From assembly GCA_028707125.1 (NCBI GenBank), contig JAQTUX010000002.1:272355-336354 (forward strand): a DNA stretch of 64,000 nucleotides, in the 5' to 3' direction. Below the pieces are notes generated by a model, which searched no databases, was not told the origin of the DNA, and worked only from the letters and a program-made list of their open reading frames with translations. Numbering within the stretch: the stretch's first letter is position 1; every line of letters begins with the position of its first letter. This DNA is from Candidatus Omnitrophota bacterium. GTDB lineage: Bacteria > Omnitrophota > Gorgyraeia > Gygaellales > JAQTUX01. A program made the translations under genes and the position numbers. Of this stretch, positions 1 through 64,000 are shown one piece after another.

Positions 1-174
1 TTTGATAACCGTCCTGAAAGACAGGGCTGCCAATATAATAAAAAGGACCCAAAGCAGGGCCGCTATCCCGGGATACCCTATAATATCTAATAAGAAATTC
101 ATAACCTGCCTCATAAAAGAGGCAGAGATAAAGATAAAAGAAGCAAAAATAAGCGTTATCTTAGACGGCTTCAT
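1..174 (-). CDS. hypothetical integral membrane protein, partial (C-terminus lies beyond window start)
   Basis: Minus-strand ATG at 172-174 overlaps the trxB stop in an ATGA arrangement. Hand translation gives MKPSKITLIFASFIFISASFMRQVMNFLLDIIGYPGIAALLWVLFIILAALSF..., hydrophobic and TM-like. Not in the ORF track because it is truncated by the window edge. Confidence 0.45.
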   Translation of the reverse strand, partial: MKPSKITLIFASFIFISASFMRQVMNFLLDIIGYPGIAALLWVLFIILAALSFRTVIK

Positions 175-1076
175 TTCTGCTGCGCCAGATACCTGAATAC
201 GCTCAACGCCGCCTTGGAGCCCTCGCCCGCGGCAATGATGATCTGTTTTTCCGGCACATCTGTAACGTCTCCGGCGGCGAATACAGCCGGGACATTAGTC
301 CTGTTATAGCAATCAACCTTTATTTCGCCTTTTTCGTTTTTATCTATGTCTTTGGCGAATTCGGAATTGGGTATAAGCCCTATTTCCACGAAAACACCCT
401 GCACGTCAATGGTTTTCTCGCCGCCATCGCTATGTACCTTGATCCCGCTTACCATCTTGTCCCCGAAAACAGCGCTGACCCTGCTATTATTAAGCAATGA
501 AACCTTTTTGTTCCGCTCAACCTTTTCACGCATTATGGCGTCTCCGTCTAACTGCGCGCCTATATTGACAAGATAAACGTGGTTGGCGATGTTCATCAGC
601 TGTAAAGCCGCGTCAAGGGCGGAATTGCCGCCGCCGATAACGGCTACGTCCTTTTTGTGAAACAGAGGCGCGTCGCAGGTAGCGCAATAAGTAAGCCCCT
701 TGTTCTTGAATTCCTTCTCTCCGGGCACATCAAGCTCTCTTGACCGCTTTCCGGAGGCGATTATTACAGTCCTTGCTTCGTATGTCCCTTTGCTGCTGCC
801 GACATATATGGAACCGCGCTCACTCTTGAGGCCGGTTATCTTCTCGCCCTCTTTCAATGTTATATTGAACTTGCGCATATGCTCTTCAAACTTTGCCGCA
901 AGTTCCGGCCCGGTAATAAATTGATACCCCGTATAATTCTCTATATCACCGCTTAAAGCGGCCTGGCCGCCCATGTCTTCGCTGACTACCAGAAGGTCCA
1001 TCCCTTTGCGCGCCGCGTATACGCTTGCCGTTATGCCCGCGGGTCCCGCGCCTATTATGATCAGATCATGTATCAT
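171..1076 (-). CDS. trxB: thioredoxin-disulfide reductase family flavoprotein (TrxR-like, copy 1)
   Basis: 301 aa. N-terminal FAD motif IIGAGPAG, redox-active CATCD motif and second NAD(P)H Rossmann VIGGGNSA. Translationally coupled (ATGA overlap) to the upstream glutaredoxin-like gene. Confidence 0.85.
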   Translation of the reverse strand: MIHDLIIIGAGPAGITASVYAARKGMDLLVVSEDMGGQAALSGDIENYTGYQFITGPELAAKFEEHMRKFNITLKEGEKITGLKSERGSIYVGSSKGTYEARTVIIASGKRSRELDVPGEKEFKNKGLTYCATCDAPLFHKKDVAVIGGGNSALDAALQLMNIANHVYLVNIGAQLDGDAIMREKVERNKKVSLLNNSRVSAVFGDKMVSGIKVHSDGGEKTIDVQGVFVEIGLIPNSEFAKDIDKNEKGEIKVDCYNRTNVPAVFAAGDVTDVPEKQIIIAAGEGSKAALSVFRYLAQQK

Positions 1077-1309
1077 AACCCTAATGCCCGGCTTATCCTT
1101 TCTTTATCAAACCCCACTATGATCTCGCCGTCTATATCCAATACCGGGACACCCATCTGTCCCGACTTGCTGACCATCTCCTCCGCCATCGCCTGGTCCC
1201 GCGATACATCAATATCCTCAAACTCAATGTTCCTGTCCTTGAGGAACTGTTTGGCGCGCGTGCAGTATGGGCACGTCGGCGTGCTATATATCATAACCTT
1301 GCTTGGCAT
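1073..1309 (-). CDS. glutaredoxin-like small redoxin (CPYC active site)
   Basis: 78 aa with a TCPYC motif and thioredoxin-fold pattern (…GVPVL…). Sits directly upstream of trxB with a 4-nt overlap. Confidence 0.8.
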   Translation of the reverse strand: MPSKVMIYSTPTCPYCTRAKQFLKDRNIEFEDIDVSRDQAMAEEMVSKSGQMGVPVLDIDGEIIVGFDKERISRALGL

Positions 1310-1319
1310 GATAAACCTC

Positions 1320-1787
1320 CTACAACTTCTTTCTTAATTCTGTCAATTTATTCAAATGCCCCCGCTCCTGCTTGATCAATCCATCAATTAAGCCCTGCTC
1401 CCTTTTTTCTACACCCGTCTTCATGCCTTCGTAGAAGACGATGGATTCTTTTTCAAGCCCTATGCCCATATCAACCGCCTCTTTGTCGGTTTTTATCTTT
1501 CCGGCGATCTCCGCGCCTTTGCCCCTTCGCGTAAACACATATTTTGCCGCTATCGCGTTCATATAGGCGAAATACTCCTGCGGATATGCCTCCCTGGGCT
1601 CGTATTGATGCGCCGCCCGCAGTATCTGCTCAAATGTCTTTATGTGTTTTTCTTCCGCCTCAGCGAGATACTTAAATATCCCCTTCGCCTCAGCGTCAGG
1701 CGACCGCTCAAACAATGTATTGTAGAAATCTCTCCCGTTCTCCTCTATCTGGATCCCCAGCTCCGCTATCTCTGCCGCGCTGAACAT
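1320..1787 (-). CDS. ferritin-like diiron protein (rubrerythrin family, no rubredoxin domain)
   Basis: Contains the E..E..H diiron helix motif YLAEAEEKH. The start is trimmed to the MFSAAEI Met at 1787, which is preceded by GAGGAGAGGA and lies just downstream of the stop (1799) of the next gene; the ORF-track N-terminal extension would overlap that gene. Confidence 0.65.
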   Translation of the reverse strand: MFSAAEIAELGIQIEENGRDFYNTLFERSPDAEAKGIFKYLAEAEEKHIKTFEQILRAAHQYEPREAYPQEYFAYMNAIAAKYVFTRRGKGAEIAGKIKTDKEAVDMGIGLEKESIVFYEGMKTGVEKREQGLIDGLIKQERGHLNKLTELRKKL

Positions 1788-1798
1788 TCCTCTCCTCT

Positions 1799-2269
1799 CT
1801 AGCCCTGCTGTTTTATATGATGGGGCGTAAGATTCACGATCTCCTTTACATCCATGACAATCATATATTCGGGAGTAGGCAAGGCGACTTCGGGATGCCT
1901 GGGATGTCCTTTTTGCCCGCTGATATTCTTCAACACCCTGTGCGTTATCCGTTGGGTGATCTTGGCCTCCCACTCCCTGATGATGTGGGGCTGGAGCCGG
2001 TCCTCTCTTATTACCTTAGCCACGCCCTTAAGGCAGAAGCCGGCGAACTTATGCTCATCCACAGCGGTAATAGACATACGCCTGTTATGCCTGAGGTTTT
2101 CGTATGTCCTCTCTTTGTACAGGTCCAGCAGATAAATACGGCCGCTGCCGTCTATCTTCACTATGCCCTTGCAGGAATTATGGGGCGTGCCGTCCCTGCC
2201 GACTGTAGAAACTATGACAAAATTCTGGCTTCGCAAAAAATGCGCTATGTTCTCGTTCAATCTTTTCAT
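1799..2269 (-). CDS. pyridoxamine 5'-phosphate oxidase-like FMN-binding protein
   Basis: 156 aa. The split-barrel PNPOx family pattern (…FVIVSTVGRDGTPH…) is recognised by eye from family knowledge. Confidence 0.55.
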   Translation of the reverse strand: MKRLNENIAHFLRSQNFVIVSTVGRDGTPHNSCKGIVKIDGSGRIYLLDLYKERTYENLRHNRRMSITAVDEHKFAGFCLKGVAKVIREDRLQPHIIREWEAKITQRITHRVLKNISGQKGHPRHPEVALPTPEYMIVMDVKEIVNLTPHHIKQQG

Positions 2270-2410
2270 GACAACACCTTTATGCTGATGACTGGCGGGC
2301 AGTTTTGCGTCTTGCCCAGGACATGATACTACAGCCCTCTTTACAATGTGTAACGGGCCTGATCATCCATCTGATAATCGCCATCATCTCAATCTCACCC
2401 CCCTTATAAT

Positions 2411-2575
2411 CTATCCCTGCACCTTCTCAAACAGGTCTTTGCCTACGCCGCACTCAGGGCAAACCCAATCGGCTGGCAGGTCTTCAAAGGCGGTCCCCGG
2501 GTTGACGCCGTTGGCCGGGTCTCCCGCCGCCGGATCGTATATATAACCGCATACGGTACAACGATACTTCTGCAT
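2411..2575 (-). CDS. rub: rubredoxin (54 aa)
   Basis: Hand translation of the minus strand gives [54 protein letters not shown], with the two CxxCG knuckles and the aromatic core typical of rubredoxin. It is under 60 aa, so it is absent from the ORF track. Confidence 0.85.
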
Positions 2576-2601
2576 GGCCTCTCCCTCCTATAATGCCGTT
2601 G

Positions 2602-2778
2602 CTATTTTTCCATTTCCCGGATCTTCTTCTCAAGCAACTCCTTGTGCCTATATTCTTCGTTGCTTAAAAAAACGCAGATATCCTTTATTACCGGGTGCTC
2701 GACTCCCAGCCGTTCATAAAACTCCATTGCCTCTATTTCCTTGGACAACGCCAATTCCAATGCCTCGCTCGGTACCAT
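2602..2778 (-). CDS. small ferritin-like/rubrerythrin-like half-domain protein (58 aa)
   Basis: Hand translation gives MVPSEALELALSKEIEAMEFYERLGVEHPVIKDICVFLSNEEYRHKELLEKKIREMEK, with E..E..Y…EE..H spacing like one helix pair of a diiron ferritin-like domain. Sits between the rubredoxin and the pterin dehydratase. Not in the ORF track. Confidence 0.45.
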   Translation of the reverse strand: MVPSEALELALSKEIEAMEFYERLGVEHPVIKDICVFLSNEEYRHKELLEKKIREMEK

Positions 2779-2796
2779 CGGCCCCTCCTCCCGGAT

Positions 2797-3141
2797 CTAA
2801 ATGACAGCGTCTATCTTAGCTGCCATGATAAAATCGTTCTCGGATAAACCCTTTACGGCATGGGTAGACAGGGTAATCCTGACTTTGTTATAGGAAATGA
2901 ATATATTGGGATGGTGCCCTTCGTTTTCCGCCAGTTCCGCGACCTTATTTACAAAACTCATTGACTCTTTGAAATCCTTGAATTTAAATTCCTTCTTTAT
3001 TTTTACCGCCTCTTCCAGCTCCCAGTCCTGCAGCGCGGACGCGTACCCCCTTGCCTGTTCTTCAGGCATAGCAAGGCCTCCTGCTTCACAGGGCCGGCAT
3101 TTCTTAACCCGCAACAACTCTGCTTCTCTATTATCTGTCAT
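2797..3141 (-). CDS. pterin-4a-carbinolamine dehydratase (PCD/DCoH family)
   Basis: Motif …EGHHPNIFISYNKVRITLSTHAV… matches the PCD signature [EDKH]-x(3)-H-[HN]-P-x(5,6)-[YW]-x(9)-H-x(8,9)-D. The start is set at MTDNREAE (3141); the ORF-track alternative is 3195. Confidence 0.7.
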   Translation of the reverse strand: MTDNREAELLRVKKCRPCEAGGLAMPEEQARGYASALQDWELEEAVKIKKEFKFKDFKESMSFVNKVAELAENEGHHPNIFISYNKVRITLSTHAVKGLSENDFIMAAKIDAVI

Positions 3142-3205
3142 AACTGTCTTCCGGATATTTACTATAAAATATAACGCTTCTTTTGTAAAGCGCAAAGTGC
3201 CGCGC

Positions 3206-4381
3206 TTAACCGCGGGTATATCCGGCTATCTTTCTGCCGAACTCAAAACACTCTGATAGCTGCCCGGGCGTGGGGACGTATCTTATCTCAATACTGTCCA
3301 GCACCTCTATGTTCATCTTTGTCAATTCTTCATTTATGGCCTTTACAGCCCCTTTTCCCCAGCCGTAGCTTCCGAAAGATGCGGCCTTTTTGTTTACCGG
3401 CCTTATCCCTTTAAGAAAGGTCATAAAGCCGCCGACCGTGGGATACATCCCCATATTTAAGACGGGTGAGCCGATGGCTATTATCCGGGACTCCATTATA
3501 TCCGCCATTATCTCGCTCCAGTCGCTGGAGCGCAGGTTAAACACCGTAACATCCACGCCCTCCTGCTCAATGCCCCGCGCGATCTCCTGCGCCATCTTAT
3601 CCGTGCTCTGCCACATCGTATCAAAGACGATCGTGACCTTTGGCTCCGCCTCTCCGCTGCTCCAGCGCTTGTAGGCGTCAATTATCTTTCCGGGGCCGCG
3701 CCAGATCAAGCCGTGGGCAGGGGCTATCATTTTCAAGTTGAGCTTCATCTTTTCCAGCTCTTTGAGTTTATCCTGCGCCAGATTGGAATACATGCTTACT
3801 ATTACCGCGAAGTACCTGGCCGCCTCGCGCATGACCACATCTCCTAATTCGTCGTCAAAACGCTGATGGGTCGCTATATGCTGGCCAAAGGCGTCGTTGG
3901 TGAACAACATCTCTTCTTCTTTTACATACGTAAACATATTGTCCGGCCAGTGAAGCATGGCGGCTTCAATAAACTCAAGCGTCCTTTTGCCCAGTTTTAA
4001 TGTATCGCCTGTCTTTACGGCCTCGGCATTCCAGTCAGTACCGAAGTGCGACAGCAGGCCGTCCTTGCCCGCCTTAGTGGCGATGATCTTCGCGTTTACG
4101 GCGTATTTTTTAAGTTCCGGCAGGCATCCGGCATGGTCGCGCTCTGAATGCTGGCAGATGATATAGTCGATCTTCGCCGGGTCAACGATCTCCCTTATCC
4201 TCTCCAGCATAATATGCTCAAAACCATTCTTCACCGCGTCCACAAGCGCGATCTTATCGTCTATAATAAGATAGGAGTTATACGTTGTGCCGCGCGGCGT
4301 AGTGTAGGAACCGCAAAAGCGCAGATTCCAGTCGATCGCTCCTACCCAATAAATATCTGGCGCTATCTTTACTGCCGGCAT
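3206..4381 (-). CDS. fprA: flavodiiron protein (FprA/ROO type; metallo-beta-lactamase-like diiron domain plus flavodoxin domain)
   Basis: 391 aa. The N-terminal MBL-like domain carries HSERDH (H-x-E-x-D-H diiron ligands) and the C-terminal part is a flavodoxin-like domain; size and order are typical of class A FDPs. Confidence 0.8.
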   Translation of the reverse strand: MPAVKIAPDIYWVGAIDWNLRFCGSYTTPRGTTYNSYLIIDDKIALVDAVKNGFEHIMLERIREIVDPAKIDYIICQHSERDHAGCLPELKKYAVNAKIIATKAGKDGLLSHFGTDWNAEAVKTGDTLKLGKRTLEFIEAAMLHWPDNMFTYVKEEEMLFTNDAFGQHIATHQRFDDELGDVVMREAARYFAVIVSMYSNLAQDKLKELEKMKLNLKMIAPAHGLIWRGPGKIIDAYKRWSSGEAEPKVTIVFDTMWQSTDKMAQEIARGIEQEGVDVTVFNLRSSDWSEIMADIMESRIIAIGSPVLNMGMYPTVGGFMTFLKGIRPVNKKAASFGSYGWGKGAVKAINEELTKMNIEVLDSIEIRYVPTPGQLSECFEFGRKIAGYTRG

Positions 4382-4392
4382 ACCCTGTCCTC

Positions 4393-5241
4393 CTATATAT
4401 TCTTTTCCAGTAATTGCCTGATCTTGGATCCTCTATCTACTTGCGCGCCGTAATCCCGAAACGGCTCTTCAAATGTCGCGGCTTCCTTCTTATAAAATGT
4501 CCCCAGGGCGATCGGCGCCTCTTTGTTATAATCCCACTCCCTTATTTTTTGCAGGGCGCCGTCATAGTTACGCGGGTCATGGTCTTTTAGTTCATACGCG
4601 TGCCTGGTATAATACTGATACATATTGTAGAAGGTAACGCATACCTGCAATACGTCTACCAGGGAAAATCCCTTGTGCGCCAACGCCTCCTTAAAAATAC
4701 CCTTAAGAAGCTCTATGCCGTGGGAATAACCCCTGGCAAGGAAGGTGGCGCCGCTTGAAAGCATAAGTTCGAGGGGATTTATGGGCAACTCCCTGGTGCC
4801 GAACGGCGTGGAGCGGCCCCTGAAACCCAACGGCGAAGTAGGTGTATATTGGCCGGTTGTAAGCCCGTATACCCGGTTGTTGTGTATGATCATTGTTATG
4901 TCTATATTGCGTTTAGCGGCAAATATGAGATGCTCCAAGCCCTCCCCGTAAGCGTCTCCGTCTCCGGCGAAGCCGATTACCTTTAAATCAGGGTTCGCCA
5001 GCTTTATGCCGATGGCTACCGGCACAACCCTGCCGTGTATGGAATAAAAACTGTTGACGTTGATATAATCAACTATCTTAGCGTGGCATCCTATGCCGGA
5101 AACCAGGACAACCTTCTCCAGAGGGAAACCCTCATTCCTCAACTCATCAAGTATGGCCTTGACAGCATTAAGGATGGCGAAGTTTCCGCAGCCCGGACAC
5201 CAGGTATTTACGGCGTAAGTGCCTAAGTCATTCTGGCTCAT
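4393..5241 (-). CDS. korB: 2-oxoacid:ferredoxin oxidoreductase, beta subunit (TPP-binding)
   Basis: 282 aa. The N-terminal Cys cluster (CPGCG…, Fe-S ligands) and the GDG…N TPP-binding fold are typical of OFOR beta subunits. Overlaps the alpha-subunit gene by 4 nt. Confidence 0.8.
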   Translation of the reverse strand: MSQNDLGTYAVNTWCPGCGNFAILNAVKAILDELRNEGFPLEKVVLVSGIGCHAKIVDYINVNSFYSIHGRVVPVAIGIKLANPDLKVIGFAGDGDAYGEGLEHLIFAAKRNIDITMIIHNNRVYGLTTGQYTPTSPLGFRGRSTPFGTRELPINPLELMLSSGATFLARGYSHGIELLKGIFKEALAHKGFSLVDVLQVCVTFYNMYQYYTRHAYELKDHDPRNYDGALQKIREWDYNKEAPIALGTFYKKEAATFEEPFRDYGAQVDRGSKIRQLLEKNI

Positions 5242-6890
5242 CTCATCGCCTCGCCTAATCTGGATTCTAACTCATCCAAAGAAAACGGCCTTCCATCGTA
5301 TTTCAGTATCATTTTGTCAACCTTCAGGCCGCGCGCTGACATAAGGCCCGCGAGCATTCCTGTGGCGTTATTTTCCACGCAGATTACCTTTTTGGCGCCT
5401 TTGAGCGCTTCACTGAACTGCTTTAAGGGGAACGGTGAAAGCACAAGCGGCTGTATCACCTTAAGCCCCAACTTTTCCGCTGCCTCAACGCATACACCTT
5501 TATTAGAGCCCCAGCAGACAACCGCGCATTCAGCAGAAGGATTACCGTACGCCTTTACCGCTCTATATTTCTCCAAATCCTGCGCCAGGTATTTCTCCTT
5601 GCGCAGGCGCTTATCGTAAGAAGAGGTGATCGTCGCGGGATCTTCAGTGGTTATACCGTAGTCATCGTGCTCATAACTGCTGGCCTTTATAACCGCGCCT
5701 TTACGCGGGACAAATGCCAGGGGAGAAACCCCTGTTTCCGTATTCAGGTATCTTTTATAATCACCGTCTTTATCCCATAAGAGCGGCGGTTCCTCTTTTA
5801 CGCTGTCTACGGCGGATGCCTCAAAGCTGAATGTTGCCTCGTTTAATGTCTTATCGGTCAGGACAAAACACGGTATCTGGTATTTCCAGGCGATGTTTAA
5901 CGCGACCGCTGACCAGTAACAGGCCTCTTCCGCGTCTCCGGGGGCTGTTACAAGCCTCACAAACTCTCCGTGACCGGCGTTTAGAACAAAATTCAGGTCT
6001 GCCTGCGCCGTATATGTGGGGACCCCTGTGGAAGGGCCTGGCCGCTGCCCCATGACAATAACTACGGGCAGCTCTGCCATACCCGCCAAACTCAACCCTT
6101 CATTCATCAGGCAGAAGCCGCCGCCTGAAGTGCCTACGGCGGCCTTCTCTCCGCAATAGGCGAAACCCAGCGCCATTAATATCACGGAAATCTCGCTTTC
6201 CGGATGAACCACCTTTAAGGAAAACTCCTTTGAAAGCCCGGCGAGAAAATGCAGGACGCCGGAAGAAGGTGTCATAGGATAGGCAATGTATGACTTAAGC
6301 CCTGCCTTAATAAGGCCTAAACCGATCGCTTCATTACCTGTAAATAGAGAAAAAGGCGCCTGAGATATCGCCGGCAGGGCAAGCGACTCTTCTGTTTCGT
6401 TGTAACCCCGCAAGGCGATCTTGATATTCAAATCGGCCTCTCTGGGAATATGTTTCTTAAATACCTCCTCCAGAATATCCTGTTTTATTCCCGCCGCCCT
6501 GCAAAAGGCGCCTATAATGCAGGAGTTGCGCATTATCGCGGAGCCGCCTTCTTCCTTGATCATCTTTTCTAAAGGCAGGCCGCTGCCTTTTGACTTAACC
6601 GTATCCGAATCATAGACTATCAGTGAGTTATCTTTAAGGCGGTGTTTGTGAAGGTCCACCGTATCCTGATTTAAGGCGAGTAGAACGTCTATCTTATCAC
6701 GATGAACAGCGATCTTTTTCTCAGACGCCCGGATAATAGCAAAGTTATGCCCCCCTCTTATAAGTGAGGGATAGTCCAGGTATACATATATACGCCAACC
6801 CAGGCGGTTGAGCAGATGCGCGATAAGGGAGGCGGCCTGGTTTATGCCCTCCCCTGCCTTTCCGCCGATAAGAACCGAGAAATCAGCCAT
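5238..6890 (-). CDS. korA: 2-oxoacid:ferredoxin oxidoreductase, fused gamma-alpha subunit
   Basis: 550 aa. N-terminal gamma-type domain (MADFSVLIGGKAGEGI…) followed by an OFOR alpha domain (…AYPMTPSS…); a two-subunit, 2-oxoglutarate/2-oxoisovalerate-type OFOR. Confidence 0.8.
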   Translation of the reverse strand: MADFSVLIGGKAGEGINQAASLIAHLLNRLGWRIYVYLDYPSLIRGGHNFAIIRASEKKIAVHRDKIDVLLALNQDTVDLHKHRLKDNSLIVYDSDTVKSKGSGLPLEKMIKEEGGSAIMRNSCIIGAFCRAAGIKQDILEEVFKKHIPREADLNIKIALRGYNETEESLALPAISQAPFSLFTGNEAIGLGLIKAGLKSYIAYPMTPSSGVLHFLAGLSKEFSLKVVHPESEISVILMALGFAYCGEKAAVGTSGGGFCLMNEGLSLAGMAELPVVIVMGQRPGPSTGVPTYTAQADLNFVLNAGHGEFVRLVTAPGDAEEACYWSAVALNIAWKYQIPCFVLTDKTLNEATFSFEASAVDSVKEEPPLLWDKDGDYKRYLNTETGVSPLAFVPRKGAVIKASSYEHDDYGITTEDPATITSSYDKRLRKEKYLAQDLEKYRAVKAYGNPSAECAVVCWGSNKGVCVEAAEKLGLKVIQPLVLSPFPLKQFSEALKGAKKVICVENNATGMLAGLMSARGLKVDKMILKYDGRPFSLDELESRLGEAMR

Positions 6891-7495
6891 TATTTTAGAT
6901 TGTCTGCGACCTTACCTACCATCTCTTTACCGGGTGTAAGTGTTTTCTCTCCCGGCTGCCATCTCGCGGGGCATACCTGCGCGGGATTCTCCCTGACATG
7001 CTTGAACGCCCTGAGCTTTCTTAATAATTCATCGGAATTCCTGCCTACCGGAAAATAATTCACCTCTGAGGCAACGAGTTTTCTATCGGGATCAACAATA
7101 AATGTGCCCCGCAATGCCAGTCCGGTTGACTCGTCGTAGACCCCGAAGGTCTTGGAGACAATATGAGTGGGGTCTGCCCCCATGGGGTACCTTATACCGG
7201 CCAGCAGCGCCTCAGATCTCTGCCAGGCGTAATGCACAAAATGAGTGTCGGTGCTCAGGGAAATCAACTCCGCGCCTTCTTTCCTGAGTTCTTCGTATTT
7301 TTCCGCCACATCAGCAAGTTCGGTGGGGCAGACAAACGTATAATCGGCAGGATAAAAGAAAAGTATCAACCAGTTGCCCCTCTTGGAGATGTCCGTGAAT
7401 TTGATCTTAGCGAAATCCTTCTTCTCGGTCAGGTAAACATCTATCTCGAACTCAGGGATCTTATCGCCTATCTTTAATATATTGATCTCTTCCAT
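6890..7495 (-). CDS. peroxiredoxin (AhpC/TSA family thiol peroxidase)
   Basis: Peroxidatic motif FYPADYTFVCPTEL. The start is trimmed to MEEINILK at 7495, preceded by GGAAGGAGG. Confidence 0.85.
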   Translation of the reverse strand: MEEINILKIGDKIPEFEIDVYLTEKKDFAKIKFTDISKRGNWLILFFYPADYTFVCPTELADVAEKYEELRKEGAELISLSTDTHFVHYAWQRSEALLAGIRYPMGADPTHIVSKTFGVYDESTGLALRGTFIVDPDRKLVASEVNYFPVGRNSDELLRKLRAFKHVRENPAQVCPARWQPGEKTLTPGKEMVGKVADNLK

Positions 7496-7548
7496 AAAGG
7501 GCCTCCTTCCCAACACTTTTATATCACCGAATCAGGAAAATGACAATA

Positions 7549-9219
7549 TTATTTTCCCTGCAGCGCCGCATCCAGGTCCTGCTCCGCGGTTGAGATCGGC
7601 TTGATACCAAACTTTTCTACCAGTACCTTAAGCACATTCGGCGAAACAAACGCCGGCAGCGAAGGGCCTAATCGTATGTTCTTGATGCCCAGGGCAAGAA
7701 GCGTGAGAAGAATGCACACCGCCTTCTGCTCATACCAAGATAAGACCAGCGACAAGGGAAGCTCGTTAACTCCGCATTTGAACGCCCCTGCCAGGGCAAG
7801 CGCTATCTGGATGGCGGAATACGAATCATTGCACTGGCCGCAGTCAAGAAGCCGCGGTATGCCGCCGATGTCCCCGAACTCCAGCTTGTTAAACCTGTAT
7901 TTACCGCAGGCAAGCGTAAGTATTACCGTGTCCCCGGGCGCCTTCTCGGCAAATTCAGTATAATAGTTCCTGCCTGACTTTGCCCCGTCGCAGCCGCCGA
8001 TAAGGAAGAAACGCCTTATCTTGCCTGCCTTGACCGCATCTATCACTTTATCGGCAACGCTAAGAACTGCGTTACGGGCAAATCCCACCAGTATCTCCTT
8101 ATCTTCCCTGTCATCCTTAAAGCCGCCGGCCTCAAGCGCCTTGTCAATGACCGCGCCGAAATCCTTTTTTCCGCCTTTGCCTTCTATATGCTTGACACCC
8201 GGCCAGGCAACCAGGCCCGTGGTAAATATCCTGTCCCTATAAGAATCCCCGGGCCTCTGGATACAGTTGGTGGTCATAAGGATACTGCCGGGGAAATCAT
8301 TAAACTCCCTTATCTGGTCCTGCCAGGCGCCTCCGTAGTTGCCCGCCAGATGCTTATATTTCTTCAATCCGGGATAGCCGTGCGCGGGCAGCATCTCTCC
8401 GTGGGTATATATGTTTATGCCTTTGCCCTCTGTTTGCTTCAACAACTCCTCCAGATCAAGCAGGTCATGTCCTGAAACCAGGATCGCCGGCCCCTTCCTC
8501 ACGCCCAGTGAGACCTTGGTGGGTTCGGGATGGCCGAAACGTTCAACGTGCGCGCCGTCAAGCAACTCCAGGCACTTCAGGTTCACCCTGCCGAAATCCA
8601 TGATCATGCCCAGTAGATCATCCGCTTTCAGGCCATCCCTCGTAATAAAGGACAGCGCCTTATAGAAGAAAGAGATTATTTCCTCATCCTTCTTACCTAA
8701 TATATAGACGTGGTCCGCGTAAGCAGCCATGCCTTTGAGGCCGTAAACAAGGATCTCTTTTAAGCTTCTTATGTCTTCATCAAGCGAGGGGTCGGACATT
8801 ATGCCTACTTCCTTACCCTGATCTATGAGCCCTTCCAGCGTATCAGCCGGCTCCCAATCGGTCTCCGCGGCAAGCTTACCCCTGAATTCCGCGCCGTGCT
8901 TATCTTTATAGGCCTTAAGAAACAGGCGCCTATTCTTCTCCTTCAGCTCGTACGCGCTCAATAAAAGCCCGCGTAATCTTTCCGGGTCAAAATCCACGTT
9001 GGTAACCGTGCTGAACAGGCCTTCAATTATAAAAATGTCGGTAGCCTCATCTCTTACGCCCAGCTCTCTGGCGGCATTCCCATAGACCGATATGCCTTTT
9101 AAAGCGTATATAAGCAGGTCCTGGAGCGCTGCCGTCTCCGGTTTCTTCCCGCATACGCCCGATACCGTACAACCCTTGCCGCCTGCCGCCTGTTCACACT
9201 GATAGCAGAACATACTCAT
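7549..9219 (-). CDS. hcp: hybrid cluster protein / hydroxylamine reductase
   Basis: 556 aa with N-terminal MSMFCYQCEQAAGGKGCT, the hallmark Cys motif of Hcp (prismane protein). Confidence 0.9.
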   Translation of the reverse strand: MSMFCYQCEQAAGGKGCTVSGVCGKKPETAALQDLLIYALKGISVYGNAARELGVRDEATDIFIIEGLFSTVTNVDFDPERLRGLLLSAYELKEKNRRLFLKAYKDKHGAEFRGKLAAETDWEPADTLEGLIDQGKEVGIMSDPSLDEDIRSLKEILVYGLKGMAAYADHVYILGKKDEEIISFFYKALSFITRDGLKADDLLGMIMDFGRVNLKCLELLDGAHVERFGHPEPTKVSLGVRKGPAILVSGHDLLDLEELLKQTEGKGINIYTHGEMLPAHGYPGLKKYKHLAGNYGGAWQDQIREFNDFPGSILMTTNCIQRPGDSYRDRIFTTGLVAWPGVKHIEGKGGKKDFGAVIDKALEAGGFKDDREDKEILVGFARNAVLSVADKVIDAVKAGKIRRFFLIGGCDGAKSGRNYYTEFAEKAPGDTVILTLACGKYRFNKLEFGDIGGIPRLLDCGQCNDSYSAIQIALALAGAFKCGVNELPLSLVLSWYEQKAVCILLTLLALGIKNIRLGPSLPAFVSPNVLKVLVEKFGIKPISTAEQDLDAALQGK

Positions 9220-9953
9220 CGCCTTCCTCCTTGTAGATATATTTCCTCAGCTAATTTTTTGCCTGTGGCCGTAAGAAATATCTTGTTGATCATCTCTCTC
9301 AGTTTATCACTATCCCCTGTCTTGACCTCATCCTTAAGGTTGACCAGCCAGTCGGCATCGTACAATACCCTGAAATTATCCGTGTTAACCTTTCCGGGTG
9401 AATGATGATTGGCTATTATGAGGCATATTTCATCTATGTCCTTTTTCTCCAGCCCCATACGCCTTAAGGTCTCCTTCGCGATCGCTGGGCCCTCCCTTTC
9501 CTGATAATGGCCTGCCGATGAGCCGTATTTTTGCTCTGCCGCCTCTATCCCCACATCATGCAGCAACGCGGCAGGTATCACTATATGCCAGTCCGCCTGC
9601 TCCTTCCTTAGTATCTCCTCGGCATAGTCCATAACCTTGCGCGCGTGCCTTATCCTCTTCTTATCCTGCCCAAAATAATTCTCTAAGGCCTTTATTATTT
9701 TATCTTTAAGCATTATGGATTTGTTTTCCAGATACCTGGCATAAAGCTTATCCCCAACGCATTCCCTGGCATACTTGCACCAGTCAAGGCAGCCGGCTGT
9801 ATCCCCCTGACGCATAACCTCCTTCTTGCAGGACGGGCAGATCGCCCTGGCCTCATCGCTCCATATCTCCATCTCCTGTTTGCAATAAGGGCAGTTTATA
9901 ATTTCCGGCACCGGCTGTTTGAACCTGCCCGCGCCCGGGCATTCCAGCATCAT
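9216..9953 (-). CDS. HD-domain phosphohydrolase with N-terminal zinc-ribbon (4 Cys)
   Basis: Two CxxC pairs at the N-terminus (CPYCK…CPSCK), then an …AALLHDVG… HD motif and a downstream His/Asp. Overlaps hcp by 4 nt. Confidence 0.6.
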   Translation of the reverse strand: MMLECPGAGRFKQPVPEIINCPYCKQEMEIWSDEARAICPSCKKEVMRQGDTAGCLDWCKYARECVGDKLYARYLENKSIMLKDKIIKALENYFGQDKKRIRHARKVMDYAEEILRKEQADWHIVIPAALLHDVGIEAAEQKYGSSAGHYQEREGPAIAKETLRRMGLEKKDIDEICLIIANHHSPGKVNTDNFRVLYDADWLVNLKDEVKTGDSDKLREMINKIFLTATGKKLAEEIYLQGGRR

Positions 9954-10780
9954 TTTAATCTCTCTCCCTGAATGCTTATAATCGCTTCCTTAAAAGGCAC
10001 CTTCTTCCCGGAATCGGAAATCACCGATTGGATAACGCTTACCAGCCCGAAACAACAGGGCACCTCCATATGGGCGTATGTTATGGATTTTATCTCGTTG
10101 TTTTGCAGGATCTGGGCAAATTTTTCCTTGTAGGACTCTACATCGTCTAATTTAGGGCAGCCCACCAGCACAACTTTGCCCTTCAACAATTCGTTATGAA
10201 AATCGGCGTAGGCAAACGGCACGCAATCCGCCGCTATCAGCAAGTCCGCTCCCCGCAGATACGGCGCGAAGGGAGGGACCAGGGTGATCTGTATCGGCCA
10301 CTGCCTGAGCTGCGGCTCCATATGCCCGGCCGTGGCTGGCGAGGCGGTTTCATTCCGCTCTTTCCTGAAATCCATTAGTTTTGAGCCGGGGCAGCCGGAA
10401 CGCGCGGCATGCGAGGGCTTACTTAAATCAGGCACCTTTATATTATTCTTCTTAAGATAATCCACTGCCTGGTTAAAATATACCGTCTGATCATGCTCCT
10501 TAAGATGTAAAAGGTGCGCATTGATAACATTCCCGCCCTGTTTTGCCACATTTGCCATAACCTTGTATTCATCATATTCCTCTGCCTCCCTTTCCTCTAT
10601 TGTTATCGCCCCTTGAGGGCAGTGGCCGATACAGGCACCCAGCCCATCGCAGAACAGGTCGCTTATGAGGCGCGCCTTTCCGTCTATGATCTGCATCGCC
10701 CCCTCCGGGCAGTTGGGGACACACAGGCCGCAGCCGTTACATTTTCCTTCATCGATCTTTATGATCTTTCTCCTGGGCAT
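9950..10780 (-). CDS. 4Fe-4S dicluster ferredoxin-domain protein (Hcp-associated)
   Basis: The N-terminus carries two CxxCxxCxxxCP motifs (CNGCGLCVPNCP, CDGLGACIGHCP); a Cys-rich C-terminal domain (VGCPKLDD…PCCFG) follows. Overlaps the HD gene by 4 nt. Confidence 0.65.
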   Translation of the reverse strand: MPRRKIIKIDEGKCNGCGLCVPNCPEGAMQIIDGKARLISDLFCDGLGACIGHCPQGAITIEEREAEEYDEYKVMANVAKQGGNVINAHLLHLKEHDQTVYFNQAVDYLKKNNIKVPDLSKPSHAARSGCPGSKLMDFRKERNETASPATAGHMEPQLRQWPIQITLVPPFAPYLRGADLLIAADCVPFAYADFHNELLKGKVVLVGCPKLDDVESYKEKFAQILQNNEIKSITYAHMEVPCCFGLVSVIQSVISDSGKKVPFKEAIISIQGERLK

Positions 10781-11192
10781 CTCTACGCCCTCCTTCTTTT
10801 ACCAAAGAAGCTATGGTTATGGATCTTAATTCAGATGCCACATACCTGCCGATAGCGTCGATTTTCTTTTTTAAAACACATTCTTTGGTATTAGGACAAA
10901 TGTGCTTTTTCAGGGTGCATTCGTTTAACTTGAACGGGCCCTGGAATATATTTATCAGGTCGGTAATAAATATCCTCTGAGGCCTGACCGCGAGCCTGAA
11001 TCCGCCTGCCTGCCCCCTGATAGATATAAGCAGTCCCTCCCTATTCAGTATCTGAAGTATCTTCCTTAAAAAAGGCCGCGGTATCTTAAGGCGGCTGACA
11101 AGGTCGCTTGCAGGGATTAATGCCCCTTTCCTGCCCGCTATGAACACAAGCGCCCTGACCGCGTAATCCGTATTCCTGGTGATCAGCTTCAC
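10749..11192 (-). CDS. Rrf2-family transcriptional regulator with three-Cys cluster motif (NsrR/IscR-like)
   Basis: 147 aa. N-terminal wHTH (…TDYAVRALVFIA…) and C…C….C spacing (NECTLKKHICPNTKEC) as in Fe-S-containing Rrf2 regulators. It is the first gene of the co-directional array. Confidence 0.8.
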   Translation of the reverse strand: MKLITRNTDYAVRALVFIAGRKGALIPASDLVSRLKIPRPFLRKILQILNREGLLISIRGQAGGFRLAVRPQRIFITDLINIFQGPFKLNECTLKKHICPNTKECVLKKKIDAIGRYVASELRSITIASLVKEGGRRDAQEKDHKDR

Positions 11193-11216
11193 TCCCTTCT
11201 CCTTTCAGTTCTTGAT

Positions 11217-11241
11217 AAATGATACCATAATAGTATCATTT
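11217..11241. promoter_or_regulatory. perfect inverted repeat AAATGATAC-N7-GTATCATTT, candidate Rrf2 operator
   Basis: Seen directly: 9-bp arms around a 7-bp spacer, about 25 bp upstream of the Rrf2 start codon. An AT-rich dyad of this geometry is what Rrf2 regulators typically bind. Confidence 0.5.
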
Positions 11242-11294
11242 GTCAAGAAAAAAATAATTTTATTTAACCGGCAACGCCTGTCTGGGATCACGCG

Positions 11295-12338
11295 TCAACT
11301 ATGTTTCTTCAAACGAATGCTGTTAAGCATCAACATGATCAGAAGCCAGGAAGCGCATACCTTGATATAGCGCGGCATAACCTCTCCCGCCCCACCCAGC
11401 GCGCTCTTCACATCAATCCCCGAGGCCAGATAGATCTGATTAAGCAATAACCCCAATACTATTGAACAAACCGCGATAGACGCCAGATATATCGCTACGG
11501 ACCTCATTCCCAGGAACCTGCCGGTGGTAATTATGCCGGCGATATTGGTTGCCGGTCCGGCTAAAAGGAATACCAGCGCCGCTCCCGGGCTCATGCCTTT
11601 TGCGATCAAGGCGGCGGCTATAGGGGTTGAGGCTGAAGCGCAGATATAGAGAGGGATGCCTATTATCAACATTATGAACATCGCCTGCCAGTTATAACCG
11701 AGATACCCCTCAATTAATCTCTGCGGGACAAAATACGCTATGATGCCGGCCATTATTATGCCGAAGGCAAGCCATACCGCGATATCCGCCAGCAGGTCTA
11801 CAAACGCGTAACGCATACCGTATTTAAATTTCTCGATTAAATTGTGGGTATGCGCCTCTTCCTCTTCGCAGAAAACGCAGGAACCCGGCCTGATTGATGA
11901 ATGCGCCCCGTCTTTTCTGCCGAAGATATTCTCCGTGATGCCGGCGATAATAGCCGTGATAAAGGCGGCCGCCGGCCGGAACACGGTCATTATGGGGTCC
12001 AGTAACGCGTAAGACAGGGCGATCGAGTCCACGCTTGATTCAGGCGTTGAGATCAAGAAAGAAAGCACCGCGCCTCTGGACGCGCCGTTCTTTCGTAAAG
12101 ATACGGCTGTGGGGATCACGCCGCAAGAACATAAAGGCAGGGGAATGCCGCAGACAGCCGAAAGCAGGACTGATTTTATCCCCCGGCCGCCCAGATGCCT
12201 GGCGATCTTGTCTTTATTTATGAACATCTGGATCACGCCGGAAATAAAAATACCGAAAAGAAGGTAGGGGGCGGCCTCTTCCATAGTATGCCAGATCTCC
12301 CCAATCAAGCTTTCTATAACGTAACCGATATCCGCCAT
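11295..12338 (-). CDS. permease, COG0701/DUF318 family (two-repeat membrane permease with Cys-rich loop)
   Basis: 347 aa, polytopic, with the …CGIPLPLCSCGVIP… motif characteristic of the YraQ/ArsP-like permease family. Confidence 0.6.
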   Translation of the reverse strand: MADIGYVIESLIGEIWHTMEEAAPYLLFGIFISGVIQMFINKDKIARHLGGRGIKSVLLSAVCGIPLPLCSCGVIPTAVSLRKNGASRGAVLSFLISTPESSVDSIALSYALLDPIMTVFRPAAAFITAIIAGITENIFGRKDGAHSSIRPGSCVFCEEEEAHTHNLIEKFKYGMRYAFVDLLADIAVWLAFGIIMAGIIAYFVPQRLIEGYLGYNWQAMFIMLIIGIPLYICASASTPIAAALIAKGMSPGAALVFLLAGPATNIAGIITTGRFLGMRSVAIYLASIAVCSIVLGLLLNQIYLASGIDVKSALGGAGEVMPRYIKVCASWLLIMLMLNSIRLKKHS

Positions 12339-12348
12339 TCTTAATGTA

Positions 12349-13092
12349 TTAATGATTATGGAAAAAGAATTTCATTACCCACATAATAAGCAGCCCGAAG
12401 AGAAAAAACGCCACGGAAAGGTTCGCCCGCTTGAAAGGGCCGTGCTTACGCAGCTCGGGTATGAGGTCGCAGGTGGAGATATACAAAAATCCTCCGGCCG
12501 CGAACGGCAGTATGAATAGAGAGAACTGCCCTGCCTGACGGGAGAAATAATAGCCGATCAACGCCCCAAGCACAGCCCCCAGGGCGCAGATAAAATTAAA
12601 AGCAAGCGCCTTGAAACGATGGAATCCGCCGTAAACCAGGACTCCGAAGTCGCCTATCTCCTGCGGTATCTCGTGAAAGATGACCGCGACCGTGGTAACG
12701 ATGCCGAAATGGATCCCCGCGTTAAAGCTGGCGCCGATCATTATCCCGTCTATAAGATTGTGTATGCCGTCGCCGATGAGGTTAAGATAAGTAAAGATAT
12801 GCACATCACATACGCCGTTGTGGCAATGGTGCCAGTAAAGGTATTTCTCCAGGACAAAAAACGCGGAAAACCCCAGAATACAGGAGCCAAAAACTAAAGG
12901 AACGCTGAGATGCTCAAATGCCTCCGGCAATAAATGAAACAACGCTCCCCCGATAAGCGCCCCTGCCGACAGGGCGATCAATAGGATGAGGGCCCTGTTC
13001 AGGATCTTCTCATTAAGCATCAGGCTGAATACGCCTACCAGAGAAACCAGGCTTACCACTAAAGTAGCGCCTATCGCCCAAACCAGATTCAT
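12349..13092 (-). CDS. ZIP-family divalent metal transporter (ZupT-like)
   Basis: 247 aa with the …HEIPQEIGDFGVL… and …HNLIDG… motifs of the ZIP family. Confidence 0.8.
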   Translation of the reverse strand: MNLVWAIGATLVVSLVSLVGVFSLMLNEKILNRALILLIALSAGALIGGALFHLLPEAFEHLSVPLVFGSCILGFSAFFVLEKYLYWHHCHNGVCDVHIFTYLNLIGDGIHNLIDGIMIGASFNAGIHFGIVTTVAVIFHEIPQEIGDFGVLVYGGFHRFKALAFNFICALGAVLGALIGYYFSRQAGQFSLFILPFAAGGFLYISTCDLIPELRKHGPFKRANLSVAFFLFGLLIMWVMKFFFHNH

Positions 13093-13179
13093 TATACCGC
13101 CTTATTATAAATCCCAGCCTCAACTGCCTTCTGAAGCTGGGATCTATACATCTTGCTTAAAATCGGGACTACAACCTTC

Positions 13180-13350
13180 TTATTTCTTAAGGTCCTTTAC
13201 CTTGTCTTTGCTGACCACCCTCCAACATTCATGGGGGCCGTTGGGTGATTTGGCAACGGCGAAACACCTGCCGCCCTTCTCTCTGATCTGATATTCGGTG
13301 GTCTTGAATTTATTTTTCGTCTTTACATCAAAGAATTCAATTTCCTGCAT
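13180..13350 (-). CDS. hypothetical small protein (56 aa)
   Basis: Hand translation gives MQEIEFFDVKTKNKFKTTEYQIREKGGRCFAVAKSPNGPHECWRVVSKDKVKDLKK. A hairpin followed by a U-rich run lies at 13110-13145. Under 60 aa, so not in the ORF track. No family recognised. Confidence 0.35.
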   Translation of the reverse strand: MQEIEFFDVKTKNKFKTTEYQIREKGGRCFAVAKSPNGPHECWRVVSKDKVKDLKK

Positions 13351-13375
13351 CTCTTCCTCCTTTAAGTTGCCGGCG

Positions 13376-13810
13376 CTATTTGTAATAGTCCAATCCCCTC
13401 TTTATAAAACGTTCGTCCATCCGCCTGGGTTCAAAAAACCTTCTGACGAACTGCCTTGCCTTTTGGATATCAAATTCCTTGCAGCAATAGATATCTATAC
13501 TGATGAAGTTTTTGGGGCTCAGGGTATGAATTACTATTGAGCTTTCAATAAGCGGGACCCAGCCCGAAAGGCCGGCCTTATCGGGGAACCTTACCCCGTC
13601 GCTCCTGAATATGTCCGGCGGGGCCTGCTTTTCCATTCCTAAATAACCTACGATCTCATCAAGGAACTGATAGCAGGTATGCAGGTCATCGCATACGCCG
13701 GGCTTGCAGTCATAAAGGTCAAGCAGCAGTTGATACCCGAAAACAGCCTTGATCTTTGGCTTCAGGTTTATCGCTGCTTCCTGCAGAGCTGCTGCGCTTT
13801 CTCTTGCCAT
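13376..13810 (-). CDS. speH: S-adenosylmethionine decarboxylase proenzyme (pyruvoyl-dependent, SpeH/class 1b)
   Basis: 144 aa. Contains the …LLLDLYDC… motif and the ESS self-cleavage site (…LIESSIVIHT…). Confidence 0.75.
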   Translation of the reverse strand: MARESAAALQEAAINLKPKIKAVFGYQLLLDLYDCKPGVCDDLHTCYQFLDEIVGYLGMEKQAPPDIFRSDGVRFPDKAGLSGWVPLIESSIVIHTLSPKNFISIDIYCCKEFDIQKARQFVRRFFEPRRMDERFIKRGLDYYK

Positions 13811-13882
13811 GTTTTTTATAATAAGTCCCTTCCTCTATCTGTGGTATATAATAAAACTAAGAAATAAAATAGTCAAGAAAAA

Positions 13883-14254
13883 TTATTGGGGCGAACCCGC
13901 CGCCCCGGCTTCCTTACGCGACCAATCCGACAGGAGGCCGTCTTTGTCAAAATAAACATAGATCTTCCCGGTATTGAAAAACTCCAGCGGATACCTGTAA
14001 AGCAGCCTCAGGCCGCCTTCATGCCGGCCCTCCAGGACCGGCTCGCCGTAAATATTTATGAACCTCTCCCGCGGCATGCCTCTTGCGATCTTTCCGTTTT
14101 TGATGTCGGAGGCAAGCAGATCAAACTTGGCTTCCTGCCTGCCGACCTGCCGTTGCATACTGCCCTGGCTTTCTCCCAGCGCCTTAAGCGTCATCAGCGG
14201 CCGGCCGCAGCCTGAGAGCATAATACAGAAACCAACATATAGAACTCTAATCAT
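13883..14254 (-). CDS. hypothetical lipoprotein
   Basis: Signal peptide with lipobox (…MLSGCGR…); no recognisable domain. Confidence 0.4.
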   Translation of the reverse strand: MIRVLYVGFCIMLSGCGRPLMTLKALGESQGSMQRQVGRQEAKFDLLASDIKNGKIARGMPRERFINIYGEPVLEGRHEGGLRLLYRYPLEFFNTGKIYVYFDKDGLLSDWSRKEAGAAGSPQ

Positions 14255-14397
14255 ATTGAATCTTAAACCCTAAACTCTAAATCCTAAACCCTAAATAAAC
14301 CCAAAACCCAAAATTCCAAACCCAAAACGCTATTGCTTTGTAATTGCGTGTTTTGAGTTTTGTGTTTTGACATTTGAGTTTGTTTAGAGTTTAGTGT
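14255..14397. repeat. long imperfect palindrome of 7-bp units: (AAAYCCT/CCCAAAA)n arm facing a (TTTRGGG-like)n arm
   Basis: The left arm (aaaccctaaactctaaatcctaaaccctaaataaacccaaaacccaaaattccaaacccaaaacgc) reads as CCCTAAA-type heptads. The right arm (gcgtgttttgagttttgtgttttgacatttgagtttgtttagagtttagtgtttagggtttagtgtttt) is its imperfect complement with TTTAGGG-type heptads. It lies between the pgi stop and the lipoprotein start. Confidence 0.8.
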
Positions 14398-15690
14398 TTA
14401 GGGTTTAGTGTTTTCCCTACCCAGCAACTCAAACATATTCTTTTTATATGCCTCAACACCCGGCTGATTAAACGGGTTGACACCCTGTATATACGCCGAT
14501 ATCGCTACCGCCTTTTCAAAAAAGAAAAACAGCGAGCCCAAAGAATACGCGCTTCTGTCGGCAATCTTGATTGACATATTAGGCACGCCGCCGTCCATAT
14601 GGGCCTTCCTGGTGCCCACGCGCGCCTGGTTATTGATAAAACTGAAGCCCTTGCCTTTTATATAGTCCAACCCGTCGATGTTTTTGTCCATGGCGGGGAC
14701 TTTAATTTCCCTCTTGGGCTTTTCTACGGCCATAAAGGTCTCAAACAGGTTCCTCGCGCCCTCCTGTATCATCTGGCCTATAGAATGCAGGTCCGTGGTC
14801 AAAACACACGACGCCGGGAATATGCCTTTGCCCTGTTTGCCTTCGCTCTCGGCGAAAAGCTGCCTCCACCACTCCGCGAGATAATACAGGCAGGGATTGA
14901 AACCGGAAAGTATCTCTATATTTTTTCCCTTACGATAAAGCAGCTGCCTTGCCGCGGCGTACCTGTAGGAAATGTTTTTCTCAAGGTCAAGCGCGGAACA
15001 AAGATCTTTCATATCAGAGCCGCCCCTAAGCAGTTCCCTTATGTCTATCCCCGAGGCGGCCTGCGGCAATAAACCTACGGGGGTGAGCACGGAAAACCTG
15101 CCTTCAACGTCCTGGGGTATGAAAAATTTCCGAAAGCCCTCTGAATCGGCTATCTTCTTCAGCGTCCCCTTTTGCCTGTCCGTTGTGCAGATGATCCTTT
15201 TCTTGAGCTGCCGGCTGGAATACCTCTTCTTCATATAGTTATATATCACCCTGAACGCGGCTGCCGGCTCAAGCGTCGCGCCTGATTTGGAGATCACATT
15301 TACGCAAACATCCCTGCCCTTTAGCCCGTCCAACACATCCTGAAGGTAATCAGCGTCAAGGTTAATGCCGGCAAACACGACCTTAAGCCCCTCAGGGCGG
15401 CAAAATTCCAAAGCAGCCCGCGAACCTAAGTAAGACCCGCCGATCCCTATGACTACCAATACCTCGCTTGTCTCCCGAATCTCTCCGGCGCAATTCTCAA
15501 TATCTCTGATCAGCTCATCAGGCGTATCATCCGGCAGATCAAGCCAGCCCAGGGAAGCCCCGCCTTCCCCGGTTCTGTCGATAAGAAGCTCATGCGCCCG
15601 TTTTACTTCACTGAAAATAGAAGCAAAATCTCTGCCGGATATAAAAGGCGATAAATTACCACAATCTAGCTCTATCCTGGTCTTCGGCAT
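14398..15690 (-). CDS. pgi: glucose-6-phosphate isomerase (short bacterial form)
   Basis: 430 aa with conserved PGI motifs (…GIGGSYLG…, …VISKSGATLE…). Confidence 0.85.
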   Translation of the reverse strand: MPKTRIELDCGNLSPFISGRDFASIFSEVKRAHELLIDRTGEGGASLGWLDLPDDTPDELIRDIENCAGEIRETSEVLVVIGIGGSYLGSRAALEFCRPEGLKVVFAGINLDADYLQDVLDGLKGRDVCVNVISKSGATLEPAAAFRVIYNYMKKRYSSRQLKKRIICTTDRQKGTLKKIADSEGFRKFFIPQDVEGRFSVLTPVGLLPQAASGIDIRELLRGGSDMKDLCSALDLEKNISYRYAAARQLLYRKGKNIEILSGFNPCLYYLAEWWRQLFAESEGKQGKGIFPASCVLTTDLHSIGQMIQEGARNLFETFMAVEKPKREIKVPAMDKNIDGLDYIKGKGFSFINNQARVGTRKAHMDGGVPNMSIKIADRSAYSLGSLFFFFEKAVAISAYIQGVNPFNQPGVEAYKKNMFELLGRENTKP

Positions 15691-15691
15691 T

Positions 15692-15988
15692 CTACTTTTG
15701 GATCGGTTTTAATTCCGCGCCGTCAACAGGGCAGTATTTAACGCCCTCTTTATACCTTTTGCCGCATACCGGGCAAAACTTGGCATCCATCTGTTCTCCG
15801 ATAAGCGCCCCTGCCGCGGCGCCGCCCAAGCCTCCGATCACAGCCCCCTCCATCGTATTCCCCGATTGGTGCCCTATGATCGCGCCTAACCCCGCGCCGG
15901 CCGCGGCGCCCACGCCCGCGCCCTTCTGAGTAGTGGTGCATCCGGCCATAACTACCGCCAGAACAATAATAAATATTATTCTTTTCAT
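15692..15988 (-). CDS. glycine-zipper lipoprotein with C-terminal Cys4 zinc-ribbon
   Basis: Start MKRIIFII with lipobox VMAGC, preceded by GGGAGG. Gly-zipper segment GAGVGAAAGAGLGAIIGH…GGLGGAAAGALIG; C-terminal CPVCG-x11-CPVDG. Confidence 0.6.
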   Translation of the reverse strand: MKRIIFIIVLAVVMAGCTTTQKGAGVGAAAGAGLGAIIGHQSGNTMEGAVIGGLGGAAAGALIGEQMDAKFCPVCGKRYKEGVKYCPVDGAELKPIQK

Positions 15989-16005
15989 ATCAACCTCCCT
16001 TTCTT

Positions 16006-17034
16006 CTAAAACAAACCTTCGACCCTGGTATTGCAGGACGGACACAAGCCGCCCTTAAGGTTATTCCGGGAAACGCTGAAACCCTGCCTTTTTATAAGAA
16101 CGGTATTACAATTACCGCAGAATGTGTCTTCCCTGCCTCCGGGCACATTCCCGGTATACACATACTTAAGCCCGGCCGCCTTCCCTAAACCATACGCCAT
16201 CTCTAACGTCTCAACGGGAGTGGCCTCCACATCATTCATTTTGTAATCCGGATGAAACCTTGATATGTGCCAGGGGATCTCCCTGCCGACGGAAGCGATG
16301 AACGCGGCGGCCTCTCCCAGCTCTTCCTTTGAATCGTTAAGGCCGGGGATGACCAGCGTTGTCACCTCGACCCAGATGCCGATCTCCTTCATATGCCGTA
16401 TTGATTCGCATACCGGCTTAAGGCGCGCCTTGCAGACCTTGCGGTAAAACTCGTCGGAAAACGCCTTCAGGTCAACGTTGGCGGCGTCAAAATAACCTTT
16501 TGAAAGATCAAGCGCCTCCCGGGTCATATAGCCGTTTGTCACAAGGATATTAAGCAGCCCCTCTTTTCCGGCAAGCCCCGCGGTCTCATAGGCGTATTCA
16601 AAGAAAATCGTGGGCTCGGTATAGGTATAGGAGATGCTGGCCGCGCCGCCCGCCTTTGCCTGCTTCACTACCTCACGCGGCGGCATTCTCTGCGCCTTGT
16701 CATCCCCGCCTTCACTGTACCCTGTCTGTGAGATCTGCCAGTTCTGGCAAAAACCGCACCTGAAATTACAGCCGTATGCGGCTATGGAAAAGGATTTAGA
16801 ACCCGGAAGCACATGAAAGAGCGGCTTTTTTTCTATAGGGTCAAAATTCGCGGCCGCTACATCAGCGTAAGCGTAAGTATAAAGCCGGCCTTTTTTGTTC
16901 TGCCTGACGCCGCAGAAACCAAACTCACCGTCTTTTATCAAACAACGATGGGAACACAGAAAACAGGAAACGTCATTGCCGGAAACCTGCCTGTAAAGCA
17001 GCGCCTCACTGCGCATTTGAAAACAGGGACACAT
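16006..17034 (-). CDS. amrS: AmmeMemoRadiSam-system radical SAM enzyme (PflA-like activase family)
   Basis: 342 aa. CNFRCGFCQN is a radical SAM CxxxCxxC motif, and an N-terminal Cys cluster (CFLCSHRC…FCG) is present. Overall similarity to the AmrS family is recognised from knowledge. Confidence 0.75.
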   Translation of the reverse strand: MCPCFQMRSEALLYRQVSGNDVSCFLCSHRCLIKDGEFGFCGVRQNKKGRLYTYAYADVAAANFDPIEKKPLFHVLPGSKSFSIAAYGCNFRCGFCQNWQISQTGYSEGGDDKAQRMPPREVVKQAKAGGAASISYTYTEPTIFFEYAYETAGLAGKEGLLNILVTNGYMTREALDLSKGYFDAANVDLKAFSDEFYRKVCKARLKPVCESIRHMKEIGIWVEVTTLVIPGLNDSKEELGEAAAFIASVGREIPWHISRFHPDYKMNDVEATPVETLEMAYGLGKAAGLKYVYTGNVPGGREDTFCGNCNTVLIKRQGFSVSRNNLKGGLCPSCNTRVEGLF

Positions 17035-17077
17035 CCCATCTTTTAGCCGGAAACGAACAGGATGTGTCCCTTTTTTT
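17026..17077 (-). promoter_or_regulatory. 11-bp perfect GC-rich hairpin (GGGACACATCC / GGATGTGTCCC) that pairs the amrS start codon, followed by a T-run
   Basis: Seen directly. The arm at 17026-17036 contains the complement of ATG-TGT-CCC (amrS codons 1-3). The pairing arm is at 17060-17070 and TTTTTTT follows on the plus strand (17071-17077). The 23-nt loop carries a weak SD. Confidence 0.6.
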
Positions 17078-17753
17078 ATTTCTTTGCCTTAACCTTGTCA
17101 ATAAAAGCGGCTACTGAATCCCCGATTATGTCTTTGCAACCCAGGCCTATCGCGATGGCAAGGCCCAAACCCAAAGAGCCGATCAAGATAGTCAAGACCC
17201 TTTCTACTATAACGGCGCCTATCTTCAACTGCTCAAGGACGATCGCGATCGTGAATATTATGGTTATTACCTCGGCAATCTTGCCCAGAAGCTTGCTCTG
17301 TACAACGCCCGCGTTGGCGGTGGCCGCCTGCACGAGCGAACTTAATAAAGTGGCTACGAACATACCCAGGATCAAAACAAAGATAGCGGCGATTATATTA
17401 GGTATGTAAAGCACGATCCTGTTGAGTATGTCGGCGGCGGCAGTCAAGCCCAGGGTATTGACCGCTATAACCAGCGCGATCAACAATATCAACCAATAAC
17501 TGACCACGCTTATGAGTTCAGATACGCTGTACTTAATGCCGCCCTTTGCGAGGATCTCGCCGAGTTTGATCTGTTCGCAGAGCTTGTCCAGAGAAATGAT
17601 ATCCAGCACCTTCAGCACGAGCCTCTTCACAATGCGCGCAATGACCCATCCGACCGCGAGGATCGCCAAGACCCCCAGTATGGCCATAATAAATTCGCCG
17701 ATCTGGCCAAGCATGGTCTTGATGGGCTCCAGCAAAACTACTGTCCAACTCAT
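17076..17753 (-). CDS. membrane protein with repeated conserved TM-helix motifs (MscS-N-terminal-like TM_helix family)
   Basis: Start MSWTVVLL (17753), preceded by GGAGGTG. There are several similar TM segments (…LGQIGEFIMAILGVLAILAVGWVIARIV…, …LLGKIAEVITIIFTIAIVL…). The family assignment is tentative. Confidence 0.5.
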   Translation of the reverse strand: MSWTVVLLEPIKTMLGQIGEFIMAILGVLAILAVGWVIARIVKRLVLKVLDIISLDKLCEQIKLGEILAKGGIKYSVSELISVVSYWLILLIALVIAVNTLGLTAAADILNRIVLYIPNIIAAIFVLILGMFVATLLSSLVQAATANAGVVQSKLLGKIAEVITIIFTIAIVLEQLKIGAVIVERVLTILIGSLGLGLAIAIGLGCKDIIGDSVAAFIDKVKAKK

Positions 17754-17807
17754 ACGCACCTCCTTTTTGCTAACTCTATCACTCCTGAAAAGGCGTGTCA
17801 AGGGTTT

Positions 17808-18584
17808 TTAGACGGGTAAGGTCATACCGTCGTACGCGGCAGAAACGTCTATGCCGCTTTCCCGGGCAAAGGCCTCGCAGAGGATATGCGGCTTATGCGC
17901 GAGCATGGTCATGCCGAAATGCGTAAGTACCGCCTTTTTCGGCCTGATATTCTCAATTATCTTCTTTGCCTCGGGAAAAGAAAGGTGCTGCACATCGGGG
18001 CGCGGTTCATAGAAAACTACGGAAATTATTAATATATCCGCTTTATAGAAATCCTCCAGTCCGCCGAAATAAGCCGTATCCGTGATCAAAGAAACGCTGC
18101 TGCCGGCCAGTTTAATCTTAAGGCCGTATGTCTCTGCCGGATGCCGGTGCCTGGGAGAGGTCATGAATTTAAGATCCTTGACCGCGTACTCCGACTCCGA
18201 CTCCAGAAATTCAATGCGCTCGGGAAAGGCCTCGGCATGCTTTAATATCACGGAGTCAACGCCTATTGTATCCTTGGGACAAAAAACAACTCCTCGTTTT
18301 TTGGACCCGCCTTCGGTCATCGCCTCGATCATAACGTTTATATCGCCTGAATGGTCAAGGTGCCTGTGGGTAAGTATGATGCCGTCCAATTTGGAGGGGT
18401 CAAGCTTCGGCCTGCTCATCGCGCAGCGCGCGATGCTGCCGGGCCCGGGGTCCACGATCACATTGGCTGCCTGCGAATGGATCCATAGCCCGCCTGAGGC
18501 GCGAAGCTGCTTTATCATTACGAACCTCGCGCCGGCGGTACCTAAGAATTTGATCCAGTTATCCGGCTTGGATTCTGTCTTCAT
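17808..18584 (-). CDS. MBL-fold metallo-hydrolase
   Basis: 258 aa with a beta-lactamase-fold metal-binding motif (THRHLDHSGD) and downstream His/Asp residues. Confidence 0.7.
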   Translation of the reverse strand: MKTESKPDNWIKFLGTAGARFVMIKQLRASGGLWIHSQAANVIVDPGPGSIARCAMSRPKLDPSKLDGIILTHRHLDHSGDINVMIEAMTEGGSKKRGVVFCPKDTIGVDSVILKHAEAFPERIEFLESESEYAVKDLKFMTSPRHRHPAETYGLKIKLAGSSVSLITDTAYFGGLEDFYKADILIISVVFYEPRPDVQHLSFPEAKKIIENIRPKKAVLTHFGMTMLAHKPHILCEAFARESGIDVSAAYDGMTLPV

Positions 18585-18618
18585 ATAAACCTTGACGCTT
18601 TAGCACCTTGATACTTGA

Positions 18619-19092
18619 TCACTTAAGCCAGACCTTACGCAGCTCCTCCGTGATCCTGCGTTCCTGAGAAGAATCGATCTCTGCCTTAGGGATACGCCCT
18701 GATATGTCCTTCTTTTGGCCCTTCATAATAAAATCTGATGAGCCCATAACGCACACGCCCAGCGCCTTCATTGAAGCGCGAAGCTCCCTGTCATCGGAAA
18801 CAACTATTATGTCCCGAGGTTTACCGCCTGCCCCCGCGATCTGCCGTATCTTATCGTCCGCGGAGGACGAGCCGCTGAAGACCACCTCAATTCCCCCGCG
18901 TCTTTCCTGAAAGGCGGGATCGGCATTACCGTCAAAGACAACCGTTACCCTGTTCCTTTTGGAACCGCAGACATTATTATTGATTATGAAATCAACCAGG
19001 CGTGTTTTATGGTCTTCGAGAGCCGAATTAACTTTAGGAAAGCCGCGCCTTTTTGCGACGTTGAAGCCATCTAGAATGTAATGCAAAGGCAT
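18619..19092 (-). CDS. NYN-domain (YacP/Rae1-like) predicted ribonuclease
   Basis: 157 aa. N-terminal …ILDGFNV… and acidic residues (…VVFDG…, …VVSDD…) typical of YacP-like NYN/PIN nucleases. Confidence 0.6.
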   Translation of the reverse strand: MPLHYILDGFNVAKRRGFPKVNSALEDHKTRLVDFIINNNVCGSKRNRVTVVFDGNADPAFQERRGGIEVVFSGSSSADDKIRQIAGAGGKPRDIIVVSDDRELRASMKALGVCVMGSSDFIMKGQKKDISGRIPKAEIDSSQERRITEELRKVWLK

Positions 19093-20011
19093 ATACTATC
19101 CCTCCGGCAATGCCGGCCAGAAGAAGAAAGCCGAAATTTATAAGCGACATTGCCAACGCGGCGTTATGCGCCATGCCCACCTTTGTAAAAAAGAACACCG
19201 TGCTCATATCCCTTAAGCCAAGCCCGCCTATGGAAACAGGCAGGATGGTAATGGTAGTAACCACAGGTACGAATATAAAAAAATATATGAGCGGGATGTC
19301 GGCCCCCAGCGCCCTGGCAGTCAGCCAGAAGATCAACGGCGTCATCGCCTGAATGGCCACGGAAATAAAGAAATTCTTCGTGATCACGGCTGAACGCGAA
19401 CGAAAATGGTAGATCTCCTGATGAAGGTTCTTAAGGTAGGCCCTTATGCCCTTTTCGTGATGCGACTTAAGCAGGCTATTCACAAACAAAAACACCCTCT
19501 CGTTAAACAGGACGATGATCAGCGCTAACAGGATAAAGGCGACCGCCGCTATAATGAAAAACACAACCGGCTCGTCGCTTATATACCTGTAACCCAAAAG
19601 CAGGGCAACGATGGCAACAGATACCAGCCCCACAAAACCGCTTATCCTGTCCAGCAAAACCGTGGCTACTACCTCCTTTGAACTCCTGGTGTGTATGACC
19701 AGGTCCATGGAACGGACCACATCCCCGCCGATAGTGGAAGGCAGGAATAGATTAAAGAAGTTACCGCCTAAGAAAGAGACCGCTACGCGGCGCAAGGGTA
19801 TATGGAGCATCACCCCTCTTAAAAGCATATCCCAGCGTATAAGCGCCAACAGATAAAGGAAAAGTAATAGTAAAAACGCGGCTATTATGTAAACAGGGTC
19901 CGCCTTTGAAATAGTAACCCGCAATTCTTCTATATTAACCTTGCTGAACAAAAAGAACAGCAGCAGGATGCTTACGCTGACCCTTAGACCAATATTAAGC
20001 GCCTTTTTCAC
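19034..20011 (-). CDS. polytopic membrane protein, lysylphosphatidylglycerol-synthase-TM / flippase-like (UPF0104) family
   Basis: 325 aa with about 8 TM segments, a Gly-rich loop and basic tails. Its 3' end overlaps the NYN gene start by 59 nt. Confidence 0.45.
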   Translation of the reverse strand: MKKALNIGLRVSVSILLLFFLFSKVNIEELRVTISKADPVYIIAAFLLLLFLYLLALIRWDMLLRGVMLHIPLRRVAVSFLGGNFFNLFLPSTIGGDVVRSMDLVIHTRSSKEVVATVLLDRISGFVGLVSVAIVALLLGYRYISDEPVVFFIIAAVAFILLALIIVLFNERVFLFVNSLLKSHHEKGIRAYLKNLHQEIYHFRSRSAVITKNFFISVAIQAMTPLIFWLTARALGADIPLIYFFIFVPVVTTITILPVSIGGLGLRDMSTVFFFTKVGMAHNAALAMSLINFGFLLLAGIAGGIVYAFALHSRWLQRRKKARLS

Positions 20012-20940
20012 TTAACGGCCCCTTCCAGATACTTTACCGCCGAGAACCCTGCCTGCGCCCCGTCGCCGCAGGCGGTAATGAATTGATACAGGTCCTTCCT
20101 GCGGCAGTCGCCGCAGGCAAATATGCCGGATGAGCCGGTATTCATCAGCTCATCCGTAAGGATAAAGCCGTCTTTATCCAACTTCAACGCGCCCCCGGCA
20201 AACTCTGTATTGGGCAATATACCTACAAAAATAAACACGCCGTCGGCAGGCATCGCGTCTTTCTTTCCCGTCTTTACATTTGTTATTTTCACCGCCTCAA
20301 CCCTGGCGCTGCCGGTTATTTCTTCAACCACGCTGTCAAGGGCAAAATGGATATTTCCGCTTGCCTCCGCGCGTTTCTGAAGTATCCTTGATGCCCTGAA
20401 TCTATCCCGCCTGTGCACTATGGTTACTTTTTTCGCTATCCGGGAAAGGAAGAGCGCCTCTTCGATCGCTTTGTCGCCTCCGCCTATTACTATTACCTCT
20501 TTACCTCTGTACAGCGGACCGTCGCAGGTAGCGCAATAGGAAACGCCCTTACCGCTGAGTTCGGACTCGCCGGGGATACCAAGCTTTTTCGGACTGGCCC
20601 CTGAGGCGATTATCAAGGCCCTTGACCTGAACTCCCTGTCTGCCGTAAAGACCTGTTTTTCGTCGGCCGCGTGGCCGGCTCCGATGCGTATTGCTTCTCC
20701 TTCTTCTATTCTAACGCCGAAACCCTCTGCCTGTTTACGCAGCCGCTCTGCCAGCTCAAAACTGCCTATGCCTTCCGGAAAACCGGGATAGTTCTCTATT
20801 CTTTCTGTAAGGATGATCTGGCCGCCTACACACAGCCGCTCCAGGATAAGCGTGTTGTAAAGCGCCCTGCCGGTATAAATGCCGGCGGTAAGCCCTGCTG
20901 CCGAAGCGCCTATTATAATACAGTCATACGTGTCATTCAT
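20008..20940 (-). CDS. trxB: thioredoxin-disulfide reductase (copy 2)
   Basis: 310 aa. FAD motif IIGASAAG, redox-active CATCDG and VIGGGDKA. Paralogous to the gene at 171-1076. Confidence 0.85.
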   Translation of the reverse strand: MNDTYDCIIIGASAAGLTAGIYTGRALYNTLILERLCVGGQIILTERIENYPGFPEGIGSFELAERLRKQAEGFGVRIEEGEAIRIGAGHAADEKQVFTADREFRSRALIIASGASPKKLGIPGESELSGKGVSYCATCDGPLYRGKEVIVIGGGDKAIEEALFLSRIAKKVTIVHRRDRFRASRILQKRAEASGNIHFALDSVVEEITGSARVEAVKITNVKTGKKDAMPADGVFIFVGILPNTEFAGGALKLDKDGFILTDELMNTGSSGIFACGDCRRKDLYQFITACGDGAQAGFSAVKYLEGAVK

Positions 20941-20944
20941 ACGG

Positions 20945-21682
20945 CTAAAAGTACACGGGAAATATCAATCTCATGATCGGCTCATACCAGAATATGGAAA
21001 CAAGCGCGGCCAGCGAAAGAAAGGGCCCGTAGGGTATAGTGTGGTCTTTTTTCTTTAATAAAATATAAACGCCTACGGCCGTGCCGAAAAAAGGCGCGGC
21101 GAAAAACGTAAACAGCGCTTTTTTGTATCCCAAAAAAGCGCCTATCATGGCCAGAAGCTTCACATCCCCTCCGCCCATGGTCTCCTTCTTGAAGATAAAA
21201 TCGCCTAAAAGGCCCGTAAGATATATGACGCCTCCTCCGATCAGGATCCCAAGCAGCGAGTCAATGTTATGGTTAAAGACAAAACCGGCTATTATCCCTC
21301 CTATCGAAACCTCATCCGGTATAATGCGGTGTTTCAAATCCACAAATGTGGCGACGATCAGGCCGCAGGACAGGACCGCGTAAGAAACACTTTCAAATCC
21401 CAACCCGAATCTGCTGTATAAGGAAAAAAACGCGCCTGCCGTAAGTAATTCAACAAAAGGATAGACAAAGGATATCCTGCCGCCGCATGACCTGCATTTG
21501 GCCCTGAGTATCAGAAAGCTGACAATAGGTATGTTATCGTACCAGGATATTACATGATCGCATCTGGGGCAGAATGACCGGGGGGGCTTGTTGACCGGCT
21601 TTCCCAGCGGCAGGCGGTATATGCAGACATTGAGGAAACTGCCTACGCACAGGCCTAAAATTAATACAATGGCTATAGCCAA
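20945..21682 (-). CDS. prepilin peptidase (A24 family)
   Basis: 245 aa with the N-terminal Cys-rich Zn-binding region (CPRCDH…CRSCG) and a polytopic peptidase domain with a conserved Asp (…IPDEV…, …GGGDVKL…). Confidence 0.8.
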   Translation of the reverse strand: MAIAIVLILGLCVGSFLNVCIYRLPLGKPVNKPPRSFCPRCDHVISWYDNIPIVSFLILRAKCRSCGGRISFVYPFVELLTAGAFFSLYSRFGLGFESVSYAVLSCGLIVATFVDLKHRIIPDEVSIGGIIAGFVFNHNIDSLLGILIGGGVIYLTGLLGDFIFKKETMGGGDVKLLAMIGAFLGYKKALFTFFAAPFFGTAVGVYILLKKKDHTIPYGPFLSLAALVSIFWYEPIMRLIFPVYF

Positions 21683-21685
21683 TTA

Positions 21686-22543
21686 TTACCTACTTTTCTC
21701 TATCGCCAACTGCAGGGCCTTTCTCATGGTCTCTATGGGGGGAGTCCGCTTCTCCCAGATCTCAAAGGCGAGAACGCCCTGATAAAGAAGCATACCCAGG
21801 CCGTTTGTCACCTTGAACCCTCTTCTCTTGGCCTCGCGCAGCAGCCTTGTTTCCTGCGGGTTGTAAAGCAAGTCATAGACCAATATGCGGGAGGGCAGCC
21901 TGTCGATATCTATGATCAGCGGATCGTCTTTATGAAGCCCTGTCGGGGTAGCGTTAATAAGAAGGTCGCTTTTCTCTACCGGCAGATCCGCTATGCTGCC
22001 GTAACTCCGGATATCACAATCGGGGAATTTGGCCGACATATCCCTGGCCAGCGTACCGCACTTTGACTGGTCTATGTCAAACAGAGAGATGCTCGATGTA
22101 CGCGCCTTTGCCAGATAATAGGTAAGCGCCCTTGCCGCTCCACCCGCGCCCACGATCGAGGCCGCCTTGCCCACGGGGCCAAACTTCATCTCGCTGCTTA
22201 AGTGCTGCAGGAAGCCGGCTCCGTCGGTATTAAACCCGCTCATCCTGTCCTTTTCAATTACTATTGTATTTACCGCGCCGATCGCGCGGGCGTCCTCCGA
22301 TAATTCATCTATAAAGGCGATCACCGCTTCCTTATGCGGCAGGGTAACGTTCAGGCCGCGGATACCCAGATACCTGACCTTGCCCATAAAATCAGGCAGG
22401 TTGGGCGGCTCAACTGAAAACAGCCGGTACTCCGCCTTTATGCCCATTTCTTTGAACGCGGCATTATGCATTATGGCGGAAAAGCTGTGGGACACAGGAT
22501 GGCCTATCACTCCGTAAACCGCTTTTGTGTGTTTGGTATTCAT
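21686..22543 (-). CDS. aroE: shikimate dehydrogenase
   Basis: 285 aa. Shikimate-binding N-terminus (…VIGHPVSHSFS…) and NADP Rossmann (…VGAGGAARA…). Confidence 0.85.
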   Translation of the reverse strand: MNTKHTKAVYGVIGHPVSHSFSAIMHNAAFKEMGIKAEYRLFSVEPPNLPDFMGKVRYLGIRGLNVTLPHKEAVIAFIDELSEDARAIGAVNTIVIEKDRMSGFNTDGAGFLQHLSSEMKFGPVGKAASIVGAGGAARALTYYLAKARTSSISLFDIDQSKCGTLARDMSAKFPDCDIRSYGSIADLPVEKSDLLINATPTGLHKDDPLIIDIDRLPSRILVYDLLYNPQETRLLREAKRRGFKVTNGLGMLLYQGVLAFEIWEKRTPPIETMRKALQLAIEKSR

Positions 22544-22545
22544 TT

Positions 22546-23025
22546 TTATTTACTCTTTAAGGCGACGCCGAAGAATACCCCCCACTGTTCATCAGAAAAT
22601 CTGGCGAAAGGAAAAGTGTACATATCCACTAGTTTGATCCGTATTTCCTCAATAGTTAACTGGCGGTATACCTTGGGCCAGTTCCTGCCGCGGGGGTTGT
22701 CCATGTAGCGCCGTCCGTAAACAATGTCCCAGAATTCCTGCCACTCCAACCGGTCAAAATTCTTGAACGGCTCTCCCACATAAAGGGCAAGCTGCGTCTC
22801 CGCGATCGCCGTGCTCAGCGGCCTTCTCCTTTGTTCCTGTTTCACGCCGCCGGCAAACTCTTTCTTGAACTTGCCCAGGGAATTTAACAGGGCCAGCCAA
22901 TCCCCCCTTAAGTTAGACCTGGCAGCCAACATAAGCGCCGCGACCACAAAGCCCGAGACGATCAGTACCCTTAAGAAATGCCTATCTTCCATGGTAAACA
23001 CCTGCCATGGACTTATTGACGGCAT
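22546..23025 (-). CDS. hypothetical membrane-anchored protein
   Basis: 159 aa with an N-terminal TM segment and no recognisable domain. The start is uncertain (an alternative Met at 22992 would reduce the overlap with the upstream gene). Confidence 0.35.
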   Translation of the reverse strand: MPSISPWQVFTMEDRHFLRVLIVSGFVVAALMLAARSNLRGDWLALLNSLGKFKKEFAGGVKQEQRRRPLSTAIAETQLALYVGEPFKNFDRLEWQEFWDIVYGRRYMDNPRGRNWPKVYRQLTIEEIRIKLVDMYTFPFARFSDEQWGVFFGVALKSK

Positions 23026-24502
23026 TTAAATACGCCTTTACAGACGCCTCTATTATATCCGTACTTGAGGCGCGGGAGGCGATTACCGCGTCTTTTATCC
23101 TGGCCTTGATATTCACTTCGCCTAAAGCGTCTTTTCCGGAAGTGACCGCCTCAATGCGGTAATCCAGAAGTTTCCCGCGTAAGCCCGTGATCTTATCCAC
23201 AGCCTTGTAGCAGGCGTCGACCGGCCCATCGCCGCTGGAGCGGGCCTCATGGATCTTTTTCCTGTATTTTATCCTGACCGTCGCCTCAGGCACGATATCC
23301 GTGCCTGTGACCACGCGTACTGAAATCAGCTCATAGGCCTTTTTTTTCTGAGCCGTCTCTTCCTCCACCAGGGCGATCAGATCATCATCGTAGACTTCTT
23401 TCTTCTTATCGGCCAGCCGCTTGAAATTCTTAAAGATCTCATTGATCTTGCCCCGGTTAAACTTAAACCCTAAGCCATTCAATCTCCCGGAGAGCGCGTG
23501 CCTTCCAGAATGTTTACCGAGGACCAGTTCCGTTGAGCTGAACCCTACGTCCCTGGGGTCCATTATTTCATATGTGGTCCTCTTCTTGATCACCGCGTCC
23601 TGATGAATGCCGGACTCATGGCGAAAGGCGTTCCTGCCCACCACCGCCTTGTTAGGCGCGACCACAAAACCGGTGAAACTGCTCACTAAACGCGAGACCT
23701 TAAAAAGGTTCCTGGTATTTATACCGGTATAGAGATCACCGAAGGTATCCTTGCGCGTCTTAAGCGCCATAACGATCTCCTCCAAAGACGCGTTGCCGGC
23801 GCGCTCGCCGACGCCGTTTATGGTGCAATGCGCCTGCCTCGCTCCGGCCAAAACCGCGGACAACGAGTTGGCGGTAGCCATCCCCAGGTCGTCATGGCAG
23901 TGGATAGAGAGTACGGCCTTATTTATATTAGGCACATTGTCCAGGATATCGGTCACCAGAGAATATATCTCCTGCGGATAGCTGTAGCCGACCGTATCGG
24001 GGATATTGATCGTAGAGGCGCCCTCATTGATCACCGCCTCGATAACGCGGTAGATAAAATCCCGCTCGGTGCGCGTAGCGTCTTCCGGAGAAAATTCTAT
24101 ATCACTACAGAGCCGGCGCGCGTCCCGGGTTGAGCTCGCGGCCAACCTGAGTATCTCATCCTCCGCCTTGCGGAATTTATAGCGCATATGTATTTTTGAA
24201 GTAGCCAGAAATAAGTGCACGCGCGGATGCCTGGCGGCCTTGACGGATTTAGCCGCGGCTGTAATATCGCCCTTAACGCAGCGGGCAAGCGCGCATACGG
24301 CGCTGCGCCTGATATTCCTGGCGACCGCGCTTACCGCCTTAAAATCATCGGGGCTGGCAATGGGGAAACCCGCTTCGATCACATCCACGCCCAGTTTTTC
24401 CAACTGATAGGCCAGCTCAAGCTTCTGTTCCGAGGCCATAGACGCGCCCGGCGCCTGTTCCCCATCCCTCAACGTTGTATCAAAAATAATTATCTTTTCC
24501 AT
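22982..24502 (-). CDS. leuA: 2-isopropylmalate synthase / (R)-citramalate synthase family (LeuA/CimA)
   Basis: 506 aa. DRE-TIM metallolyase N-terminus (…FDTTLRDGEQAPG…), …HCHDDLG… motif and a C-terminal LeuA regulatory domain. Confidence 0.8.
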   Translation of the reverse strand: MEKIIIFDTTLRDGEQAPGASMASEQKLELAYQLEKLGVDVIEAGFPIASPDDFKAVSAVARNIRRSAVCALARCVKGDITAAAKSVKAARHPRVHLFLATSKIHMRYKFRKAEDEILRLAASSTRDARRLCSDIEFSPEDATRTERDFIYRVIEAVINEGASTINIPDTVGYSYPQEIYSLVTDILDNVPNINKAVLSIHCHDDLGMATANSLSAVLAGARQAHCTINGVGERAGNASLEEIVMALKTRKDTFGDLYTGINTRNLFKVSRLVSSFTGFVVAPNKAVVGRNAFRHESGIHQDAVIKKRTTYEIMDPRDVGFSSTELVLGKHSGRHALSGRLNGLGFKFNRGKINEIFKNFKRLADKKKEVYDDDLIALVEEETAQKKKAYELISVRVVTGTDIVPEATVRIKYRKKIHEARSSGDGPVDACYKAVDKITGLRGKLLDYRIEAVTSGKDALGEVNIKARIKDAVIASRASSTDIIEASVKAYLNAVNKSMAGVYHGR

Positions 24503-24508
24503 TTTATT

Positions 24509-24566
24509 TCTTCATTAAAACAAAGTCTGCCTCTGGCGTTTAGACTTTGTTTTATCCTGTGCTCTG
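24509..24566 (-). terminator. two stem-loops between ilvC and leuA/cimA (possible partial terminator/attenuator)
   Basis: Seen directly: CCTGTGC-tct-GCACAGG (7-bp stem) and AAACAAAGTCT-n13-AGACTTTGTTT (11-bp stem). On the minus-strand transcript the second hairpin is followed by UUUUAAUG, immediately before the leuA start. Confidence 0.45.
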
Positions 24567-24575
24567 CACAGGACC

Positions 24576-25610
24576 TTATTTCTTCATCCACGGCATCATC
24601 TCTCTAAGTTGTTTGCCGACTTTCTCTATCAGATGCTCGTCCCCTTCTTTTAATAATTTGTTAAATACGGGGCGGCCCTTTTCGTTCTCCGCTATCCACT
24701 CTTTCGCGAAAGAGCCGTCCTGCACCTCTTTGAGGATCTGCTTCATCTCAGAGCGCGTCTTTTCGGTAATAACGCGTTTCCCGCGGCTCAGGTCTCCGTA
24801 GCAGGCGGTGTTGGAAACCCTGCGCCTCATGCCGCTTATGCCTGTTTCCTGTATAAGGTCTGTGATAAGCTTCAGTTCGTGAAGGACTTCAAAATAGGCG
24901 ATCTCCGGCTGATAGCCGGCCCCGATCAACGTGTCAAATCCGGCTTTGATCAATTCGCTGACGCCGCCGCAGAGCACTGCCTGCTCTCCGAAAAGGTCTG
25001 TCTCCGTCTCCTCTTTGAACGTTGTCTCAATTACGCCTGCCTTGGTCGCCCCTAACGCCTTCGCGTAGCTCAACCCCAGCTTCAAGGCGTTGCCGCTGGC
25101 GTTCTGGAATACCGCTATCAACGACGGAACGCCTTTCTTTTCCTCATACATCCTTCTCACCAATGCCCCCGGCCCTTTAGGCGCGACCATAAATACGTCT
25201 ATGTCCTTAGGCGGGACTATCTGCTGGAAATGTATGTTAAAACCGTGTGAGAAACATAATGCTTTCTGGCTTTGGCTATTGGAGGCCAAACCACCGCCCC
25301 CTGGCTTGCCTTTCTTCAGGTTCGGCTCTATGGATTCCTTATATACCTTTGCCTGCACATGGTCCTGAGTCAATATCTGGATTATGTCCGCCTGCTTTGC
25401 CGCCTCGGCTGCCGCCACCGGCTTAAATCCGTCTTTTTTGGCTATCTCAAAATTAGGGGACTGCTCTACCTCGGACACAATGACATCTACGCCGGAATCC
25501 CGCAGGTTTAAACTCTGTCCCCTGCCTTGTATCCCGTATCCTATGATCGCCACCTTCTTACCATTCAATAAATTCAGATCAGCGTCCTTATCGTAATAAA
25601 TCTTTAACAT
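24576..25610 (-). CDS. ilvC: ketol-acid reductoisomerase
   Basis: 344 aa. N-terminal Rossmann (…[10 protein letters not shown]…) and conserved KARI C-terminal domain. Carries an atypical Gly-rich insertion (…[19 protein letters not shown]…). Confidence 0.85.
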
Positions 25611-25630
25611 ATTTTCCTCCGATTATATTG

Positions 25631-26104
25631 TTATTCTAACGTGGCTATCCTTCCGGTCCTGACCAGCTCCTTGACCCCGAGATCCCCTAACGCCTCCAGC
25701 AGCTGCCTGATCTGCTGATGGTCTCCTACCGCCTCGATGATCGCCGTGTCTCCTTTATGCTTGATGATCTTTCCCACGCACTTGCTTAAAAGATGCTCGA
25801 GTTTTATCTTATCCCCGGGGGAATAAGCAACCTTTGCCAGCACAAGCTCGCGGTCAATATGCTCCTTTTTGGTAAAATCGGTCACGGTGATCACATCAAT
25901 AAGTTTATTGAGTTGTTTTTTTATCTGTTCCAGGATCTTCTCGTCCTGCGCCTCCACCACGATGGTCATATAGGATACGGCCGGATCCAGCGTCTGGCTT
26001 ACTGCCAGGGAGGCGATATTGTAGCCGCGCGCGCTGAACAACCCCGATATGCGCGCCAGCACCCCGAATTTATTCTCAACCAAAACTGAAATTATATGGC
26101 GCAT
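25631..26104 (-). CDS. ilvN: acetolactate synthase small (regulatory, ACT-domain) subunit
   Basis: 157 aa; ACT-domain start (MRHIISVLVENKFGVLARISGLFSARGYNI). Confidence 0.85.
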   Translation of the reverse strand: MRHIISVLVENKFGVLARISGLFSARGYNIASLAVSQTLDPAVSYMTIVVEAQDEKILEQIKKQLNKLIDVITVTDFTKKEHIDRELVLAKVAYSPGDKIKLEHLLSKCVGKIIKHKGDTAIIEAVGDHQQIRQLLEALGDLGVKELVRTGRIATLE

Positions 26105-27775
26105 TTAAGCCATGCCTCCTATCATGCGATTAATTGCCTCGCCCGCGGGCACCATAGGAAAGACATTCTCCTCCTCTTCTATCTGAAAATCCATGAACAC
26201 AACATTGTCTATTGAGAGCGCCTTCTCAATCGCCGGGCGCACCTCTTCCTTTTTCGTAACGCGTATGCCGGCCGCTCCGTAGCTCTCTGCCAACTTCACA
26301 AAGTCAGGGCCGGTAATACAGGTCTGGGAGTAACGCCTGTTATAAAACAGCTCCTGCCACTGCCTCACCATGCCTAGATAATGATTATTTAGTATCGCCA
26401 CCTTGACCGGGATCTTATTGCAGACGCAGGTCGCCAACTCCTGGATGTTCATCTGGATAGAGCCGTCCCCGGCGATATCAAACACTATTTTGTCCGGACA
26501 ACCCATCTTCGCGCCCATCGCCGCGGGAAAGCCAAAACCCATAGTGCCCAGGCCGCCGCTGGAAATGAAGGTGCGCGGTTTTTCGTATTTATACCACTGC
26601 GCCGCCCACATCTGATTCTGCCCCACCTCAGTCGTTATTATCGCCTCGCCCCTGGTCGCCTCATAGATCTGTTCTATGACGTACTGCGGCTTTATCTTTC
26701 CGGAACTGCCGTACTTGAGAGGAAGGTCCTTCCGCCATTTTTCCACCTGTTTTAACCAGGCGGCTGTATCCGGAGCTTTCTTTATAAGAGGCAGCAGACC
26801 AGCCAGTATCGTCTTCGCGTCGCCAACTATAGGTATATCCACGTTCACATTCTTGCTTATGGAAGCCGGGTCTATATCAATATGTATTATCTTCGCGTAA
26901 GGCGCGAAAACGTCAAGCCGGCCCGTCACCCTGTCGTCAAACCTCGCGCCGACGGCGATGATCAGGTCCGACTCCATTATAGCGTGGTTGGCGAAAGCCG
27001 TCCCGTGCATACCGAGCATGCCTAAAAATAATTTATGGCCTCCGGGAAAGCCGCCCATGCCCATCAATGTGGTTGTGACCGGTATGTTTGTCTTCTCCGC
27101 CAGCGCCTTCAGCTCTTTATCCGCTCCGGAAATGATCACGCCTCCTCCGGCGTAAAGAATGGGTTTCCTGCTCGCCTCTATTGCCTTTGCCGCCTTTTTT
27201 ATCTGTCCGTGATGCCCCTCATAAGTAGGGCTGTAGCCCCTCATCTTGACCTCTTCCGGCCAGACAAAATCTGTTTCCCCCAACTGCACGTCAACCGGCA
27301 AGTCGATCACAACCGGCCCGGGCCTGCCGGTAGATGCAACATAAAACGCCTCCCTTATTATCGTGCTCAATTCACCGGCGTCCTTCACCAGATAATTATG
27401 CTTTGTTATCGGGCGGGTAATGCCGGTAATATCGGCCTCTTGAAAGGCGTCGCTGCCGATAAGGTTGGTCTTGACCTGCCCTGTTATGGCGATAATGGGA
27501 ATGGAATCCATAAAGGCCGTGGCAATGCCTGTTATCAAGTTGGTTGCCCCCGGCCCGGACGTGGCAAGGCAGACCCCCACCTTACCCGTTGCGCGGGCGT
27601 AACCGTCCGCGGCGTGCGCCGCTGCCTGCTCGTGGCGCGTAAGGATGAATTTTATATCGGCGTCATACAGCTTGTCAAAAATAGGCAGCACAACGCCGCC
27701 GGGATAACCAAACATCACCCGCACGCCTTCTTTTTTAAGGCACTCGATTAAGACCTGCGCTCCCGTCATCTTCAT
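26105..27775 (-). CDS. ilvB: acetolactate synthase large (catalytic, TPP-dependent) subunit
   Basis: 556 aa with the TPP motif …[12 protein letters not shown]…NN… and biosynthetic AHAS-type sequence. Confidence 0.9.
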
Positions 27776-27778
27776 AGT

Positions 27779-29431
27779 TTACCCCAATATCGCGCCTTTG
27801 TCCGCGGAACTCACCAGCCTGGAATACCTGGCAAGGTAACCGGTCTTAATTTTAGGCGCGACAGCTTTCCAGCCCTTAAACCTCTGTTTTATTTCAGAGG
27901 CGGTGAGCTTCGCCTCTAATTTCCTGCCAGGTATATCTATAATTATCGTATCTCCGTCCTTCAAGACCGCGATGGCGCCGCCATTGGCCGCCTCGGGAGA
28001 CACATGGCCGATGCAAGGCCCCTTTGTGCCGCCGGAGAATCTTCCGTCGGTGATCAATGCCACTGAATCCTCAAGCCCCAGCCCCACAATGGCTGCCGTC
28101 GGCGCGAGCATCTCACGCATGCCCGGCCCGCCGGCGGGCCCCTCATAACGGATGACCAGGCAGTCCCCCGGCCTTATCTTCCCGCCGAGGATCGCCCGCA
28201 TCGCCTCCTCCTCGCGGTCAAACACCTTTGCCTTGCCCGTGAATTTCATCATCTTCGCGGAAACGCCGCTCTGTTTTACTACCGCGCCGTCGGGAGCGAT
28301 ATTGCCGCGCAGGACCGCGATACCTCCCTGTTTATGATAGGCGCGGCCAAAAGGCCTGATCACCTCTTCATCGTAAATCCGCGCCGCGTCCGCGATCTCA
28401 AATATGCTCTGTCCGCTTACGGTAGCGGCATTATTCAGTTTTTCCTTCAGGCGCTTAAGCACCGCTGGTATGCCTCCGGCATACTCTAAGTCCTCCATGA
28501 AGTGTTCGCCTGCCGGTTCAAGACTCGTGATATGAGGCGTAATTTTGCCGATTTTATCAAAAATCCTTAAGTCCAACTCTATTTTGGCTTCATTGGCGAT
28601 AGCCATTAAATGCAGGACGGTATTGCTTGAACCCCCCAGGGCCATATCCGCGATAATGGCATTTTCCATGGACTTCTCTGTGATGATCTTAAGAGGAGTA
28701 ATATTTTCCCTCACCAATTCCACTATGCGCTCTCCGCTTGCTTCAGCAAGGCGGCGTTTCTTAGCAGAGGCGGCCAAAGCGCAAGCCGCGCCTGGCAAAG
28801 ACATCCCCATTGCCTCAGTAAGGCAGGCCATGGTATTCGCCGTATATAAGCCCTGGCAGGAGCCGGCGCCCGGACAGGCCTCCATTTCCAGACAGGAAAG
28901 CTCGTCCATTGAAATTGAGCCCTTTTTAGCCCGCGCCACCCCTTCAAAGGTATCGTGCACAAAGGCAAGCCGCCTCCTGCCGATACGCCCGCCGAGCATC
29001 GGGCCGGCGGTCAAGATTATCGCCGGAATGTTCAGGCGCGCCACGCCCATAAGCATACCCGGGGTGATCTTGTCGCAATTAGTAAGGCAGACGATCCCGT
29101 CTAATTGATGGGCGTTACAGACCGTCTCAATGGTATCGGCAACCAGCTCTCTTAAGGCCAATGGATAGCACATGCCTAAATGCCCCATTGCCAGCCCGTC
29201 GCAGATCCCCGGCACGCCGAAGAAAAACGGCACGCCGCCGCCGTAACATATGCCGCGCTCAATAAAACGCTCCAGATCCCTCATGCCTATGTGGCCGGGT
29301 ATCAGATCGGTGAACGATGTCGCCACGCCGATGAACGGGCGCGACATGGACCTTTTGCTCAACCCTGTCGCGTATAACAGGGCTCGGTGCGGAACGCGCT
29401 CTATGCCTTTCTTGATCGCGTCGCTTCTCAT
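27779..29431 (-). CDS. ilvD: dihydroxy-acid dehydratase
   Basis: 550 aa with IlvD/EDD-family motifs (…CDKITPG…, Fe-S ligating Cys, …SGGTKG…). Confidence 0.9.
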
Positions 29432-30757
29432 TTAATCGTCCCCCTCGCCGGTCTTCTCCACCGGCGCCACCTCTTCGCGTTTTCTTTTTATTACGCGCTT
29501 TAACTTTATATGCTTGTCAACCAGGTCCTTGTTATTGACCGCGTTTAACTGCTTGAAAAGAAAATCAAACTTCTCCTCTACCGCGTTAGCGATTGCGTCC
29601 CTTGCCTCCTGAGTAAGGTTCATAATATCTTTCTTAAACGGCCCCAACACCTTCTTCCTTGTCTTATAGAAGAACTGTTCGTCGGTCTGGCCTTCCTTTC
29701 TCTCTTCAGAGGCATTTACCTTAAGCCATTCATACATCCTTGCCTTCAATTCCTGAGGGAAACTGCCGTGTTCATAAACCATATTCTGGAACTCCGTGGC
29801 AAGATGCACCTCCGCCGTATCTGATTCAACGAATTTATGGAACGCCTCGGCGGGCAGGGTGGACGCGCCGTGCTGCACCGCGCCTGCCAGGCCGTATTCT
29901 TTCTTTGCCAACTCCGACAACGCCTTTAACGTATCAAAGTCCAGATTCACCTTCGCTATGGAACCGTCGGGCAGGACTACCCCTCCGTGCGATGTGCCTG
30001 TTTGTATGCTGATCTTACTGATGCCTTCCCTGCCCTTTCTCAGGGACTCGGTGTATCCTCCCATAAAAGCGCGCAGGTCTTCAGGCGTTGAGTTCTTGCT
30101 GCCTACCTCGCCTATCTCTCCGCCCACGGAAACCTGTATGCCTCTGGGCTGTATCTGGCGTATATACTGGGTGAGTTTGGCGCATACCTCATAGTTATCC
30201 CTCTGCTGCTTCTTTATGTCTGTCTTACTCAGGTCGACCAGCGTGGAAGAATCAATATCTATATTGTAAAAATGGGCGTCTATTGCCTCGTTAATGATCG
30301 CCTTTAGCCCCTCTATTTCTTTATCTGGGTTATCGGCAAATTTCTTCGCGTTGACCTGAAAGTGGTCTCCCTGTATGAATACGGGCCCCCTGTATCCCTC
30401 CTTGACCGCCGCGGCCAAAACTACCGCGCTATACTCTATGGGCGGCTGGTTAGTGTACCCCATCTCTGATTTGGCGATCTCAAAGATAAAGGCGCCGGAG
30501 TTATTCTTTAAGGCGACCCGGAAGATCGCCTTTGCCAGGTCATAGGTAAGGGTGCGCAGGTTTATCGCCGGAACAGTAAGGCCGGAAAATTCTCCTCTGC
30601 CCCTGGCCTTATAGAAGTCATGTATAGAAGAAGGGTATACCCCTTTCTTGTAGGCGATATCAACCAGCTTCTTTGCCAGCGCCTTCTTTTTGCCGAAATC
30701 ATCTTCCAGCACCAATTCCTTTACCAGTTTGTCCATATCAAGCGGCCGCCTTCCCAT
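29432..30757 (-). CDS. fba: class II (metal-dependent) fructose-bisphosphate aldolase, long form
   Basis: 441 aa. Class II aldolase pattern (…PVFIQGDHFQ… metal-binding His, TIM-barrel periodicity). The long-form assignment is made by eye; its position between ilvD and pfkA supports a glycolytic role. Confidence 0.6.
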   Translation of the reverse strand: MGRRPLDMDKLVKELVLEDDFGKKKALAKKLVDIAYKKGVYPSSIHDFYKARGRGEFSGLTVPAINLRTLTYDLAKAIFRVALKNNSGAFIFEIAKSEMGYTNQPPIEYSAVVLAAAVKEGYRGPVFIQGDHFQVNAKKFADNPDKEIEGLKAIINEAIDAHFYNIDIDSSTLVDLSKTDIKKQQRDNYEVCAKLTQYIRQIQPRGIQVSVGGEIGEVGSKNSTPEDLRAFMGGYTESLRKGREGISKISIQTGTSHGGVVLPDGSIAKVNLDFDTLKALSELAKKEYGLAGAVQHGASTLPAEAFHKFVESDTAEVHLATEFQNMVYEHGSFPQELKARMYEWLKVNASEERKEGQTDEQFFYKTRKKVLGPFKKDIMNLTQEARDAIANAVEEKFDFLFKQLNAVNNKDLVDKHIKLKRVIKRKREEVAPVEKTGEGDD

Positions 30758-30769
30758 ATAATTACCCCC

Positions 30770-31735
30770 TTAGCTGAGCAGTTTGATTAAAGCGTAAAAT
30801 TCATCCGTATTAAATTCTTTCCTGGTTATAGCCGATTTCAGGTCTACTTCGCCTATATTGCCGTCGCGTAATCCCACGACCTTATTGACCTTGCCCTTAA
30901 GCAGGCAATCTACGGCGTGCCTGCCCAGCCTCAACGCCAATTCGCGGCTGGCGGCGGTAGGGCGGCCGCCTCTTTGCACATGGCCCAGCACTACCGCGCG
31001 CGTATCCAGATCAGTCAGGTCTTTGATCTGAGCGGCGATGTCTTCTGCCCTGGCCGCGCCCTCGGCAACGACAATGATCCAGCTGACCTTCCCCCTTAGA
31101 TTGCCCTCTACTATATCGTGGCAGATATTCCCTATATCAAATTTTCTCTCCGGGATTATCACCTCTTCGCATCCGCCGCAGAGAGCCACAGAGAGCGCGA
31201 TATAGCCGCTGTCCCTGCCCATCACCTCTACCACAAAGACCCTCTCCATAGAGGTCGCGGTATCGCGTATATTATCAATGGCGGAAAGCGCCGTGTTTAT
31301 CGCCGTGTCCGAACCTATGGTCGCGTCTATTCCGTTAATATCATTATCTATGGAGGCGGGGATGCCGGCCACGGGCACCTTGTATTTCAGATAAAATTCA
31401 TGTGCCGCCGTGAAACTGCCGTTGCCGCCGATGACCGCCATCGCGTCTATGGAATACTTCTTCAGGGTCTCGTATGCCCTCTTCTGGCCTTCCTCGGTAT
31501 GGAACTCCGGGCAGCGCGCGGTCTTAAGTATCGTCCCTCCCTGATTGATTATCCCGGAGACAGAACGGCTGTTCAATATCCTGGTCTCATCGTTGATCAG
31601 GCCCCACCAGCCGCGTTCTATCCCCCTTACCTCTAAACCATGGGCTTGCGCTGAACGCACCACTGACCGTATTGCCGCGTTCATCCCCGGCGCGTCCCCG
31701 CCGGTGGTCAATACAGCTATCTTCTTAATGGACAT
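30770..31735 (-). CDS. pfkA: ATP-dependent 6-phosphofructokinase
   Basis: 321 aa with GGDAPGMNAAIR, …GGNGS…, and a GRDSG-type substrate motif (MGRDSG); the GGDGS motif reads GGNGS here. Confidence 0.9.
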   Translation of the reverse strand: MSIKKIAVLTTGGDAPGMNAAIRSVVRSAQAHGLEVRGIERGWWGLINDETRILNSRSVSGIINQGGTILKTARCPEFHTEEGQKRAYETLKKYSIDAMAVIGGNGSFTAAHEFYLKYKVPVAGIPASIDNDINGIDATIGSDTAINTALSAIDNIRDTATSMERVFVVEVMGRDSGYIALSVALCGGCEEVIIPERKFDIGNICHDIVEGNLRGKVSWIIVVAEGAARAEDIAAQIKDLTDLDTRAVVLGHVQRGGRPTAASRELALRLGRHAVDCLLKGKVNKVVGLRDGNIGEVDLKSAITRKEFNTDEFYALIKLLS

Positions 31736-31740
31736 ATGCT

Positions 31741-31836
31741 TTAGCGAAAAGTGTAAAGCGCAAAGCGTAAAACCAAAACTTAAAGTTTAAAGTTTTACAC
31801 TTTAGTTTTGCGCTTTTCGCTTTACGTTTTACGCTT
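31741..31836. repeat. heptad-phased imperfect palindrome (GCGNAAA)n…(TTTNCGC)n, copy A
   Basis: Seen directly: agcgaaaagtgtaaagcgcaaagcgtaaaaccaaaacttaaagtttaaagttttacactttagttttgcgcttttcgctttacgttttacgctt. Shares a 42-nt core (1 mismatch) and a 23-nt block with the element at 50221-50345. Lies between the pfkA start and the ahcY stop. Confidence 0.85.
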
Positions 31837-33102
31837 CTAAGTTCCTTCTTCCCAACTGGAAAGATACTTCTCCTGCTTTGGCGTCAATCTATCCACCCTT
31901 ATCCCCAGGGATTTCAATTTCAAAGCGGCGATGTCTTTGTCTATTTCTTGAGGCACCGAATACACCTTCTTCTCAAGAAAGCTGTAATTCTTACTTATAT
32001 ATTCCGCTGAAAGCGCCTGGTTCGCGAACGACATATCCATGACCGAAGCGGGATGGCCTTCTGCGGCGGCGAGGTTGATCAGGCGGCCTTCTCCTAAAAG
32101 ATATACCCTCTTTCCCGCGGCAAGCGTGTATTCATCCACGAATTCCCTGATCCTGCGTTTCTTCCTTGCCATCTTTTCCAGGTCGGATATGTCTATCTCC
32201 ACGTTAAAATGGCCTGAATTGCATACTATGGCGCCATCCTTCATCTTTTGAAAATGTTCCTTTCTTATTACGCTTATATCGCCCGTGGTGGTCACGAATA
32301 TATCGCCTATGGCGGCGGCCTGCGCGACAGGCATGACCATATTGCCGTCCATTACCGCCTCAAGCGCCCTTAAGGGGTCTGTCTCCACGACTATTACGTT
32401 AGACCCCATCCCCTTAGCCCTCATGGCTACGCCCCTGCCGCAGAAACCGTAACCGCAGACAACAAAGCTCAGGCCGCAGAGGAGCTTGTTGGTCGCGCGC
32501 AATATGCCGTCTATTGTGGACTGGCCGGTGCCGTAACGGTTGTCAAAAAGATGCTTTGTATCCGCGTCATTGACGGCTATGATCGGGTATTGCAGCGCCG
32601 CGTCCTTCTCCATCGCCTTAAGCCGTATTACTCCGGTCGTGGTCTCCTCTGTCCCCCCCAATATCCCCTCAAACGCGCCTCTCTTGTGAATGGTGGAAAC
32701 CAGGTCCGCTCCGTCATCCATGGTTATGTTCGGATTTATGGAAAGCGCCGCGTCAATATGCTTATAATAGGTCTTTGTGTCTTCGCCTTTGATGGCAAAG
32801 ACAGGGATGCGGAAATCCTTCACTAAAGACGCTGCCACGTCATCCTGAGTGGACAGCGGGTTTGAGGCGCAGATCGTAACGTCTGCCCCGCCAATTTTTA
32901 GCGCGTTAGCCAACACGCCGGTCTCAGTCGTAACGTGAAGACAGGCGGCGAGTTTTATGCCCTTAAGCGGCCTCTCTTTTTTAAACCTTTCTTCTATCAG
33001 CCCCAGAACAGGCATATTATTCTTTGCCCATTCTATCCTTAATTTACCCTTTGCCGCTAATCCTAAGCTCTTGACATCATACTTCACTTTAATCCTCCTC
33101 AT
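31837..33102 (-). CDS. ahcY: adenosylhomocysteinase
   Basis: 421 aa with a NAD Rossmann (…[11 protein letters not shown]…) and conserved SAHH motifs. Confidence 0.9.
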
Positions 33103-33128
33103 TCCCCACGCGTAAGTGTGGGGTAAGA

Positions 33129-34286
33129 TTATGCTCCTTTTTGCAAGGCGTGCGCCTTATCCGTTTTCTCCCAGGTAAAGCCCTCTTCTTCTCTGCCGAA
33201 ATGGCCGTAGGCGGCGGTCTGCCTGAACTTCGGCTTGAGCAGGTCCAGGGTCTTGATCATCCCCTTGGGCGTAAGATCGAAATTCTTTTCTATCAGCATG
33301 ATTATCTTTTCATCCGGCATCTCGGTCGTCCCGTAGGTATCAACCATTATGGATACCGGTTCCGGCCTTCCGATGACATAGGCAAGCTGGACCCAGCATT
33401 TCCGGGCAAGCTTTGCCGCCACTATGTTCTTGGCGATATAGCGCGCCATATACGCCCCGGAACGGTCAACCTTTGTGGGGTCCTTGCCGGAAAACGCGCC
33501 TCCGCCGTGCGAAACCGTGCCCCCATAAGTATCAACCACTATCTTTCTGCCGGTCATGCCGGTATCGGACTGCGGCCCGCCGATAAGGAATTTTCCCGTT
33601 TCATTTACGTAAAACTTGGTATTCTTGTCTATCCGGTCCGCCACAATGGGCTTTGCTATGACCTCTATCATTTCCTCTCTTGCCCTGGGCGTTATCTTGT
33701 CTCCGCCGGCATCAAGTATGTCGTCGGTATGCTGGCAGGCGAGGGTAACTGCCTCGATCCTCCCGGGATGGCCGCCGTCATACTCAACCGTAACTTGAGA
33801 TTTACAGTCAGGCCCCAGGTATTTAAGCACTCCCTCTTTCCTGACCTGCGCTACGCGCCTCACCAGCCTGTGTGAAAGCATTATGGGCAAAGGCATAAGT
33901 TCCGGCGTCTCATCGCAGGCAAACCCTATCATAACACCCTGGTCCCCGGCGCCGCCCCTGTCAACTCCCTGGGAAATATCGGGCGACTGGGAATGTATCG
34001 TATTGATTATGGCGCAGGTCTCATAATCCAGCCCGTATTTGGGATGGGTATACCCTATTTCTTTAAGAACGCGCCTAGCCAACTTATGGACATCAACATA
34101 GGTATGCGTGGTGATCTCGCCGCCCACTATAGTCAAACCCATGGTGACGTACGTTTCGCAGGCAACCCTGCCATGAGGATCGTTTTTCAGAACCTCGTCC
34201 AATACCGCGTCCGAGATCTGGTCGCAGACCTTATCCGGATGCCCCTCGCCTACCGACTCCGAAGTAAAAAATCGCTTGTATTCCAT
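33129..34286 (-). CDS. metK: S-adenosylmethionine synthetase
   Basis: 385 aa with …GEGHPDK…, …GAGDQG… and …GGGAFSGKD… MAT signatures. Confidence 0.95.
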
Positions 34287-35054
34287 TTAACTTTGCTCTC
34301 CTTTCTGTACGCCCGGCTTTGCAAACTGCAATTTTGCCTGATTGTAAAGATTATGGTGGCCGATATCAAACCACCTGCCGCTGAAAACAAACCCGTATAC
34401 AGGGCACCTGCCCCTGAGCCAATCTATGTAGAAACCCGATGCGTCCTGGTTGTTTTTTCTGTCGCTCATATACTCTCCGATAAGCCCGACCCGCGCCCTG
34501 GGAAAATAATACAGGCACATCGCGATCAGCGCCGAGACGGGTTCTTTCGGCTTTTCCTTGAAATCAAGGATCTTATTATCCTCGTCAATATACGCTACGC
34601 CGTATTTCTTCGCCTGTTCCCTGCTCTTTATGTCATAGAGCCCTACGCAGGGAGAGCCGCCTTTTTCCTTCGCGAATTTTACGAAGCCGCTTAAAGAGCC
34701 GTCAAACAGGTTGTCTCCCCCCACCACCAGCAGATCGTCGTCTATGCGCTCATGCTTCAGCGCGTAAAACATATCGCCTATCGCGCCGAGCTTTTCCTTC
34801 TCGCCCTTTGTCCGGTCGTTAATGATCTTGATGTCTTTATCCGTCTTCAGCGCTGACGCCCACTTCTGAAAACGGCTGAAAAACCTGTCGTTGGTTATCA
34901 CGAATATTGTATCTACCTCTTTAACACCTTCTATTTTCCCGACTATGTAGTCTATTATGGGCCTTCTGCCTACCTTGAGCAGGGGTTTGGGAAAGTCCCT
35001 GGTCAAAGGATAAAGCCGGGTGGCATATCCTGCGGCAAGGATCAACGCTTTCAT
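34287..35054 (-). CDS. sugar-phosphate nucleotidyltransferase (NTP_transferase family)
   Basis: 255 aa with an N-terminal LILAAGYATRLYPLT nucleotidyltransferase motif. Substrate cannot be assigned from sequence. Confidence 0.65.
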   Translation of the reverse strand: MKALILAAGYATRLYPLTRDFPKPLLKVGRRPIIDYIVGKIEGVKEVDTIFVITNDRFFSRFQKWASALKTDKDIKIINDRTKGEKEKLGAIGDMFYALKHERIDDDLLVVGGDNLFDGSLSGFVKFAKEKGGSPCVGLYDIKSREQAKKYGVAYIDEDNKILDFKEKPKEPVSALIAMCLYYFPRARVGLIGEYMSDRKNNQDASGFYIDWLRGRCPVYGFVFSGRWFDIGHHNLYNQAKLQFAKPGVQKGEQS

Positions 35055-36790
35055 TTAGACAGCTCTTTAAATTTTTTCTGAATGAAATCCTCTACTTCCC
35101 GGCCGGTAGAAAAGGTCAACGCCTTACGGGAGATCTCCGACGCCTCTTTCATCGTCACCGACCTTATGACCTGTTTTACCTCCGGTATATTAACAGGGGG
35201 CATGCTGAATTCATCGAGGCCAAGCCCTAAAAGGACCAGCACAAAATAAGGGTCGCCGGCCATTTCTCCGCACATACCCACCCATCTGCCCGCGTTATGC
35301 CCCGCTTCAATTACGCTCTTTATCATCCTAAGCACCGCCGGATGCGCCGGCTCATAAAGATAGGCGATCTTTTCGTTGGTCCTGTCTATTGCCAGAGAAT
35401 ACTGGATAAGGTCATTGGTGCCTATACTGAAAAAAGAGGCCTCCTTTGCCAGGATGTCTGCCGTAAGCGCCGCCGAAGGCACCTCTATCATCGCGCCGAC
35501 CTCCAATTTATCGTTGAAGGGTGTCTTTTGCTTCTTCAGTTCCGCCTTGCATTCTTCAAGGATCAAATTGGTCTGTTTCAGCTCTTCTATGCCGGAGATC
35601 ATCGGATACATAAGCTTAAGGTTGCCGTAGACCGACGCCCTCAATATCGCCCGAAGCTGCACCTTGAAGATATCCGGCCGCGCCAGGCAGAACCTTATCG
35701 CCCTCCAGCCAAGGAACGGATGCATGTCGTGCGGCACCTCTAATTGCGACACGAATTTATCCCCGCCCAGGTCCAGCGTCCTGATGATCACGGGGTGGGG
35801 CTTGACCTTTTCGGCAACATGTTTATACGCCTGGAAATGCTCCTCCTCCGAAGGCAGGCCCTTCCTGTTCATATAGAAGAACTCCGTCCTGTAAAGCCCT
35901 ATGCCCCGCGCCCCGTGCTCGATCACCGACGGCAGCTCTTCGGGCAATTCCATATTCGCGGCGATCTCCACGCGCTTTCCGTCAAGCGTCTCCGGGGGCA
36001 GGTCCCTTAAGGAAGAGTACCTGCGCGTAAGTTCAATATAGCGCGACTGCTCCTTTACATATTCCTTGAGCGTCTTCTCGTCCGGATTGACGATCACGAT
36101 ACCCGCCGAGCCGTCCACTATCAGCATATCGCCGTGCGCTATCTTCTTTGTGGCCTCCTCCACGCCTACCACCGCGGATATCTCAAGCGACTTTGCCATG
36201 ATCGCCGTATGCGAGGTCTTGCCGCCTATATCGGTGACAAAGGCGCAGACGTTCTGCTTGTGCATTGCCGCGGTATCCGAAGGAGAAAGGTCATGCGCTA
36301 CCACGATCACCTTATCTTTTATATCTCCCAGCCCTCTTTTCTTCTCCCCCAACAGGTGGCGCAACACCCTTCTGGAGACGTCGTTTACGTCCGCTATCCT
36401 CTCCCTGAGATACTCGTCTTTAGTGCGCGAAAGCACGGATACATACTTCTTTAAGACCTCGGAAAATATAAATGCCACCGAGAGGCGCTCCTTCTTCAGG
36501 CGGGAGATGACCTCCTCTATGAGCATGCGGTCTTCCAGCACCAGCAGGTGCGCGTCAAAGATCTCCGCCGCCTCCTGGCCCATATCGTCGGAGATCTTCC
36601 GCTGAAGCGATACTATCTCTTTTCTGGTGTTAATAAGCGCCTCTTCCAATGCCTGTATCTCAAAAGGGATGCGTTCGGCGCCTATGGCAGAGCGCGGCAC
36701 GATAAAATCCTCCTTGCCCAGGATATAGGCCGGGCCCGAAGTTATCCCCGGCGCGGCCGGTATGCCTTTTAATTTGACCATCTCATTCAT
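35051..36790 (-). CDS. ptsI: phosphoenolpyruvate-protein phosphotransferase (PTS enzyme I)
   Basis: …GGKTSHTAIMAKSLEI… active-site His region and PEP-utilising C-terminal domain. The start is set at MNEMVKLKG (36790), overlapping the ptsH stop; the ORF-track start is 36859. Confidence 0.85.
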   Translation of the reverse strand: MNEMVKLKGIPAAPGITSGPAYILGKEDFIVPRSAIGAERIPFEIQALEEALINTRKEIVSLQRKISDDMGQEAAEIFDAHLLVLEDRMLIEEVISRLKKERLSVAFIFSEVLKKYVSVLSRTKDEYLRERIADVNDVSRRVLRHLLGEKKRGLGDIKDKVIVVAHDLSPSDTAAMHKQNVCAFVTDIGGKTSHTAIMAKSLEISAVVGVEEATKKIAHGDMLIVDGSAGIVIVNPDEKTLKEYVKEQSRYIELTRRYSSLRDLPPETLDGKRVEIAANMELPEELPSVIEHGARGIGLYRTEFFYMNRKGLPSEEEHFQAYKHVAEKVKPHPVIIRTLDLGGDKFVSQLEVPHDMHPFLGWRAIRFCLARPDIFKVQLRAILRASVYGNLKLMYPMISGIEELKQTNLILEECKAELKKQKTPFNDKLEVGAMIEVPSAALTADILAKEASFFSIGTNDLIQYSLAIDRTNEKIAYLYEPAHPAVLRMIKSVIEAGHNAGRWVGMCGEMAGDPYFVLVLLGLGLDEFSMPPVNIPEVKQVIRSVTMKEASEISRKALTFSTGREVEDFIQKKFKELSK

Positions 36791-37043
36791 CCTGTGTAAG
36801 CAGCCTTTCCAATTCTTCCAACGCTTTATCCGCGTCTTCTCCTTCAACGGTGACCTCAAGACGGCTGCCCTTCTCCGCCGCGAGCATAAGTATGCCCATA
36901 ATGGACTTACCGTTTACCTCCTCGCCGCCCTTCTTGACCTTTATACTGGAGTCGTATTTATTAGCCGCCTGCACAAACAGGGCGGCCGGCCGCGCGTGCA
37001 GGCCTTGCTTGTTCTTAATAACTATCCTCCTGGATAACTTCAT
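36783..37043 (-). CDS. ptsH: phosphocarrier protein HPr
   Basis: 86 aa; His15 region …KQGLHARPAA…; Ser46 region (…GKSIMGI…) is present. Confidence 0.9.
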   Translation of the reverse strand: MKLSRRIVIKNKQGLHARPAALFVQAANKYDSSIKVKKGGEEVNGKSIMGILMLAAEKGSRLEVTVEGEDADKALEELERLLTQDE

Positions 37044-37051
37044 AGCGATAA

Positions 37052-38299
37052 CTAACCTTCTTCCGCCACAAGATTTATTACCACCCTGCCCAATTTCTCC
37101 GGGTCATGGCGCACATAATCAAGGGCGCTGACAAAATTTCCCTCGATCACGCCGCAGCCTAACGACTTTACGCGGTTGGCGTCCACGGTTATAGGGTAGG
37201 AGTTCTCCATTTTATATTTCTCCAGCAGCGCCTCAGGTATCCTGGACTTATTCACTACGCAATAGTCTATGATCTTCGGGTGGCTGTGGTCTATAAGCGT
37301 CTTAACGTGGTCGTAACAGCTGAAATTATCGGTCTCTCCGGGCTGGGTCATAACATTGCATATGTAAACCTTAAGCGCCGGTGAAACCAGAAGCGCGTCA
37401 ACTATATCCTTTATAAGAAGATTAGGTATAATGCTTGTGTATAAACTGCCCGGCCCCAGCACTATCGCGTCTGCCTCGGATATCGCCTTAAGCGCCTCGG
37501 GCGCGGCAGTAGAGGTGTCCGGTTTTAAATATACTCTTTTTATCGCGACGCCTTTTTTCGGTATCTCTGCTTCGCCTTCCGTAATGGCCCCATTCTTATG
37601 CTCCGCCACAAGCACAACCTTATTCAAGGTAGAGGGCACAACCTTGCCCCTTATGGCAAGCACGCGGCTGGATTCCTTAACTGCCTTGTCAAAATCGCCG
37701 GTAAGCTGCGTCATGACCGTGATGAACAGATTGCCGAAACTGTGGCCGGCGAACTCGCTGTCGGCATTAAACCGGAACTGGAACAGGTCCTGCATCAGCG
37801 CCGGAGCGTCTGCCAGCGCCACAAGACAGTTGCGTATGTCCCCCGGGGGCAGTATATCAAACTGCTCCCTGAGCCGGCCGGAAGAACCGCCGTCATCGGC
37901 AACGGTCACGATAGCCGTGATATTGGAGGTGAACTCCTTAAGCCCCCTGAGGATCACCGACAAACCGCTGCCGCCGCCTATTACCACGATGCGCGGGCCG
38001 CGTTGCAGCAATCTCGTGCGGAACATTATGTCCAGAAGTTCCTTATCGCTCTGGGGAAGAAATAATGTTATGAAAGAACGCAGCATCTTTTTTATGCCAA
38101 AGTACAAAAAGATGAGCCCGCAGGTGACCAGCGCCGCGTCTATGAACTTATATACGTATTCTATCTCCGACAGGAACTTGGCAGAGCCGAAGACGATAAG
38201 AGAGACGCCGAAGATGGTCAGCACTATCCATCTTTTCACCCTCATGCCGGGGTAGAGCCATTTAAAAGGCCTGATTATATCAAATCTTCTTTTCATCAC
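37052..38299 (-). CDS. YvcK/UPF0052 (CofD-like) family protein with N-terminal transmembrane extension
   Basis: …IVVIGGGSGLS…, …GPGSLYTSIIPNLL… CofD/YvcK signatures. About 95 N-terminal residues are hydrophobic (two predicted TM segments), which is atypical. Confidence 0.75.
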   Translation of the reverse strand: MMKRRFDIIRPFKWLYPGMRVKRWIVLTIFGVSLIVFGSAKFLSEIEYVYKFIDAALVTCGLIFLYFGIKKMLRSFITLFLPQSDKELLDIMFRTRLLQRGPRIVVIGGGSGLSVILRGLKEFTSNITAIVTVADDGGSSGRLREQFDILPPGDIRNCLVALADAPALMQDLFQFRFNADSEFAGHSFGNLFITVMTQLTGDFDKAVKESSRVLAIRGKVVPSTLNKVVLVAEHKNGAITEGEAEIPKKGVAIKRVYLKPDTSTAAPEALKAISEADAIVLGPGSLYTSIIPNLLIKDIVDALLVSPALKVYICNVMTQPGETDNFSCYDHVKTLIDHSHPKIIDYCVVNKSRIPEALLEKYKMENSYPITVDANRVKSLGCGVIEGNFVSALDYVRHDPEKLGRVVINLVAEEG

Positions 38300-38750
38300 C
38301 CTGCGAAATGGCCTGTATTACTGACTTGGCATCCTTGCAGTTTTTCAGAGTATCCCTGAAGTATTTATCCTTGAGCAGGCGCGATATCTTGGCGAGCGCC
38401 TTTAAATGGGGGCCCGCGGAATCCTGCGGCGCAAGAAGCAGAAAGAATATGTACGCCGGCTCCCCGTCCAGAGAATCAAAATCAACGCCGCCGCGCGAAA
38501 TACCGAATGCCGCGACCAGCTTACCGACGCAGTCCGCCTTGGCGTGCGGTATGCCTATGCCCTGGCCTATGGCCGTTGAACCCAGCGCCTCCCGCGCCAT
38601 AAGCAGTTCTATTATCTTGCCGCGGTTCTTCTTGTCAATGTCGCCGCTATTCACGAGCAGCTCTACGAGCTCCTTGATCACATCCTCTTTCTTTGCGCTT
38701 TTGATCTCACAGCTGATGGCATCCTTGGAGAGAAAATCCATGACCTTCAT
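38280..38750 (-). CDS. ptsN: PTS EIIA (fructose/mannitol type; EIIA-Ntr/PtsN-like)
   Basis: 156 aa with the phosphorylatable His in …GIGIPHAK…. No cognate EIIB/EIIC is present in the window. Confidence 0.7.
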   Translation of the reverse strand: MKVMDFLSKDAISCEIKSAKKEDVIKELVELLVNSGDIDKKNRGKIIELLMAREALGSTAIGQGIGIPHAKADCVGKLVAAFGISRGGVDFDSLDGEPAYIFFLLLAPQDSAGPHLKALAKISRLLKDKYFRDTLKNCKDAKSVIQAISQGDEKKI

Positions 38751-38785
38751 ACAGTAGCCTCCTCTTGTGTATTTTTTTATCTAAG

Positions 38786-38858
38786 AGCGGGAGACGGGGT
38801 TCGAACCCGCGGCAACGACGTTGGCAACGTCGCACTCTACCAACTGAGTTACTCCCGC
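38786..38858 (-). tRNA. tRNA-Gly (anticodon GCC)
   Basis: Hand-folded cloverleaf: acceptor GCGGGAG/CTCCCGC, anticodon loop TTGCCAA, T-loop GGTTCGAAC, discriminator U. CCA is not encoded. Confidence 0.85.
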
Positions 38859-38983
38859 AGTAAAGCAGAACTAAGAATTAAGAGCTAAGAACTAAGATGA
38901 CATCTATGAACCCATCCAAAACAAACAACAAAAAAATTCCCTTTTGCCCCTTAATTTTTTCTTAGTTCTTAATTCTGCCTTTA

Positions 38984-39065
38984 TGGGCGGAAGAGGATTT
39001 GAACCTCCAAGGGTTGCCCCAATAGCTCCTAAGGCTATCGCGTATCCCAATTCCGCCATCCGCCC
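38984..39065 (-). tRNA. tRNA-Leu (anticodon TAG), type II with long variable arm
   Basis: Acceptor GGGCGGA/TCCGCCC, 3-bp D-stem, anticodon loop CTTAGGA (U33, G37), variable stem GGGG/CCCT, T-loop TTCAAAT, discriminator A. CCA is not encoded. Confidence 0.8.
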
Positions 39066-39075
39066 CGCATTCTAA

Positions 39076-39148
39076 TGAGCCACGGAGGACTCGAACCTCC
39101 CACAGCCATCTTAAAAGGATGGTGCTCTGCCGGATGAGCTAGTGGCCC
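39076..39148 (-). tRNA. tRNA-Lys (anticodon TTT)
   Basis: Acceptor GGGCCAC/GTGGCTC, D-arm GCTC…GAGC, anticodon loop CTTTTAA, T-loop TTCGAGT, discriminator A. CCA is not encoded. Confidence 0.85.
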
Positions 39149-39163
39149 AGATTATTCAAAGAA

Positions 39164-39733
39164 CTAAAACTCCATCAACTCTTTTTCTTTACCGGCCAGG
39201 ATCTCGTCTATCTTTTTAATATGCTTATCGGTCAGCTTCTGGACCTCTTCCTGCGCCTTGAACCTGTCGTCCTCCGAGATCACCTTGTCCTGTTCGGTCT
39301 TCTTTATCGACTCGTTAATATCGCGCCTGATAGTGCGCAAAGATACCCTGCCTTCCTCGGCCATCTTTTTGACTACCTTTGCCAATTCCTCCCTTCTTTC
39401 CTTGGAAAGCTGCGGCAGTGGAAGCCGCACAACCTTGCCGTCGTTAACCGGCGTGACGCCTATGCTCGATTTGAGCACGGTCTTCTCTATTTCCGGTATG
39501 GAAGACGCGTCCCAGGGCTGTATTACGATAAGGTGGGCGTCCGGAGCGGATATCGACGCCATCTGCTTCAACAATGTGGGCGTGCCGTAATAATCCACGA
39601 ACAGCCCCTCAACCAGTCCGGGGTGCGCCCTGCCCGTGCGGATCTCGGAAAATGACCTGGTGACTGAATCAACCGCTTTCCTCATTTTTTCTTCGGCGCC
39701 CGACAAAATATCTCTGGTATTCATATCCTGCAT
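39164..39733 (-). CDS. frr: ribosome recycling factor
   Basis: 189 aa; family recognised by the Frr consensus and the conserved frr-pyrH-tsf-rpsB context. The start may be the Met four residues in (39724). Confidence 0.85.
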   Translation of the reverse strand: MQDMNTRDILSGAEEKMRKAVDSVTRSFSEIRTGRAHPGLVEGLFVDYYGTPTLLKQMASISAPDAHLIVIQPWDASSIPEIEKTVLKSSIGVTPVNDGKVVRLPLPQLSKERREELAKVVKKMAEEGRVSLRTIRRDINESIKKTEQDKVISEDDRFKAQEEVQKLTDKHIKKIDEILAGKEKELMEF

Positions 39734-39741
39734 AGCCTCCG

Positions 39742-40470
39742 TTATTTTACGATCGTCCCTATTCGTTCCCCGAAGATCACACGCCTGATGTTGCCCTCTT
39801 TGTTGAGATTAAAGACGACTATCGGCAGTTTATTATCCATGCAAAGGCTCACGGCAGTGGCATCCATGACCTTAAGCCCCCTCTTAAGCACATCAATATA
39901 TTTCAGGGAAGAGAACTTTCTGGCATTCCTGGCCTTCATCGGGTCGGCGGAATAGACCCCGTCCACCTTGGTCGCTTTTAAGATAGCGTCCGCGTTTATC
40001 TCCATAGCGCGAAGCGCTGCCGCGGTGTCGGTGGTAAAATAAGGGTTGCCTGTGCCGGCGACAAAAATGACTATCCTTGCCTTTTCCAGATGCCGAACAG
40101 CGCGCCTGCGTATATACGGCTCGGCGATCTGGTGCATCTCTATGGCGGTCATAAGCCGGGTGGGCATATTCAATTTCTCCAAGACGTCCTGAAGCGCCAG
40201 CCCGTTTATGACCGTGGCCAGCATCCCCATGTAATCCGCCACAGACCTGTCCATGTCCAGGCCCTGCCTCCCGGTATTTTCCTGGCCCCTGAAGATATTC
40301 CCCGCGCCCAAAACCACGGCCACCTCAACCCCCAGATCCTTTATGTCTTTCAGCTGCCTGCCGATGGAATTAAGCACTCTTTCGTCAATGCCGTGCTGGC
40401 CCTTTCCCTGCAGGGCCTCACCGCTTAACTTAAGCACCACTCTCTTATAAAGCGGCCTGTGCTTGATCAT
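39742..40470 (-). CDS. pyrH: UMP kinase
   Basis: 242 aa; amino-acid kinase fold with UMPK pattern (…KLSGEAL…, …GAGNIFRG…, …[17 protein letters not shown]…). Confidence 0.9.
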
Positions 40471-40997
40471 GCCCGCTCCCCCAACTTATAACGCGCGAAT
40501 CTCTTTACTACTATGTTCTCTCCCAGCTTGCCTATAACAGAGCCAAGGTAATCCTTAATGATAACGGAGCCGTCCTTCACGAACGGCTGTTCCATCAGGC
40601 AGTGCGCCTTGAAGAATTCATCTTTCTTATCAACATCGGCCAGCGCCTCCTTTGGCACGTCTTCCTTCTTTATATATAAAGGCGCCGCGGCCGCTATCTG
40701 TATGGTAATGTCCTTCACAAAGTGCCGAAAGTCTTCGTTTCTTGCCACGAAATCCGTCTCGCAGTTGACCTCAAGCAAAACGCCTGTCTTGTGGTCATGA
40801 TGCACGTAGGAGGCGATAAGGCCCTGTTTGGCCGACCTGTCGGCTTTTTTCGCCGCCATCTCCAGCCCCCTCTTACGCAATATCTGCTCCGCCTTTTTTA
40901 TGTCTCCTTCGGCCTCTTCCAGCGCGCGGCGGCAGTCGGCCACGCCCGCGGATGTCTTCTCCCTGAGTTGTTTGATTAAATCCAAGCTGATATTCAT
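40467..40997 (-). CDS. tsf: elongation factor Ts (short form)
   Basis: 176 aa; N-terminal UBA-like …[16 protein letters not shown]… and …[12 protein letters not shown]… motifs. Confidence 0.85.
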
Positions 40998-41905
40998 TAT
41001 TTCTTACCCTTCCTTTCCCTGGCCTTCTCTTCATCTTCCTGCGCCCTTAACTTCTTCGCGATCTTTTCCTTCTTTTTTTCCTCTTCGAGCAGCGCCTCCG
41101 CGTCTATTTCCAACTCGGGCTTTTCAACCGCGGGCTCCGTTGGCTCCGCCGGGGCCTCGCTTCCCTTCTCCATGCGCACGCCCTCCTGCGACAGATAAGA
41201 AAGGAACTTCTTGCGGCCTTCGGCAACGCTGTCGGCTACCAAAGAGGTGATTATGCTGATCGACTTCATAGCGTCGTCGTTGCCCGGTATGGGATAATCC
41301 ACCAGTTCAGGGTCGGAGTTTGTGTCTATTAAAGCTACGATGGGTATACCCAGCTTCCTCGCCTCTTTCACCGCCGTCTCTTCTTTCTTCGTGTCTATCA
41401 TAAATATCGCTGCCGGCATCTTTTCCATTTTAATTATCCCGGAAAAATTCTTCTTTAACTTCTCGAGCTCTTTGGTCAGCTGCGACACCTCCTTCTTGGA
41501 AAGCATATCAAAGGTGCCGTCTTCCCTCATTTTCTCCAGCTCGTTAAGTCTGCCGATACTCCTTCTTACGGTGGCAAAATTGGTAAGCAGCCCGCCAAGC
41601 CATCTGTTGACCACATAAAACACCCCGCAGCGCTCGGCCTCTTTTCTAACTATCTCCTGCGCTTGATGTTTTGTGCCGACAAAAAGGAGCCCTTCGCCTT
41701 TGGCAGCCAGGTCCATCAGGAAATCCCTCGCGGCATTAAGGCAATCCACCGTTTTTTCCAGGTCGATTATATATATGCCGCTTCTCTGGCCAAAGATGAA
41801 CTTCTTCATCTTGGGGTTCCACCTCTTCTTCTGATGGCCGAAATGAACCCCTGCTTCTAACAGTTTTTTAAGTAATTCGTCTGACAAAACGCCTCCCTCC
41901 TTCAA
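40997..41905 (-). CDS. rpsB: 30S ribosomal protein S2 with about 50-aa charged C-terminal extension
   Basis: 302 aa; S2 core (…VHFGHQ…RWNPKM…) plus a low-complexity Glu/Lys-rich tail. Preceded by GGAGGGAGG. Confidence 0.9.
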   Translation of the reverse strand: MKEGGVLSDELLKKLLEAGVHFGHQKKRWNPKMKKFIFGQRSGIYIIDLEKTVDCLNAARDFLMDLAAKGEGLLFVGTKHQAQEIVRKEAERCGVFYVVNRWLGGLLTNFATVRRSIGRLNELEKMREDGTFDMLSKKEVSQLTKELEKLKKNFSGIIKMEKMPAAIFMIDTKKEETAVKEARKLGIPIVALIDTNSDPELVDYPIPGNDDAMKSISIITSLVADSVAEGRKKFLSYLSQEGVRMEKGSEAPAEPTEPAVEKPELEIDAEALLEEEKKKEKIAKKLRAQEDEEKARERKGKK

Positions 41906-41964
41906 AGAATCTGCTTTACTAACGCTTCTTCCTTGATTTTAGTTTATTTGACTATATTTTATAA

Positions 41965-41992
41965 ATTATACCAAAAAAAACCTAATATGCAA
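41965..41992 (-). promoter_or_regulatory. sigma70-like promoter for rpsB operon: -35 TTGCAT, 16-nt spacer, -10 TATAAT
   Basis: Seen on the minus strand as ttgcat-attaggttttttttgg-tataat, about 60 nt upstream of the rpsB start. U-rich spacer. Confidence 0.55.
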
Positions 41993-42055
41993 GATTTTTC
42001 CCTGAATTTTGCCATTAAGCGGGGATTATCCTCCTTCGCTCATCAAATTGCTAAC

Positions 42056-42099
42056 GATGGTAGAGCTTCGGAGGATTAATCCGCCGAAGCCCTACCATC
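42056..42099. promoter_or_regulatory. 44-bp perfect palindrome GATGGTAGAGCTTCGGAGGATTAATCCGCCGAAGCCCTACCATC
   Basis: Seen directly. The centre is GGATTAATCC, and related GGATTATCC motifs lie at 42023-42031 and 42125-42133, the last overlapping the msbA-like stop. It sits between the msbA-like 3' end and the rpsB promoter and is not followed by a U-run on the transcribed strand. Confidence 0.6.
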
Positions 42100-42127
42100 A
42101 TTTACCCATTGATGTGGCGTAGGCGGA

Positions 42128-43915
42128 TTATCCTATTTCCTGGAGGGAATATAATTGCTTGTATAGGCCGTTTTGACCCAGCAGTTCTTCGTGGCTGCCC
42201 TGCTCAACTATTCTGCCCGCGTCAAGCACGATGATCCTGTCCGCGCTCCTCACGGTTGAAAGCCGATGGGCGATAATAAAAACCGTCCTGCCGGCAATAA
42301 GCGTATCCAGCGCCTCCTGCACTATCCTTTCGGACGTGCTGTCCAGCTGAGAAGTGGCCTCATCCAGAATAAGTATGGGCGGGTCCTTAAGCAACGCCCT
42401 TGCTATGCATAAACGCTGTTTTTCGCCTCCTGATAACTTAGCCCCCCTGTCTCCGATAAGCGTATCATACGCGTCGGGAAGCGACTCTATGAACTCATGG
42501 GCATGCGCCTTCTTTGCCGCCTCCATGATCTGAGCGTCTTTCGCGTCCTTCCTGCCGTAGGCAATGTTCTCCCTTATCGTATCGTTAAAAAGTATTGTTT
42601 CCTGGGTAACAATGCCCATCTGCCCCCTGAGAGACCTCAAGGATACGCCGCGTATATCCACGCCATCAATAAGAATACGGCCGCGGCCGGGGTCGTAGAA
42701 CCTCGGCAATAGATCGACGAGGGTGGACTTGCCTACGCCGCTTTTGCCTACTATCGCGAGCACCTCTCCCTTCTTGATCTCTATGTTGATATCCTCAAGC
42801 ACCGGCTGTGAGCCGTAGCTGAAATTGACCCCTTCATACACTATCTTATGCTTGATGACTGCCAGCAAGGGCGCTTGCGGCCCTTCCGCGACTGTGGAAA
42901 CAGTATCCAGCACATCGTAAACCCTGCTTGAAGCCACCAGCGCCTGCTGGTTTAACGTGCTGACCTGGCTCAACTTTTTAAGCGGCCTGATCAGAGAGAA
43001 AAGCGAACCCAGGAATAAGCCGAACACGCCGAAAGAGATCTTCCCGGAAATCACATCTTTGCCGACCCATGCCAGGATAAATACGCCGAATATTACGCCG
43101 ATCAATTCCGTCGCCGGGCTCAACAAGAGCGTGCGCTTGATGGACTTCATTGACAGCTTATAATAACCCTGATTCTGGCTTCTAAACTTCTCTATTTCAT
43201 GGTCTTCCATGCAAAATGCCTTCACTATCCGCGCGCCGCTTATCGTCTCAACTAAAAGCGAGTTTATATCCGCCATCTTGTCCTGGGAGCGCCGGGAGAT
43301 CTTACGCAGCACCTTGCCGACCTTAATGATGGGCAGCGCGACCATGGGAAGAAGCAAAAGCGATACTAAAGCCAGTTTCCAGTGTATATAGAATATGGTG
43401 AAGGAAAAAACAACCACCAGAAACGACTGATACACCAGGTCCGTCGTGCCGTAGGAAAGGGCGTTCTCCACCAGCTTCACGTCATTGGTGATCCTGGAAA
43501 TGAGCTCGCCTGTGCGCTTCTTGATAAAATACTCCAGCGATAAGCCCTGGATCTTCTCGTAAAGGCGGTTACGGATATCGCGCACGCACAACTGCCCTAT
43601 ATCGGACATATAATAGGAATATAAGAAATTAAACAGGCCCTTTAGTAAAAATAAAACGGGCATGATCAGGATGATGATCCTCAGCAACTCCATCTGGGAC
43701 ATAGAGTTAATAAGCGAGATCAGCTTCTCCATGCCGGAAGGCAGCCCCACAGGGAAAACGATCTTGCCGTTATTGAAGACCTTGTCCACTACGGGCACAA
43801 ACATGGCGATAGAAACCCAGTCAAATAAGCTGGAAATCGCCATAAACAATACGGCTAAGCCGAGAGTCCCTTTATGCGGCCTGAGAAAACGCAAAAACCT
43901 CATATAATCTTTCAT
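42128..43915 (-). CDS. ABC transporter, fused permease/ATPase (MsbA-like lipid exporter family)
   Basis: 595 aa. Six-TM N-terminal domain, Walker A GKSGVGKST, ABC signature LSGGEKQR, Walker B ILILDEATS. Divergent from the lpxB pair. Confidence 0.8.
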   Translation of the reverse strand: MKDYMRFLRFLRPHKGTLGLAVLFMAISSLFDWVSIAMFVPVVDKVFNNGKIVFPVGLPSGMEKLISLINSMSQMELLRIIILIMPVLFLLKGLFNFLYSYYMSDIGQLCVRDIRNRLYEKIQGLSLEYFIKKRTGELISRITNDVKLVENALSYGTTDLVYQSFLVVVFSFTIFYIHWKLALVSLLLLPMVALPIIKVGKVLRKISRRSQDKMADINSLLVETISGARIVKAFCMEDHEIEKFRSQNQGYYKLSMKSIKRTLLLSPATELIGVIFGVFILAWVGKDVISGKISFGVFGLFLGSLFSLIRPLKKLSQVSTLNQQALVASSRVYDVLDTVSTVAEGPQAPLLAVIKHKIVYEGVNFSYGSQPVLEDINIEIKKGEVLAIVGKSGVGKSTLVDLLPRFYDPGRGRILIDGVDIRGVSLRSLRGQMGIVTQETILFNDTIRENIAYGRKDAKDAQIMEAAKKAHAHEFIESLPDAYDTLIGDRGAKLSGGEKQRLCIARALLKDPPILILDEATSQLDSTSERIVQEALDTLIAGRTVFIIAHRLSTVRSADRIIVLDAGRIVEQGSHEELLGQNGLYKQLYSLQEIG

Positions 43916-43939
43916 GGCTGCTTGATTATATCAGATATG

Positions 43940-43968
43940 TTGACTTTCCACAAGGTATTTGTTATGAT
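43940..43968 (+). promoter_or_regulatory. sigma70-like promoter: -35 TTGACT, 17-nt spacer, -10 TATGAT; predicts a near-leaderless transcript for the downstream oxidoreductase-lpxB pair
   Basis: Seen directly. The -10 ends 8 nt before the ATG at 43977 and no SD is visible. Confidence 0.45.
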
Positions 43969-43976
43969 GATGAATT

Positions 43977-44897
43977 ATGCCTGACAAAATTAACATAGCC
44001 GTGATAGGGGCCGGCCGGCTGGGCAGGCTGCACCTGCGGAAATATAAAGAAATTGGAAACGTCGGCCTGGCAGGGGTATGCGACGTTGACGGGCAAAAGG
44101 CCGACTCCGCCGCCTGCGAGTTCTTAACGCGGGCATTTCACAACTACAGAGAAATACCCCAAACCGTGGACGCGGTAAGCGTAGCCACCCCTACCTCAAC
44201 GCACTACGAGGTTGCCGAATATTTCCTTAAACGCGGGGTACACTGCCTTGTGGAAAAACCTATCACGCTGACCCTCAAAGAAGCGGACGCGCTGGTCAAG
44301 ATCGCCAGGAACAATAAGGCCATACTCCAGGTGGGCCACGTGGAAAGGTTTAATTCCGCCTTTGCCGCGGTCAAGGATATGATCAAAGAGCCCAAATTTA
44401 TAGAGGCGCACCGGCTTTCTCCCTTCCCCAACCGCTCCCTGGACGTAGGCGTAACGCTGGACCTTATGATACACGATATAGATATCATTTTAGGGTTGAT
44501 AAACTCCCCCATAAAGAGGATAGACGCCGTAGGCGTTAAAGTGCTGAGCGAATATGAAGACATTGCCAACGCGCGTATCAGTTTTAAGAACGGCTGCGTA
44601 GCCAACCTTACGGCCAGCAGGGTATCGGAGGAATGGATGAGAAAGATCCGCATCTTTCTGCCGCAGGCCTACATCTCCCTTGATTACAAAGCGGCGGAGG
44701 CGACCCTCTACACGAAAAAAGGCGGCTCCATATCCAAACAAGACCTGCCCATTGAAAAGGAAGAACCCCTGAAGAAAGAATTGGAGTCATTTGTCCACTG
44801 CGTCGCTCATAAATGCCAGCCCCTGATATCCGGGAAGGAAGGCCGGCAGGCGCTGGCTGTGGCGTTGAAGATCCAGAAGAAGATACGCGATGGCTGA
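43977..44897 (+). CDS. Gfo/Idh/MocA-family NAD(P)-dependent oxidoreductase (candidate GnnA-like UDP-GlcNAc 3-dehydrogenase)
   Basis: 306 aa. N-terminal Rossmann (IAVIGAGRLGRLH) and the …EKP… Gfo/Idh/MocA motif. Its position directly upstream of and overlapping lpxB is the only basis for the GnnA suggestion. Confidence 0.6.
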   Translation: MPDKINIAVIGAGRLGRLHLRKYKEIGNVGLAGVCDVDGQKADSAACEFLTRAFHNYREIPQTVDAVSVATPTSTHYEVAEYFLKRGVHCLVEKPITLTLKEADALVKIARNNKAILQVGHVERFNSAFAAVKDMIKEPKFIEAHRLSPFPNRSLDVGVTLDLMIHDIDIILGLINSPIKRIDAVGVKVLSEYEDIANARISFKNGCVANLTASRVSEEWMRKIRIFLPQAYISLDYKAAEATLYTKKGGSISKQDLPIEKEEPLKKELESFVHCVAHKCQPLISGKEGRQALAVALKIQKKIRDG

Positions 44898-46029
44898 CAA
44901 AAAGATAATGATAGTTGCCGGCGAGGCATCCGGCGATATGCATGCCGCGCACCTGATAAAGGCGCTCAGGGAACTTGAGCCGTCGGCGCAATTCTCCGGC
45001 CTGGGCGGAGAACGCATGGAACAGGCGGGGGCGCGCGTCTATTACGACCTCACCAGGATCGCGGTGGTAGGATTCCAGGAAGTATTAAGAAACCTGGGGA
45101 AATTCCGAGGCGCGTTCAAGCTGTTCCTCAAAGAAGCCCGGGCGATCCGGCCTGACTGCGTTGTGCTGGTTGACTATCCGGGGTTTAACCTCGCGCTGGC
45201 GAAACAACTCAAGCGGTTAAAGATAAGGACCGTCTATTACATTTCCCCGCAGGTCTGGGCCTGGCACAGGGGACGGGTAAAGGCGATACGCAAATTCGTA
45301 GATAAAATGCTGGTGGTATTCCGGTTTGAAAAGGAATTCTACGAAGAAGAAGGCATTGAGGCGGAATACGTGGGCCACCCCCTGCTTGACATAGTCAGGC
45401 CGTCCATGAATAAAGAAGAGGCGTTCACCCGTCTCTGCCTTTCCTTTAAAAGAATAACCGTGGCGCTCCTGCCCGGCTCAAGGCAGCAGGAGGTAAAGAA
45501 ACTGCTGCCTGTCATGCTGGAGGCGGCAAAGTTAATAAATAAAACAATACCTCCCACGCAGTTCGTGATACTAAGATCCGAGGCGGTAGCAAAAGAAATA
45601 TTTGAGGGGGCTATCTCCAGATCCGGCTTACGGGTAAGCCTGCTTGAGGGCAATACATACGACGGAATAAATATAGCCGATTTCTGTATCGTTGCCTCGG
45701 GAACGGCGACCCTGGAAGTAGCTATAATGGAAAGGCCGATGGTAGTGGTTTACAAGACCTCCCTGCTTACCTCATTTATCGCCAGGTGCCTGGTCAGGAT
45801 ACCGGATATCGCGCTGGTAAACGTGGTCGCCGGAGGGCGCATCGTGCCCGAACTGATACAGTCAGACGCGACAGCGCAAAAGATCGCCAAAGAATCGGTG
45901 GGCATCCTTTCCGACCCGGAAAGGATCATATCTATCAGGCGCCAGCTGCAGGAAATAAAAGAAATGCTCAAACCCTACGGCGCGGCGCAAAGAGCGGCAA
46001 AGATTATCGTTGATTTCATACACCCCTGA
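44890..46029 (+). CDS. lpxB: lipid-A-disaccharide synthase
   Basis: 379 aa. GT19-family pattern (MIVAGEASGD…, …VDYPGFNL…, …YISPQVWAW…). Confidence 0.85.
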   Translation: MADKKIMIVAGEASGDMHAAHLIKALRELEPSAQFSGLGGERMEQAGARVYYDLTRIAVVGFQEVLRNLGKFRGAFKLFLKEARAIRPDCVVLVDYPGFNLALAKQLKRLKIRTVYYISPQVWAWHRGRVKAIRKFVDKMLVVFRFEKEFYEEEGIEAEYVGHPLLDIVRPSMNKEEAFTRLCLSFKRITVALLPGSRQQEVKKLLPVMLEAAKLINKTIPPTQFVILRSEAVAKEIFEGAISRSGLRVSLLEGNTYDGINIADFCIVASGTATLEVAIMERPMVVVYKTSLLTSFIARCLVRIPDIALVNVVAGGRIVPELIQSDATAQKIAKESVGILSDPERIISIRRQLQEIKEMLKPYGAAQRAAKIIVDFIHP

Positions 46030-47170
46030 GAAATTCCCCTATCCTGCGCAGCGCCTCTTTCAGGTCCTGAAAACTTGAGGCGTATGACATGCGTATATAA
46101 CCGTCAAATTCCCGTCCAAAGGCAGTGCCCGGCACAACGGCGACCTTTTTTTTCTTTAAAAGCCCCTGCGCGAACTCCAGGGACTTAAGCCCTGTTTTCT
46201 TAAGCGAAACAAACACATAAAACGCCCCCTGCGGCTCCACGTATTCAAGGCCTGATCTACCGAGCTCGGCCAACACAAACTCCCTGCGCCTTTTGTATTC
46301 GCGCTTCATCTCTTCCACCGATTTTCTGCCGGAATGCAGCGCCTCGCAGGCAGCCATCTGTCCGGTTATAGGGACGCACATGATCGTATACTGGTGGATC
46401 TTGGTCATAGCCGCGATAATATCTTTGGGGCCGCAGGCAAAACCCACGCGCCAGCCGGTCATGGCGTATGATTTGGAAAATCCGTTAAGGTAGAGGGTAT
46501 TATTCCTCGCTCCGCTCAACGTGGCAAAAGGCGTATGCTCAAAATCATAGGTAAGGTCGGCGTATATCTCATCGCTGATACATAAGACATCGTGCTTAAG
46601 CAGGACTTTATTCAACCGGCCCAGTTCCTTTCTGGTATAGGATATGCCCGTGGGATTAGCGGGATAATTAAATATGATCGCCTTTGTCTTTCTGTCTATG
46701 CTCTTCTCCAGATTCTCAGGCGTAAGCTTGAAGCCGTCGCCTTCGGTATCTATATATATAGGTATGCCGCCTGCCAGCTCCGCCATAGGGCCGTAAGAAA
46801 CGTAACTCGGCTGCGGCACCAGGATCTTATCCCCGGGGTTGATAATGGCGCGCAGGCACAGGTCCATCGCCTCGCTTACCCCCACCGTAATAAGTATTTC
46901 ATCATCGGCAGAATAAACTACGCCGTAATTGTTCTTCAGGTAACGGCTTATCTCCAGCCGCAGCTTATAAAGCCCCTTGTTGGAGGTATATGAGGTAAAC
47001 CCCTGCTCCAGCGAATAAATGCCCGCCTCGCGTATCTGCCAGGGCGTGACGAAATCCGGCTCGCCTACGCCCAGTGATATAACGTCCTCCATGCCCAGCA
47101 CAAGGTCGAAGAACACCCTTATGCCTGAAGGAGCGAGTTGCGCGACTTTCTTAGATACAATATTTTTCAT
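46016..47170 (-). CDS. pyridoxal-phosphate-dependent aminotransferase, class I (aspartate aminotransferase-like)
   Basis: 384 aa with an …NPTG… loop and the SKS(YAMTG) PLP-lysine region. Its 3' end overlaps the lpxB 3' end convergently by 14 nt. Confidence 0.75.
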   Translation of the reverse strand: MKNIVSKKVAQLAPSGIRVFFDLVLGMEDVISLGVGEPDFVTPWQIREAGIYSLEQGFTSYTSNKGLYKLRLEISRYLKNNYGVVYSADDEILITVGVSEAMDLCLRAIINPGDKILVPQPSYVSYGPMAELAGGIPIYIDTEGDGFKLTPENLEKSIDRKTKAIIFNYPANPTGISYTRKELGRLNKVLLKHDVLCISDEIYADLTYDFEHTPFATLSGARNNTLYLNGFSKSYAMTGWRVGFACGPKDIIAAMTKIHQYTIMCVPITGQMAACEALHSGRKSVEEMKREYKRRREFVLAELGRSGLEYVEPQGAFYVFVSLKKTGLKSLEFAQGLLKKKKVAVVPGTAFGREFDGYIRMSYASSFQDLKEALRRIGEFLRGV

Positions 47171-47659
47171 TTAATATGATATCGCTATCCTCTTATTCTC
47201 CTGCCTTTGCTTCAACACGACCCCGTCTTCCTTGTATTTCTTTAACAGGAAATGCGTGACCGTGCCGCGCACGTTCTCAAGGCAGGAAAGCTTCTCAGCG
47301 ACAAAATTGGACACAGTATTGATATTCCTGCCTTCCACAACCACCAGAAGGTCGTAGGTGCCGGAGATCAGATAACAGCTTGTAACCTCCGGAAAAGAAT
47401 ATATGCGCTCCGCGATCTTATCAAAACCCGCGTCCTTCTGAGGGGTAATATTGACCTCTATCAAAACCCTGACATTGGAATCATCGTCATTGATAAGGTC
47501 TTTATTAATAACCGTCTTGTACTTTAATATTATGCCCGACTTTTCGTATTTCCCGATCTTTGCCTTTACTTCTGCCGGCTTTTTCTTCAGCATCCTGGCT
47601 ATATCCTCGGGCGTGGTGCGCGCGTCCTTCTCCAAAACCTCCAGTATCTCGTCCATCAA
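47171..47659 (-). CDS. Lrp/AsnC-family transcriptional regulator
   Basis: 162 aa; N-terminal HTH (…LEKDARTTPEDIARML…) and C-terminal RAM/ACT-like domain. Confidence 0.75.
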   Translation of the reverse strand: MMDEILEVLEKDARTTPEDIARMLKKKPAEVKAKIGKYEKSGIILKYKTVINKDLINDDDSNVRVLIEVNITPQKDAGFDKIAERIYSFPEVTSCYLISGTYDLLVVVEGRNINTVSNFVAEKLSCLENVRGTVTHFLLKKYKEDGVVLKQRQENKRIAISY

Positions 47660-47666
47660 ACCCTCC

Positions 47667-48401
47667 TCACTTTATATGGAAGATCTCAGGCATGCGCCTC
47701 TTGTGCCCTGATCTCCTGATAGCGCCTTTAACCTTCGCCGCCTTGCCTTTGGAAACGGGCGGCCTCTTTTTATTTTCTAAACATTCTAAGATGCCGTCTA
47801 ACTCCCTGTAGGTTATGCCCATCTCGCCTTCATCTGTCTGCCCCAGCCACAGGCCCGCGCTGGGAGGTTTATAAATGATATGGCGGGGGATGCCCAATTC
47901 CTCCGCCAGCGTCCTTACCTCCGACTTAAGCAGGTCTCCCAGGGGCAGTATATCCACTCCGCCGTCTCCGTATTTGGTAAAATAACCCATCATAATTTCG
48001 GATTTGTTGCCTGTGCCGCACACTAAATAATTGTATTTATTGGCAAAATAATAGAGCGTGATCATGCGCAGCCGCGGCTTCAGGTTATGCGCGGCCATAC
48101 TGCCTCCGGCAGGCAGGATCCTCACCAATCTGTCAAATATCTCCGATAGATCCACGGTCCTGGTCTTTATGCCGATTTTCTTTGCCGCGATCCTGGCGTC
48201 CCTGAAGTCGGCGATATTGCTGTGGCAGGGCATGATCAAACCCAGGGTGTTATTCCTGCCTGCCGCCTCCTTCACCAGGGCAGCCGCTACCGAAGAATCC
48301 ACTCCGCCTGAGAGCCCTATAACCACTCCCCGCGCGCCTGACTGCCTTAGCTGCCCCTTGATCCAACTGATCATCCTGCGCTTAACGCCGCTTTTCTTCA
48401 T
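47667..48401 (-). CDS. nadE: NH3-dependent NAD+ synthetase
   Basis: PP-loop …GLSGGVDSSV…; size fits the short ammonia-dependent form. The start is uncertain (alternative Met at 48374). Confidence 0.8.
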   Translation of the reverse strand: MKKSGVKRRMISWIKGQLRQSGARGVVIGLSGGVDSSVAAALVKEAAGRNNTLGLIMPCHSNIADFRDARIAAKKIGIKTRTVDLSEIFDRLVRILPAGGSMAAHNLKPRLRMITLYYFANKYNYLVCGTGNKSEIMMGYFTKYGDGGVDILPLGDLLKSEVRTLAEELGIPRHIIYKPPSAGLWLGQTDEGEMGITYRELDGILECLENKKRPPVSKGKAAKVKGAIRRSGHKRRMPEIFHIK

Positions 48402-48790
48402 TATTGCGAATCCTTCAAGGCCATCAGCGAGATCTTATGCAGGACCACCTTTTCCAGAAAATCAAGGGTGAACGGCTTGTTTATATAATCATCCGCGCCC
48501 AATTCCTTTGCCCTCCTGATATTCTCTTCATCCTGTAGTCCGGTAAGCATCAGGATGCGGGTCCGCGGGCTTTCCTCTTTGATCTCTTTCAATACATCCA
48601 TCCCCGAAGAGCTCCCCAGCTTGATGTCCAGAAGGACAACCGCGGGAGAAAAGCTGCGGAATATGTCCAACGCCGCGTCCTTATCCTGCGCGGCCAATAC
48701 CTCATAGCCCCTCTTTTCCAGGAAGGACCTGGTTATATCGCAAATGTCCTGCTCGTCATCCACAATGAGAATCTTGGTCTTCTGCCGCAT
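48401..48790 (-). CDS. stand-alone response-regulator receiver domain (CheY-like)
   Basis: Start MRQKTKILIVDD, preceded by AGGAGG. Has the acidic pocket DD, the phospho-acceptor Asp in …VLLDIKL… and a conserved Lys (…YINKPF…). No output domain. Confidence 0.8.
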   Translation of the reverse strand: MRQKTKILIVDDEQDICDITRSFLEKRGYEVLAAQDKDAALDIFRSFSPAVVLLDIKLGSSSGMDVLKEIKEESPRTRILMLTGLQDEENIRRAKELGADDYINKPFTLDFLEKVVLHKISLMALKDSQ

Positions 48791-48821
48791 TATCTTGCCT
48801 CCTGGCTCCACTGTGTGGTCG

Positions 48822-49511
48822 CTATTTTATCTCCGCGCTCAGTATTACTGCCTCGGCGATCTGCCGCATTGATTTCCTGCTGTCCATTGAATGCCGCTGC
48901 ATTACTTTGTATGCCTCTTCCTCCGACAGCCCCTTCTGCTTCATTAATATCCCTTTTGCCCTTTCAATAAGCTTGCGGCTCTCAAGCTCCTCCTGAATGA
49001 CCTTGGTCTTTACCATCAGCTCGGTATTTTCAATGACCAGAGCCGCCTGGTTTGCCACCGTGGTCAATATCTCGATCTCGCTCTCTGTAAATTTATGCGG
49101 CTTTGAAGTATACAGGTTGAGCGCGCCTATGGCCTTATTCTTGACCATCATCGGGACGCACAAAAGCGACACCAGGCCGTCTTTCCCGGCGATATCTTTA
49201 AACTTGTAGTCCTTGTCTTCAAGGACATTATAGACCGTGCGCGGCTTCTTGCTCAGGACAACCTTGCCTGCCACGCCTTCGCCGATCCTGAGCGGCCCCT
49301 TTTTGTTGTATCCTTCCGAAATTGACTGGGACGCCCTTATGGCCAGCACCTTCTGCTTTTCATCTATCAACATAAGCGAACAGACGTTTGAGCCCATCGC
49401 CTGGGCGGTGACAGTGACGATCAGCTTCAAGATATCCTCTAAATAAAGGTCGGAGGTGATCGCCTTGCCTATCTTATAAAGCGCCTCTATTTTATCCTTT
49501 GTCTGAGCCAT
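48822..49511 (-). CDS. GAF-domain plus ANTAR-domain RNA-binding antiterminator
   Basis: 229 aa; N-terminal GAF-like region and a C-terminal ANTAR helix pattern (…EELESRKLIERAKGILMKQKGLSEEEAYKVMQRHSMDSRKSMRQIAEAVI…). Confidence 0.7.
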   Translation of the reverse strand: MAQTKDKIEALYKIGKAITSDLYLEDILKLIVTVTAQAMGSNVCSLMLIDEKQKVLAIRASQSISEGYNKKGPLRIGEGVAGKVVLSKKPRTVYNVLEDKDYKFKDIAGKDGLVSLLCVPMMVKNKAIGALNLYTSKPHKFTESEIEILTTVANQAALVIENTELMVKTKVIQEELESRKLIERAKGILMKQKGLSEEEAYKVMQRHSMDSRKSMRQIAEAVILSAEIK

Positions 49512-49542
49512 AGCAATATTGTAATCGGAAAATCGGGTATAG

Positions 49543-50226
49543 TCAATATCTTCCCTTGCAGGCCTTCACACACACCCCGCAGATATACTGGCCGACCAGG
49601 CCGCTGTTTTGAAACTCCTTCAGTTTTTCAAAACAAGCGGTGTGATCAAAATCTTCCCGTCTTTGCTTTATGGCCCCTCGGGGGCAGGCCTGTATGCAGG
49701 CGCGGCAGTCCCCGCAGCCATCCGCGGCCGGGCTGTCCGACTTAAGCGGCATATCGGTAAGAATGGTAACGATCCTGAACCGGCTGCCCAACTGCCTGTT
49801 TACCAGAAGGTTATTCCTGCCGATCCAGCCCAGGCCCGCGAGGTAACCGATCTTTTTATGAGAAAGATGCGCGCTCTGTTTTACCCAATCCAGGATCTGA
49901 GAAGCGGGTATGGGTAACGCGGAAAAACCCCTGCCGGATATCAAACCTGACAGCCTCAATGCAATCTGGTCAAGCATCATATTGACAGCGCGGTAATGAT
50001 GAAAATAAAGTTTGGTGGGGTGGTCTTCTATTTCATCCAGTATCGGCCCTGACAGCGCGGCCCCCAGGCACACAGCCCTGTCTAATTTCTCTAAGACAGC
50101 GGCGGCGATAGTAAATTCATTCTTTACCCCGGATATATCCGCCACGCCGAACAGCCGCGCCCCAAGCTCCATCGCCTTCTCTTTGAGCAGATTGTAATTA
50201 TTCGTAGTATCCATATCACTCAACAA
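49543..50226 (-). CDS. QueG-like (DUF1730 plus 4Fe-4S dicluster) protein, short form
   Basis: 227 aa; …GLGWIGRNNLLVN…GSRFRIVTILTD… resembles the epoxyqueuosine reductase core, followed by CGDCRACIQACP and CGVCVKAC. It is shorter than canonical QueG (about 380 aa). Confidence 0.45.
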   Translation of the reverse strand: MLSDMDTTNNYNLLKEKAMELGARLFGVADISGVKNEFTIAAAVLEKLDRAVCLGAALSGPILDEIEDHPTKLYFHHYRAVNMMLDQIALRLSGLISGRGFSALPIPASQILDWVKQSAHLSHKKIGYLAGLGWIGRNNLLVNRQLGSRFRIVTILTDMPLKSDSPAADGCGDCRACIQACPRGAIKQRREDFDHTACFEKLKEFQNSGLVGQYICGVCVKACKGRY

Positions 50227-50345
50227 ACGTAGAGCGTAGAGCGCAAAGCGTAAAACTAAAACTTAAAGTTTAAAGTTTTTTGTTCTGTAGTTTTAAGCTT
50301 TACACTTTAGTTTTGCGCTTTTCGTTTTACGCTTTTCGCTATCTT
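50221..50345. repeat. heptad-phased imperfect palindrome (GCGNAAA)n…(TTTNCGC)n, copy B; right arm overlaps the mnmG 3' coding end
   Basis: acgtagagcgtagagcgcaaagcgtaaaactaaaacttaaagtttaaagtttt…acactttagttttgcgcttttcgttttacgcttttcgc. Shares a near-identical core with copy A. The segment 50293-50334 encodes the Lys-rich MnmG tail KRKTKSAKLKCKA. Confidence 0.85.
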
Positions 50346-52209
50346 TCAAACCAATCTTCTTAATCCACACCATCAACACCGCGACCGCCGCGGGCGTGAC
50401 CCCGGGTATACGCAGCGCCTGCCCCAGAGACAGCGGCCTTACCCTGCCCAATTTATCCCTGATCTCGCGTGAAAGGCCGTTGAGCCCGTTATAATCCATG
50501 CCCGCCGGGACCTTTATCTTTTCCAGGTGGCGGAAGCGTTCAACCTCCGCCTTTTGCCTCTCGATGAACCCGGAGTATTTCATTTCCGTTTCAATTAAAA
50601 ATGCCGCCCTTTCATCGAGGCGCAAGCCCCGGCAATCCAGCTCCCGTAATCTGCGCAGGTCTATCTGCGGGCGCTTCAGCAATTCCGCGAGCGTAACCTC
50701 TTTTCTCAAGGCCGGGCTGCCGAATGAGTTAAGCTTTGAGTTAACCTCCCGCGTCGGCTTTATCCTGCTTGACATTAGCGCCTCTGTGCCTTCCTTTACC
50801 GCCTTTATTTTATCCCGGGTCTCTCTGTATTCCTCCCTGCTTACAAGGCCGAGCCCAAACCCCATCTCTCTTAACCTTATATCGGCGTTGTCCTCTCTCA
50901 ACAGGAGCCGGTATTCTACCCGCGAGGTAAACATGCGGTAGGGCTCATCAGTGCCTTTTGTGGTAAGGTCGTCTATTAAAACGCCTATGTAGGCCCGCGA
51001 CCTTTCCAATACAAAAGGGCCTTTGCCCTTTACCGTTAAGGCGGCGTTTATCCCGGCGATCAGGCCCTGGGCAGCCGCCTCTTCGTAACCGGTCGTCCCG
51101 TTTATCTGGCCGGCGAGATAGAGATTTTTTACGCGCTTTGTCTCTAAACTTGGCAGATTTTCCCTGGGGTCCACGACGTCGTGTTCTATGCCGTATCCGA
51201 AATCTATGATCCCGGCATGTTCCAGCCCTTCTATGGAATGGACCATTTCAACCTGCGCCTCTTCAGGTAAACTTGTGGATATGCCGTTAGGGTAGATCCG
51301 GTTATCCTCTCTGCCTTCCGGCTCAAGGAAAACCTGGTGCCTCACCCTGTCGGGGAATTTCACTACTTTATCTTCAATGGACGGGCAATAACGCACACCC
51401 GTTGCCTTTATCAGGCCTGTATAAAGAGGCGAATACTTCAGGTTGTCGCGGATGATCTTGTGCGTGCGTTCGTTTGTATATGTTATATAACAAGGCGCCT
51501 GTTTTAATTTAAGCCCCTTATTGGTAAAAGAGAACGGCCTGGGGTCGGCATCGCCTTCCTGGATCTTGAGACGGGAAAAATCTATCGTCGCCTTATCAAG
51601 CCGGGCGCAGGTGCCTGTTTTAAAACGCATGATCCCAAACCCCAGGGACCTCAATGACTCGGATAATCCCATGGCCGCCTCTTCATCCTGCCTGCCTCCG
51701 GGAAAATTCCTCAAGCCTATATGGATCTTGCCTCCGGAGAATGTTCCGGGCGCGATAACAACCGTTTTTGAGAATATCTCTTCATCTTTAGTCCTGACGC
51801 CGTTTACGCTGCTGCCTTTGACCAGCAGGGATATGACCTCCGCCTGTTTAAGGCAGATGTTGCTTTGTTTTCCCAGGGCCTTTCTCATATATTCTTTATA
51901 CCGAAAGCGGTCTATCTGGGCCCGGCTTGACCAGACAGCAGGCCCCTTTGACGCGTTTAAGATCCTGAACTGCAGTCCGCAGGCATCTGCCGCCTTTGCC
52001 ATCTCCCCGCCCAGGGCGTCTATCTCCTTTACCAGCTGGCCCTTGCCTACACCGCCGATCGCGGGATTGCAGGACATATGGCCGATCTGCTCCAATCTCA
52101 AGGTAACCAGCAGGGTATTACAACCCATCCTTGATGCAGCTAATGCAGATTCAATACCTGCGTGCCCGGCGCCGATGACTATGACATCATACATATTATT
52201 TGTCGTCAA
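50293..52209 (-). CDS. mnmG: tRNA uridine-5-carboxymethylaminomethyl(34) synthesis enzyme MnmG (GidA)
   Basis: …YDVIVIGAGHAG… FAD motif and a conserved MnmG body. The ORF-track start is TTG at 52209; a canonical ATG (MYDVIVIG) lies at 52194. Confidence 0.85.
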   Translation of the reverse strand: MTTNNMYDVIVIGAGHAGIESALAASRMGCNTLLVTLRLEQIGHMSCNPAIGGVGKGQLVKEIDALGGEMAKAADACGLQFRILNASKGPAVWSSRAQIDRFRYKEYMRKALGKQSNICLKQAEVISLLVKGSSVNGVRTKDEEIFSKTVVIAPGTFSGGKIHIGLRNFPGGRQDEEAAMGLSESLRSLGFGIMRFKTGTCARLDKATIDFSRLKIQEGDADPRPFSFTNKGLKLKQAPCYITYTNERTHKIIRDNLKYSPLYTGLIKATGVRYCPSIEDKVVKFPDRVRHQVFLEPEGREDNRIYPNGISTSLPEEAQVEMVHSIEGLEHAGIIDFGYGIEHDVVDPRENLPSLETKRVKNLYLAGQINGTTGYEEAAAQGLIAGINAALTVKGKGPFVLERSRAYIGVLIDDLTTKGTDEPYRMFTSRVEYRLLLREDNADIRLREMGFGLGLVSREEYRETRDKIKAVKEGTEALMSSRIKPTREVNSKLNSFGSPALRKEVTLAELLKRPQIDLRRLRELDCRGLRLDERAAFLIETEMKYSGFIERQKAEVERFRHLEKIKVPAGMDYNGLNGLSREIRDKLGRVRPLSLGQALRIPGVTPAAVAVLMVWIKKIGLKDSEKRKTKSAKLKCKA

Positions 52210-52337
52210 TTACCAATTAGCCAATTCCCAAATCCCAATAAATGACCAATTAGTCAATTCCCAATTGGACCTTGGGTAATTGAGCATTTATTTGGCATTG
52301 GTAATTGGTCATTGGAAATTTATTCGGATTTATTATA
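52206..52337. repeat. heptad-phased imperfect palindrome (CCAATTN)n…(NAATTGG)n
   Basis: caattaccaattagccaattcccaaatcccaataaatgaccaattagtcaattcccaattgg / ccttgggtaattgagcatttatttggcattggtaattggtcattggaaatt. Fills the whole mnmG-apgM intergenic space. Confidence 0.8.
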
Positions 52338-53621
52338 TTACTCTTTGGCCAGCTTTACAAGGAGGGGCATGATCTCAACACCCTTGAGCTCTCCGATGCT
52401 GCCTTCTCTGGCTGCCTTCTCCGAGAAGCTCATTGAGCCGTCGGCCTTTATAGGGCCGCCCGCGGTTAAAAGCGGCACGGGGTCAGAGGAATGCGCTTTA
52501 AGTTTACAGGGCGTGGAATGATCAGCGGTCACCGCGATTATGGAATTCTTAAAATCGATATTTTTAAGCAGTTCACTGAAGAAGAACTTATCTATCTCTT
52601 CAATGGATTGTTTTTTAAGCTCGTATTTTCCGTCGTGCGCCGGCTCATCCGGGCCTTTGATATGGATATACAGGGCGTCGTGGGCCTCTATGGCATTATG
52701 CGCTATCTTTGCCCAGGCAGCGTAATCCACATCGCTGTGGCCTGTCCTCTTGGGGACATCCACTATCTTGATGCCTGTGAGAAGGGCGATGCCTTTCTCA
52801 ACCGGCATCTCCACAAATGAACCCACGTTTAAGTTATAAAACGAACCTATAGGGGGAAACTCCGGAAGATGGTCTCCCGCGTCGCGGCTCAAGATAACAT
52901 TACCCGGCATCTTGCCTTCCGAAACCCGCCTCTTATTCACCGCCGAATCATTAAGCGCCTTGATAGATAATCTGGTAAACTCATTTAAAAGCCGCGCTGC
53001 CGTCTGCGCCTCTTTTGAATCCTCGTATCCGGGCATGGGCGAGGACTCCTGAACCTTGTTCTCAAATTTCTCCTTGGCAACGCCAAACACCCCTTCCCTG
53101 TCATACGCCGGGTCTGTATTGGTTAGCCAGCCGGATAATTTAGAACGCATTCCCCTTATGACCAAGACACCCCTATGGCCTATGGTGTTCTTAAATTCAA
53201 ACACGCCTTCAGAAAGCGTGACTTTGGAATTTATCTCTCTGGAAAGCGACGACGCCTCCTCGGTAGTAAGGTTCCTGCCCACCCTTCTGTCTTTTATATT
53301 TACGCCGTCGTCATCCACCGTGGCAAAGTTCACCCTGAATGCCACGTCTCCCGGGTTGACCGCGACGCCCTCCGCGAAACATTCAAGCGGCCCCCTTCCC
53401 GTATAGTATTTGTGCGCGTCATACCCCAGCAGGCTTATGACCGCGATATCCGATTCCGGCGCGATGCCCTTGCCTACCGTATACACAATGCCGGTTCTGC
53501 CCATCTGGGCCAGCCTGTCCATATTAGGGGTAAAGGCCGCCTCAAGCGGTGTCTTGTCGCCGAGTTCCTTGATCGGCAAATCGCCTAAGCCATCCAATAC
53601 TATGTAGAATATCTTTCGCAT
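52338..53621 (-). CDS. apgM: cofactor-independent phosphoglycerate mutase, archaeal type (ApgM family)
   Basis: 427 aa. N-terminal …YIVLDGLGD… metal-binding Asp and an alkaline-phosphatase-superfamily body; size and pattern match ApgM. Confidence 0.75.
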   Translation of the reverse strand: MRKIFYIVLDGLGDLPIKELGDKTPLEAAFTPNMDRLAQMGRTGIVYTVGKGIAPESDIAVISLLGYDAHKYYTGRGPLECFAEGVAVNPGDVAFRVNFATVDDDGVNIKDRRVGRNLTTEEASSLSREINSKVTLSEGVFEFKNTIGHRGVLVIRGMRSKLSGWLTNTDPAYDREGVFGVAKEKFENKVQESSPMPGYEDSKEAQTAARLLNEFTRLSIKALNDSAVNKRRVSEGKMPGNVILSRDAGDHLPEFPPIGSFYNLNVGSFVEMPVEKGIALLTGIKIVDVPKRTGHSDVDYAAWAKIAHNAIEAHDALYIHIKGPDEPAHDGKYELKKQSIEEIDKFFFSELLKNIDFKNSIIAVTADHSTPCKLKAHSSDPVPLLTAGGPIKADGSMSFSEKAAREGSIGELKGVEIMPLLVKLAKE

Positions 53622-53622
53622 A

Positions 53623-55920
53623 TCAACACTTTGTGAATCCGCAGGAAGGACACTTCACGCACCCTTCCTCATGCATAAGCGCGCCTCCACAATCAGGGCA
53701 AACGCCCACTATGGTCGCGACGCGCTTTTGCGCCTGTTGCTCCTCAAACACAGACAGATTGTTGCTAAGGCCGTCGTCTTTTTCTTCTTTGATCTGACCA
53801 TTGACCAGCCGGCGCTCGATCACCCTCGCCATCGCGTCCGCGCAGGAAAATATGCGCACGCCCTTCTCCCAGGAAGGCGAAGGGCAGCGTATGTTCCTTA
53901 GCTGCTCTATAATGGACTTGACCTCTATGCCTGAGCGGAACGCCAGTGATACCAACCTGCCTATCGCCTCAAGCTGGGACGCGGCGCAGCCGCCGGCCTT
54001 GCCCATATGAGTAAAAAGCTCAAACGGCTTACCCTGTTCGTCGGAGTTAATGGTTATGTAAAAATTACCGCAGCCGGTAGGGACCTTCGTGGTCGTGCCC
54101 TGAGTGACCTCCGGCCTGGGGCGGGGAGATATGTCATACCTCTCCTTGGACGCGGAGGCGGGCTGCGCTTTATCCTCGTCTTTCTTTCTGGCTATATTCA
54201 ATACCTGCTCATCCCTGCTTCCGTCGCGATAAATGGTCACGCCTTTGCACCCCAATTTATAGGCAAGCAGATATACCCCTGCCACATCCTTCTCGGCCGC
54301 CCTGTTGGGGAAGTTAACCGTCTTTGAAGTGGCGTTGTCCACGTATTTCTGGAACGCGGCCTGCATCCTTATGTGGAATTCCGGAGAGATATCGTGCGCG
54401 GTGACAAACAGCCGCCTCACGTCTTCCGGCACTTCATTTATATGTTTCACTGAGCCGGACTCCGCCACCTTCTCCATCAGTTGGCGGGAATAAAACCCGC
54501 GCTCCTTGGCGGTCTCTTCAAACAAAGGATCGACCTCAACAAGCTTATCATTATCCATAACGTTGCGGTAGTAACTTACCGCGAATAACGGCTCGATACC
54601 GGAAGAACAGGGCCCGGCTATAATGCTTATCGTGCCCGTCGGGGCGATAGTGGTCAGGGTGGCGTTGCGCTGCCTGTTAGCCGCCCCGCCTTTTGCGTAA
54701 AGCGCGCTGCCTATAAACGCCGCGAATGCCCCCCGTTCTTCGGCCAGCATCGCCGACTCGGCCCTTGACTCGTTGGCGATAAAAGCCATCACGGTCTCGG
54801 CAAGCTGCAATGCCTCCTCGGAATCATAAGGTATACCTAATCGTATCAATAATGTGGCCCATCCCATGACACCCAGCCCTATCTTCCTCGTCAGTTTCGT
54901 ATTCTCTTCTATCTGGGGCAGGGGGAATTTATTGATGTCTATGACATTATCAAGAAAATGCACTGCCCCGCGCACAGTTACGCGCAGCCTCTCCCAGTCA
55001 ACCTCGCATCTGCCGCTTAAAGAATCCTTCTTATATAATCTGGCCAGGTTGATGGATCCCAGATTGCAGGACTCATAGGGCAAAAGCGGCTGCTCTCCGC
55101 ATGGGTTGGTGCTTTCAATGCTGCCTATGTTTGGGGTAGGGTTGTCTTTGTTGATATTGTCTATGAAAACGATCCCGGGCTCGCCGTTCTTATGCGCCTG
55201 CTTTACGATCAGGTCAAATACCTTTTTTGTGTTAAGGCGCCCTGCCGTCTGTTTTGTGCGCGGCTCTATAAGGTCGTAGTCCTCGCCGTTTTCAAGCTTC
55301 TTCATGAAATCGTCTGTAAGCGCGACCGAAATATTAAAATTTGTGATGTCTTTATCGCTCTCCTTGCAGGCGATAAACTCAAGGATGTCCGGATGGTCAA
55401 CCCTTAATATGCCCATATTCGCCCCGCGCCGGGACCCCCCCTGCTTGACTGCCTGGGTCGCGGCATCGTATACCTTAAGGAACGATACGGGGCCGGAGGC
55501 GATGCCTCCGGTGGACCTCACCACGCTGTTTTTAGAGCGCAGTTTGGAAAAGGAAAACCCCGTGCCGCCGCCGGATTTATGTATTAAACTTGCCGCTTTC
55601 AACGTCTCAAAAATTGACTCCATTGAATCCTCAATAGGAAGCACAAAGCAGGCGGAAAGCTGGCCCATATCCTTGCCGGCATTCATCAGGGTCGGCGAGT
55701 TAGGCATAAATTCCAAAGCGGACATCGCGGAATAAAACTCTTCCTCTGTCCTCAAGATCTCTTCCGGCGGCCTGCCGTATAGAACGTCTGCCGAGGCAAC
55801 GGCGCGCGCCACCCGCCGGAACATCTCTTCAGGGGTCTCAACACACCTGCCCGAAGGATCCTTAACAAGGTATCTTCTGTTCAAAACTTTGAGCGAGTTC
55901 TCCGAAAGCTCAAGCGGCAT
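53623..55920 (-). CDS. nrdJ: adenosylcobalamin-dependent ribonucleoside-diphosphate reductase (class II, NrdJ)
   Basis: 765 aa with class II RNR N-terminal allosteric/ATP-cone-less pattern (…LKVLNRRYL…). Catalytic Cys/Asn/Glu loop (…NPCGEQ…, ligands Cys, Glu). C-terminal Cys pairs (CPDCGG…CVKCPSCG). Confidence 0.85.
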   Translation of the reverse strand: MPLELSENSLKVLNRRYLVKDPSGRCVETPEEMFRRVARAVASADVLYGRPPEEILRTEEEFYSAMSALEFMPNSPTLMNAGKDMGQLSACFVLPIEDSMESIFETLKAASLIHKSGGGTGFSFSKLRSKNSVVRSTGGIASGPVSFLKVYDAATQAVKQGGSRRGANMGILRVDHPDILEFIACKESDKDITNFNISVALTDDFMKKLENGEDYDLIEPRTKQTAGRLNTKKVFDLIVKQAHKNGEPGIVFIDNINKDNPTPNIGSIESTNPCGEQPLLPYESCNLGSINLARLYKKDSLSGRCEVDWERLRVTVRGAVHFLDNVIDINKFPLPQIEENTKLTRKIGLGVMGWATLLIRLGIPYDSEEALQLAETVMAFIANESRAESAMLAEERGAFAAFIGSALYAKGGAANRQRNATLTTIAPTGTISIIAGPCSSGIEPLFAVSYYRNVMDNDKLVEVDPLFEETAKERGFYSRQLMEKVAESGSVKHINEVPEDVRRLFVTAHDISPEFHIRMQAAFQKYVDNATSKTVNFPNRAAEKDVAGVYLLAYKLGCKGVTIYRDGSRDEQVLNIARKKDEDKAQPASASKERYDISPRPRPEVTQGTTTKVPTGCGNFYITINSDEQGKPFELFTHMGKAGGCAASQLEAIGRLVSLAFRSGIEVKSIIEQLRNIRCPSPSWEKGVRIFSCADAMARVIERRLVNGQIKEEKDDGLSNNLSVFEEQQAQKRVATIVGVCPDCGGALMHEEGCVKCPSCGFTKC

Positions 55921-56036
55921 ATCTTGTTCTCCTTATTTTTTGGGAGTTATCTAATGGTGATGAACCACAGTATAACGGCCGGATGGCCTCCTGTCAAGGG
56001 AAAATATACTATATGTTGTGTTCTATTTTAATTATA

Positions 56037-57044
56037 CTACGATATCTGGCGGCAGGAATCCCTTACCACCAACTCCACCGGCAGCCGCACCTTTTTCACC
56101 CTGGCAGCGCCTTCGCTGATGTATTTCCTGAGTTCCTTCACCGCCTCCTGCGCCATAGCGGCAAACGGCTGCCTTACCGTAGTGAGGGCGACCTTGCCGT
56201 AGAGCCCGGAAGGATCATCGTCAAATCCGATAATTGAAATATCTTTCGGCACATCCAGCTTTCTTTCGTATATAACGTTTATCGCCTCAAGCGCCATAGA
56301 GTCAGAGGCGACGAATACCGCCGTAGGGGGATGGCCCAGATCAAGCAGCGCCTCCATCGCGGTGCGCGCCGCGCCGCGCGAATAGTCCGCCTTGATAACG
56401 TAACCCTCATTGTATGCTATATTGCCACCCTCAAGCGCCCGCCTGTACCCCTTAAGGCGCTCTGAGGCCGCCTGGGTTATCAGGTCGCCGGTAATATGCG
56501 CTATTTTCTTATGCCCCAGATCTATAAGGTATTTTACCGCCGTATACGCGCCTTTCTCATTGTCTATGGCAATGCAGCTTACGGCAAGGTCCTGCACAAA
56601 ATTATTTATTACGACCGCCGGGATATTCTCTTTCAGCGCCGATTCAAGCTGGCCCCTGTTCTTGATCACATCGGCGAATATCACCCCTGCCACTGAACCG
56701 GTGCTTAGAAAAGAGCCTGAACCGGTAATGTGCAGCAGCAGGTCAAACTTCATCACGTCGCACATCGTGCCCACGCCCTTTATTATCTCCAGGGCATAAT
56801 AAGAATAAAATATCCCTTCATAATGCGGGATAACCAGGCCTATGGCGTTGGCCTCTCCGCGCGCCAATGCCCTGGCAGCCGCGGAAGGCATAAACTTAAG
56901 GTCTTTTATCGCCTCTTCGATCCGCGCCTTGCTTGCCTTGCTTACCGGCCCGCTTTTATTAAGCACCCGTGAAACCGTGGTGATAGACACCCCACAGGCG
57001 CGCGCCACATCTTTAATTGAGATCTTCTTTTTGGAGGGACCCAT
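56037..57044 (-). CDS. LacI-family transcriptional regulator
   Basis: N-terminal HTH …IKDVARACGVSITTVSRVLN… and a periplasmic-binding-protein-like effector domain. Confidence 0.85.
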   Translation of the reverse strand: MGPSKKKISIKDVARACGVSITTVSRVLNKSGPVSKASKARIEEAIKDLKFMPSAAARALARGEANAIGLVIPHYEGIFYSYYALEIIKGVGTMCDVMKFDLLLHITGSGSFLSTGSVAGVIFADVIKNRGQLESALKENIPAVVINNFVQDLAVSCIAIDNEKGAYTAVKYLIDLGHKKIAHITGDLITQAASERLKGYRRALEGGNIAYNEGYVIKADYSRGAARTAMEALLDLGHPPTAVFVASDSMALEAINVIYERKLDVPKDISIIGFDDDPSGLYGKVALTTVRQPFAAMAQEAVKELRKYISEGAARVKKVRLPVELVVRDSCRQIS

Positions 57045-57057
57045 ATGATACGAAGGG

Positions 57058-58236
57058 CTATCTTACAATGTCGCCTGCTTTTATCTCCCTGGTTGACTGC
57101 AGTATATCTGCCGCCGAAATTGACTTGCGCGTCTGTATGACCCTTGCCGTGCCTACGCGCTCGCCGTTCTGATAAACCTCAAAATCCATTCCGATGCCGA
57201 CCCCCGCGTCTTCTCCGATGTCAATGACTACAAAATTATGCTCCACATCAACGGCGGCGATCCTGCCCACCATCTCTTTGCCGGACACCTGTATGCCGGC
57301 GGCATCGGGAGCGTGCACTACAATGGGCGAGAGCTCAACCGCCTTCTCGTCGGTCTTAGCCGCTTCGCTGCCGGCCGGACCGCCTTTGATCCTGGAAAGC
57401 TTCTCGTCTGAGGCCTGCAGCGCGGTCCGCTTTTCCATGGCTACGGTCTCAACATCCTCAACCTTATCCTTCAATACCGCTTTTTCTTCCTCAATATTTA
57501 CTATCTTTTCCTGCAGCTTCAATTTCGCGTCAACCGCCAGTTTAAGCTGCCTTCTCAAAACCCCGTTTTCCTTCCTTATTTCATTGACCTGCGCTGTTAT
57601 GGCCTGCTTATCGTTCTTCTCCCTGACCAGCTCCGAACTCAACGAATCAAGTAATTTCTCATTGTAGTCGTAACGCCGCTGGAGGTCTGAATTCTTATGC
57701 TGAAGGTTCGTCAATTCCAGCTCAAGCTCGGTCTTCTCCTTTGTAAGCTCTTCTATGTGCAGCCGCAGTTTTTTATATTCGTCCTTGACATTGCCGAGAT
57801 CAAACTCCAGGGCCGCCTTATCTTTAAGCACGCTTCCCCAATATTGATCGCTTACTGAAGACGGCGCTTCGGAAGAGCCCATACCCGCGGAACGCGAAGA
57901 AACAGGCGCCTTCGGCTTCTCCTTCAATCTCCGGACCAGCTCATCCCGCTCCCTGGCTACAATGTCATATTTAGACCTGAACTCGCCCTTCTCCCGCTCC
58001 GCGCTGTCCAATTCCTTCTGTATAGCGTTAACGCGCTCCTGAAGGCTGTCTTTTTGCTTCTTTATGATTTCGGCATTTTGCCGCAGCTTGCCCTCCTTAA
58101 GCCCCCAGGCCTCCCTCTCTTCCTGATATTCCCTCAACACTGCCTGCTTTTCATTATTGAGCTTGGCTGCGAATAAAATAGAAATGAGCGTTAGTATGCC
58201 TAATATGACTATTATGATTTTTGACTTCTGGTCCAT
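57058..58236 (-). CDS. membrane-anchored coiled-coil protein with small C-terminal beta-rich domain
   Basis: Start MDQKSKIIIV (58236), preceded by AAGGGGG. Single N-terminal TM segment, about 250 aa of heptad-rich charged coiled coil, and a C-terminal …GRIAAVDVEHNFVVIDIGEDAGV…EVYQNGERVGTARV… domain of unknown family. Confidence 0.45.
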   Translation of the reverse strand: MDQKSKIIIVILGILTLISILFAAKLNNEKQAVLREYQEEREAWGLKEGKLRQNAEIIKKQKDSLQERVNAIQKELDSAEREKGEFRSKYDIVARERDELVRRLKEKPKAPVSSRSAGMGSSEAPSSVSDQYWGSVLKDKAALEFDLGNVKDEYKKLRLHIEELTKEKTELELELTNLQHKNSDLQRRYDYNEKLLDSLSSELVREKNDKQAITAQVNEIRKENGVLRRQLKLAVDAKLKLQEKIVNIEEEKAVLKDKVEDVETVAMEKRTALQASDEKLSRIKGGPAGSEAAKTDEKAVELSPIVVHAPDAAGIQVSGKEMVGRIAAVDVEHNFVVIDIGEDAGVGIGMDFEVYQNGERVGTARVIQTRKSISAADILQSTREIKAGDIVR

Positions 58237-58246
58237 CGACCCCCCC

Positions 58247-59461
58247 TTACTGTGCGAATACCCTGCGCACAATTAAACTTGCCGCGCCAACCGCAACGGC
58301 ATTCTCCGCCAGGTCAGAATAAACTATCTTCAAATCGGCCGTCATTTCTTTAAAAGCCCATTCATTTACCGCGAAACGCAGCTTGGTCAGAAATAACTCT
58401 CCGGCCTCCTCAAAACCGCCCCCTATTATAACCATATCGGGATTAAGCAGATTGACCAGGAAGGCGGTCTTTATCCCCAGGCGTATTGCCCCCTGCTCTA
58501 TGAGTTCGCAGGCGAGCGCGTCCTTTGCCTTCGCCGCCTGGAACACGCTCCTCAAGGAAAGATTATTTATATCGCCCTGGCAGAATTCAACCAGCCGGCT
58601 CTCCCTCTCCTGGACCATCTTCCTTGCCTCTTCAACTATGCCCAGATCCGCTTCCCAACGCTCGATCAGGCAGGACTCAGCGAAAACGCAGGGAGATTTT
58701 TTAGCGGCAGATGGATTGTGCACGGATATCTCGCCGGCAAAACCGCCTGAGCCGGTATAAATGTCGCCTTTTATCATTATGCCGCAGCCCACGCCGGAAA
58801 ACATGAACATGGCATTTTTACAGCTGAGGTCCTTTCTCGCCCACTGCTCCGCGAAACAGGCGCAGGTAGAATCATTCTCCACGAAAACCGGAAGGTCAAA
58901 CTCTTTCTCCAGGGCGTCCCTTAAATTGATGTTCAGGCCCACGTAGTTATAACCGCCGCCGTTGCGCTGCGGCCAATGCACGGAACCGCTTTTTTTATCT
59001 ACGAGTCCGGCGATGCCTATGCCCAGCCCCTTTATTTTATCCGCGTAACTTTTTGCCTTAAGTAAAAGTTCCCTGATCAAATTTATGCTGCAGTCGGCTG
59101 CCGCCTGGGCGGAGAGCGGCACTTCCTCCGTTTTCGCCCTCGCGACAATATTGCCCTTCAGATCCACAAGCACGGCAACGCTGTTAAAAAGATTGATACC
59201 CACTCCCACGGCATACGCGGCATCGGGATTCAGGTCCAGGAGCACCGGGCGCCTGCCGCCCTCGGATACATCCAGCGTTTTTTCAAAGACCAGTCTTTCT
59301 TTTAAAAAAGAATCTATATAATTTGAGACCGTAACTACATTCAGCCCTATATGTTGAGATATCTCCGGGCGCGACAAAGGGCCCATCCGCCTCAATGTTT
59401 CCAATATAGAGATATTACGCCGTTCTCTTTCGGATAGGACCTCGCTATCTAAAGTTTGCAA
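58247..59461 (-). CDS. ROK-family transcriptional regulator (N-terminal wHTH plus sugar-kinase-like domain)
   Basis: 404 aa; N-terminal …ILETLRRMGPLSRPEISQHIGLNVVTVSNYI… HTH. ROK body with …GVGINL…, CxCGxxGC-like Cys/His zinc motif (…FSGVGCGIMIKGDIYTGSGG…). Confidence 0.75.
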   Translation of the reverse strand: MQTLDSEVLSERERRNISILETLRRMGPLSRPEISQHIGLNVVTVSNYIDSFLKERLVFEKTLDVSEGGRRPVLLDLNPDAAYAVGVGINLFNSVAVLVDLKGNIVARAKTEEVPLSAQAAADCSINLIRELLLKAKSYADKIKGLGIGIAGLVDKKSGSVHWPQRNGGGYNYVGLNINLRDALEKEFDLPVFVENDSTCACFAEQWARKDLSCKNAMFMFSGVGCGIMIKGDIYTGSGGFAGEISVHNPSAAKKSPCVFAESCLIERWEADLGIVEEARKMVQERESRLVEFCQGDINNLSLRSVFQAAKAKDALACELIEQGAIRLGIKTAFLVNLLNPDMVIIGGGFEEAGELFLTKLRFAVNEWAFKEMTADLKIVYSDLAENAVAVGAASLIVRRVFAQ

Positions 59462-59589
59462 ATTCCCGGCACCCCGTCCCTCTTATGCCGCGGCTGAAAA
59501 TCATAAGAAGGGCCTTAAAAAATATTGTAAAAATAACACCTTCAATAGTTTATCACACTATTTTCAGTTTTGTCTATATTTTTTTTATT

Positions 59590-61158
59590 TTATTGCACGT
59601 CGATTATCGCGATCGCCCTGCTGGCTGCTCCCGATGGGTTCACGGCAACTATATTCACGACCTTTGTGCCTGCCTGGCCGTAAGTTACGCTGAATTCGGG
59701 AGAATCGGAAAGCGGTTTTTCACCGGGTATCTGGCCTGACCATAGATAACCGGTCTTCTGAGGGAAACATCCGGCGGAGGAAATAAAGGCGGGGACGGAA
59801 AAATCTACCTCTTTATTTTTCGGTATGGGGATCGGGGAGGCCTTCAGGTCCAATATCGGTATCGCGGCCTGCCCGGTTTCCTGCCTTAAACAGGCATCAA
59901 GGAACGTCTTCAGGTTATGTTCTATGGAGGAACCGTTATTGATCTCTGAGATCCTCAGGCCGGCCTCATCTTTAATGTCCGAAGACATCTCTTCATCCAT
60001 TGACAATATCTTCCCATAATGATCAAGCGCGCATTTGTGATCATTATTCCATTGGCATATAAGCCCCAGATGATAAAGCGAAAGCGGATAGTACGCGCCG
60101 GCGGCAGGCCTCGCGATTATGCCGCTAAGAAGCTCTCGGCCGCGGCCCTGGTTACCGACCACGTAAAGGTTTATGATCCCAAGCTTGAACTCCGCCTCAT
60201 CCAGATGCCTGCCTTTGGGAAAATTATAGAGCAGTTTCTCAAACTCTACCGCCGCCGGGACAAGGAGCCCGGCGTGCTGTAGATTCTTCGCTCTGAGATA
60301 CAACAGATCTTCGCCGGGGCTGCCCGCGCTGATCTCATTGAGCATCGCGAAGACCTTCTCTGAATACTCCACGTCAAAATTCTCCCCTTCGCAGGAAAAC
60401 CTTTCAACTATCCCGGATAACTCTCCGGCCGCGTCCTCTTTTTGCTGCGGCCTTATCCTCTCTATAAATGAATCAAACAATGCCTGCGCCAGTTCCACGC
60501 TGCCTTCCTCAAGCGCCTGCAGCGCCTTCTCTTTTATCTCATCAGGGGACTTGACGGTTGAGTCCACCTTCCGGGCATACAGGGCATAGACCGATCTCGC
60601 GGAGGCATCCGCCCCTTCCTGTTTAAGCCGGTCCGCCATACCTCTAATGCTTTCAATATCTTTTGTCTGCTGAGAATAATGCTTTAACGCGGAGAATAAT
60701 TCTTCAAGTATTGTGTTGTCTTCGGCGCCCCCTTCGCGTTTCAGGAATTTCCACTTAAGAAATAAGGCTTCGGGCAGAAGGATATCGGACCTGGAAATAT
60801 GCTCGATGGCGAATTGGAGGTTCTCCGTAAATTCTTTCCTGAAGTCATCGCCCTTGTTAAAATATTCGTCCCACATCTTATTTGTCTCCAGAAAGCCGAA
60901 CTGCGTAAAGCGCGTCAGGGCGATAAAATACGCTACGGCCGCCTTCTCGGATTCCTTTGCCTCAGGCAGCATGCTTTTCAAAAAATCCACAAACTCATTA
61001 TACTGGTTGAGCCCGAAATACACCCCCCTCAACTCATCTATGCCGTCCAGGAGCTGCGCCCGTCCGGCATCAGCGGTAAAGCCGCGTTGAGACAGGCAGA
61101 GAAACAGCGCCAGCGCCGAGGCCAGAACTATCTTTTTCTTTCTTTTTCCGTTATCCAT
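59590..61158 (-). CDS. secreted hypothetical protein
   Basis: 522 aa with a signal peptide (…ALALFLCLSQRGFTADA). Helical N-terminal two-thirds, possibly TPR-like. The beta-rich C-terminal ~70 aa (…FSVTYGQAGTKVVNIVAVNPSGAAS…) suggests an Ig/PKD-like module. Confidence 0.4.
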   Translation of the reverse strand: MDNGKRKKKIVLASALALFLCLSQRGFTADAGRAQLLDGIDELRGVYFGLNQYNEFVDFLKSMLPEAKESEKAAVAYFIALTRFTQFGFLETNKMWDEYFNKGDDFRKEFTENLQFAIEHISRSDILLPEALFLKWKFLKREGGAEDNTILEELFSALKHYSQQTKDIESIRGMADRLKQEGADASARSVYALYARKVDSTVKSPDEIKEKALQALEEGSVELAQALFDSFIERIRPQQKEDAAGELSGIVERFSCEGENFDVEYSEKVFAMLNEISAGSPGEDLLYLRAKNLQHAGLLVPAAVEFEKLLYNFPKGRHLDEAEFKLGIINLYVVGNQGRGRELLSGIIARPAAGAYYPLSLYHLGLICQWNNDHKCALDHYGKILSMDEEMSSDIKDEAGLRISEINNGSSIEHNLKTFLDACLRQETGQAAIPILDLKASPIPIPKNKEVDFSVPAFISSAGCFPQKTGYLWSGQIPGEKPLSDSPEFSVTYGQAGTKVVNIVAVNPSGAASRAIAIIDVQ

Positions 61159-62405
61159 TCCTGATCCGGGTCTTGGAAGAACTTCTTCAGCACGTAATAA
61201 CTCTTTCTGGGCACGCGCTTATTCAACCCCGAGTCTGATTCTTCGGATAGAGCGACTATCCCGAACCACTCCTCATTCATATTCATACCGCCGGGGACTT
61301 CAATGTCAAAATAGTATTCGCCCTTAGACCAGTTTGAGCCGGTATCGTGCGCCGGCCACCCCTGAAGGTCGTATTCGTTATGTTTCCACCATTCGTCATT
61401 CCACTCAAACATGACCCCTCCCACGCAGTTGCCCGCGCCCTTGGGGCCTCCAGCCAGATTTTCGTAGATCTGCCTCCACTGTGACTCAAGAAAGAACGCC
61501 TGCATGCCTTCGTCTTCCTCTTTAAGCTTGGCGTTATACGCGTCGGCGCCGAACTCGGAAATGATCACCGGCTTGTCAAAGGTAAATTTAAGCGAATCGA
61601 ACAGATTACCGAATGTCTTGCCCCTGTAGATAACGCAGGCGATAAGGTCAATATCGGGGCAGATCCCGGCGGAGGCAACCTCCAGATACTTGAGCTCTCC
61701 GTTGCCGAGGGCGACGGGATGATCAGGGTCAACCTGTTTTATTTCCCTGGCTATCTCGTTAATGAACGAATAATAAATCCTTGCCCGCTCAAGCTGCCTC
61801 TGCCATAGATCCGGTATCGCGTCTATTTCAGGCGATGACCAGGGGTTTACCTGGCCGTTGAAGGAATAATTGTTTTCGTTACCCAGGACCCACATAAGTA
61901 TACCGGGGGTATCCTTATAAGTATTTACCATCTCCAGCACCTGTTTCTTTATGCGTCCCCTGAACTCTGCATCCGCGTATCCCAGGGGATATTCCCAGAA
62001 CCCCGCCCACGAACCCATTATGGTATATATGCCGTGATCATTATACAGGCCGCTGATAAGCTCTTTTACCACCTCGGCGTGAGGCCCGGGCTGATAAAAG
62101 CGCACCGTGTTTATCCCCGCCGCCTTCATCAACTCAGCGTCTTTTTTCCAGGGCTTATTCGGATCGGAGAAAAAGTCATATTCGTGGTTCTTGCCGACAG
62201 GAACGGGAGAATAACAGACGCCCCGGACAACAAACGGCGCCCCTGCCGCGATCAACCGGTAGTGCCCCTTGCGGTCCTTGTGTATAAAAACATCGCCTTT
62301 TCCCTTACAGCCCGCGAGGGATAGAAACAGGCAGGCTGCAAAGAATAAAATCCCTCCTTGCAGCCTGCCCCTGATCCTTAAACCATCACTCATACTTGAT
62401 CTCAT
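61128..62405 (-). CDS. glycoside hydrolase, clan GH-A TIM-barrel (GH5/GH2-like), lipoprotein
   Basis: 425 aa; signal peptide/lipobox (…LSLAGCKG). Catalytic acid/base …WVLGNENNY… and nucleophile …VIISEFGAD…; …FEWNDEWWK… aromatic motif. Confidence 0.65.
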   Translation of the reverse strand: MRSSMSDGLRIRGRLQGGILFFAACLFLSLAGCKGKGDVFIHKDRKGHYRLIAAGAPFVVRGVCYSPVPVGKNHEYDFFSDPNKPWKKDAELMKAAGINTVRFYQPGPHAEVVKELISGLYNDHGIYTIMGSWAGFWEYPLGYADAEFRGRIKKQVLEMVNTYKDTPGILMWVLGNENNYSFNGQVNPWSSPEIDAIPDLWQRQLERARIYYSFINEIAREIKQVDPDHPVALGNGELKYLEVASAGICPDIDLIACVIYRGKTFGNLFDSLKFTFDKPVIISEFGADAYNAKLKEEDEGMQAFFLESQWRQIYENLAGGPKGAGNCVGGVMFEWNDEWWKHNEYDLQGWPAHDTGSNWSKGEYYFDIEVPGGMNMNEEWFGIVALSEESDSGLNKRVPRKSYYVLKKFFQDPDQEWITEKERKR

Positions 62406-63585
62406 CCAGATAGAATGTAGCTCCCTCTGGATTCACATCCAGGTTTGTTGACCAGACAAAACCCCCTAATATATAGGAAAGGTCTTTGCCCTTCAGGTCT
62501 ATGGTATATTGCTTCCATTCCGTGCTGAGCATGACCGGGCCTATGCCGGCGACATCGGAATCGGAATATTCATTACTGACACCGCCTACCTTAAATTCCT
62601 CGATCCTCTCGGTGCCCTTCTCGCCGCGCGCCCAGAAGGTAAGCTTTGTGGCGTTGGAAAGGTCAAAGCCGGCGTCAATAGTGCCCCAGTTGTTAGCGGG
62701 GTTAAGCCAGTAAACGCCTACCCAACGCTGCCCCTTGGTCGCCTTGTTGCTGTAAACCACCTTTATGCAAGTATCCCCGAGGTAGGGGTTTTCCCTGGAA
62801 TCGTTGACAAGCATTACGTCTTCGGAGCTGTAATCGCCCATGTAACCCGAAGGCACAAAATGATTATTCAAAGACGACTTATCGGTATAGACATAAAACG
62901 GCATAACCTCCTTATTCCTGGTCTGCGGCTTAATGTTGGGGTCAGCGACATATTTTATGTCATCAAGATAAAACACAACTCCGTTGGGAGACAGGTCGGT
63001 ATTGGCAACCCAGCAAAACCCGCCGGCTATAGAGGTGAGGTCCCTGCCCGCCAGGTTTATGGCGTACTCCTTCCAGGTGTTGGTCAATTCTATGGGGCCT
63101 GACTCCACCGTGGCGGAATCAGGATACAGCCCTTTGATCCCGCCGACGACAAACTTCTGGATGATCTCGCCGCCCTTCTCGCCGCGCGCCCAGAAGGTAA
63201 GCTGGGTCATGCCGGTCAGGTCAAATCCGCCCTTCTTGGTCCCCCAGTTGTTCGCGGGATTCTGCCAGTAAACGCCTGCCCAACCCTCATTCTCCGGGGC
63301 ATACGACACCTTTACACAAGTGGTGCCGGAACGCGGGTTATCCATACTGTCTTCCACAAGCTTGACTACGCGGCCTATAACGGAGACCGTCTGGTTATCG
63401 CCCATATAACCGGAAGGTATGTAATGGTTATCCGGGGAATTTTTGTCCGCGTAGACATTGAATGTCTTGTAGCTTGCCGCTTCGTCTTTCAGCGCCGCCG
63501 CGCCTTCTTCGGCAGCGCGGACTGGATCCGGCGCGGAAACCGAAACCGCGAGAAACATAGACAACGCAACTGCTAAAAACTTCAT
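62386..63585 (-). CDS. secreted protein composed of two tandem copies of an uncharacterised ~170-aa beta-rich domain (candidate carbohydrate-binding module)
   Basis: 399 aa with a signal peptide. Repeat 1 (YADKNSPDNHYIPSGYMGD…GVYWQNPANNWGT…LTFWARGEKGGE…FYLDDIKY) and repeat 2 (YTDKSSLNNHFVPSGYMGD…GVYWLNPANNWGT…LTFWARGEKGTE…FYLDEIKYE) align end to end. Confidence 0.55.
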   Translation of the reverse strand: MKFLAVALSMFLAVSVSAPDPVRAAEEGAAALKDEAASYKTFNVYADKNSPDNHYIPSGYMGDNQTVSVIGRVVKLVEDSMDNPRSGTTCVKVSYAPENEGWAGVYWQNPANNWGTKKGGFDLTGMTQLTFWARGEKGGEIIQKFVVGGIKGLYPDSATVESGPIELTNTWKEYAINLAGRDLTSIAGGFCWVANTDLSPNGVVFYLDDIKYVADPNIKPQTRNKEVMPFYVYTDKSSLNNHFVPSGYMGDYSSEDVMLVNDSRENPYLGDTCIKVVYSNKATKGQRWVGVYWLNPANNWGTIDAGFDLSNATKLTFWARGEKGTERIEEFKVGGVSNEYSDSDVAGIGPVMLSTEWKQYTIDLKGKDLSYILGGFVWSTNLDVNPEGATFYLDEIKYE

Positions 63586-63603
63586 ACTGCACCTCCTTTT
63601 TTT

Positions 63604-64000
63604 TCAGTGTTTGCTTAAAAGATCCTTGAATTCCCACGGCTCATCCCTAAGCCATGAGTCCCTGTATAGAAAATAACTCTTCCTTAAATGCCGAAGGAAC
63701 GGGCTTAACGCCCCGCTGCCCTGTCCGCAGACGCCCAGCCATTCCTCATGCATATACCCGTCGGGGAACGGCCCGGTGAACAGGCCCTGCCTGTCGTGGA
63801 TGAACGGCTCGTATGCCTTCCACCATTCATCCAGCCATTCAAATACGATGCCGCCCAGAGAGTTGCCCGCGCCCTCGCTGAATGCCGTATTGTTTTCTAT
63901 GTCCTGCCAGCAGCCCCTGTGATACTCCGCCTGAAGCCCTTCGGCGTCACTAAGCGATCTGCCTTTGGCGTACGCGGGGCAGCCGTATTCACTGATAAAT
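63604..64000 (-). CDS. glycoside hydrolase, GH-A clan, paralog of 61128-62405 (partial; N-terminus beyond window end)
   Basis: Hand translation of the minus strand gives …FEWLDEWWKAYEPFIHDRQGLFTGPFPDGYMHEEWLGVCGQGSGALSPFLRHLRKSYFLYRDSWLRDEPWEFKDLLSKH*, matching the …FEWNDEWWK…EEWFGIVA…RKSYYVLKKFF… C-terminus of the upstream GH. Truncated by the window, so absent from the ORF track. Confidence 0.6.
   Translation of the reverse strand, partial: FISEYGCPAYAKGRSLSDAEGLQAEYHRGCWQDIENNTAFSEGAGNSLGGIVFEWLDEWWKAYEPFIHDRQGLFTGPFPDGYMHEEWLGVCGQGSGALSPFLRHLRKSYFLYRDSWLRDEPWEFKDLLSKH

Follow-up and report, generated by a model that had tools for sequence, protein, structure and literature searches.

In the 64,000-nt stretch of DNA analyzed here (hereafter, the window), a palindromic element of ~155 nt occupies the space that separates pgi from a small lipoprotein gene. 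This location, proposed earlier from the letters of the sequence, was confirmed by the list of open reading frames, a PF00342 match, and the lipobox of the downstream gene product. The features of the locus are as follows:

14398 to 15690, minus strand: pgi, glucose-6-phosphate isomerase (PF00342), 430 aa, the upstream gene
14217 to 14431, no strand: 215-nt segment replaced by an unrelated 67 nt in the strain contig L244
14262 to 14416, no strand: whole palindromic element, ~155 nt, occupying the pgi–lipoprotein spacer (inverted-repeat search and folds)
14350 to 14413, plus strand: right arm, a T/G-rich, nearly C-free array (GTTTTGA … TTTAGAG, TTTAGTG, TTTAGGG)
14373 to 14393, minus strand: second, mirrored core signature, reading TAAACTCTAAACAAACTCAAA on that strand (pattern search)
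14329 to 14349, no strand: center, 21 nt, GCTATTGCTTTGTAATTGCGT, a small apical stem-loop in predicted folds
14285 to 14305, plus strand: family core signature, TAAACCCTAAATAAACCCAAA, including an irregular 11-nt unit that shifts the heptamer phase
14265 to 14328, plus strand: left arm, A/C-rich and G-free, ~9 units (TAAACCC, TAAACTC, TAAATCC … AAAACCC)
13883 to 14254, minus strand: small lipoprotein gene, 123 aa, lipobox MLSGC, the downstream gene, with its ATG at 14252–14254

The pgi stop codon (TAA, 14398–14400) lies inside the right arm, which encodes the last 4–5 codons of pgi on the minus strand, and the C-terminal tail of the protein (…ELLGRENTKP, then the stop) terminates within the element. 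On the other side, the ATG of the lipoprotein gene is positioned 8 nt from the base of the stem, without a Shine-Dalgarno-like motif.

The inverted-repeat search revealed one dominant pair of imperfect arms (14265–14328 and 14350–14413), each 64 nt long and 78% complementary to the other, which bears out the description of a striking heptamer palindrome in a prokaryotic intergenic spacer. The heptamers and variants listed for it, as well as their inverted arrangement, were all recovered by motif and repeat searches: exact CCCTAAA at 14268 and 14289, exact TTTAGGG at 14397–14403, and the variants CTCTAAA, TCCTAAA, CCCAAAA (three times), TTTAGAG, and TTTAGTG. The arms are built of ~7-nt units, with TAAAYYC in the left arm and the complementary unit in the right one. 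Specifically, TRF assigned to the left arm a period of 7, 10.3 copies, and the consensus TAAACCC, and to the right arm period-7 arrays, with 70% matches between units (lag-7 identity: 0.68 to 0.72). Both arms contain the 7-nt unit in at least the 3–4 tandem copies that characterize heptanucleotide repeats. We found no G across positions 14259–14328 on the left side and only a single C (14371) within 14350–14414 in the right arm. The pattern search that located both copies of the 21-nt core had a chance expectation of 0 matches. Folding of the transcript predicted a very stable hairpin on either strand: −56 kcal/mol (z −7.0) for the minus-strand RNA, with a main stem spanning 14413 to 14262, and −55.4 kcal/mol (z −9.0) for the plus-strand RNA, while the element as single-stranded DNA gave −33 (z −7.9); in all three cases, none of 200 shuffles was equally stable.

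The original prediction had likened the element to the plant-type telomeric heptamer and its complement, a resemblance that proved superficial. Although rotating CCCTAAA gives the left-arm consensus unit, a plant-type telomeric array is a long, near-perfect TTTAGGG tandem in a eukaryotic chromosome, whereas the element holds two CCCTAAA and one TTTAGGG among degenerate TAAAYYC units, is inverted, and lies inside a bacterial operon between bacterial flanks. Nor is the exact telomeric heptamer enriched: it occurs 7 times in the window versus 13 expected by chance, with 3 of the 7 in the element. The accompanying claim that eukaryotic contamination is unlikely held up, as the flanks carry bacterial pgi, lipoprotein, and AdoMet decarboxylase genes and Omnitrophota housekeeping genes, and the MnmG protein of the window matches a Candidatus Omnitrophica MAG protein at NCBI with 100% identity. 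A related idea, that the element is a telomere-like motif forming a G-quadruplex, draws on six GGG runs on the minus strand, spaced 4–11 nt apart, and on the G-rich heptamer repeats of Xanthomonas and Nostoc having been studied as G-quadruplex motifs (PMC4692102). However, AGGA, AGAG, or AGAA replaces GGG in most members of the family described below, G-runs are missing from the sister elements of the window, the loops in this copy measure 11, 4, 8, and 18 nt, and a very stable hairpin competes, which makes this explanation scarcely credible.

Several other identities were set aside as well. The heptamers are contiguous, without the spacers of a CRISPR array, and the match to CRISPR-DR63 was weak (E = 0.84). 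By eye, -10-like hexamers (TAGGAT, TAGAAT, and TAAGAT) in the 3′ arm, as drivers of leaderless transcripts, fit this copy and that of locus L004, but not the PFK or mnmG copies, and a sigma-70 promoter scan of 13800–14800 returned nothing inside the element. Intrastrand triplex motifs (PMC4666352) were judged irrelevant.

Palindromes and repeats are prone to mis-assembly, and we considered whether the element arose from a chimeric join or from the collapse or expansion of a low-complexity palindrome. Two independent Logan contigs from the same run (SRR22315508) are 100% identical to the window over 16636–14385 and 14292–11223; each contains a flanking gene plus 29–31 nt of the adjoining arm, so that both end inside the arms, with the inner 92 nt (14293–14384) lacking independent cover. 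Against an artifact, this independent assembly reproduces both gene-to-arm junctions exactly, pgi and the lipoprotein gene are also neighbors in the related strain contig L244, and ~90 other contigs from many assemblies show equal architecture, length, and complementarity. Rather than the singular oddity or possible chimeric join that was feared, the element is a member of a large family, and because the same architecture recurs in >160 independently assembled contigs, an artifact is most improbable. The element is thus not an evident assembly artifact, with the exact number of inner units in this copy given by one assembly.

Contig L244 allows the filled site to be compared with an empty one between strains. 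In this contig, the element is absent and the pgi and lipoprotein genes overlap by 8 nt, with both flanks being 95–96% identical to the window. Consequent upon the extension into the element, pgi encodes 430 aa in the window versus 427 aa in the element-free strain. The insertion is not clean, since the two also differ at the end of pgi (~24 nt) and at the start of the lipoprotein gene (~40 nt), and the comparison looks more like allelic replacement by recombination than fresh transposition. Gain and loss are also seen elsewhere: in relatives, the spacers of apgM-mnmG-fer4 are either 0–55 nt long or hold heptamer palindromes of other sequence, and of the 8 Omnitrophota lineages examined, 5 (the window, L003 in part, L004, L017, and L246) have a heptamer palindrome at the apgM–mnmG junction. 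This repeated occupancy could reflect either a retained function or an insertion hot spot.

To describe the family, a search with the 21-nt core pattern was used, which matched at least 120 metagenome contigs and 41 viral contigs. Full palindromes made up 90 of the 123 metagenome matches listed, with a median span of 136 nt, ~62 pairs, and 78% complementarity, in agreement with this copy. Each arm consists of outer TAAAYYC units, one 11-nt unit (CTAAAYAAAYYC), and inner AAAWNYC units, and the two arms are inverted copies of one consensus whose unit has a conserved CTAAA and two variable bases (T1, A2, A3, A4, and C7 are conserved at 80–99%). An Omnitrophica WOR_2 locus (L004), for example, has, at another junction (apgM–mnmG), an element that is ~80% identical to ours and whose two arms both include the 11-nt unit. 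Genomes hold the family in multiple copies, and its range covers phages and no fewer than two PVC-group phyla; L180 (65% GC), the only metagenome match with its taxonomy established, is Planctomycetota-like by RhaA, and L239 encodes phage tail and neck genes. We describe what is apparently a new, widespread family of ~140-base inverted repeats made of degenerate 7-base units, located between genes in Omnitrophota, Planctomycetota-like bacteria, and phages; in the literature that we searched, we found neither a description of the family from Omnitrophota or Planctomycetes nor one of bacterial repeats resembling TTTAGGG.

Next, we considered where the elements lie with respect to genes. Based on crude longest-ORF calls at the metagenome loci, 62 of 63 elements were intergenic, and the junctions holding them were co-directional, convergent, and divergent in 70%, 16%, and 14% of cases, compared with 73%, 15%, and 12% for junctions without an element (p = 0.87). 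Placement thus ignores the orientation of the flanking genes and shows no tie to a role in gene expression. Among 43 co-directional cases, 14 have an upstream ORF that terminates within the element, and the C-termini of both MnmG and pgi in the window are lengthened into their elements.

The window itself was searched for further palindromes of the same kind, as had been recommended, and yielded three or four:

31743 to 31836, no strand: sister palindrome of AGCGTAA/TTTACGC type, between the AdoHcy hydrolase and phosphofructokinase genes
38866 to 38980, no strand: heptamer array AGAACTA/AAGAATT with a short inverted partner ~60 nt off, between tRNA-Gly and tRNA-Leu
50225 to 50340, no strand: sister palindrome of the same subfamily as the 31743 copy, between mnmG and the Fer4 gene
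52205 to 52320, no strand: sister palindrome of CAATTAC/CCCAAAT type, between apgM and mnmG

The heptamers of these sisters (AGCGTAA, CAATTAC, and AGAACTA) are quite unlike TAAAYYC; the two AGCGTAA-type copies have a nearly identical stretch of ~40 nt in common, and the MnmG ORF runs 16 codons into the element at 50225–50340. Period-7 arrays are over-represented, amounting to ~100 per Mb in the window and the Omnitrophota loci versus 26 per Mb in loci of other phyla, while arrays of period 5 and 6 showed no difference between the two sets; all arrays of the window are intergenic.

Such an excess raises the possibility that each palindrome is a simple-sequence repeat born in place, with polymerase slippage, which would favor 7-nt units, expanding heptamers in the spacer and a template switch making the inverted arm, and no movement between sites. 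Slippage is the proposed cause, and heptamers the most over-represented class, of simple-sequence repeats in many bacteria, according to Mrazek 2007 as cited in PMC4692102 and PMC4679880. This explanation agrees with the roughly fourfold enrichment of period-7 arrays of many different units in the Omnitrophota loci, with the varying number of units among copies, and with the persistence of complementarity under register shifts of 7 or 14 nt (0.60, 0.50, and 0.43). However, slippage alone would give near-identical units, while the units here are degenerate and it is the higher-order layout and the core that are conserved. The identical layout and 21-nt core recur in >160 contigs from different organisms, identical nested insertions are found in several copies, and copies at different sites on one contig are more alike (identity of 0.79) than copies on different contigs (0.64 ± 0.045). 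Together, these shared features argue for copying of whole elements, which renders an origin in place quite improbable; slippage probably reshapes the elements after copying.

As the predicted hairpin is so stable, we asked whether its pairing is maintained. Arms of the same element did not pair better than arms taken from different elements (scores of 22.5 and 22.3, respectively). In core-anchored columns, own arms paired significantly worse (0.654 versus 0.674 ± 0.006 overall), as they did in the variable columns outside the core (0.375 versus 0.424 ± 0.013, with 0 of 1,000 shuffles as low). Neither compositional asymmetry between strands nor ascertainment through the search pattern accounts for this anti-covariation, which persisted when both were controlled for. 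The core-anchored column tests detected no compensatory covariation in the helix, and the sense-strand RNA test (G·U versus A·C) found no preference for G·U, the bias in counts being the opposite (132 versus 182); folding energies of sense and antisense strands did not differ significantly. The hairpin itself is not the selected feature, and pairing that is too perfect appears to be selected against. That arm pairing is avoided rather than maintained argues against the usual reading of such repeats as functional hairpins.

These results bear directly on the view that the element is a symmetric structured signal, i.e., a bidirectional terminator, an mRNA-stabilizing or processing hairpin (REP-like, or an RNase III substrate), or a cruciform or nucleoid-protein site. 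Its intercistronic position and the stable hairpins predicted on both strands speak for this view, as do an ordinary GC-rich terminator hairpin that takes the place of the element in the orthologous apgM–mnmG spacer of L021 and a U8 run that ends the L017 element. In addition to the pairing data, however, the intrinsic-terminator consensus scan found none within 14255–14420, the stem is AU-rich with mismatches about every 7 bp and no U-tract after it (as is usual in the family), and divergent junctions are occupied rather than avoided (14% with an element versus 12% without). Rfam returned no match at the gathering score and, at a permissive E-value, only generic plant miRNA hairpin models (36 bits versus thresholds of ≥90). 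A structured signal is therefore rather doubtful, and the element is neither a telomere nor a classical terminator.

Alternatively, the element may be a cis-acting expression signal that is read as single-stranded RNA. Here, the CUAAA-NN array of the A/C-rich, G-free arm, unstructured when alone, would be bound by a conserved RNA-binding factor that sets translation initiation, polarity, or decay for the adjacent cistrons, with the inverted arm acting as an antagonist that masks the array; candidate factors include ribosomal protein S1, cold-shock and CsrA-like proteins, and Rho, for which the array would be a C-rich, G-poor loading site. It is the sequence of the unit and not its pairing that is conserved, cognate arms avoiding perfect pairing, and comparable proposals have been made for the TAACTGA repeats of Beggiatoaceae (PMC4679880) and the heptamers of Nostoc (bioRxiv 10.1101/2022.06.06.494920). 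Furthermore, the elements adjoin start codons, the apgM–mnmG site is filled in several lineages, and the 4 genes that directly follow the window palindromes all lack an SD-like motif, which 30 of 59 genes overall possess. In phage contigs L212 and L239, the A-rich arm stands alone, in sense orientation, 60–110 nt upstream of 3–4 consecutive structural genes. In contrast, the element is dispensable at the pgi site between strains that are 95–96% identical, convergent junctions, which offer no downstream start codon, are occupied at the background rate, the arm beside the downstream gene in the palindromes is U/G-rich and not A-rich, and heptamers differ wholly between elements of one genome. 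On balance, we regard a single-stranded RNA signal as unlikely, albeit the most plausible of the rival explanations.

The family is multi-copy, crosses phyla, is gained or lost at single sites, and is absent from a 95–96% identical strain at this very site; therefore, we favor the reading that the element is dispensable and probably mobile (selfish) rather than a regulator of the pgi operon. In full, it would be a dispersed palindromic repeat related to bacterial heptamer repeats and tolerated through fold-back and stops in three frames, a reading that we hold to have about an even chance of being correct. The longest direct repeats flanking the elements were distributed as in mismatched flanks, i.e., there was no sign of target-site duplication, and neither a transposase nor an autonomous parent element was seen in the loci inspected (8 of ~60 window proteins were scanned against Pfam); for this reason, we infer mobility from the distribution of the family. 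When the viral contigs were searched for an empty site corresponding to the phage copy (L213 group), only six contigs were returned, all of them filled.

If the element is indeed a dispensable mobile repeat, its tolerance may be explained as follows. This non-coding palindrome, which is gained or lost at individual intergenic sites, would occupy very short spacers. The TAA within the 7-nt unit (TAG on the other arm) would place a stop in every frame within about three units on either strand, and a gene running into the element would therefore gain few codons. When co-transcribed, the element may fold back into a ~60-bp imperfect helix, so that the stop of the upstream gene and the start of the downstream gene come to lie next to each other at its base; ribosomes that terminate on pgi would open this base. 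Consistent with the proposed role of the stops, all three frames of this element are closed within 5–19 nt on the plus strand and 12–26 nt on the minus strand, and the worst-frame stop distance in the family has a median of 36 nt versus 71 nt in shuffles.

Further observations count against the reading as a dispensable mobile repeat: the sense-only A-rich arm of phage L212/L239 is not easily dismissed as junk, conservation of the CTAAA motif extends across phyla, and SD-like motifs are missing (0 of 4) downstream of the window palindromes. A bolder interpretation is that the heptamer arrays are the cis-element of a new single-stranded nucleic-acid recognition system of PVC-group bacteria that is exploited by phages. 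A host protein could read CUAAA every 7 nt on the G-free arm, with the U/G-rich arm as a deliberately imperfect mask, and the palindrome could be a switch that couples or uncouples cistrons (through translation start, Rho loading, or decay) instead of junk. In a self-neutralizing hairpin variant, the element could spread via single-stranded DNA without target duplication and carry stops in all frames on both strands, with ribosomes crossing the base of the helix from stop to start. We consider this pair of ideas improbable.

MITEs, Correia elements, and Rickettsia palindromic elements are short non-autonomous inverted repeats that show presence/absence polymorphism, and MITE-like palindromic insertions that overlap gene ends can extend or alter neighboring ORFs and be co-transcribed. 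The present family differs from them in having neither target-site duplications nor a related insertion sequence in view, and in that the whole element is an inverted repeat with a heptamer substructure. The REP/REPIN sequences (PMC3733652, PMC3116915) are closer in several respects, being high-copy, intergenic, non-coding families within genomes that form long hairpins from inverted doublets of ~100 nt, lack target-site duplication, and lie between co-directional genes; the 4–5 heptamer palindromes in 64 kb and the almost exclusively intergenic location reported above follow the same pattern. However, the arms described here are AT-rich heptamer arrays and not GC-rich palindromes of 20–40 bp, no RAYT was identified, and no GTAG/CGTC end tag was conserved among the ends of ~120 copies inspected, which read (A/T)AAAYYC. 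The GTAG beside this copy (14417–14420, minus strand) belongs to pgi codons and is not common to the family.

Heptamer repeats of the STRR type were reportedly noted in cyanobacteria by Mazel in 1990. Intergenic heptamer repeats have by now been on record for 35 years, from cyanobacteria as well as Xanthomonas and Beggiatoaceae, with their function and origin still unsettled. The cyanobacterial STRR and Beggiatoaceae TAACTGA repeats (PMC4679880; bioRxiv 10.1101/2022.06.06.494920) resemble the present family as intergenic tandem heptanucleotides that are often located a few nt from start codons and whose patchy phylogenetic spread suggests horizontal transfer. The Nostoc units TTCAAAA and GAC(C/T)AAT occur within elements examined here, and TAACTGA, like TAAAYYC, contains stop codons. 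Those repeats are mostly direct arrays of 2–8 (up to 43) near-identical units, whereas the elements here are palindromes of two degenerate arrays. The GGGAATC arrays of Xanthomonas and the GGGGA(C/T)T arrays of Nostoc (PMC4692102) are also intergenic degenerate heptamers with a short G/C run and an A/T run, may be inverted, lie near gene ends, vary between close relatives, and are of unsettled function. Rehm et al. (2015; PMC4692102) described 70–75 cases per Xanthomonas genome with two arrays of the same heptamer facing each other on opposite strands and forming an inverted repeat, an arrangement that our element shares. It differs in its TAAAYYC unit, fixed layout, phase-shifting 11-nt unit, and conserved 21-nt core, and the family crosses phyla and extends to phages. 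A G-run unit of the GGGAATC type is not typical of it either, as GGG is present in this copy and absent from most family members and the sisters, and G-quadruplex potential is not a family trait.

What is new here is a family that can be searched by its 21-nt core and fixed architecture, its distribution across phyla and into phages, and the comparison of filled and empty sites between strains. The family offers a system for asking how repeats spread without target duplications and why compact operons bear 140-nt insertions between translationally coupled genes. In practical terms, the elements break short-read assemblies and lengthen annotated ORFs, as exemplified by MnmG, which is annotated with an element-encoded tail of 16 residues.

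Inspection of the sequence confirmed the telomere-like CCCTAAA/TTTAGGG heptamers that the original prediction had described as an inverted repeat between pgi and a lipoprotein gene. The dominant inverted repeat consists of two arms of 64 nt each (14265-14328 and 14350-14413), 78% complementary and separated by 21 nt. Tandem Repeats Finder resolved the left arm into a period-7 array of 10.3 copies with the consensus TAAACCC and also found period-7 arrays in the right arm; G is absent over 70 nt of the left arm, and the right arm holds a single C. The likeness to telomeres proved thin: the exact heptamers are present, but they occur 7 times in the window versus 13 expected, with 3 of the 7 in the element. 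In line with the palindrome originally claimed, RNA folding turned the region into a single long imperfect hairpin, with energies of −56 kcal/mol (z = −7.0) for the minus-strand RNA and −55.4 kcal/mol (z = −9.0) for the plus-strand RNA; single-stranded DNA gave −33 kcal/mol (z = −7.9), and no shuffle equaled the element's folding energy in any of the three folds. The interval between pgi (PF00342) and an ORF of 123 residues with the lipoprotein signal MLSGC, both on the minus strand, is taken up by the element. Its right arm contains the pgi stop codon and the last 4–5 codons, and the ATG of the lipoprotein gene lies 8 nt outside the stem base. The element is real as a sequence feature, its inner 92 nt being seen in the assembly sequence only.

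The original prediction had also suggested looking for the palindrome elsewhere in the genome. Tandem Repeats Finder, an inverted-repeat search and antidiagonal hairpin detection uncovered further heptamer-array palindromes in the window:

Sister palindromes in the window (coordinates, flanking genes, repeat unit)
31743-31836, between the AdoHcy hydrolase and PFK genes, unit AGCGTAA
50225-50340, between mnmG and the Fer4 gene, unit AGCGTAA
52205-52320, between apgM and mnmG, unit CAATTAC / CCCAAAT
38866-38980, looser, in the tRNA-Gly / tRNA-Leu spacer, unit AGAACTA

The looser palindrome combines an AGAACTA/AAGAATT array with a 17-nt inverted partner ~60 nt off; its AATTAAG/AATGAAG unit type also forms four to five arrays in an Omnitrophota comparison locus (L017). 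In all heptamer palindromes of the window, the A-rich arm precedes the T-rich arm, whichever strand is read, and lag-7 periodicity was found in 4 of 5 long hairpins. The window (51% GC) is from a Candidatus Omnitrophica MAG, and its MnmG shares 100% identity with P0121, a MAG protein at NCBI encoded on a contig of 510 kb, and 56–64% identity with the MnmG proteins of other Omnitrophota. Approximately 59 of the 62 genes called were assigned to the minus strand, and the plus-strand GC skew is negative throughout (−0.10 to −0.15), which places the window on one replichore with its genes co-oriented with replication. The MnmG ORF has 16 codons inside the palindrome at 50225-50340: the annotated protein of 633 aa, like P0121, ends in a 16-residue tail, DSEKRKTKSAKLKCKA, encoded by the palindrome arm (50293-50340), and alignments with homologues end ~19 residues before its C-terminus. 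This tail is probably a by-product of insertion.

A palindrome ~80% identical to the window's element occupies the apgM-mnmG spacer of an Omnitrophica WOR_2 locus (L004), and the aligned part takes in the irregular 11-nt unit CTAAAYAAAYYC midway along each arm. From this alignment, we derived the 21-nt search pattern TAAAYYCTAAAYAAAYYCAAA, which occurs in the window in the two arms only (plus-strand 14285-14305 and minus-strand 14373-14393; none expected by chance), in at least 120 metagenome contig stretches and in 41 IMG/VR contigs. Complete palindromes were found for 90 of the 123 metagenome matches listed, with a median span of 136 nt, ~62 pairs and 78% complementarity, just as in the window's copy. 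Both arms share the consensus (TAAAYYC)3-4, TAAACAAATTC, (AAAWNYC)3-4, followed by a short centre; unit positions T1, A2, A3, A4 and C7 are conserved at 80–99%, while positions 5 and 6 are variable. The element is a member of a large conserved family of heptamer-array palindromes, here ascertained by one 21-nt pattern. The family is multi-copy with within-genome subfamilies, the identity between copies being 0.79 for different sites of one contig versus 0.64 ± 0.045 between contigs. It extends across phyla, with taxonomy established for few contigs, and into phage DNA: the GC content of carrying contigs ranges from 27 to 65%, one contig at 65% (L180) is Planctomycetota-like by its rhamnose isomerase, and among the viral contigs, L239 has tail and neck genes.

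Relatives differ in whether a given site is occupied, and the element's own site is vacant in a closely related strain. In a Logan contig from another run (L244), which is 95–96% identical to the window on both flanks, the element is absent and there is an 8-nt overlap of pgi with the lipoprotein gene. Specifically, 215 nt of the window (14217-14431) correspond to an unrelated 67 nt in L244; before its stop, Pgi ends in ...ALLGRND in L244 and ...ELLGRENTKP in the window, and the lipoprotein begins with MTDRVRTLLLLCLCAAASGC and MIRVLYVGFCIMLSGC, respectively. Since the gene ends also differ, this is a replacement tract and not a clean insertion. The gene ends beside the element (14217-14254 and 14401-14431) are ~50% identical to L244 1579-1645, versus 95–96% for the flanks, which reflects either the import by recombination of a short tract from a less closely related lineage, or locally raised mutation beside the palindrome. 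The apgM-mnmG-fer4 order is conserved in Omnitrophota. The apgM-mnmG spacer measures ~0–60 nt in three loci (L002, L006 and L021, the last with an ordinary terminator hairpin). In the window, L004, L017 and L246, it is 108–148 nt long and is occupied by heptamer palindromes that differ in sequence; in L003, the array there is partial. The mnmG-fer4 spacer is 0–38 nt everywhere compared except in the window.

Two small nested insertions were each found in several copies. The first, CCTGCCTACCGGCAGGCAGG, is a 20–24-nt perfect palindrome at differing places inside elements of five unrelated contigs (L103, L168, L180, L183 and L200) and looks like a second, tiny mobile palindrome targeting heptamer arrays. 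The second, the hairpin GATGAGAGGAAyyAAATyTTCCTTTCT, lies at the same right-arm position in L083, L107 (two copies), L206, L236 and L241; this insertion is missing from L204 and L219, which otherwise are nearly identical to L236.

The placement of the family is indifferent to gene orientation. Based on crude longest-ORF calls at the metagenome loci, 62 of the 63 elements that have a gene call on each side fall between genes, mostly 0–30 nt from both flanking ORFs. Junctions with an element were co-directional, convergent and divergent in 70, 16 and 14% of cases, compared with 73, 15 and 12% without one (p = 0.87), which makes a role as a dedicated terminator or 5′ leader less likely. An intrinsic terminator scan detected none at the element, and the only Rfam matches, to generic hairpins of plant miRNAs, fell below threshold. 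In elements oriented by transcription, G·U pairs (132) were fewer than A·C mismatches (182), with a G·U excess in 10 elements and an A·C excess in 30, and sense and antisense folding energies showed no significant difference.

The helix is also without upkeep by compensatory change. Pairing of a left arm with the right arm of its own element scored 22.5, which is no improvement on the 22.3 obtained with right arms taken from other family members (median rank, 31.5 of 67). Within columns aligned by the 21-nt core, the complementarity of cognate arms was lower than that of shuffled partners both overall (0.654 versus 0.674 ± 0.006) and in variable columns (0.417 versus 0.459 ± 0.010). All 1000 of 1000 shuffles lay above cognate pairing; these controls do not model phylogeny, and relatedness would normally raise, not lower, cognate pairing. 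The deficit persisted after orienting elements by transcription and, as a control for the search pattern, outside the core (0.375 versus 0.424 ± 0.013). These tests indicate conservation of arm sequence but not of pairing; arms that pair very well seem to have been removed. Complementarity was kept at 7- and 14-nt register shifts (0.60, 0.50 and 0.43).

The main rival explanation is a cis-acting signal that is read single-stranded and bound by S1, Csp, CsrA or Rho. A function is favoured by a CTAAA motif conserved across phyla and by an apgM-mnmG junction that holds a palindrome in several distant lineages, as well as by the two observations that follow. Shine-Dalgarno-like motifs, found for 30 of 59 window genes, precede none of the 4 genes directly downstream of heptamer palindromes, a small sample. 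In one phage, the A-rich arm appears without its partner, in sense orientation, in front of three or four structural genes in a row: L212 and L239 (IMG/VR; L239 2391-7144) hold 3–4 such copies, each followed by (ACGAGCG)n and then ATG, which on their sequence would be a repeated leader or promoter cassette of the same heptamers. Comparable roles as cis-acting signals have been suggested for TAACTGA repeats (PMC4679880) and for Nostoc heptamers (bioRxiv 10.1101/2022.06.06.494920).

We infer instead that the host can do without the element, which is probably a mobile (selfish) repeat copied as whole, already imperfect palindromes, and that perfect palindromes get lost. Long perfect palindromes are unstable in bacteria, and their loss would fit. 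Such repeats may be tolerated in tight operons by supplying stop codons in every frame and by a fold-back that would keep the upstream stop and the downstream start together at the stem base. Because 7 is not a multiple of 3 and the units hold TAA (TAG on the other arm), all three frames are stopped, within 5–19 nt (plus) and 12–26 nt (minus) in the window's element; the family median of the worst-frame distance to a stop is 36 nt versus 71 nt in arm-wise shuffles, and the upstream ORF terminates within the element in 14 of 43 co-directional cases. The pgi stop lies 13–15 nt into the 5′ arm, and, judging by geometry, a ribosome terminating there could open the outer helix and free 30 nt before the lipoprotein ATG. 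No target-site duplication was detected above the null, which, together with the hairpin form, is compatible with spread by a single-strand route (IS200/IS605- or REPIN-like) or by recombination between strains; the L244 replacement tract suggests recombination for the window's copy.

Among the closest described systems are intergenic bacterial heptamer repeats in general (Mrazek 2007, as cited in PMC4692102 and PMC4679880) and the inverted repeats that convergent GGGAATC arrays build in Xanthomonas, at 70–75 pairs per genome (PMC4692102). Cyanobacterial STRR/heptamer repeats are also close, and their units TTCAAAA and GACCAAT recur in elements seen here. The family behaves like REPINs and MITEs in being high copy, intergenic, hairpin-forming and polymorphic; unlike them, the element lacks a GTAG or CGTC tag as well as a target duplication, and its family is not known to have a transposase. 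The literature searched contained no published description of this particular family; we file it as a variant of known intergenic heptamer repeats, itself apparently undescribed.

Diverse heptamer repeats appear to be typical of Omnitrophota in general. Period-7 array density in the window and Omnitrophota loci is ~4 times that in loci of other phyla, with no such excess for periods 5 and 6. Distinct arrays of CAGTCGA/CAGTCCA, AGTAGTT and GTAGTAT occur in other Omnitrophota (L017 5874-5926 and 6540-6568, L005 8606-8638, and L006 15513-15547), and the CAGTCGA/CAGTCCA type resembles the cyanobacterial STRR unit CAACAGT. Outside Omnitrophota, palindromes made up of short tandem units adjoin mnmG in Nitrospirae (L080 9244-9364; AGGTCAG/AAGTCTG, period 7) and Syntrophorhabdus (L033 13735-13861; AGAAGCTG, period 8). 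The contig of L246, a 75%-related Omnitrophota, encodes a ribonucleotide reductase with an intein that bears a LAGLIDADG endonuclease domain (5081-8536; Pfam).

Elsewhere in the otherwise tightly packed window, the longest gap (1974-2796) comprises 824 nt without an ORF of at least 90 aa and gave no Rfam match at gathering score. The same Rfam result was obtained for a 74-nt near-perfect palindrome, CATCAAATTGCTAACGATGGTAGAGCTTCGGAGGATTAATCC... (42041-42114; also 42024, 42124), from which heptamer periodicity is absent. It lies inside a 223-nt spacer upstream of the ORF at 40997-41905, contains three GGATTATCC / GGATTAATCC motifs, and may represent an operator or an RNA of unassigned kind.

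Follow-up and report, generated by a model that had tools for sequence, protein, structure and literature searches.

The window, that is, the whole 64-kb stretch of DNA that was analysed, carries nearly all of its genes on the minus strand and comes from a genome with a G+C content of about 51%, and it harbours two elements with 33% G+C, copies A and B. Copy A spans the spacer between ahcY and pfk, reaching from the ahcY stop codon (31837-31839) to a point 7 nt short of the pfk ATG (31735) and leaving no Shine-Dalgarno sequence between itself and that ATG. Copy B starts within the 3' end of mnmG, and its other end lies 13 nt from the ATG of a Fer4_16 gene. The first-pass annotation had placed the two copies downstream of two unrelated genes, ahcY and mnmG. 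The flanking genes were assigned via Pfam: both copies adjoin unrelated housekeeping genes, with B overlapping the mnmG 3' end. The features are as follows.

31743-31835, no strand assigned: copy A, a 93-nt imperfect palindrome (inverted repeat I2, fold, nhmmer).
31743-31784, plus strand: A-rich 5' arm of A, made of the heptamers AGCGAAA AGTGTAA AGCGCAA AGCGTAA AACCAAA ACTTAAA (inverted repeat, lag-7 signal).
31794-31835, plus strand: T-rich 3' arm of A, the complement of the 5' arm, with most heptamers mismatched at the fifth base (inverted repeat, fold).
50228-50340, no strand assigned: copy B, a 113-nt imperfect palindrome between mnmG and a Fer4_16 gene (inverted repeats I1, I5 and I7, fold, nhmmer).
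50280-50301, plus strand: 22 nt of B that are absent from A, comprising the loop and the 3' side of the apical stem.
50293-50340, minus strand: last 15 codons (SEKRKTKSAKLKCKA) and stop codon of the mnmG ORF, encoded by the A-rich arm of B.

The Pfam C-terminal domain of the MnmG encoded in the window ends at residue 613 of 638, and most of the orthologous C-termini that we inspected lie 0-10 residues past an LMVYLKK motif (median length 621 aa among 120 matches), so that the Lys-rich MnmG tail encoded by B is an add-on.

A and B are each a single long imperfect palindrome whose arms, the 5' one rich in A and the 3' one rich in T, consist of degenerate heptamers (AAAGCGN ... AAAACTN). The element is thus a palindrome built of heptamers, which corrects the first-pass description of it as two shared blocks of a repeat. 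Read along A, the six heptamers of the 5' arm are followed by GTTTAAA and then by the complement, while the arms of B (50228-50274 and 50292-50338) are joined by an apical stem longer than that of A. Each strand of A and of B folds into one hairpin (z-scores against shuffles of -2.4 to -6.5), with energies of -36.4 and -36.8 kcal/mol for the two strands of A (z about -4.7) and of -48.2 (plus strand) and -33.5 kcal/mol (minus strand) for B. Profile searches with nhmmer recovered the arms on both strands, at 31737-31791 (plus) and 31840-31788 (minus) in A and at 50224-50274 (plus) and 50343-50293 (minus) in B. The seven-nucleotide period is distinctive: lag 7 was the sole lag among 3-12 with at least 25 matches per 35-nt frame in the 64-kb window, the arms reaching 25-27 of 35 and the other lags at most 22 anywhere. 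At a lower cut-off the lag-7 signal marked only five intergenic hairpins, namely A, B and those at 14251-14420, 38860-38980 and 52203-52320, the last three with units quite unlike those of A and B. All five lie at borders of functionally unrelated genes (metK-ahcY/pfk, apgM/mnmG/Fer4, pgi/hypothetical, and between tRNAs).

The likeness between the two copies resides in a 40-nt block (31757-31796 and 50240-50279) and in an exact 23-mer (31797-31819 in A, 50302-50324 in B), between which B carries its additional 22 nt. The 23-mer had been reported correctly, and so had the single C/T mismatch of the larger block, the length of which had been given as 42 nt. MAFFT and a repeat finder concordantly gave about 90% identity over two 52-nt blocks. 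The local alignment score of A with B was 117, compared to 24.8 ± 4.9 (maximum 53) for dinucleotide-shuffled B and to 62 ± 12 when the order of the heptamers in B was permuted (0 of 1000 permutations reached 117). The likeness therefore exceeds both what A/T-rich low-complexity sequence would give, the objection raised in the first-pass annotation, and what a common 7-mer vocabulary would give. Along the same lines, a degenerate 23-mer derived from the arms matched only the four arms of A and B within the 64-kb window, with 0 matches expected. The 22 nt had been taken as an insertion in B; since A has the shortest apex in an alignment of 16 family members (all 14 other members possess more apex than A), the difference is probably an apex deletion in A rather than an insertion in B.

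We then scanned GTDB contigs, one genome per species, with this degenerate 23-mer (AAAGCGYAAAACYAAARYKTAAA), which matches all four arms. The scan returned 81 loci versus about one expected by chance, and about 75 of the 81 matches are the 5' arm of a hairpin like A or B. About half of the loci belong to Omnitrophota MAGs and the rest to Atribacterota, Patescibacteria and Planctomycetota, along with a small number of bins under the label Gammaproteobacteria and one bin each from other groups. Outside the searched columns an AAA-R-Y-K-N grammar continues over three more units, after which conservation is lost, marking the boundary of the element. Sixteen members (104-128 nt) align end to end in one layout, in which an arm has about seven units and the consensus is position-specific. 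A full member measures about 105-125 bp and comprises an A-rich arm in which about seven degenerate heptamers follow one another (consensus AGCGTAA AGCGTAA AGCGCAA AGCGCAA AACTAAA ACTTAAA GTTTAAA), a short apex and a complementary T-rich arm, so that the whole element is an inverted repeat with the termini AGCG...CGCT. The 81 loci contained 273 period-7 regions, compared to 12-46 for lags 5, 6, 8, 9 and 10. Some Omnitrophota elements from other genomes (for example L041, L065, L045 and L037, in our numbering of the fetched loci) match A or B as well as A matches B. Members from different phyla are barely more alike than the baseline set by the search 23-mer, which we read as a common heptamer grammar and not as proven homology; judged by these alignments, monophyly of the family may not extend across phyla. 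There are also heptamer hairpins with the opposite polarity (L065:4522 and L079:1395), as well as hairpins with purine-rich or T-rich 5' arms. The 7-nt architecture is general, and the A-rich-5' polarity is specific to the A/B family. The arm pattern had 0 matches in 2.9 million viral contigs and hence gave no sign of a phage vehicle.

Small mobile palindromes of other kinds are nested in the loops of several family members (L005:4744-5053, L026:2946-3251, L018, L050, L070 and L080). They include the types GTCATTGCGAGG...CCTCGCAATGAC, GTCATTCCCGCGnnAGCGGGAATCC and paired CCCGC..GCGGGAyCCCGC..GCGGG, the first of which also occurs in the ahcY-pfk spacer of another lineage (L085:1476-1590, listed with the nested palindromes). 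The tips of hairpins seem to be preferred landing sites for other palindromes.

The closest syntenic relative of the window is the 59-kb JGI contig Ga0366835_1002359, with an AhcY 87% and an MnmG 75% identical to those of the window. Its ahcY-pfk spacer measures 62 nt and contains a strong AGAGGAGAG ribosome-binding site and no hairpin, and its mnmG-Fer4 spacer measures 38 nt, likewise without a hairpin, a GAG-rich motif before the ATG being conserved with the window. These short, hairpin-free spacers indicate that A and B are lineage-specific insertions. No family member was found in 43 kb of syntenic DNA of this contig. A third lineage (AhcY 85% identical) carries the unrelated palindrome GTCATTGCGAGG...CCTCGCAATGAC in its ahcY-pfk spacer, and a metagenome scan with MnmG yielded one distant locus (57% identity). 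Other genomes contain near-identical pairs of elements at unrelated loci (L037/L048 and L050/L070), in which the likeness is confined to the hairpin, from outermost heptamer to outermost heptamer: the copied unit is exactly the hairpin. The median pair score was 77 within genomes versus 55 between genomes (63 between Omnitrophota genomes), and the A-B score ranks among the highest 1% of between-genome Omnitrophota pairs. Omnitrophota loci contained about 3 extra copies per 100 kb as counted, or about 2 without detached 3' arms, and the density in the window (2 copies per 64 kb), from which the copy number of the source genome is extrapolated, is close to this rate. A 1.8-kb Logan contig of the source organism ends 30 nt past the ahcY stop codon, inside A, as expected of a repeat or a hairpin. 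On sequence grounds, A and B are therefore real copies of a dispersed repeat.

The mode of dispersal is a separate matter. The first-pass annotation had inferred spread by duplication or transposition and had proposed a search for target-site duplications. No direct repeat of at least 3 nt was found within 3 nt of the ends of the A or B hairpins, no duplication was visible at the near-identical pairs L037/L048 and L050/L070, and neither A, B nor these pairs displayed a conserved target motif. Copy dispersal is thus upheld by the empty sites and the multi-copy family, whereas classical transposition, lacking target-site duplications, is not. We also considered an enriched neighbouring gene, for example a transposase, and rejected it: when 527 ORFs of the 81 loci were compared all against all with BLASTP, no recurrent transposase-like family emerged, the clusters being syntenic orthologues, only few of them annotated. 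Insertion is into intergenic spacers, where a copy typically adjoins the stop codon of the upstream gene and the start region of the downstream one and in some cases runs into them. The two arms of a copy then decay independently, and apex or heptamer-sized pieces are lost or gained. Taking these observations together, we consider it probable that A and B are copies of a non-coding, non-autonomous, dispersed palindromic repeat of REP/MITE-like character, which we named the heptamer-zipper palindrome.

The other three heptamer hairpins of the window have units of their own. That at 14251-14420 is a 170-nt hairpin (TAAACCC TAAACTC TAAATCC ... / GGGTTTA; fold -53 kcal/mol, z about -10) between pgi, the stop codon of which lies inside it, and a 123-aa ORF; its unit is the 7-mer of the plant-type telomere repeat, and no relatives of it were found among the fetched loci. 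The CTAAGAA/TTCTTAG hairpin at 38860-38980 lies between tRNA-Leu and tRNA-Gly, while in the syntenic relative a hairpin of another unit type lies instead between tRNA-Lys and tRNA-Leu (L084:3862-3997), a junction that is tight in the window. The CCAATTN/NAATTGG hairpin at 52203-52320 spans the apgM-mnmG spacer and has a conserved AGTAATATAATA (TATAAT-like) box upstream of it, and the relative carries a diverged TTGGTTA-type heptamer hairpin at the same junction (L083:9905-9995), the sole case of positional conservation that we saw. Further heptamer hairpins of the relative lie between ilvD and ilvB (L084:15382-15500), a junction that in the window is a 3-nt gap (27775-27779) without a hairpin, and between frr and tRNA-Lys (L084:3599-3694); two hairpins of the relative have TTGGTTA-type sequence in common. 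At one orthologous gene junction, three Omnitrophota genomes each bear a palindrome of a different kind (AGCG-type half element, G/C-rich palindrome or CGTATTG-type heptamer hairpin; L053:5660-5740, L001:3950-4050 and L079:1997-2060). Other spacers of the window contain two ordinary-looking hairpins (17020-17076 and 11209-11249), one with a GC-containing stem followed by a T run (terminator-like) and the other a near-perfect 20-nt palindrome followed by an A/T run, so that the source genome also possesses conventional stem-loops, and a palindrome with 40-nt arms and no 7-nt period (42041-42114) in the 222-nt spacer upstream of rpsB.

The alternative that survives best is that the element is a cis-acting RNA hairpin under selection, serving as a (bidirectional) terminator or 3'-end stabiliser, as an RNase III-type processing site, or as a translation coupler or insulator that brings stop and start codons to the foot of the stem. 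Such a role would suit the position of all five window hairpins between functionally unrelated genes, the placement of A between the ahcY stop and a pfk ATG devoid of a Shine-Dalgarno sequence, and the family median of about 13 nt between the stop codon upstream and the foot of the hairpin. It would also suit the junction that is occupied by different palindromes in different lineages and the conserved position of the apgM-mnmG hairpin in the window and the relative. The pairing data, however, speak against it. Since the heptamer arms can pair in several registers, RNAalifold returned only a partial, register-shifted fold of the family, and the symmetric structure was therefore imposed and the pairs counted. 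In this register 81.7% of the cells of the family alignment were paired, versus 23-54% with one arm slid, yet exchanging the 3' arms among members gave 85.1%, above the real value, and the covariation score (0.128) lay under every shuffle (mean 0.183). No compensatory pairing changes were detected among the family arms, pairing with the own arm being no better than pairing with the arms of other members. The arms vary independently, and the fifth base of the heptamer is mismatched in most members, making the stem a series of 6-bp blocks parted by 1x1 mismatches.

Strand and junction data do not favour an RNA role either. Fold stability did not favour the sense over the antisense strand (33 versus 27, p = 0.16). 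Members lie at 44 co-directional, 3 divergent and 1 convergent junctions, compared to a same-loci background of 86/7/7%, with no enrichment of convergent and no depletion of divergent junctions. A consensus terminator scan found no terminator-like site at A or B, the T runs of which lie inside the 3' arm and not after it, so that neither has a short GC stem followed by a U tract, and in Rfam only tRNAs scored above the gathering threshold, permissive matches being generic miRNA-precursor hairpins. Moreover, the relative lives without A and B and has an ordinary ribosome-binding site in place of A. We had also entertained a "serial terminator", in which each CGC+UUUU unit acts as a small terminator and thereby explains the A-5'/T-3' polarity, and dropped it as a general rule in view of the opposite-polarity hairpins and the unbiased junctions. 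Collectively, the null results for duplication, covariation, strand and junction point to selfish or neutral REP/MITE-like DNA rather than to a selected RNA, and we regard the RNA explanation as unlikely for the family. We keep it in consideration on account of the positional conservation at apgM-mnmG and the recurrence of different palindromes, as some hairpin could be useful at apgM-mnmG and at the recurrently occupied junctions.

A second alternative, which we hold to be very improbable, is that each palindrome grew in place by 7-nt slippage and palindrome-templated copying, with the likeness between copies arising from a heptamer vocabulary favoured by mutation or composition. A passage of PMC4692102 (citing Mrazek et al. 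2007) describes heptamer repeats as over-represented in bacterial genomes and links them to polymerase slippage, which would accord with such growth, as would the recurrence of the AAARYKN grammar in several phyla with little likeness beyond it, the presence in these genomes of heptamer hairpins with unrelated units, and the tolerance of the arms for register shifts of one unit. Growth in place is nonetheless hard to reconcile with a heptamer order common to A and B along their whole length, which no permutation reproduced, or with a position-specific consensus in 16 members of equal arm length. The near-identical copies at unrelated loci in other genomes and the empty sites of the relative, where no intermediate short arrays are found, argue against it in the same manner.

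Some members are read in frame. About 9 of 93 are open throughout the hairpin, always in one frame of the element, and form the N-terminus of a downstream exported protein (..K.KVKVQSLKF.VLSFSFALCAL..YAQE), the A-rich arm encoding a Lys-rich n-region and the T-rich arm a hydrophobic core (..VLSFSFALCAL..), behind which a cleavage-type motif such as YAQE usually stands. Among the proteins are SurA, an ApbE lipoprotein, a glycoside hydrolase, a 180-aa protein and, in two genomes, a metallophosphoesterase; in the ApbE lipoprotein a lipobox (LVGC) directly follows the hairpin at the usual spacing to the MGTF motif. The members with in-frame leaders lie at these positions.

L079:415-560, L036:1889-3686 and L071:7000-7998, no strand given: in-frame leader members.
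L001:5480-5650, L018:5698-6717, L059:3-791 and L016:4099-5877, minus strand: in-frame leader members.

That the family is mainly a coding module, a signal-peptide or membrane-anchor cassette (Lys-rich, then hydrophobic) that has left dead or misplaced copies between genes, A and B among them, would fit these leaders and the L053 orthologue, which has a normal signal peptide and no hairpin, but is the least probable explanation of all, as about 90% of members, including A and B, contain stops and lie outside genes or clip gene ends, the element reads alike on both strands, and a profile of the hairpin-encoded leaders found only 2 significant proteins among 5.8 billion.

We therefore retain the dispersed palindromic repeat as the preferred explanation. 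Under it, A and B would be selfish or neutral DNA that spreads via a single-stranded or cruciform hairpin intermediate, which might be handled by an enzyme acting in trans or by template switching, and any effects on the host would be side effects. A transcribed element would place a long hairpin in a polycistronic mRNA, and a translated one would yield a Lys-rich peptide from the A-rich arm and a hydrophobic peptide from the T-rich arm, which could explain both why MnmG ends in a Lys-rich tail in the window and why members elsewhere form signal peptides. We tentatively put forward a bolder version, though we would sooner expect it to fail than to hold: heptamer-zipper palindromes may be a distinct and widespread class of mobile DNA of Omnitrophota and other mostly uncultivated phyla, the fixed polarity of which (A-rich 5' arm and T-rich 3' arm, alike on both strands) makes each copy a latent export signal, a Lys-rich n-region with a hydrophobic h-region, that has repeatedly created or replaced signal peptides at gene starts and added Lys-rich tails at gene ends. 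If so, selfish palindromes would be a source of protein-targeting sequences, a route suggested by the in-frame leaders of SurA, ApbE and the other proteins, and the idea that selfish DNA supplies such sequences is directly testable.

What is known of Omnitrophota, Atribacterota and Patescibacteria comes almost entirely from metagenome bins, and to our knowledge descriptions of their non-coding DNA are scarce. A repeat family so large breaks assemblies, as with the Logan contig that ends inside A, and misleads gene callers, as at the mnmG tail and the N-terminal extensions, and it could also serve as a strain marker.

Our literature searches surfaced no description of such elements in Omnitrophota, only papers on heptamer simple sequence repeats (SSRs). 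Among known systems, the repetitive extragenic palindromes (REP/REPIN) of Enterobacteria and Pseudomonas, mobilised by RAYT transposases (PMC3116915), resemble the heptamer element in several respects. Both are extragenic, imperfect palindromes with many copies per genome between co-directional genes, in both the hairpin itself is the copied unit and families are genome-specific, and neither has terminal repeats beyond the palindrome or a target-site duplication. REPs, however, measure 20-40 nt, begin with a conserved 5' GTAG and usually form inverted doublets, whereas the heptamer element is a single palindrome of 95-125 nt made of about 14 degenerate heptamers; and REPs have a RAYT partner, whereas none is known for the heptamer element, the source genome being represented by the 64-kb window only. 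GTAG is absent in or beside A on both strands, and the GTAGs of B are A-to-G variants of TAAAGCG units. With palindromes of 93 and 113 nt and no GTAG in A, the copies are too long for REPs and are not REPs.

Correia/NEMIS, ERIC, RUP and BOX elements carry terminal inverted repeats that match an IS and usually a short target duplication (e.g. TA). The heptamer element is like them in its length of about 100-150 bp, its single long hairpin, and its non-coding, dispersed nature and co-transcription with adjacent genes; unlike bacterial MITEs, it has no duplication of at least 3 nt, and its internal 7-nt period is alien to those families. Integron attC sites are imperfect palindromes that follow a cassette ORF and have the core motifs RYYYAAC ... 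GTTRRRY at their ends; both motifs are absent in A, the one match to each in B lies outside the palindrome, and the neighbours are housekeeping genes and not cassettes, on which grounds we rejected this identity. Rickettsia palindromic elements (RPEs), reportedly described by Ogata et al. in 2000, are palindromic mobile DNA lying in frame within protein-coding genes, to which they add peptide segments. The genes that RPEs enter belong to an obligate intracellular alpha-proteobacterium, and RPEs are not known to have a heptamer structure. The heptamer element resembles them in its in-frame palindromic copies and differs in that these lie at N-termini (signal peptides) or C-termini (the Lys-rich MnmG tail).

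Heptamer SSRs, finally, include TAACTGA of Beggiatoaceae (PMC4679880) and GGGAATC/GGGGAYT of Xanthomonas and Nostoc (PMC4692102). The heptamer element has in common with these and with the cyanobacterial STRRs a unit of 7 nt, placement between genes, several types of unit in one genome and a patchy distribution across phyla, and as in an STRR the arms of A and B contain tandem head-to-tail 7-nt repetition; SSRs, too, are occasionally inverted and potentially form stem-loops. They are mainly direct tandem arrays of one near-perfect unit in variable copy number, however, whereas the heptamer element has degenerate ordered units (AAARYKN) in a fixed number of about seven per arm, its two arms are inverted in every case, and the palindrome disperses whole, as a single unit. 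The degenerate, fixed-order units of the 16 aligned members led us to reject an array of a single near-perfect unit. The element is thus set apart from REPs by length and GTAG, from MITEs by target duplication, from SSRs by the one near-perfect unit, and from terminators by the GC stem and U tract, and it connects two phenomena that have been treated separately, the unexplained heptamer excess of bacterial genomes and the REP/MITE-like palindromes.

Follow-up and report, generated by a model that had tools for sequence, protein, structure and literature searches.

A palindromic repeat of seven-nucleotide units encodes the last residues of MnmG in an Omnitrophota bacterium

In the stretch of Omnitrophota DNA analyzed here (64,000 nucleotides, referred to below as the window), the mnmG reading frame ends inside an imperfect palindrome that is also found elsewhere in the window, raising the question of whether the lysine-rich end of the encoded protein belongs to the enzyme or to the repeat, and of how it came to be translated. 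The features needed to answer it were as follows.

50293..52194, minus strand: coding sequence of mnmG, starting with the ATG at 52194 and comprising 633 codons and the TAA at 50293-50295, with a TIGR00136 match over residues 2-613.
50296..50355, minus strand: C-terminal tail of MnmG, 20 residues (IGLKDSEKRKTKSAKLKCKA) beyond the MnmG family model, AlphaFold2 pLDDT about 46-50.
50293..50340, minus strand: repeat-derived part of mnmG, 15 codons (SEKRKTKSAKLKCKA) and the stop, forming the sense-5′ arm of copy B, from inverted-repeat search and alignment of copies A and B.
50228..50340, no strand: copy B, imperfectly palindromic and composed of 7-nt units in tandem (AGCGNAA, then AACTAAA/ACTTAAA), from inverted-repeat and tandem-repeat analysis.
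31743..31836, no strand: copy A, a non-coding member of the family, with a hairpin of -36.4 kcal/mol (z = -3.6).
49543..50214, minus strand: QueG-related 4Fe-4S gene downstream of mnmG, assigned from synteny and a TIGR00276 match of 76 bits, which is under the cut-off.

The open reading frame of mnmG spans 50293..52209 on the minus strand, and its translation ends in ...IKKIGLKDSEKRKTKSAKLKCKA (also given as ...MVWIKKIGLKDSEKRKTKSAKLKCKA), followed by the TAA. The product was identified as MnmG because its 833 bits exceeded the 524.85-bit cut-off of the TIGR00136 equivalog, residues 2-613 corresponding to profile positions 1-614 of 616, and is 100% identical to a Candidatus Omnitrophica MnmG of 633 aa at NCBI, with the start at the ATG at 52194. 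No obvious Shine-Dalgarno sequence was seen for mnmG. The last 20 of the 633 residues, of which 40% are Lys or Arg, were unmatched by the profile. The match to the E. coli MnmG structures (3CP2, 3CES, 9HIP) stopped at ...KKIGL, 17 residues ahead of the window stop, and E. coli MnmG has 5 residues beyond the equivalent point. An AlphaFold2 model built from 36 sequences continued the last helix through the tail, but at the pLDDT listed above. Among the 120 best homologs, nearly all from Omnitrophota, the conserved core ends in ...LMVYL(K/R)(K/R), and the tail past the L-K/R-K/R motif has a median length of 5 and a mode of 3 residues, reaching 20 residues or more in 4 of the 120; no tail resembling SEKRKTK was found in any of them. 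The tail is not part of the MnmG enzyme family core. The earlier note had expected the last ~15 residues to be unique to this protein, and they were; the same Lys-rich end on an MnmG whose gene lacks the repeat, which would have spoken against its reading, did not appear among these 120 homologs.

Copy B has arms at 50228-50274 and 50292-50338 (47 nt, 79% complementary, 17 nt apart), its outer boundary being uncertain by 1-2 nt, and the region of its center (50275-50291) includes about 22 nt absent from copy A. Copy A occupies the 101-nt spacer from the ahcY TAG stop (31837-31839) to the pfkA ATG (31735) and is therefore non-coding. Over 52 nt, the two copies share 90% identity in both arms. 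With up to 3 mismatches allowed, a 35-nt probe taken from the coding arm matched the 64-kb window at copies A and B only (0 matches in 100 shuffles), and a degenerate 27-mer matched the window at exactly four places, the arms of the same two copies; two copies of this AGCGNAA-family element were counted within the 64-kb window. When copy B was aligned with copy A, with the boundary at 50340, the codons supplied by the element ran from AGC to GCT (50296-50340, 15 residues) plus the TAA; the residues KD and everything upstream of them in MnmG do not come from the repeat. The arm of copy B that lies to the right on the plus strand forms the 5′ side of the hairpin when read in the mnmG sense. The earlier note had placed this right arm inside the mnmG frame, encoding the Lys-rich tail before the stop, and had described the repeat as shared with a non-coding copy A. 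The reading-frame and inverted-repeat analyses agreed on the first point, and the identity of the arms and the position of copy A in the ahcY-pfkA spacer confirmed the second. Its proposed extent, 50293-50345, was correct in that the arm encodes both tail and stop, but has to be shortened at its upstream end, where the repeat-derived part stops at 50340 and leaves KD outside.

The ATG of the QueG-like gene (50214) lies 13 nt past the end of copy B, and with downstream ATGs 7-13 nt past the elements there is no space for a promoter. A scan covering copy B found no canonical intrinsic terminator (short GC-rich stem-loop followed by a U-tract) there. The window (1-64000) has an extreme strand bias: only two of its roughly 65 long open reading frames are on the plus strand, and neighboring frames overlap or are separated by very little. 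A gene of 229 aa at 48822-49511, between the QueG-like gene and a response regulator, is missing from the corresponding place in the syntenic relative L001.

No MnmG relative above 75% identity was present in the collections searched, and a metagenome scan returned only relatives of 64% identity or less and no near-isogenic empty site. Look-ups for an exact match to the window MnmG gave no record. The mnmG 3′ ends of relatives that lack the repeat, to which the earlier note had pointed as a test, were compared at this distance. L001, with an MnmG of 75% identity, is syntenic with the window over ribonucleotide reductase, apgM, mnmG, the QueG-like Fer4 gene, response regulator and NadE; its MnmG ends in ...LKRRQEREDKRS, and the stop is followed by a 38-nt spacer that contains no palindrome and no period-7 repeat. 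In four further relatives (L037-L040, 61-64% identity), the mnmG stop overlaps the QueG-like ATG by 8 nt (ATGTCTAA or ATGGATGA). Since the mnmG-QueG junctions of relatives are tight or overlapping, the 113-nt palindrome is a derived addition. The checks that the earlier note had put forward all favored its reading. ‘Precise excision’ of 113, 114 or 115 nt from the window locus gave KDFVE-stop, an in-frame fusion or KDC-stop, a result that depends on the boundary chosen and was set aside as evidence.

One relative has a repeat of its own at this site. In L117, the mnmG gene (homolog P0065, 63% identity) ends with a 20-residue tail, INPKSETLNSKQTRNPKSKT, and runs 17 codons into another heptamer palindrome (AAATCCG / CTCTAAA units), located, like copy B, in the spacer that precedes the QueG-like gene. 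This palindrome (-32.5 kcal/mol, z = -4.3) belongs to the same family as a window palindrome at 14259-14413. L117 is an independent second MnmG case, and the mnmG-QueG site has been filled independently by two repeat families. Elsewhere in this neighborhood, the ribonucleotide reductase upstream of apgM is 765 aa long in the window (53623-55920) and about 1150-1177 aa in two relatives (L001, 5081-8536, and L118), where it carries LAGLIDADG and intein domains; this genome seems to lack the intein.

The distribution of the element was assessed by scanning a 27-nt arm pattern over GTDB species representatives, one genome per species, a set that does not contain the source genome. The pattern matched 35 stretches (L002-L036), for which the chance expectation was roughly estimated in this analysis at well under one. 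The AGCGNAA family was found in at least 30 other genomes, mostly of Omnitrophota, several of them with 2-4 matches, and about 26 of the matched stretches are full palindromes with the same arm order, AGCGTAAAGYGCAAAGCGMAAAGCGYAAAACTAAAACTTAAA, then a loop, then the complement. Carriers outside Omnitrophota, as labeled, are several Atribacterota, Parcubacteria/Patescibacteria (with 3 copies in Parcubacteria GW2011_GWA2_47_21), an uncultured gammaproteobacterial MAG in which 3 contigs carry the element, and a Sedimentisphaerales MAG. Such sharing of a non-coding element of about 100 nt across phyla could reflect transfer, convergence or binning error. A short GC-rich hairpin was seen at the apex of the palindrome in several members (L036, L013, L019, L023, L007 and L008), and the presence of the same apex insert in L019 and L023, which come from one genome, suggests that the composite element was copied.

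Gene stops that face the element mostly lie between -13 and +5 nt from its start and downstream start codons are 5-25 nt away; one copy follows a tRNA. Four genes run 25-48 nt into the arm: window mnmG and the genes in L009, L036 and L025. The proteins of these three stretches and of L021 were identified by eye from their sequences, with no family search. In L009, a protein resembling the gamma subunit of 2-oxoacid:ferredoxin oxidoreductase ends in ...LKSEKRKAKM; in L036, a protein resembling endonuclease III ends in ...KFRRKVQSAKRKTKT (...KVQSAKRKTKT); in L025, a protein resembling an epimerase ends in ...KLKARSEKL; and in L021, the first heptamer supplies the stop and the final two codons of a gene whose protein resembles GpmA. 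The motif S-E/A-K-R-K-T/A-K recurs on unrelated enzymes, and the tail is therefore dictated by the repeat.

The explanation preferred here, to which a probability of roughly 0.8 was assigned, is that a dispersed AT-rich palindrome came to lie at the junction of mnmG and the QueG-like gene, that the ancestral mnmG stop is gone and translation reads 15 codons into the repeat, and that the tail is a neutral by-product rather than an adaptation. A repeat of about 95-115 nt, with arms of degenerate 7-nt units (AGCGNAA...AACTAAA ACTTAAA), would have been placed at the junction; with the ancestral stop lost, ribosomes must read on for 15 codons into the A-rich sense-5′ arm until the seventh heptamer offers the first TAA in frame (GCT TAA). 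A 7-nt period puts each TAA triplet in a different frame from the one before; of the first four heptamers, three (AGCGAAA, AACGAAA and AGCGCAA) contain no TAA, and that of the second is out of frame, so the frame stays open for 15 codons. As the arm is A/G-rich, any read-in gives a Lys/Arg/Ser/Glu-rich and probably disordered tail, which MnmG would tolerate because its C-terminus beyond the last helix is naturally variable. Lys and Arg are favored at bacterial C-termini (PMC7246954), and this tolerance of Lys/Arg-rich ends, together with the variability of MnmG C-termini, suggests that the tail is neutral. That the arm has been taken up into the gene does not make it functional: nothing indicates selection on the tail.

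The element probably arrived by insertion, rather than mnmG having lost its stop beside an element already in place. The second order of events, in which the palindrome already lay just downstream of mnmG and the stop was then lost or a small frameshift arose in the last codons, agrees with the usual layout of the family, where the stop lies within a few bases of the element start and copy A begins 1-2 nt past the ahcY stop, and also with the out-of-frame TAG across the mnmG/copy B boundary (GA TAG CG), which resembles the copy A junction TAG-AAGCG. However, the genes of relatives overlap or nearly abut where the element is absent, so an insertion is required anyway, and stop loss and direct insertion, distinguished solely by which step came first, arrive at the same arrangement as seen today. 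Stop loss beside a resident palindrome was rated as somewhat unlikely.

Copies A and B are two of five palindromes in the window, each made of 7-nt units in tandem, with a TRF period of 7 in every case; the five draw on four unit vocabularies. The other three are listed here.

14259..14413, no strand: heptamer palindrome of a second family (CYCTAAA), whose sense-5′ arm holds the stop and final 4-5 codons of pgi (14398..15690).
52207..52320, no strand: heptamer palindrome (CCAATNA type) in the apgM-mnmG spacer, with a palindrome at the same place in L001.
38867..38976, no strand: heptamer palindrome (AGAAYTA type) between tRNA-Leu and tRNA-Gly, from palindrome and tandem-repeat analysis.

The window contains seven period-7 segments and none of period 5, 6, 8 or 9; in all fetched DNA, a set ascertained in part through the heptamer pattern, 141 period-7 segments were counted against 5-26 at other periods. 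The elements are 95-155 nt long with 33-34% G+C, in a window of 51% G+C, and form long hairpins with a mismatch about every seventh base and the A-rich arm first on either strand. At least two ordered families (AGCGNAA... and CYCTAAA...) recur across genomes. Their sites are flush with stops and a few bases ahead of the following start, within operons as well as between tRNA genes.

The apgM-mnmG palindrome occupies the same site in L001 but has drifted in sequence, and its retention there argues for the persistence of some elements. A promoter-like TTGTAA-17-TATAAT straddles the apgM stop (window 52332-52360) and is conserved in L001 (9862-9905); given this conserved site, the palindrome at 52207-52320 may belong to a 5′ leader of mnmG and not to a spacer that is read through. 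Three other structured or repeated segments of the window were noted. A 20-nt perfect-like palindrome at 11209-11249 (TTCTTGATAAATGATACCAT / ATAGTATCATTTGTCAAGAA) overlies a strong promoter-like TTGACA...TATCAT in a 102-nt spacer and is operator-like. A GC-rich hairpin with 40-nt arms at 42041-42114 (GATGGTAGGGCTTCGGCGGATTAATCCTCCGAAGCTCTACCATC), just upstream of a promoter-like site, differs in kind from the heptamer palindromes, matched nothing in Rfam and is a possible terminator. A 153-nt direct repeat of 76% identity (62577-62729 and 63135-63287, 558 nt apart) lies within coding sequence and is probably an internal domain duplication.

The strong period-7 structure and the presence of at least four heptamer vocabularies in one window raise another explanation, in which the palindromes grew locally by heptamer slippage and hairpin-templated repair and copies A and B are alike through gene conversion or convergence on favored heptamers. 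The drifted palindrome at the apgM-mnmG site of L001 fits such growth, as do the heptamer SSR pairs of Xanthomonas, which have no association with mobile elements (PMC4692102). Against it, copies A and B are about 90% identical over both arms, including the order of the differing heptamers, and the same ordered sequence occurs at unrelated loci in many genomes, sometimes with shared inner inserts (L019 and L023), which is hard to obtain by independent growth. Local growth was considered unlikely on these grounds.

It is more doubtful still that the Lys-rich tail is a selected functional extension, serving as a tRNA-binding charge or improving expression or stability. MnmG belongs to a family known to bind tRNA, the tail has the basic composition given above, C-terminal Lys is linked to higher expression in bacteria (PMC7246954), and two Omnitrophota MnmGs have independently acquired hydrophilic tails from repeats. 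Yet the same peptide occurs on unrelated enzymes that read into the element, the tail is conserved in no homolog, lies beyond the family model and is predicted with low confidence, and the coding arm retains the canonical repeat sequence. A basic tail on an enzyme that binds tRNA could nevertheless have some effect. An assembly or annotation artefact, in which a mis-join or collapse at the repeat created a false 3′ end, was regarded as extremely improbable: assembly errors do tend to occur at repeats, and the sequence comes from a MAG, but the gene order flanking copy B matches L001, copy B lies on a 510-kb contig and the NCBI protein is identical, and the same configuration occurs with another repeat in the independent assembly of L117. 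The preferred reading therefore remains that of a repeat placed at the junction and read as a neutral tail.

What the elements themselves do was approached through folding, sequence variation and database comparison. On the mnmG sense strand, copy B folds into a weak hairpin (-30.8 to -34.2 kcal/mol, z = -2.0; antisense, -48.2), and its greater stability antisense is a poor fit to a simple sense-RNA hairpin role at this copy. Among the window palindromes, copy B folds better antisense and palindrome E3 better sense, and A, E1 and E5 fold equally on both strands; an asymmetry of G-U pairs between strands, considered as a sign of a role at the RNA level, was inconsistent among them and was dropped. 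The family alignment gave 9 consensus pairs with no compensatory changes, the fifth heptamer base being the periodic mismatch. Since a 7-nt unit with a TAA moves the stop by one frame at each repeat, selection of the A-rich arm for stops in all three frames was considered and rejected: 116 of 174 frames were closed within 45 nt, where shuffled sequences predicted 111.7, and 11 of 58 arms had all three frames closed, where 13.1 would be expected. Rfam gave no match at gathering or E-value thresholds, only generic long-hairpin (miRNA precursor) matches far below threshold. Comparison with viral, plasmid and phage sets (IMG/VR, PLSDB, INPHARED) produced no element match, although the BLAST low-complexity filter may hide matches. 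The flanks of copies A and B and of 24 other copies shared no direct target-site duplication, and no transposase or RAYT gene was identified.

The position of the elements suggests, tentatively, that they act as REP-like intercistronic RNA hairpins flush with stops, blocking 3′ exonucleases or serving as a processing site, and perhaps delaying termination at the gene upstream. In E. coli, REPs within 15 nt of a stop can slow termination (Liang, Rudd and Deutscher 2015, as summarized in PMC12306157). The earlier note had likened the mnmG extension to the uptake of a MITE or REP insertion; the tail is indeed repeat-derived, but the element is neither a classical REP nor demonstrably a MITE, being an AT-rich tandem-heptamer palindrome. 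With the REP/BIME sequences of enterobacteria it shares the form of a repeated imperfect palindrome, extragenic near gene ends, that lies between cistrons or 3′ of co-directional genes, typically a few bases from the upstream stop, and is transcribed within the operon. REPs, however, are 20-40 nt long with a short GC-rich stem and a conserved GTAG head, whereas the present elements measure 95-155 nt, have about 34% G+C and consist of tandem heptamers. They end in AGCG...CGCT, with GTAG occurring only in the degenerate outer heptamers of copy B, and copy B overlaps coding sequence, which REPs seldom do. As in a MITE, terminal inverted repeats are present, the whole element being an inverted repeat, but a target-site duplication is missing.

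Cyanobacterial STRR repeats are heptamers. Heptameric SSR arrays in inverted pairs have been described in Xanthomonas (GGGAATC) and Nostoc (GGGGAYT); those of Xanthomonas lie mostly between co-directional open reading frames within 50 bp of a stop, sometimes overlapping it (PMC4692102). Hairpin sites of five heptamers are known in Geobacter metallireducens (PMC2700814). The present elements share with such SSRs the inverted paired arrays and the retention of type at orthologous sites while length and sequence drift, and, like the Xanthomonas pairs, they have tandem 7-nt arms and lie between co-directional open reading frames no more than 50 bp from a stop or start. The known heptamer SSRs, in contrast, are G-rich, have been studied as G-quadruplex formers and are each found within one genus. 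The heptamers described here are A/T-rich with a GCG or CC clamp, their units (AGCGNAA, AACTAAA, CYCTAAA and CCAATNA) lack the G-runs needed for a quadruplex, several vocabularies occur per genome and one ordered sequence extends across phyla.

Repeats that lengthen the 3′ ends of genes include enterobacterial RU/ERIC, pneumococcal RUP/BOX/SPRITE and Bordetella BRE (PMC3184786, section 15). In these, in the Rickettsia palindromic elements and in the present case, the repeat is translated in frame and gives C-terminal residues and a stop. Unlike the small mobile repeats, the present element showed no signature of terminal inverted repeats with target duplication, and no autonomous partner was seen; the Rickettsia palindromic elements insert internally and are kept in frame, whereas here a terminal arm alone is read. 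In stop-loss or de novo C-terminal extensions (PMC4494051), too, downstream non-coding DNA becomes a new C-terminus up to the next in-frame stop, but the DNA recruited here is a repeat, which by its composition fixes in advance a hydrophilic, Lys-rich peptide, and the event recurs with this peptide in unrelated genes. The MnmG tail looks like a harmless by-product, of which other bacterial repeats already offer examples, rather than a new function. As a coding overlap it is ordinary; the repeat class is of more interest than the tail.

Taken as a class, the AT-rich heptamer palindromes may be an undescribed, conserved, REP-like group of Omnitrophota, Patescibacteria, Atribacterota and a few other uncultured lineages that acts in the processing or stability of mRNA and tRNA precursors or is spread by an unidentified mobilization system, the Lys-rich tails of MnmG and of the Nth-like, PFOR-gamma-like and other proteins being its footprint in the proteome; this proposal was rated at somewhat short of even odds. 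For annotation, the last 15 residues of the window MnmG should be read as repeat-derived and not as enzyme, and similar Lys-rich ends on other proteins from Omnitrophota and CPR MAGs should be read in the same way, with differences in tail length among orthologs in Omnitrophota and CPR being in part repeat footprints. The mnmG locus adds a documented case of a non-coding repeat becoming a protein C-terminus, here one that is recurrent and predictable from sequence. These compact genomes keep long heptamer hairpins exactly at stop-start junctions, and the occurrence of one ordered sequence across phyla points to a conserved post-transcriptional role or an unrecognized mobile element.
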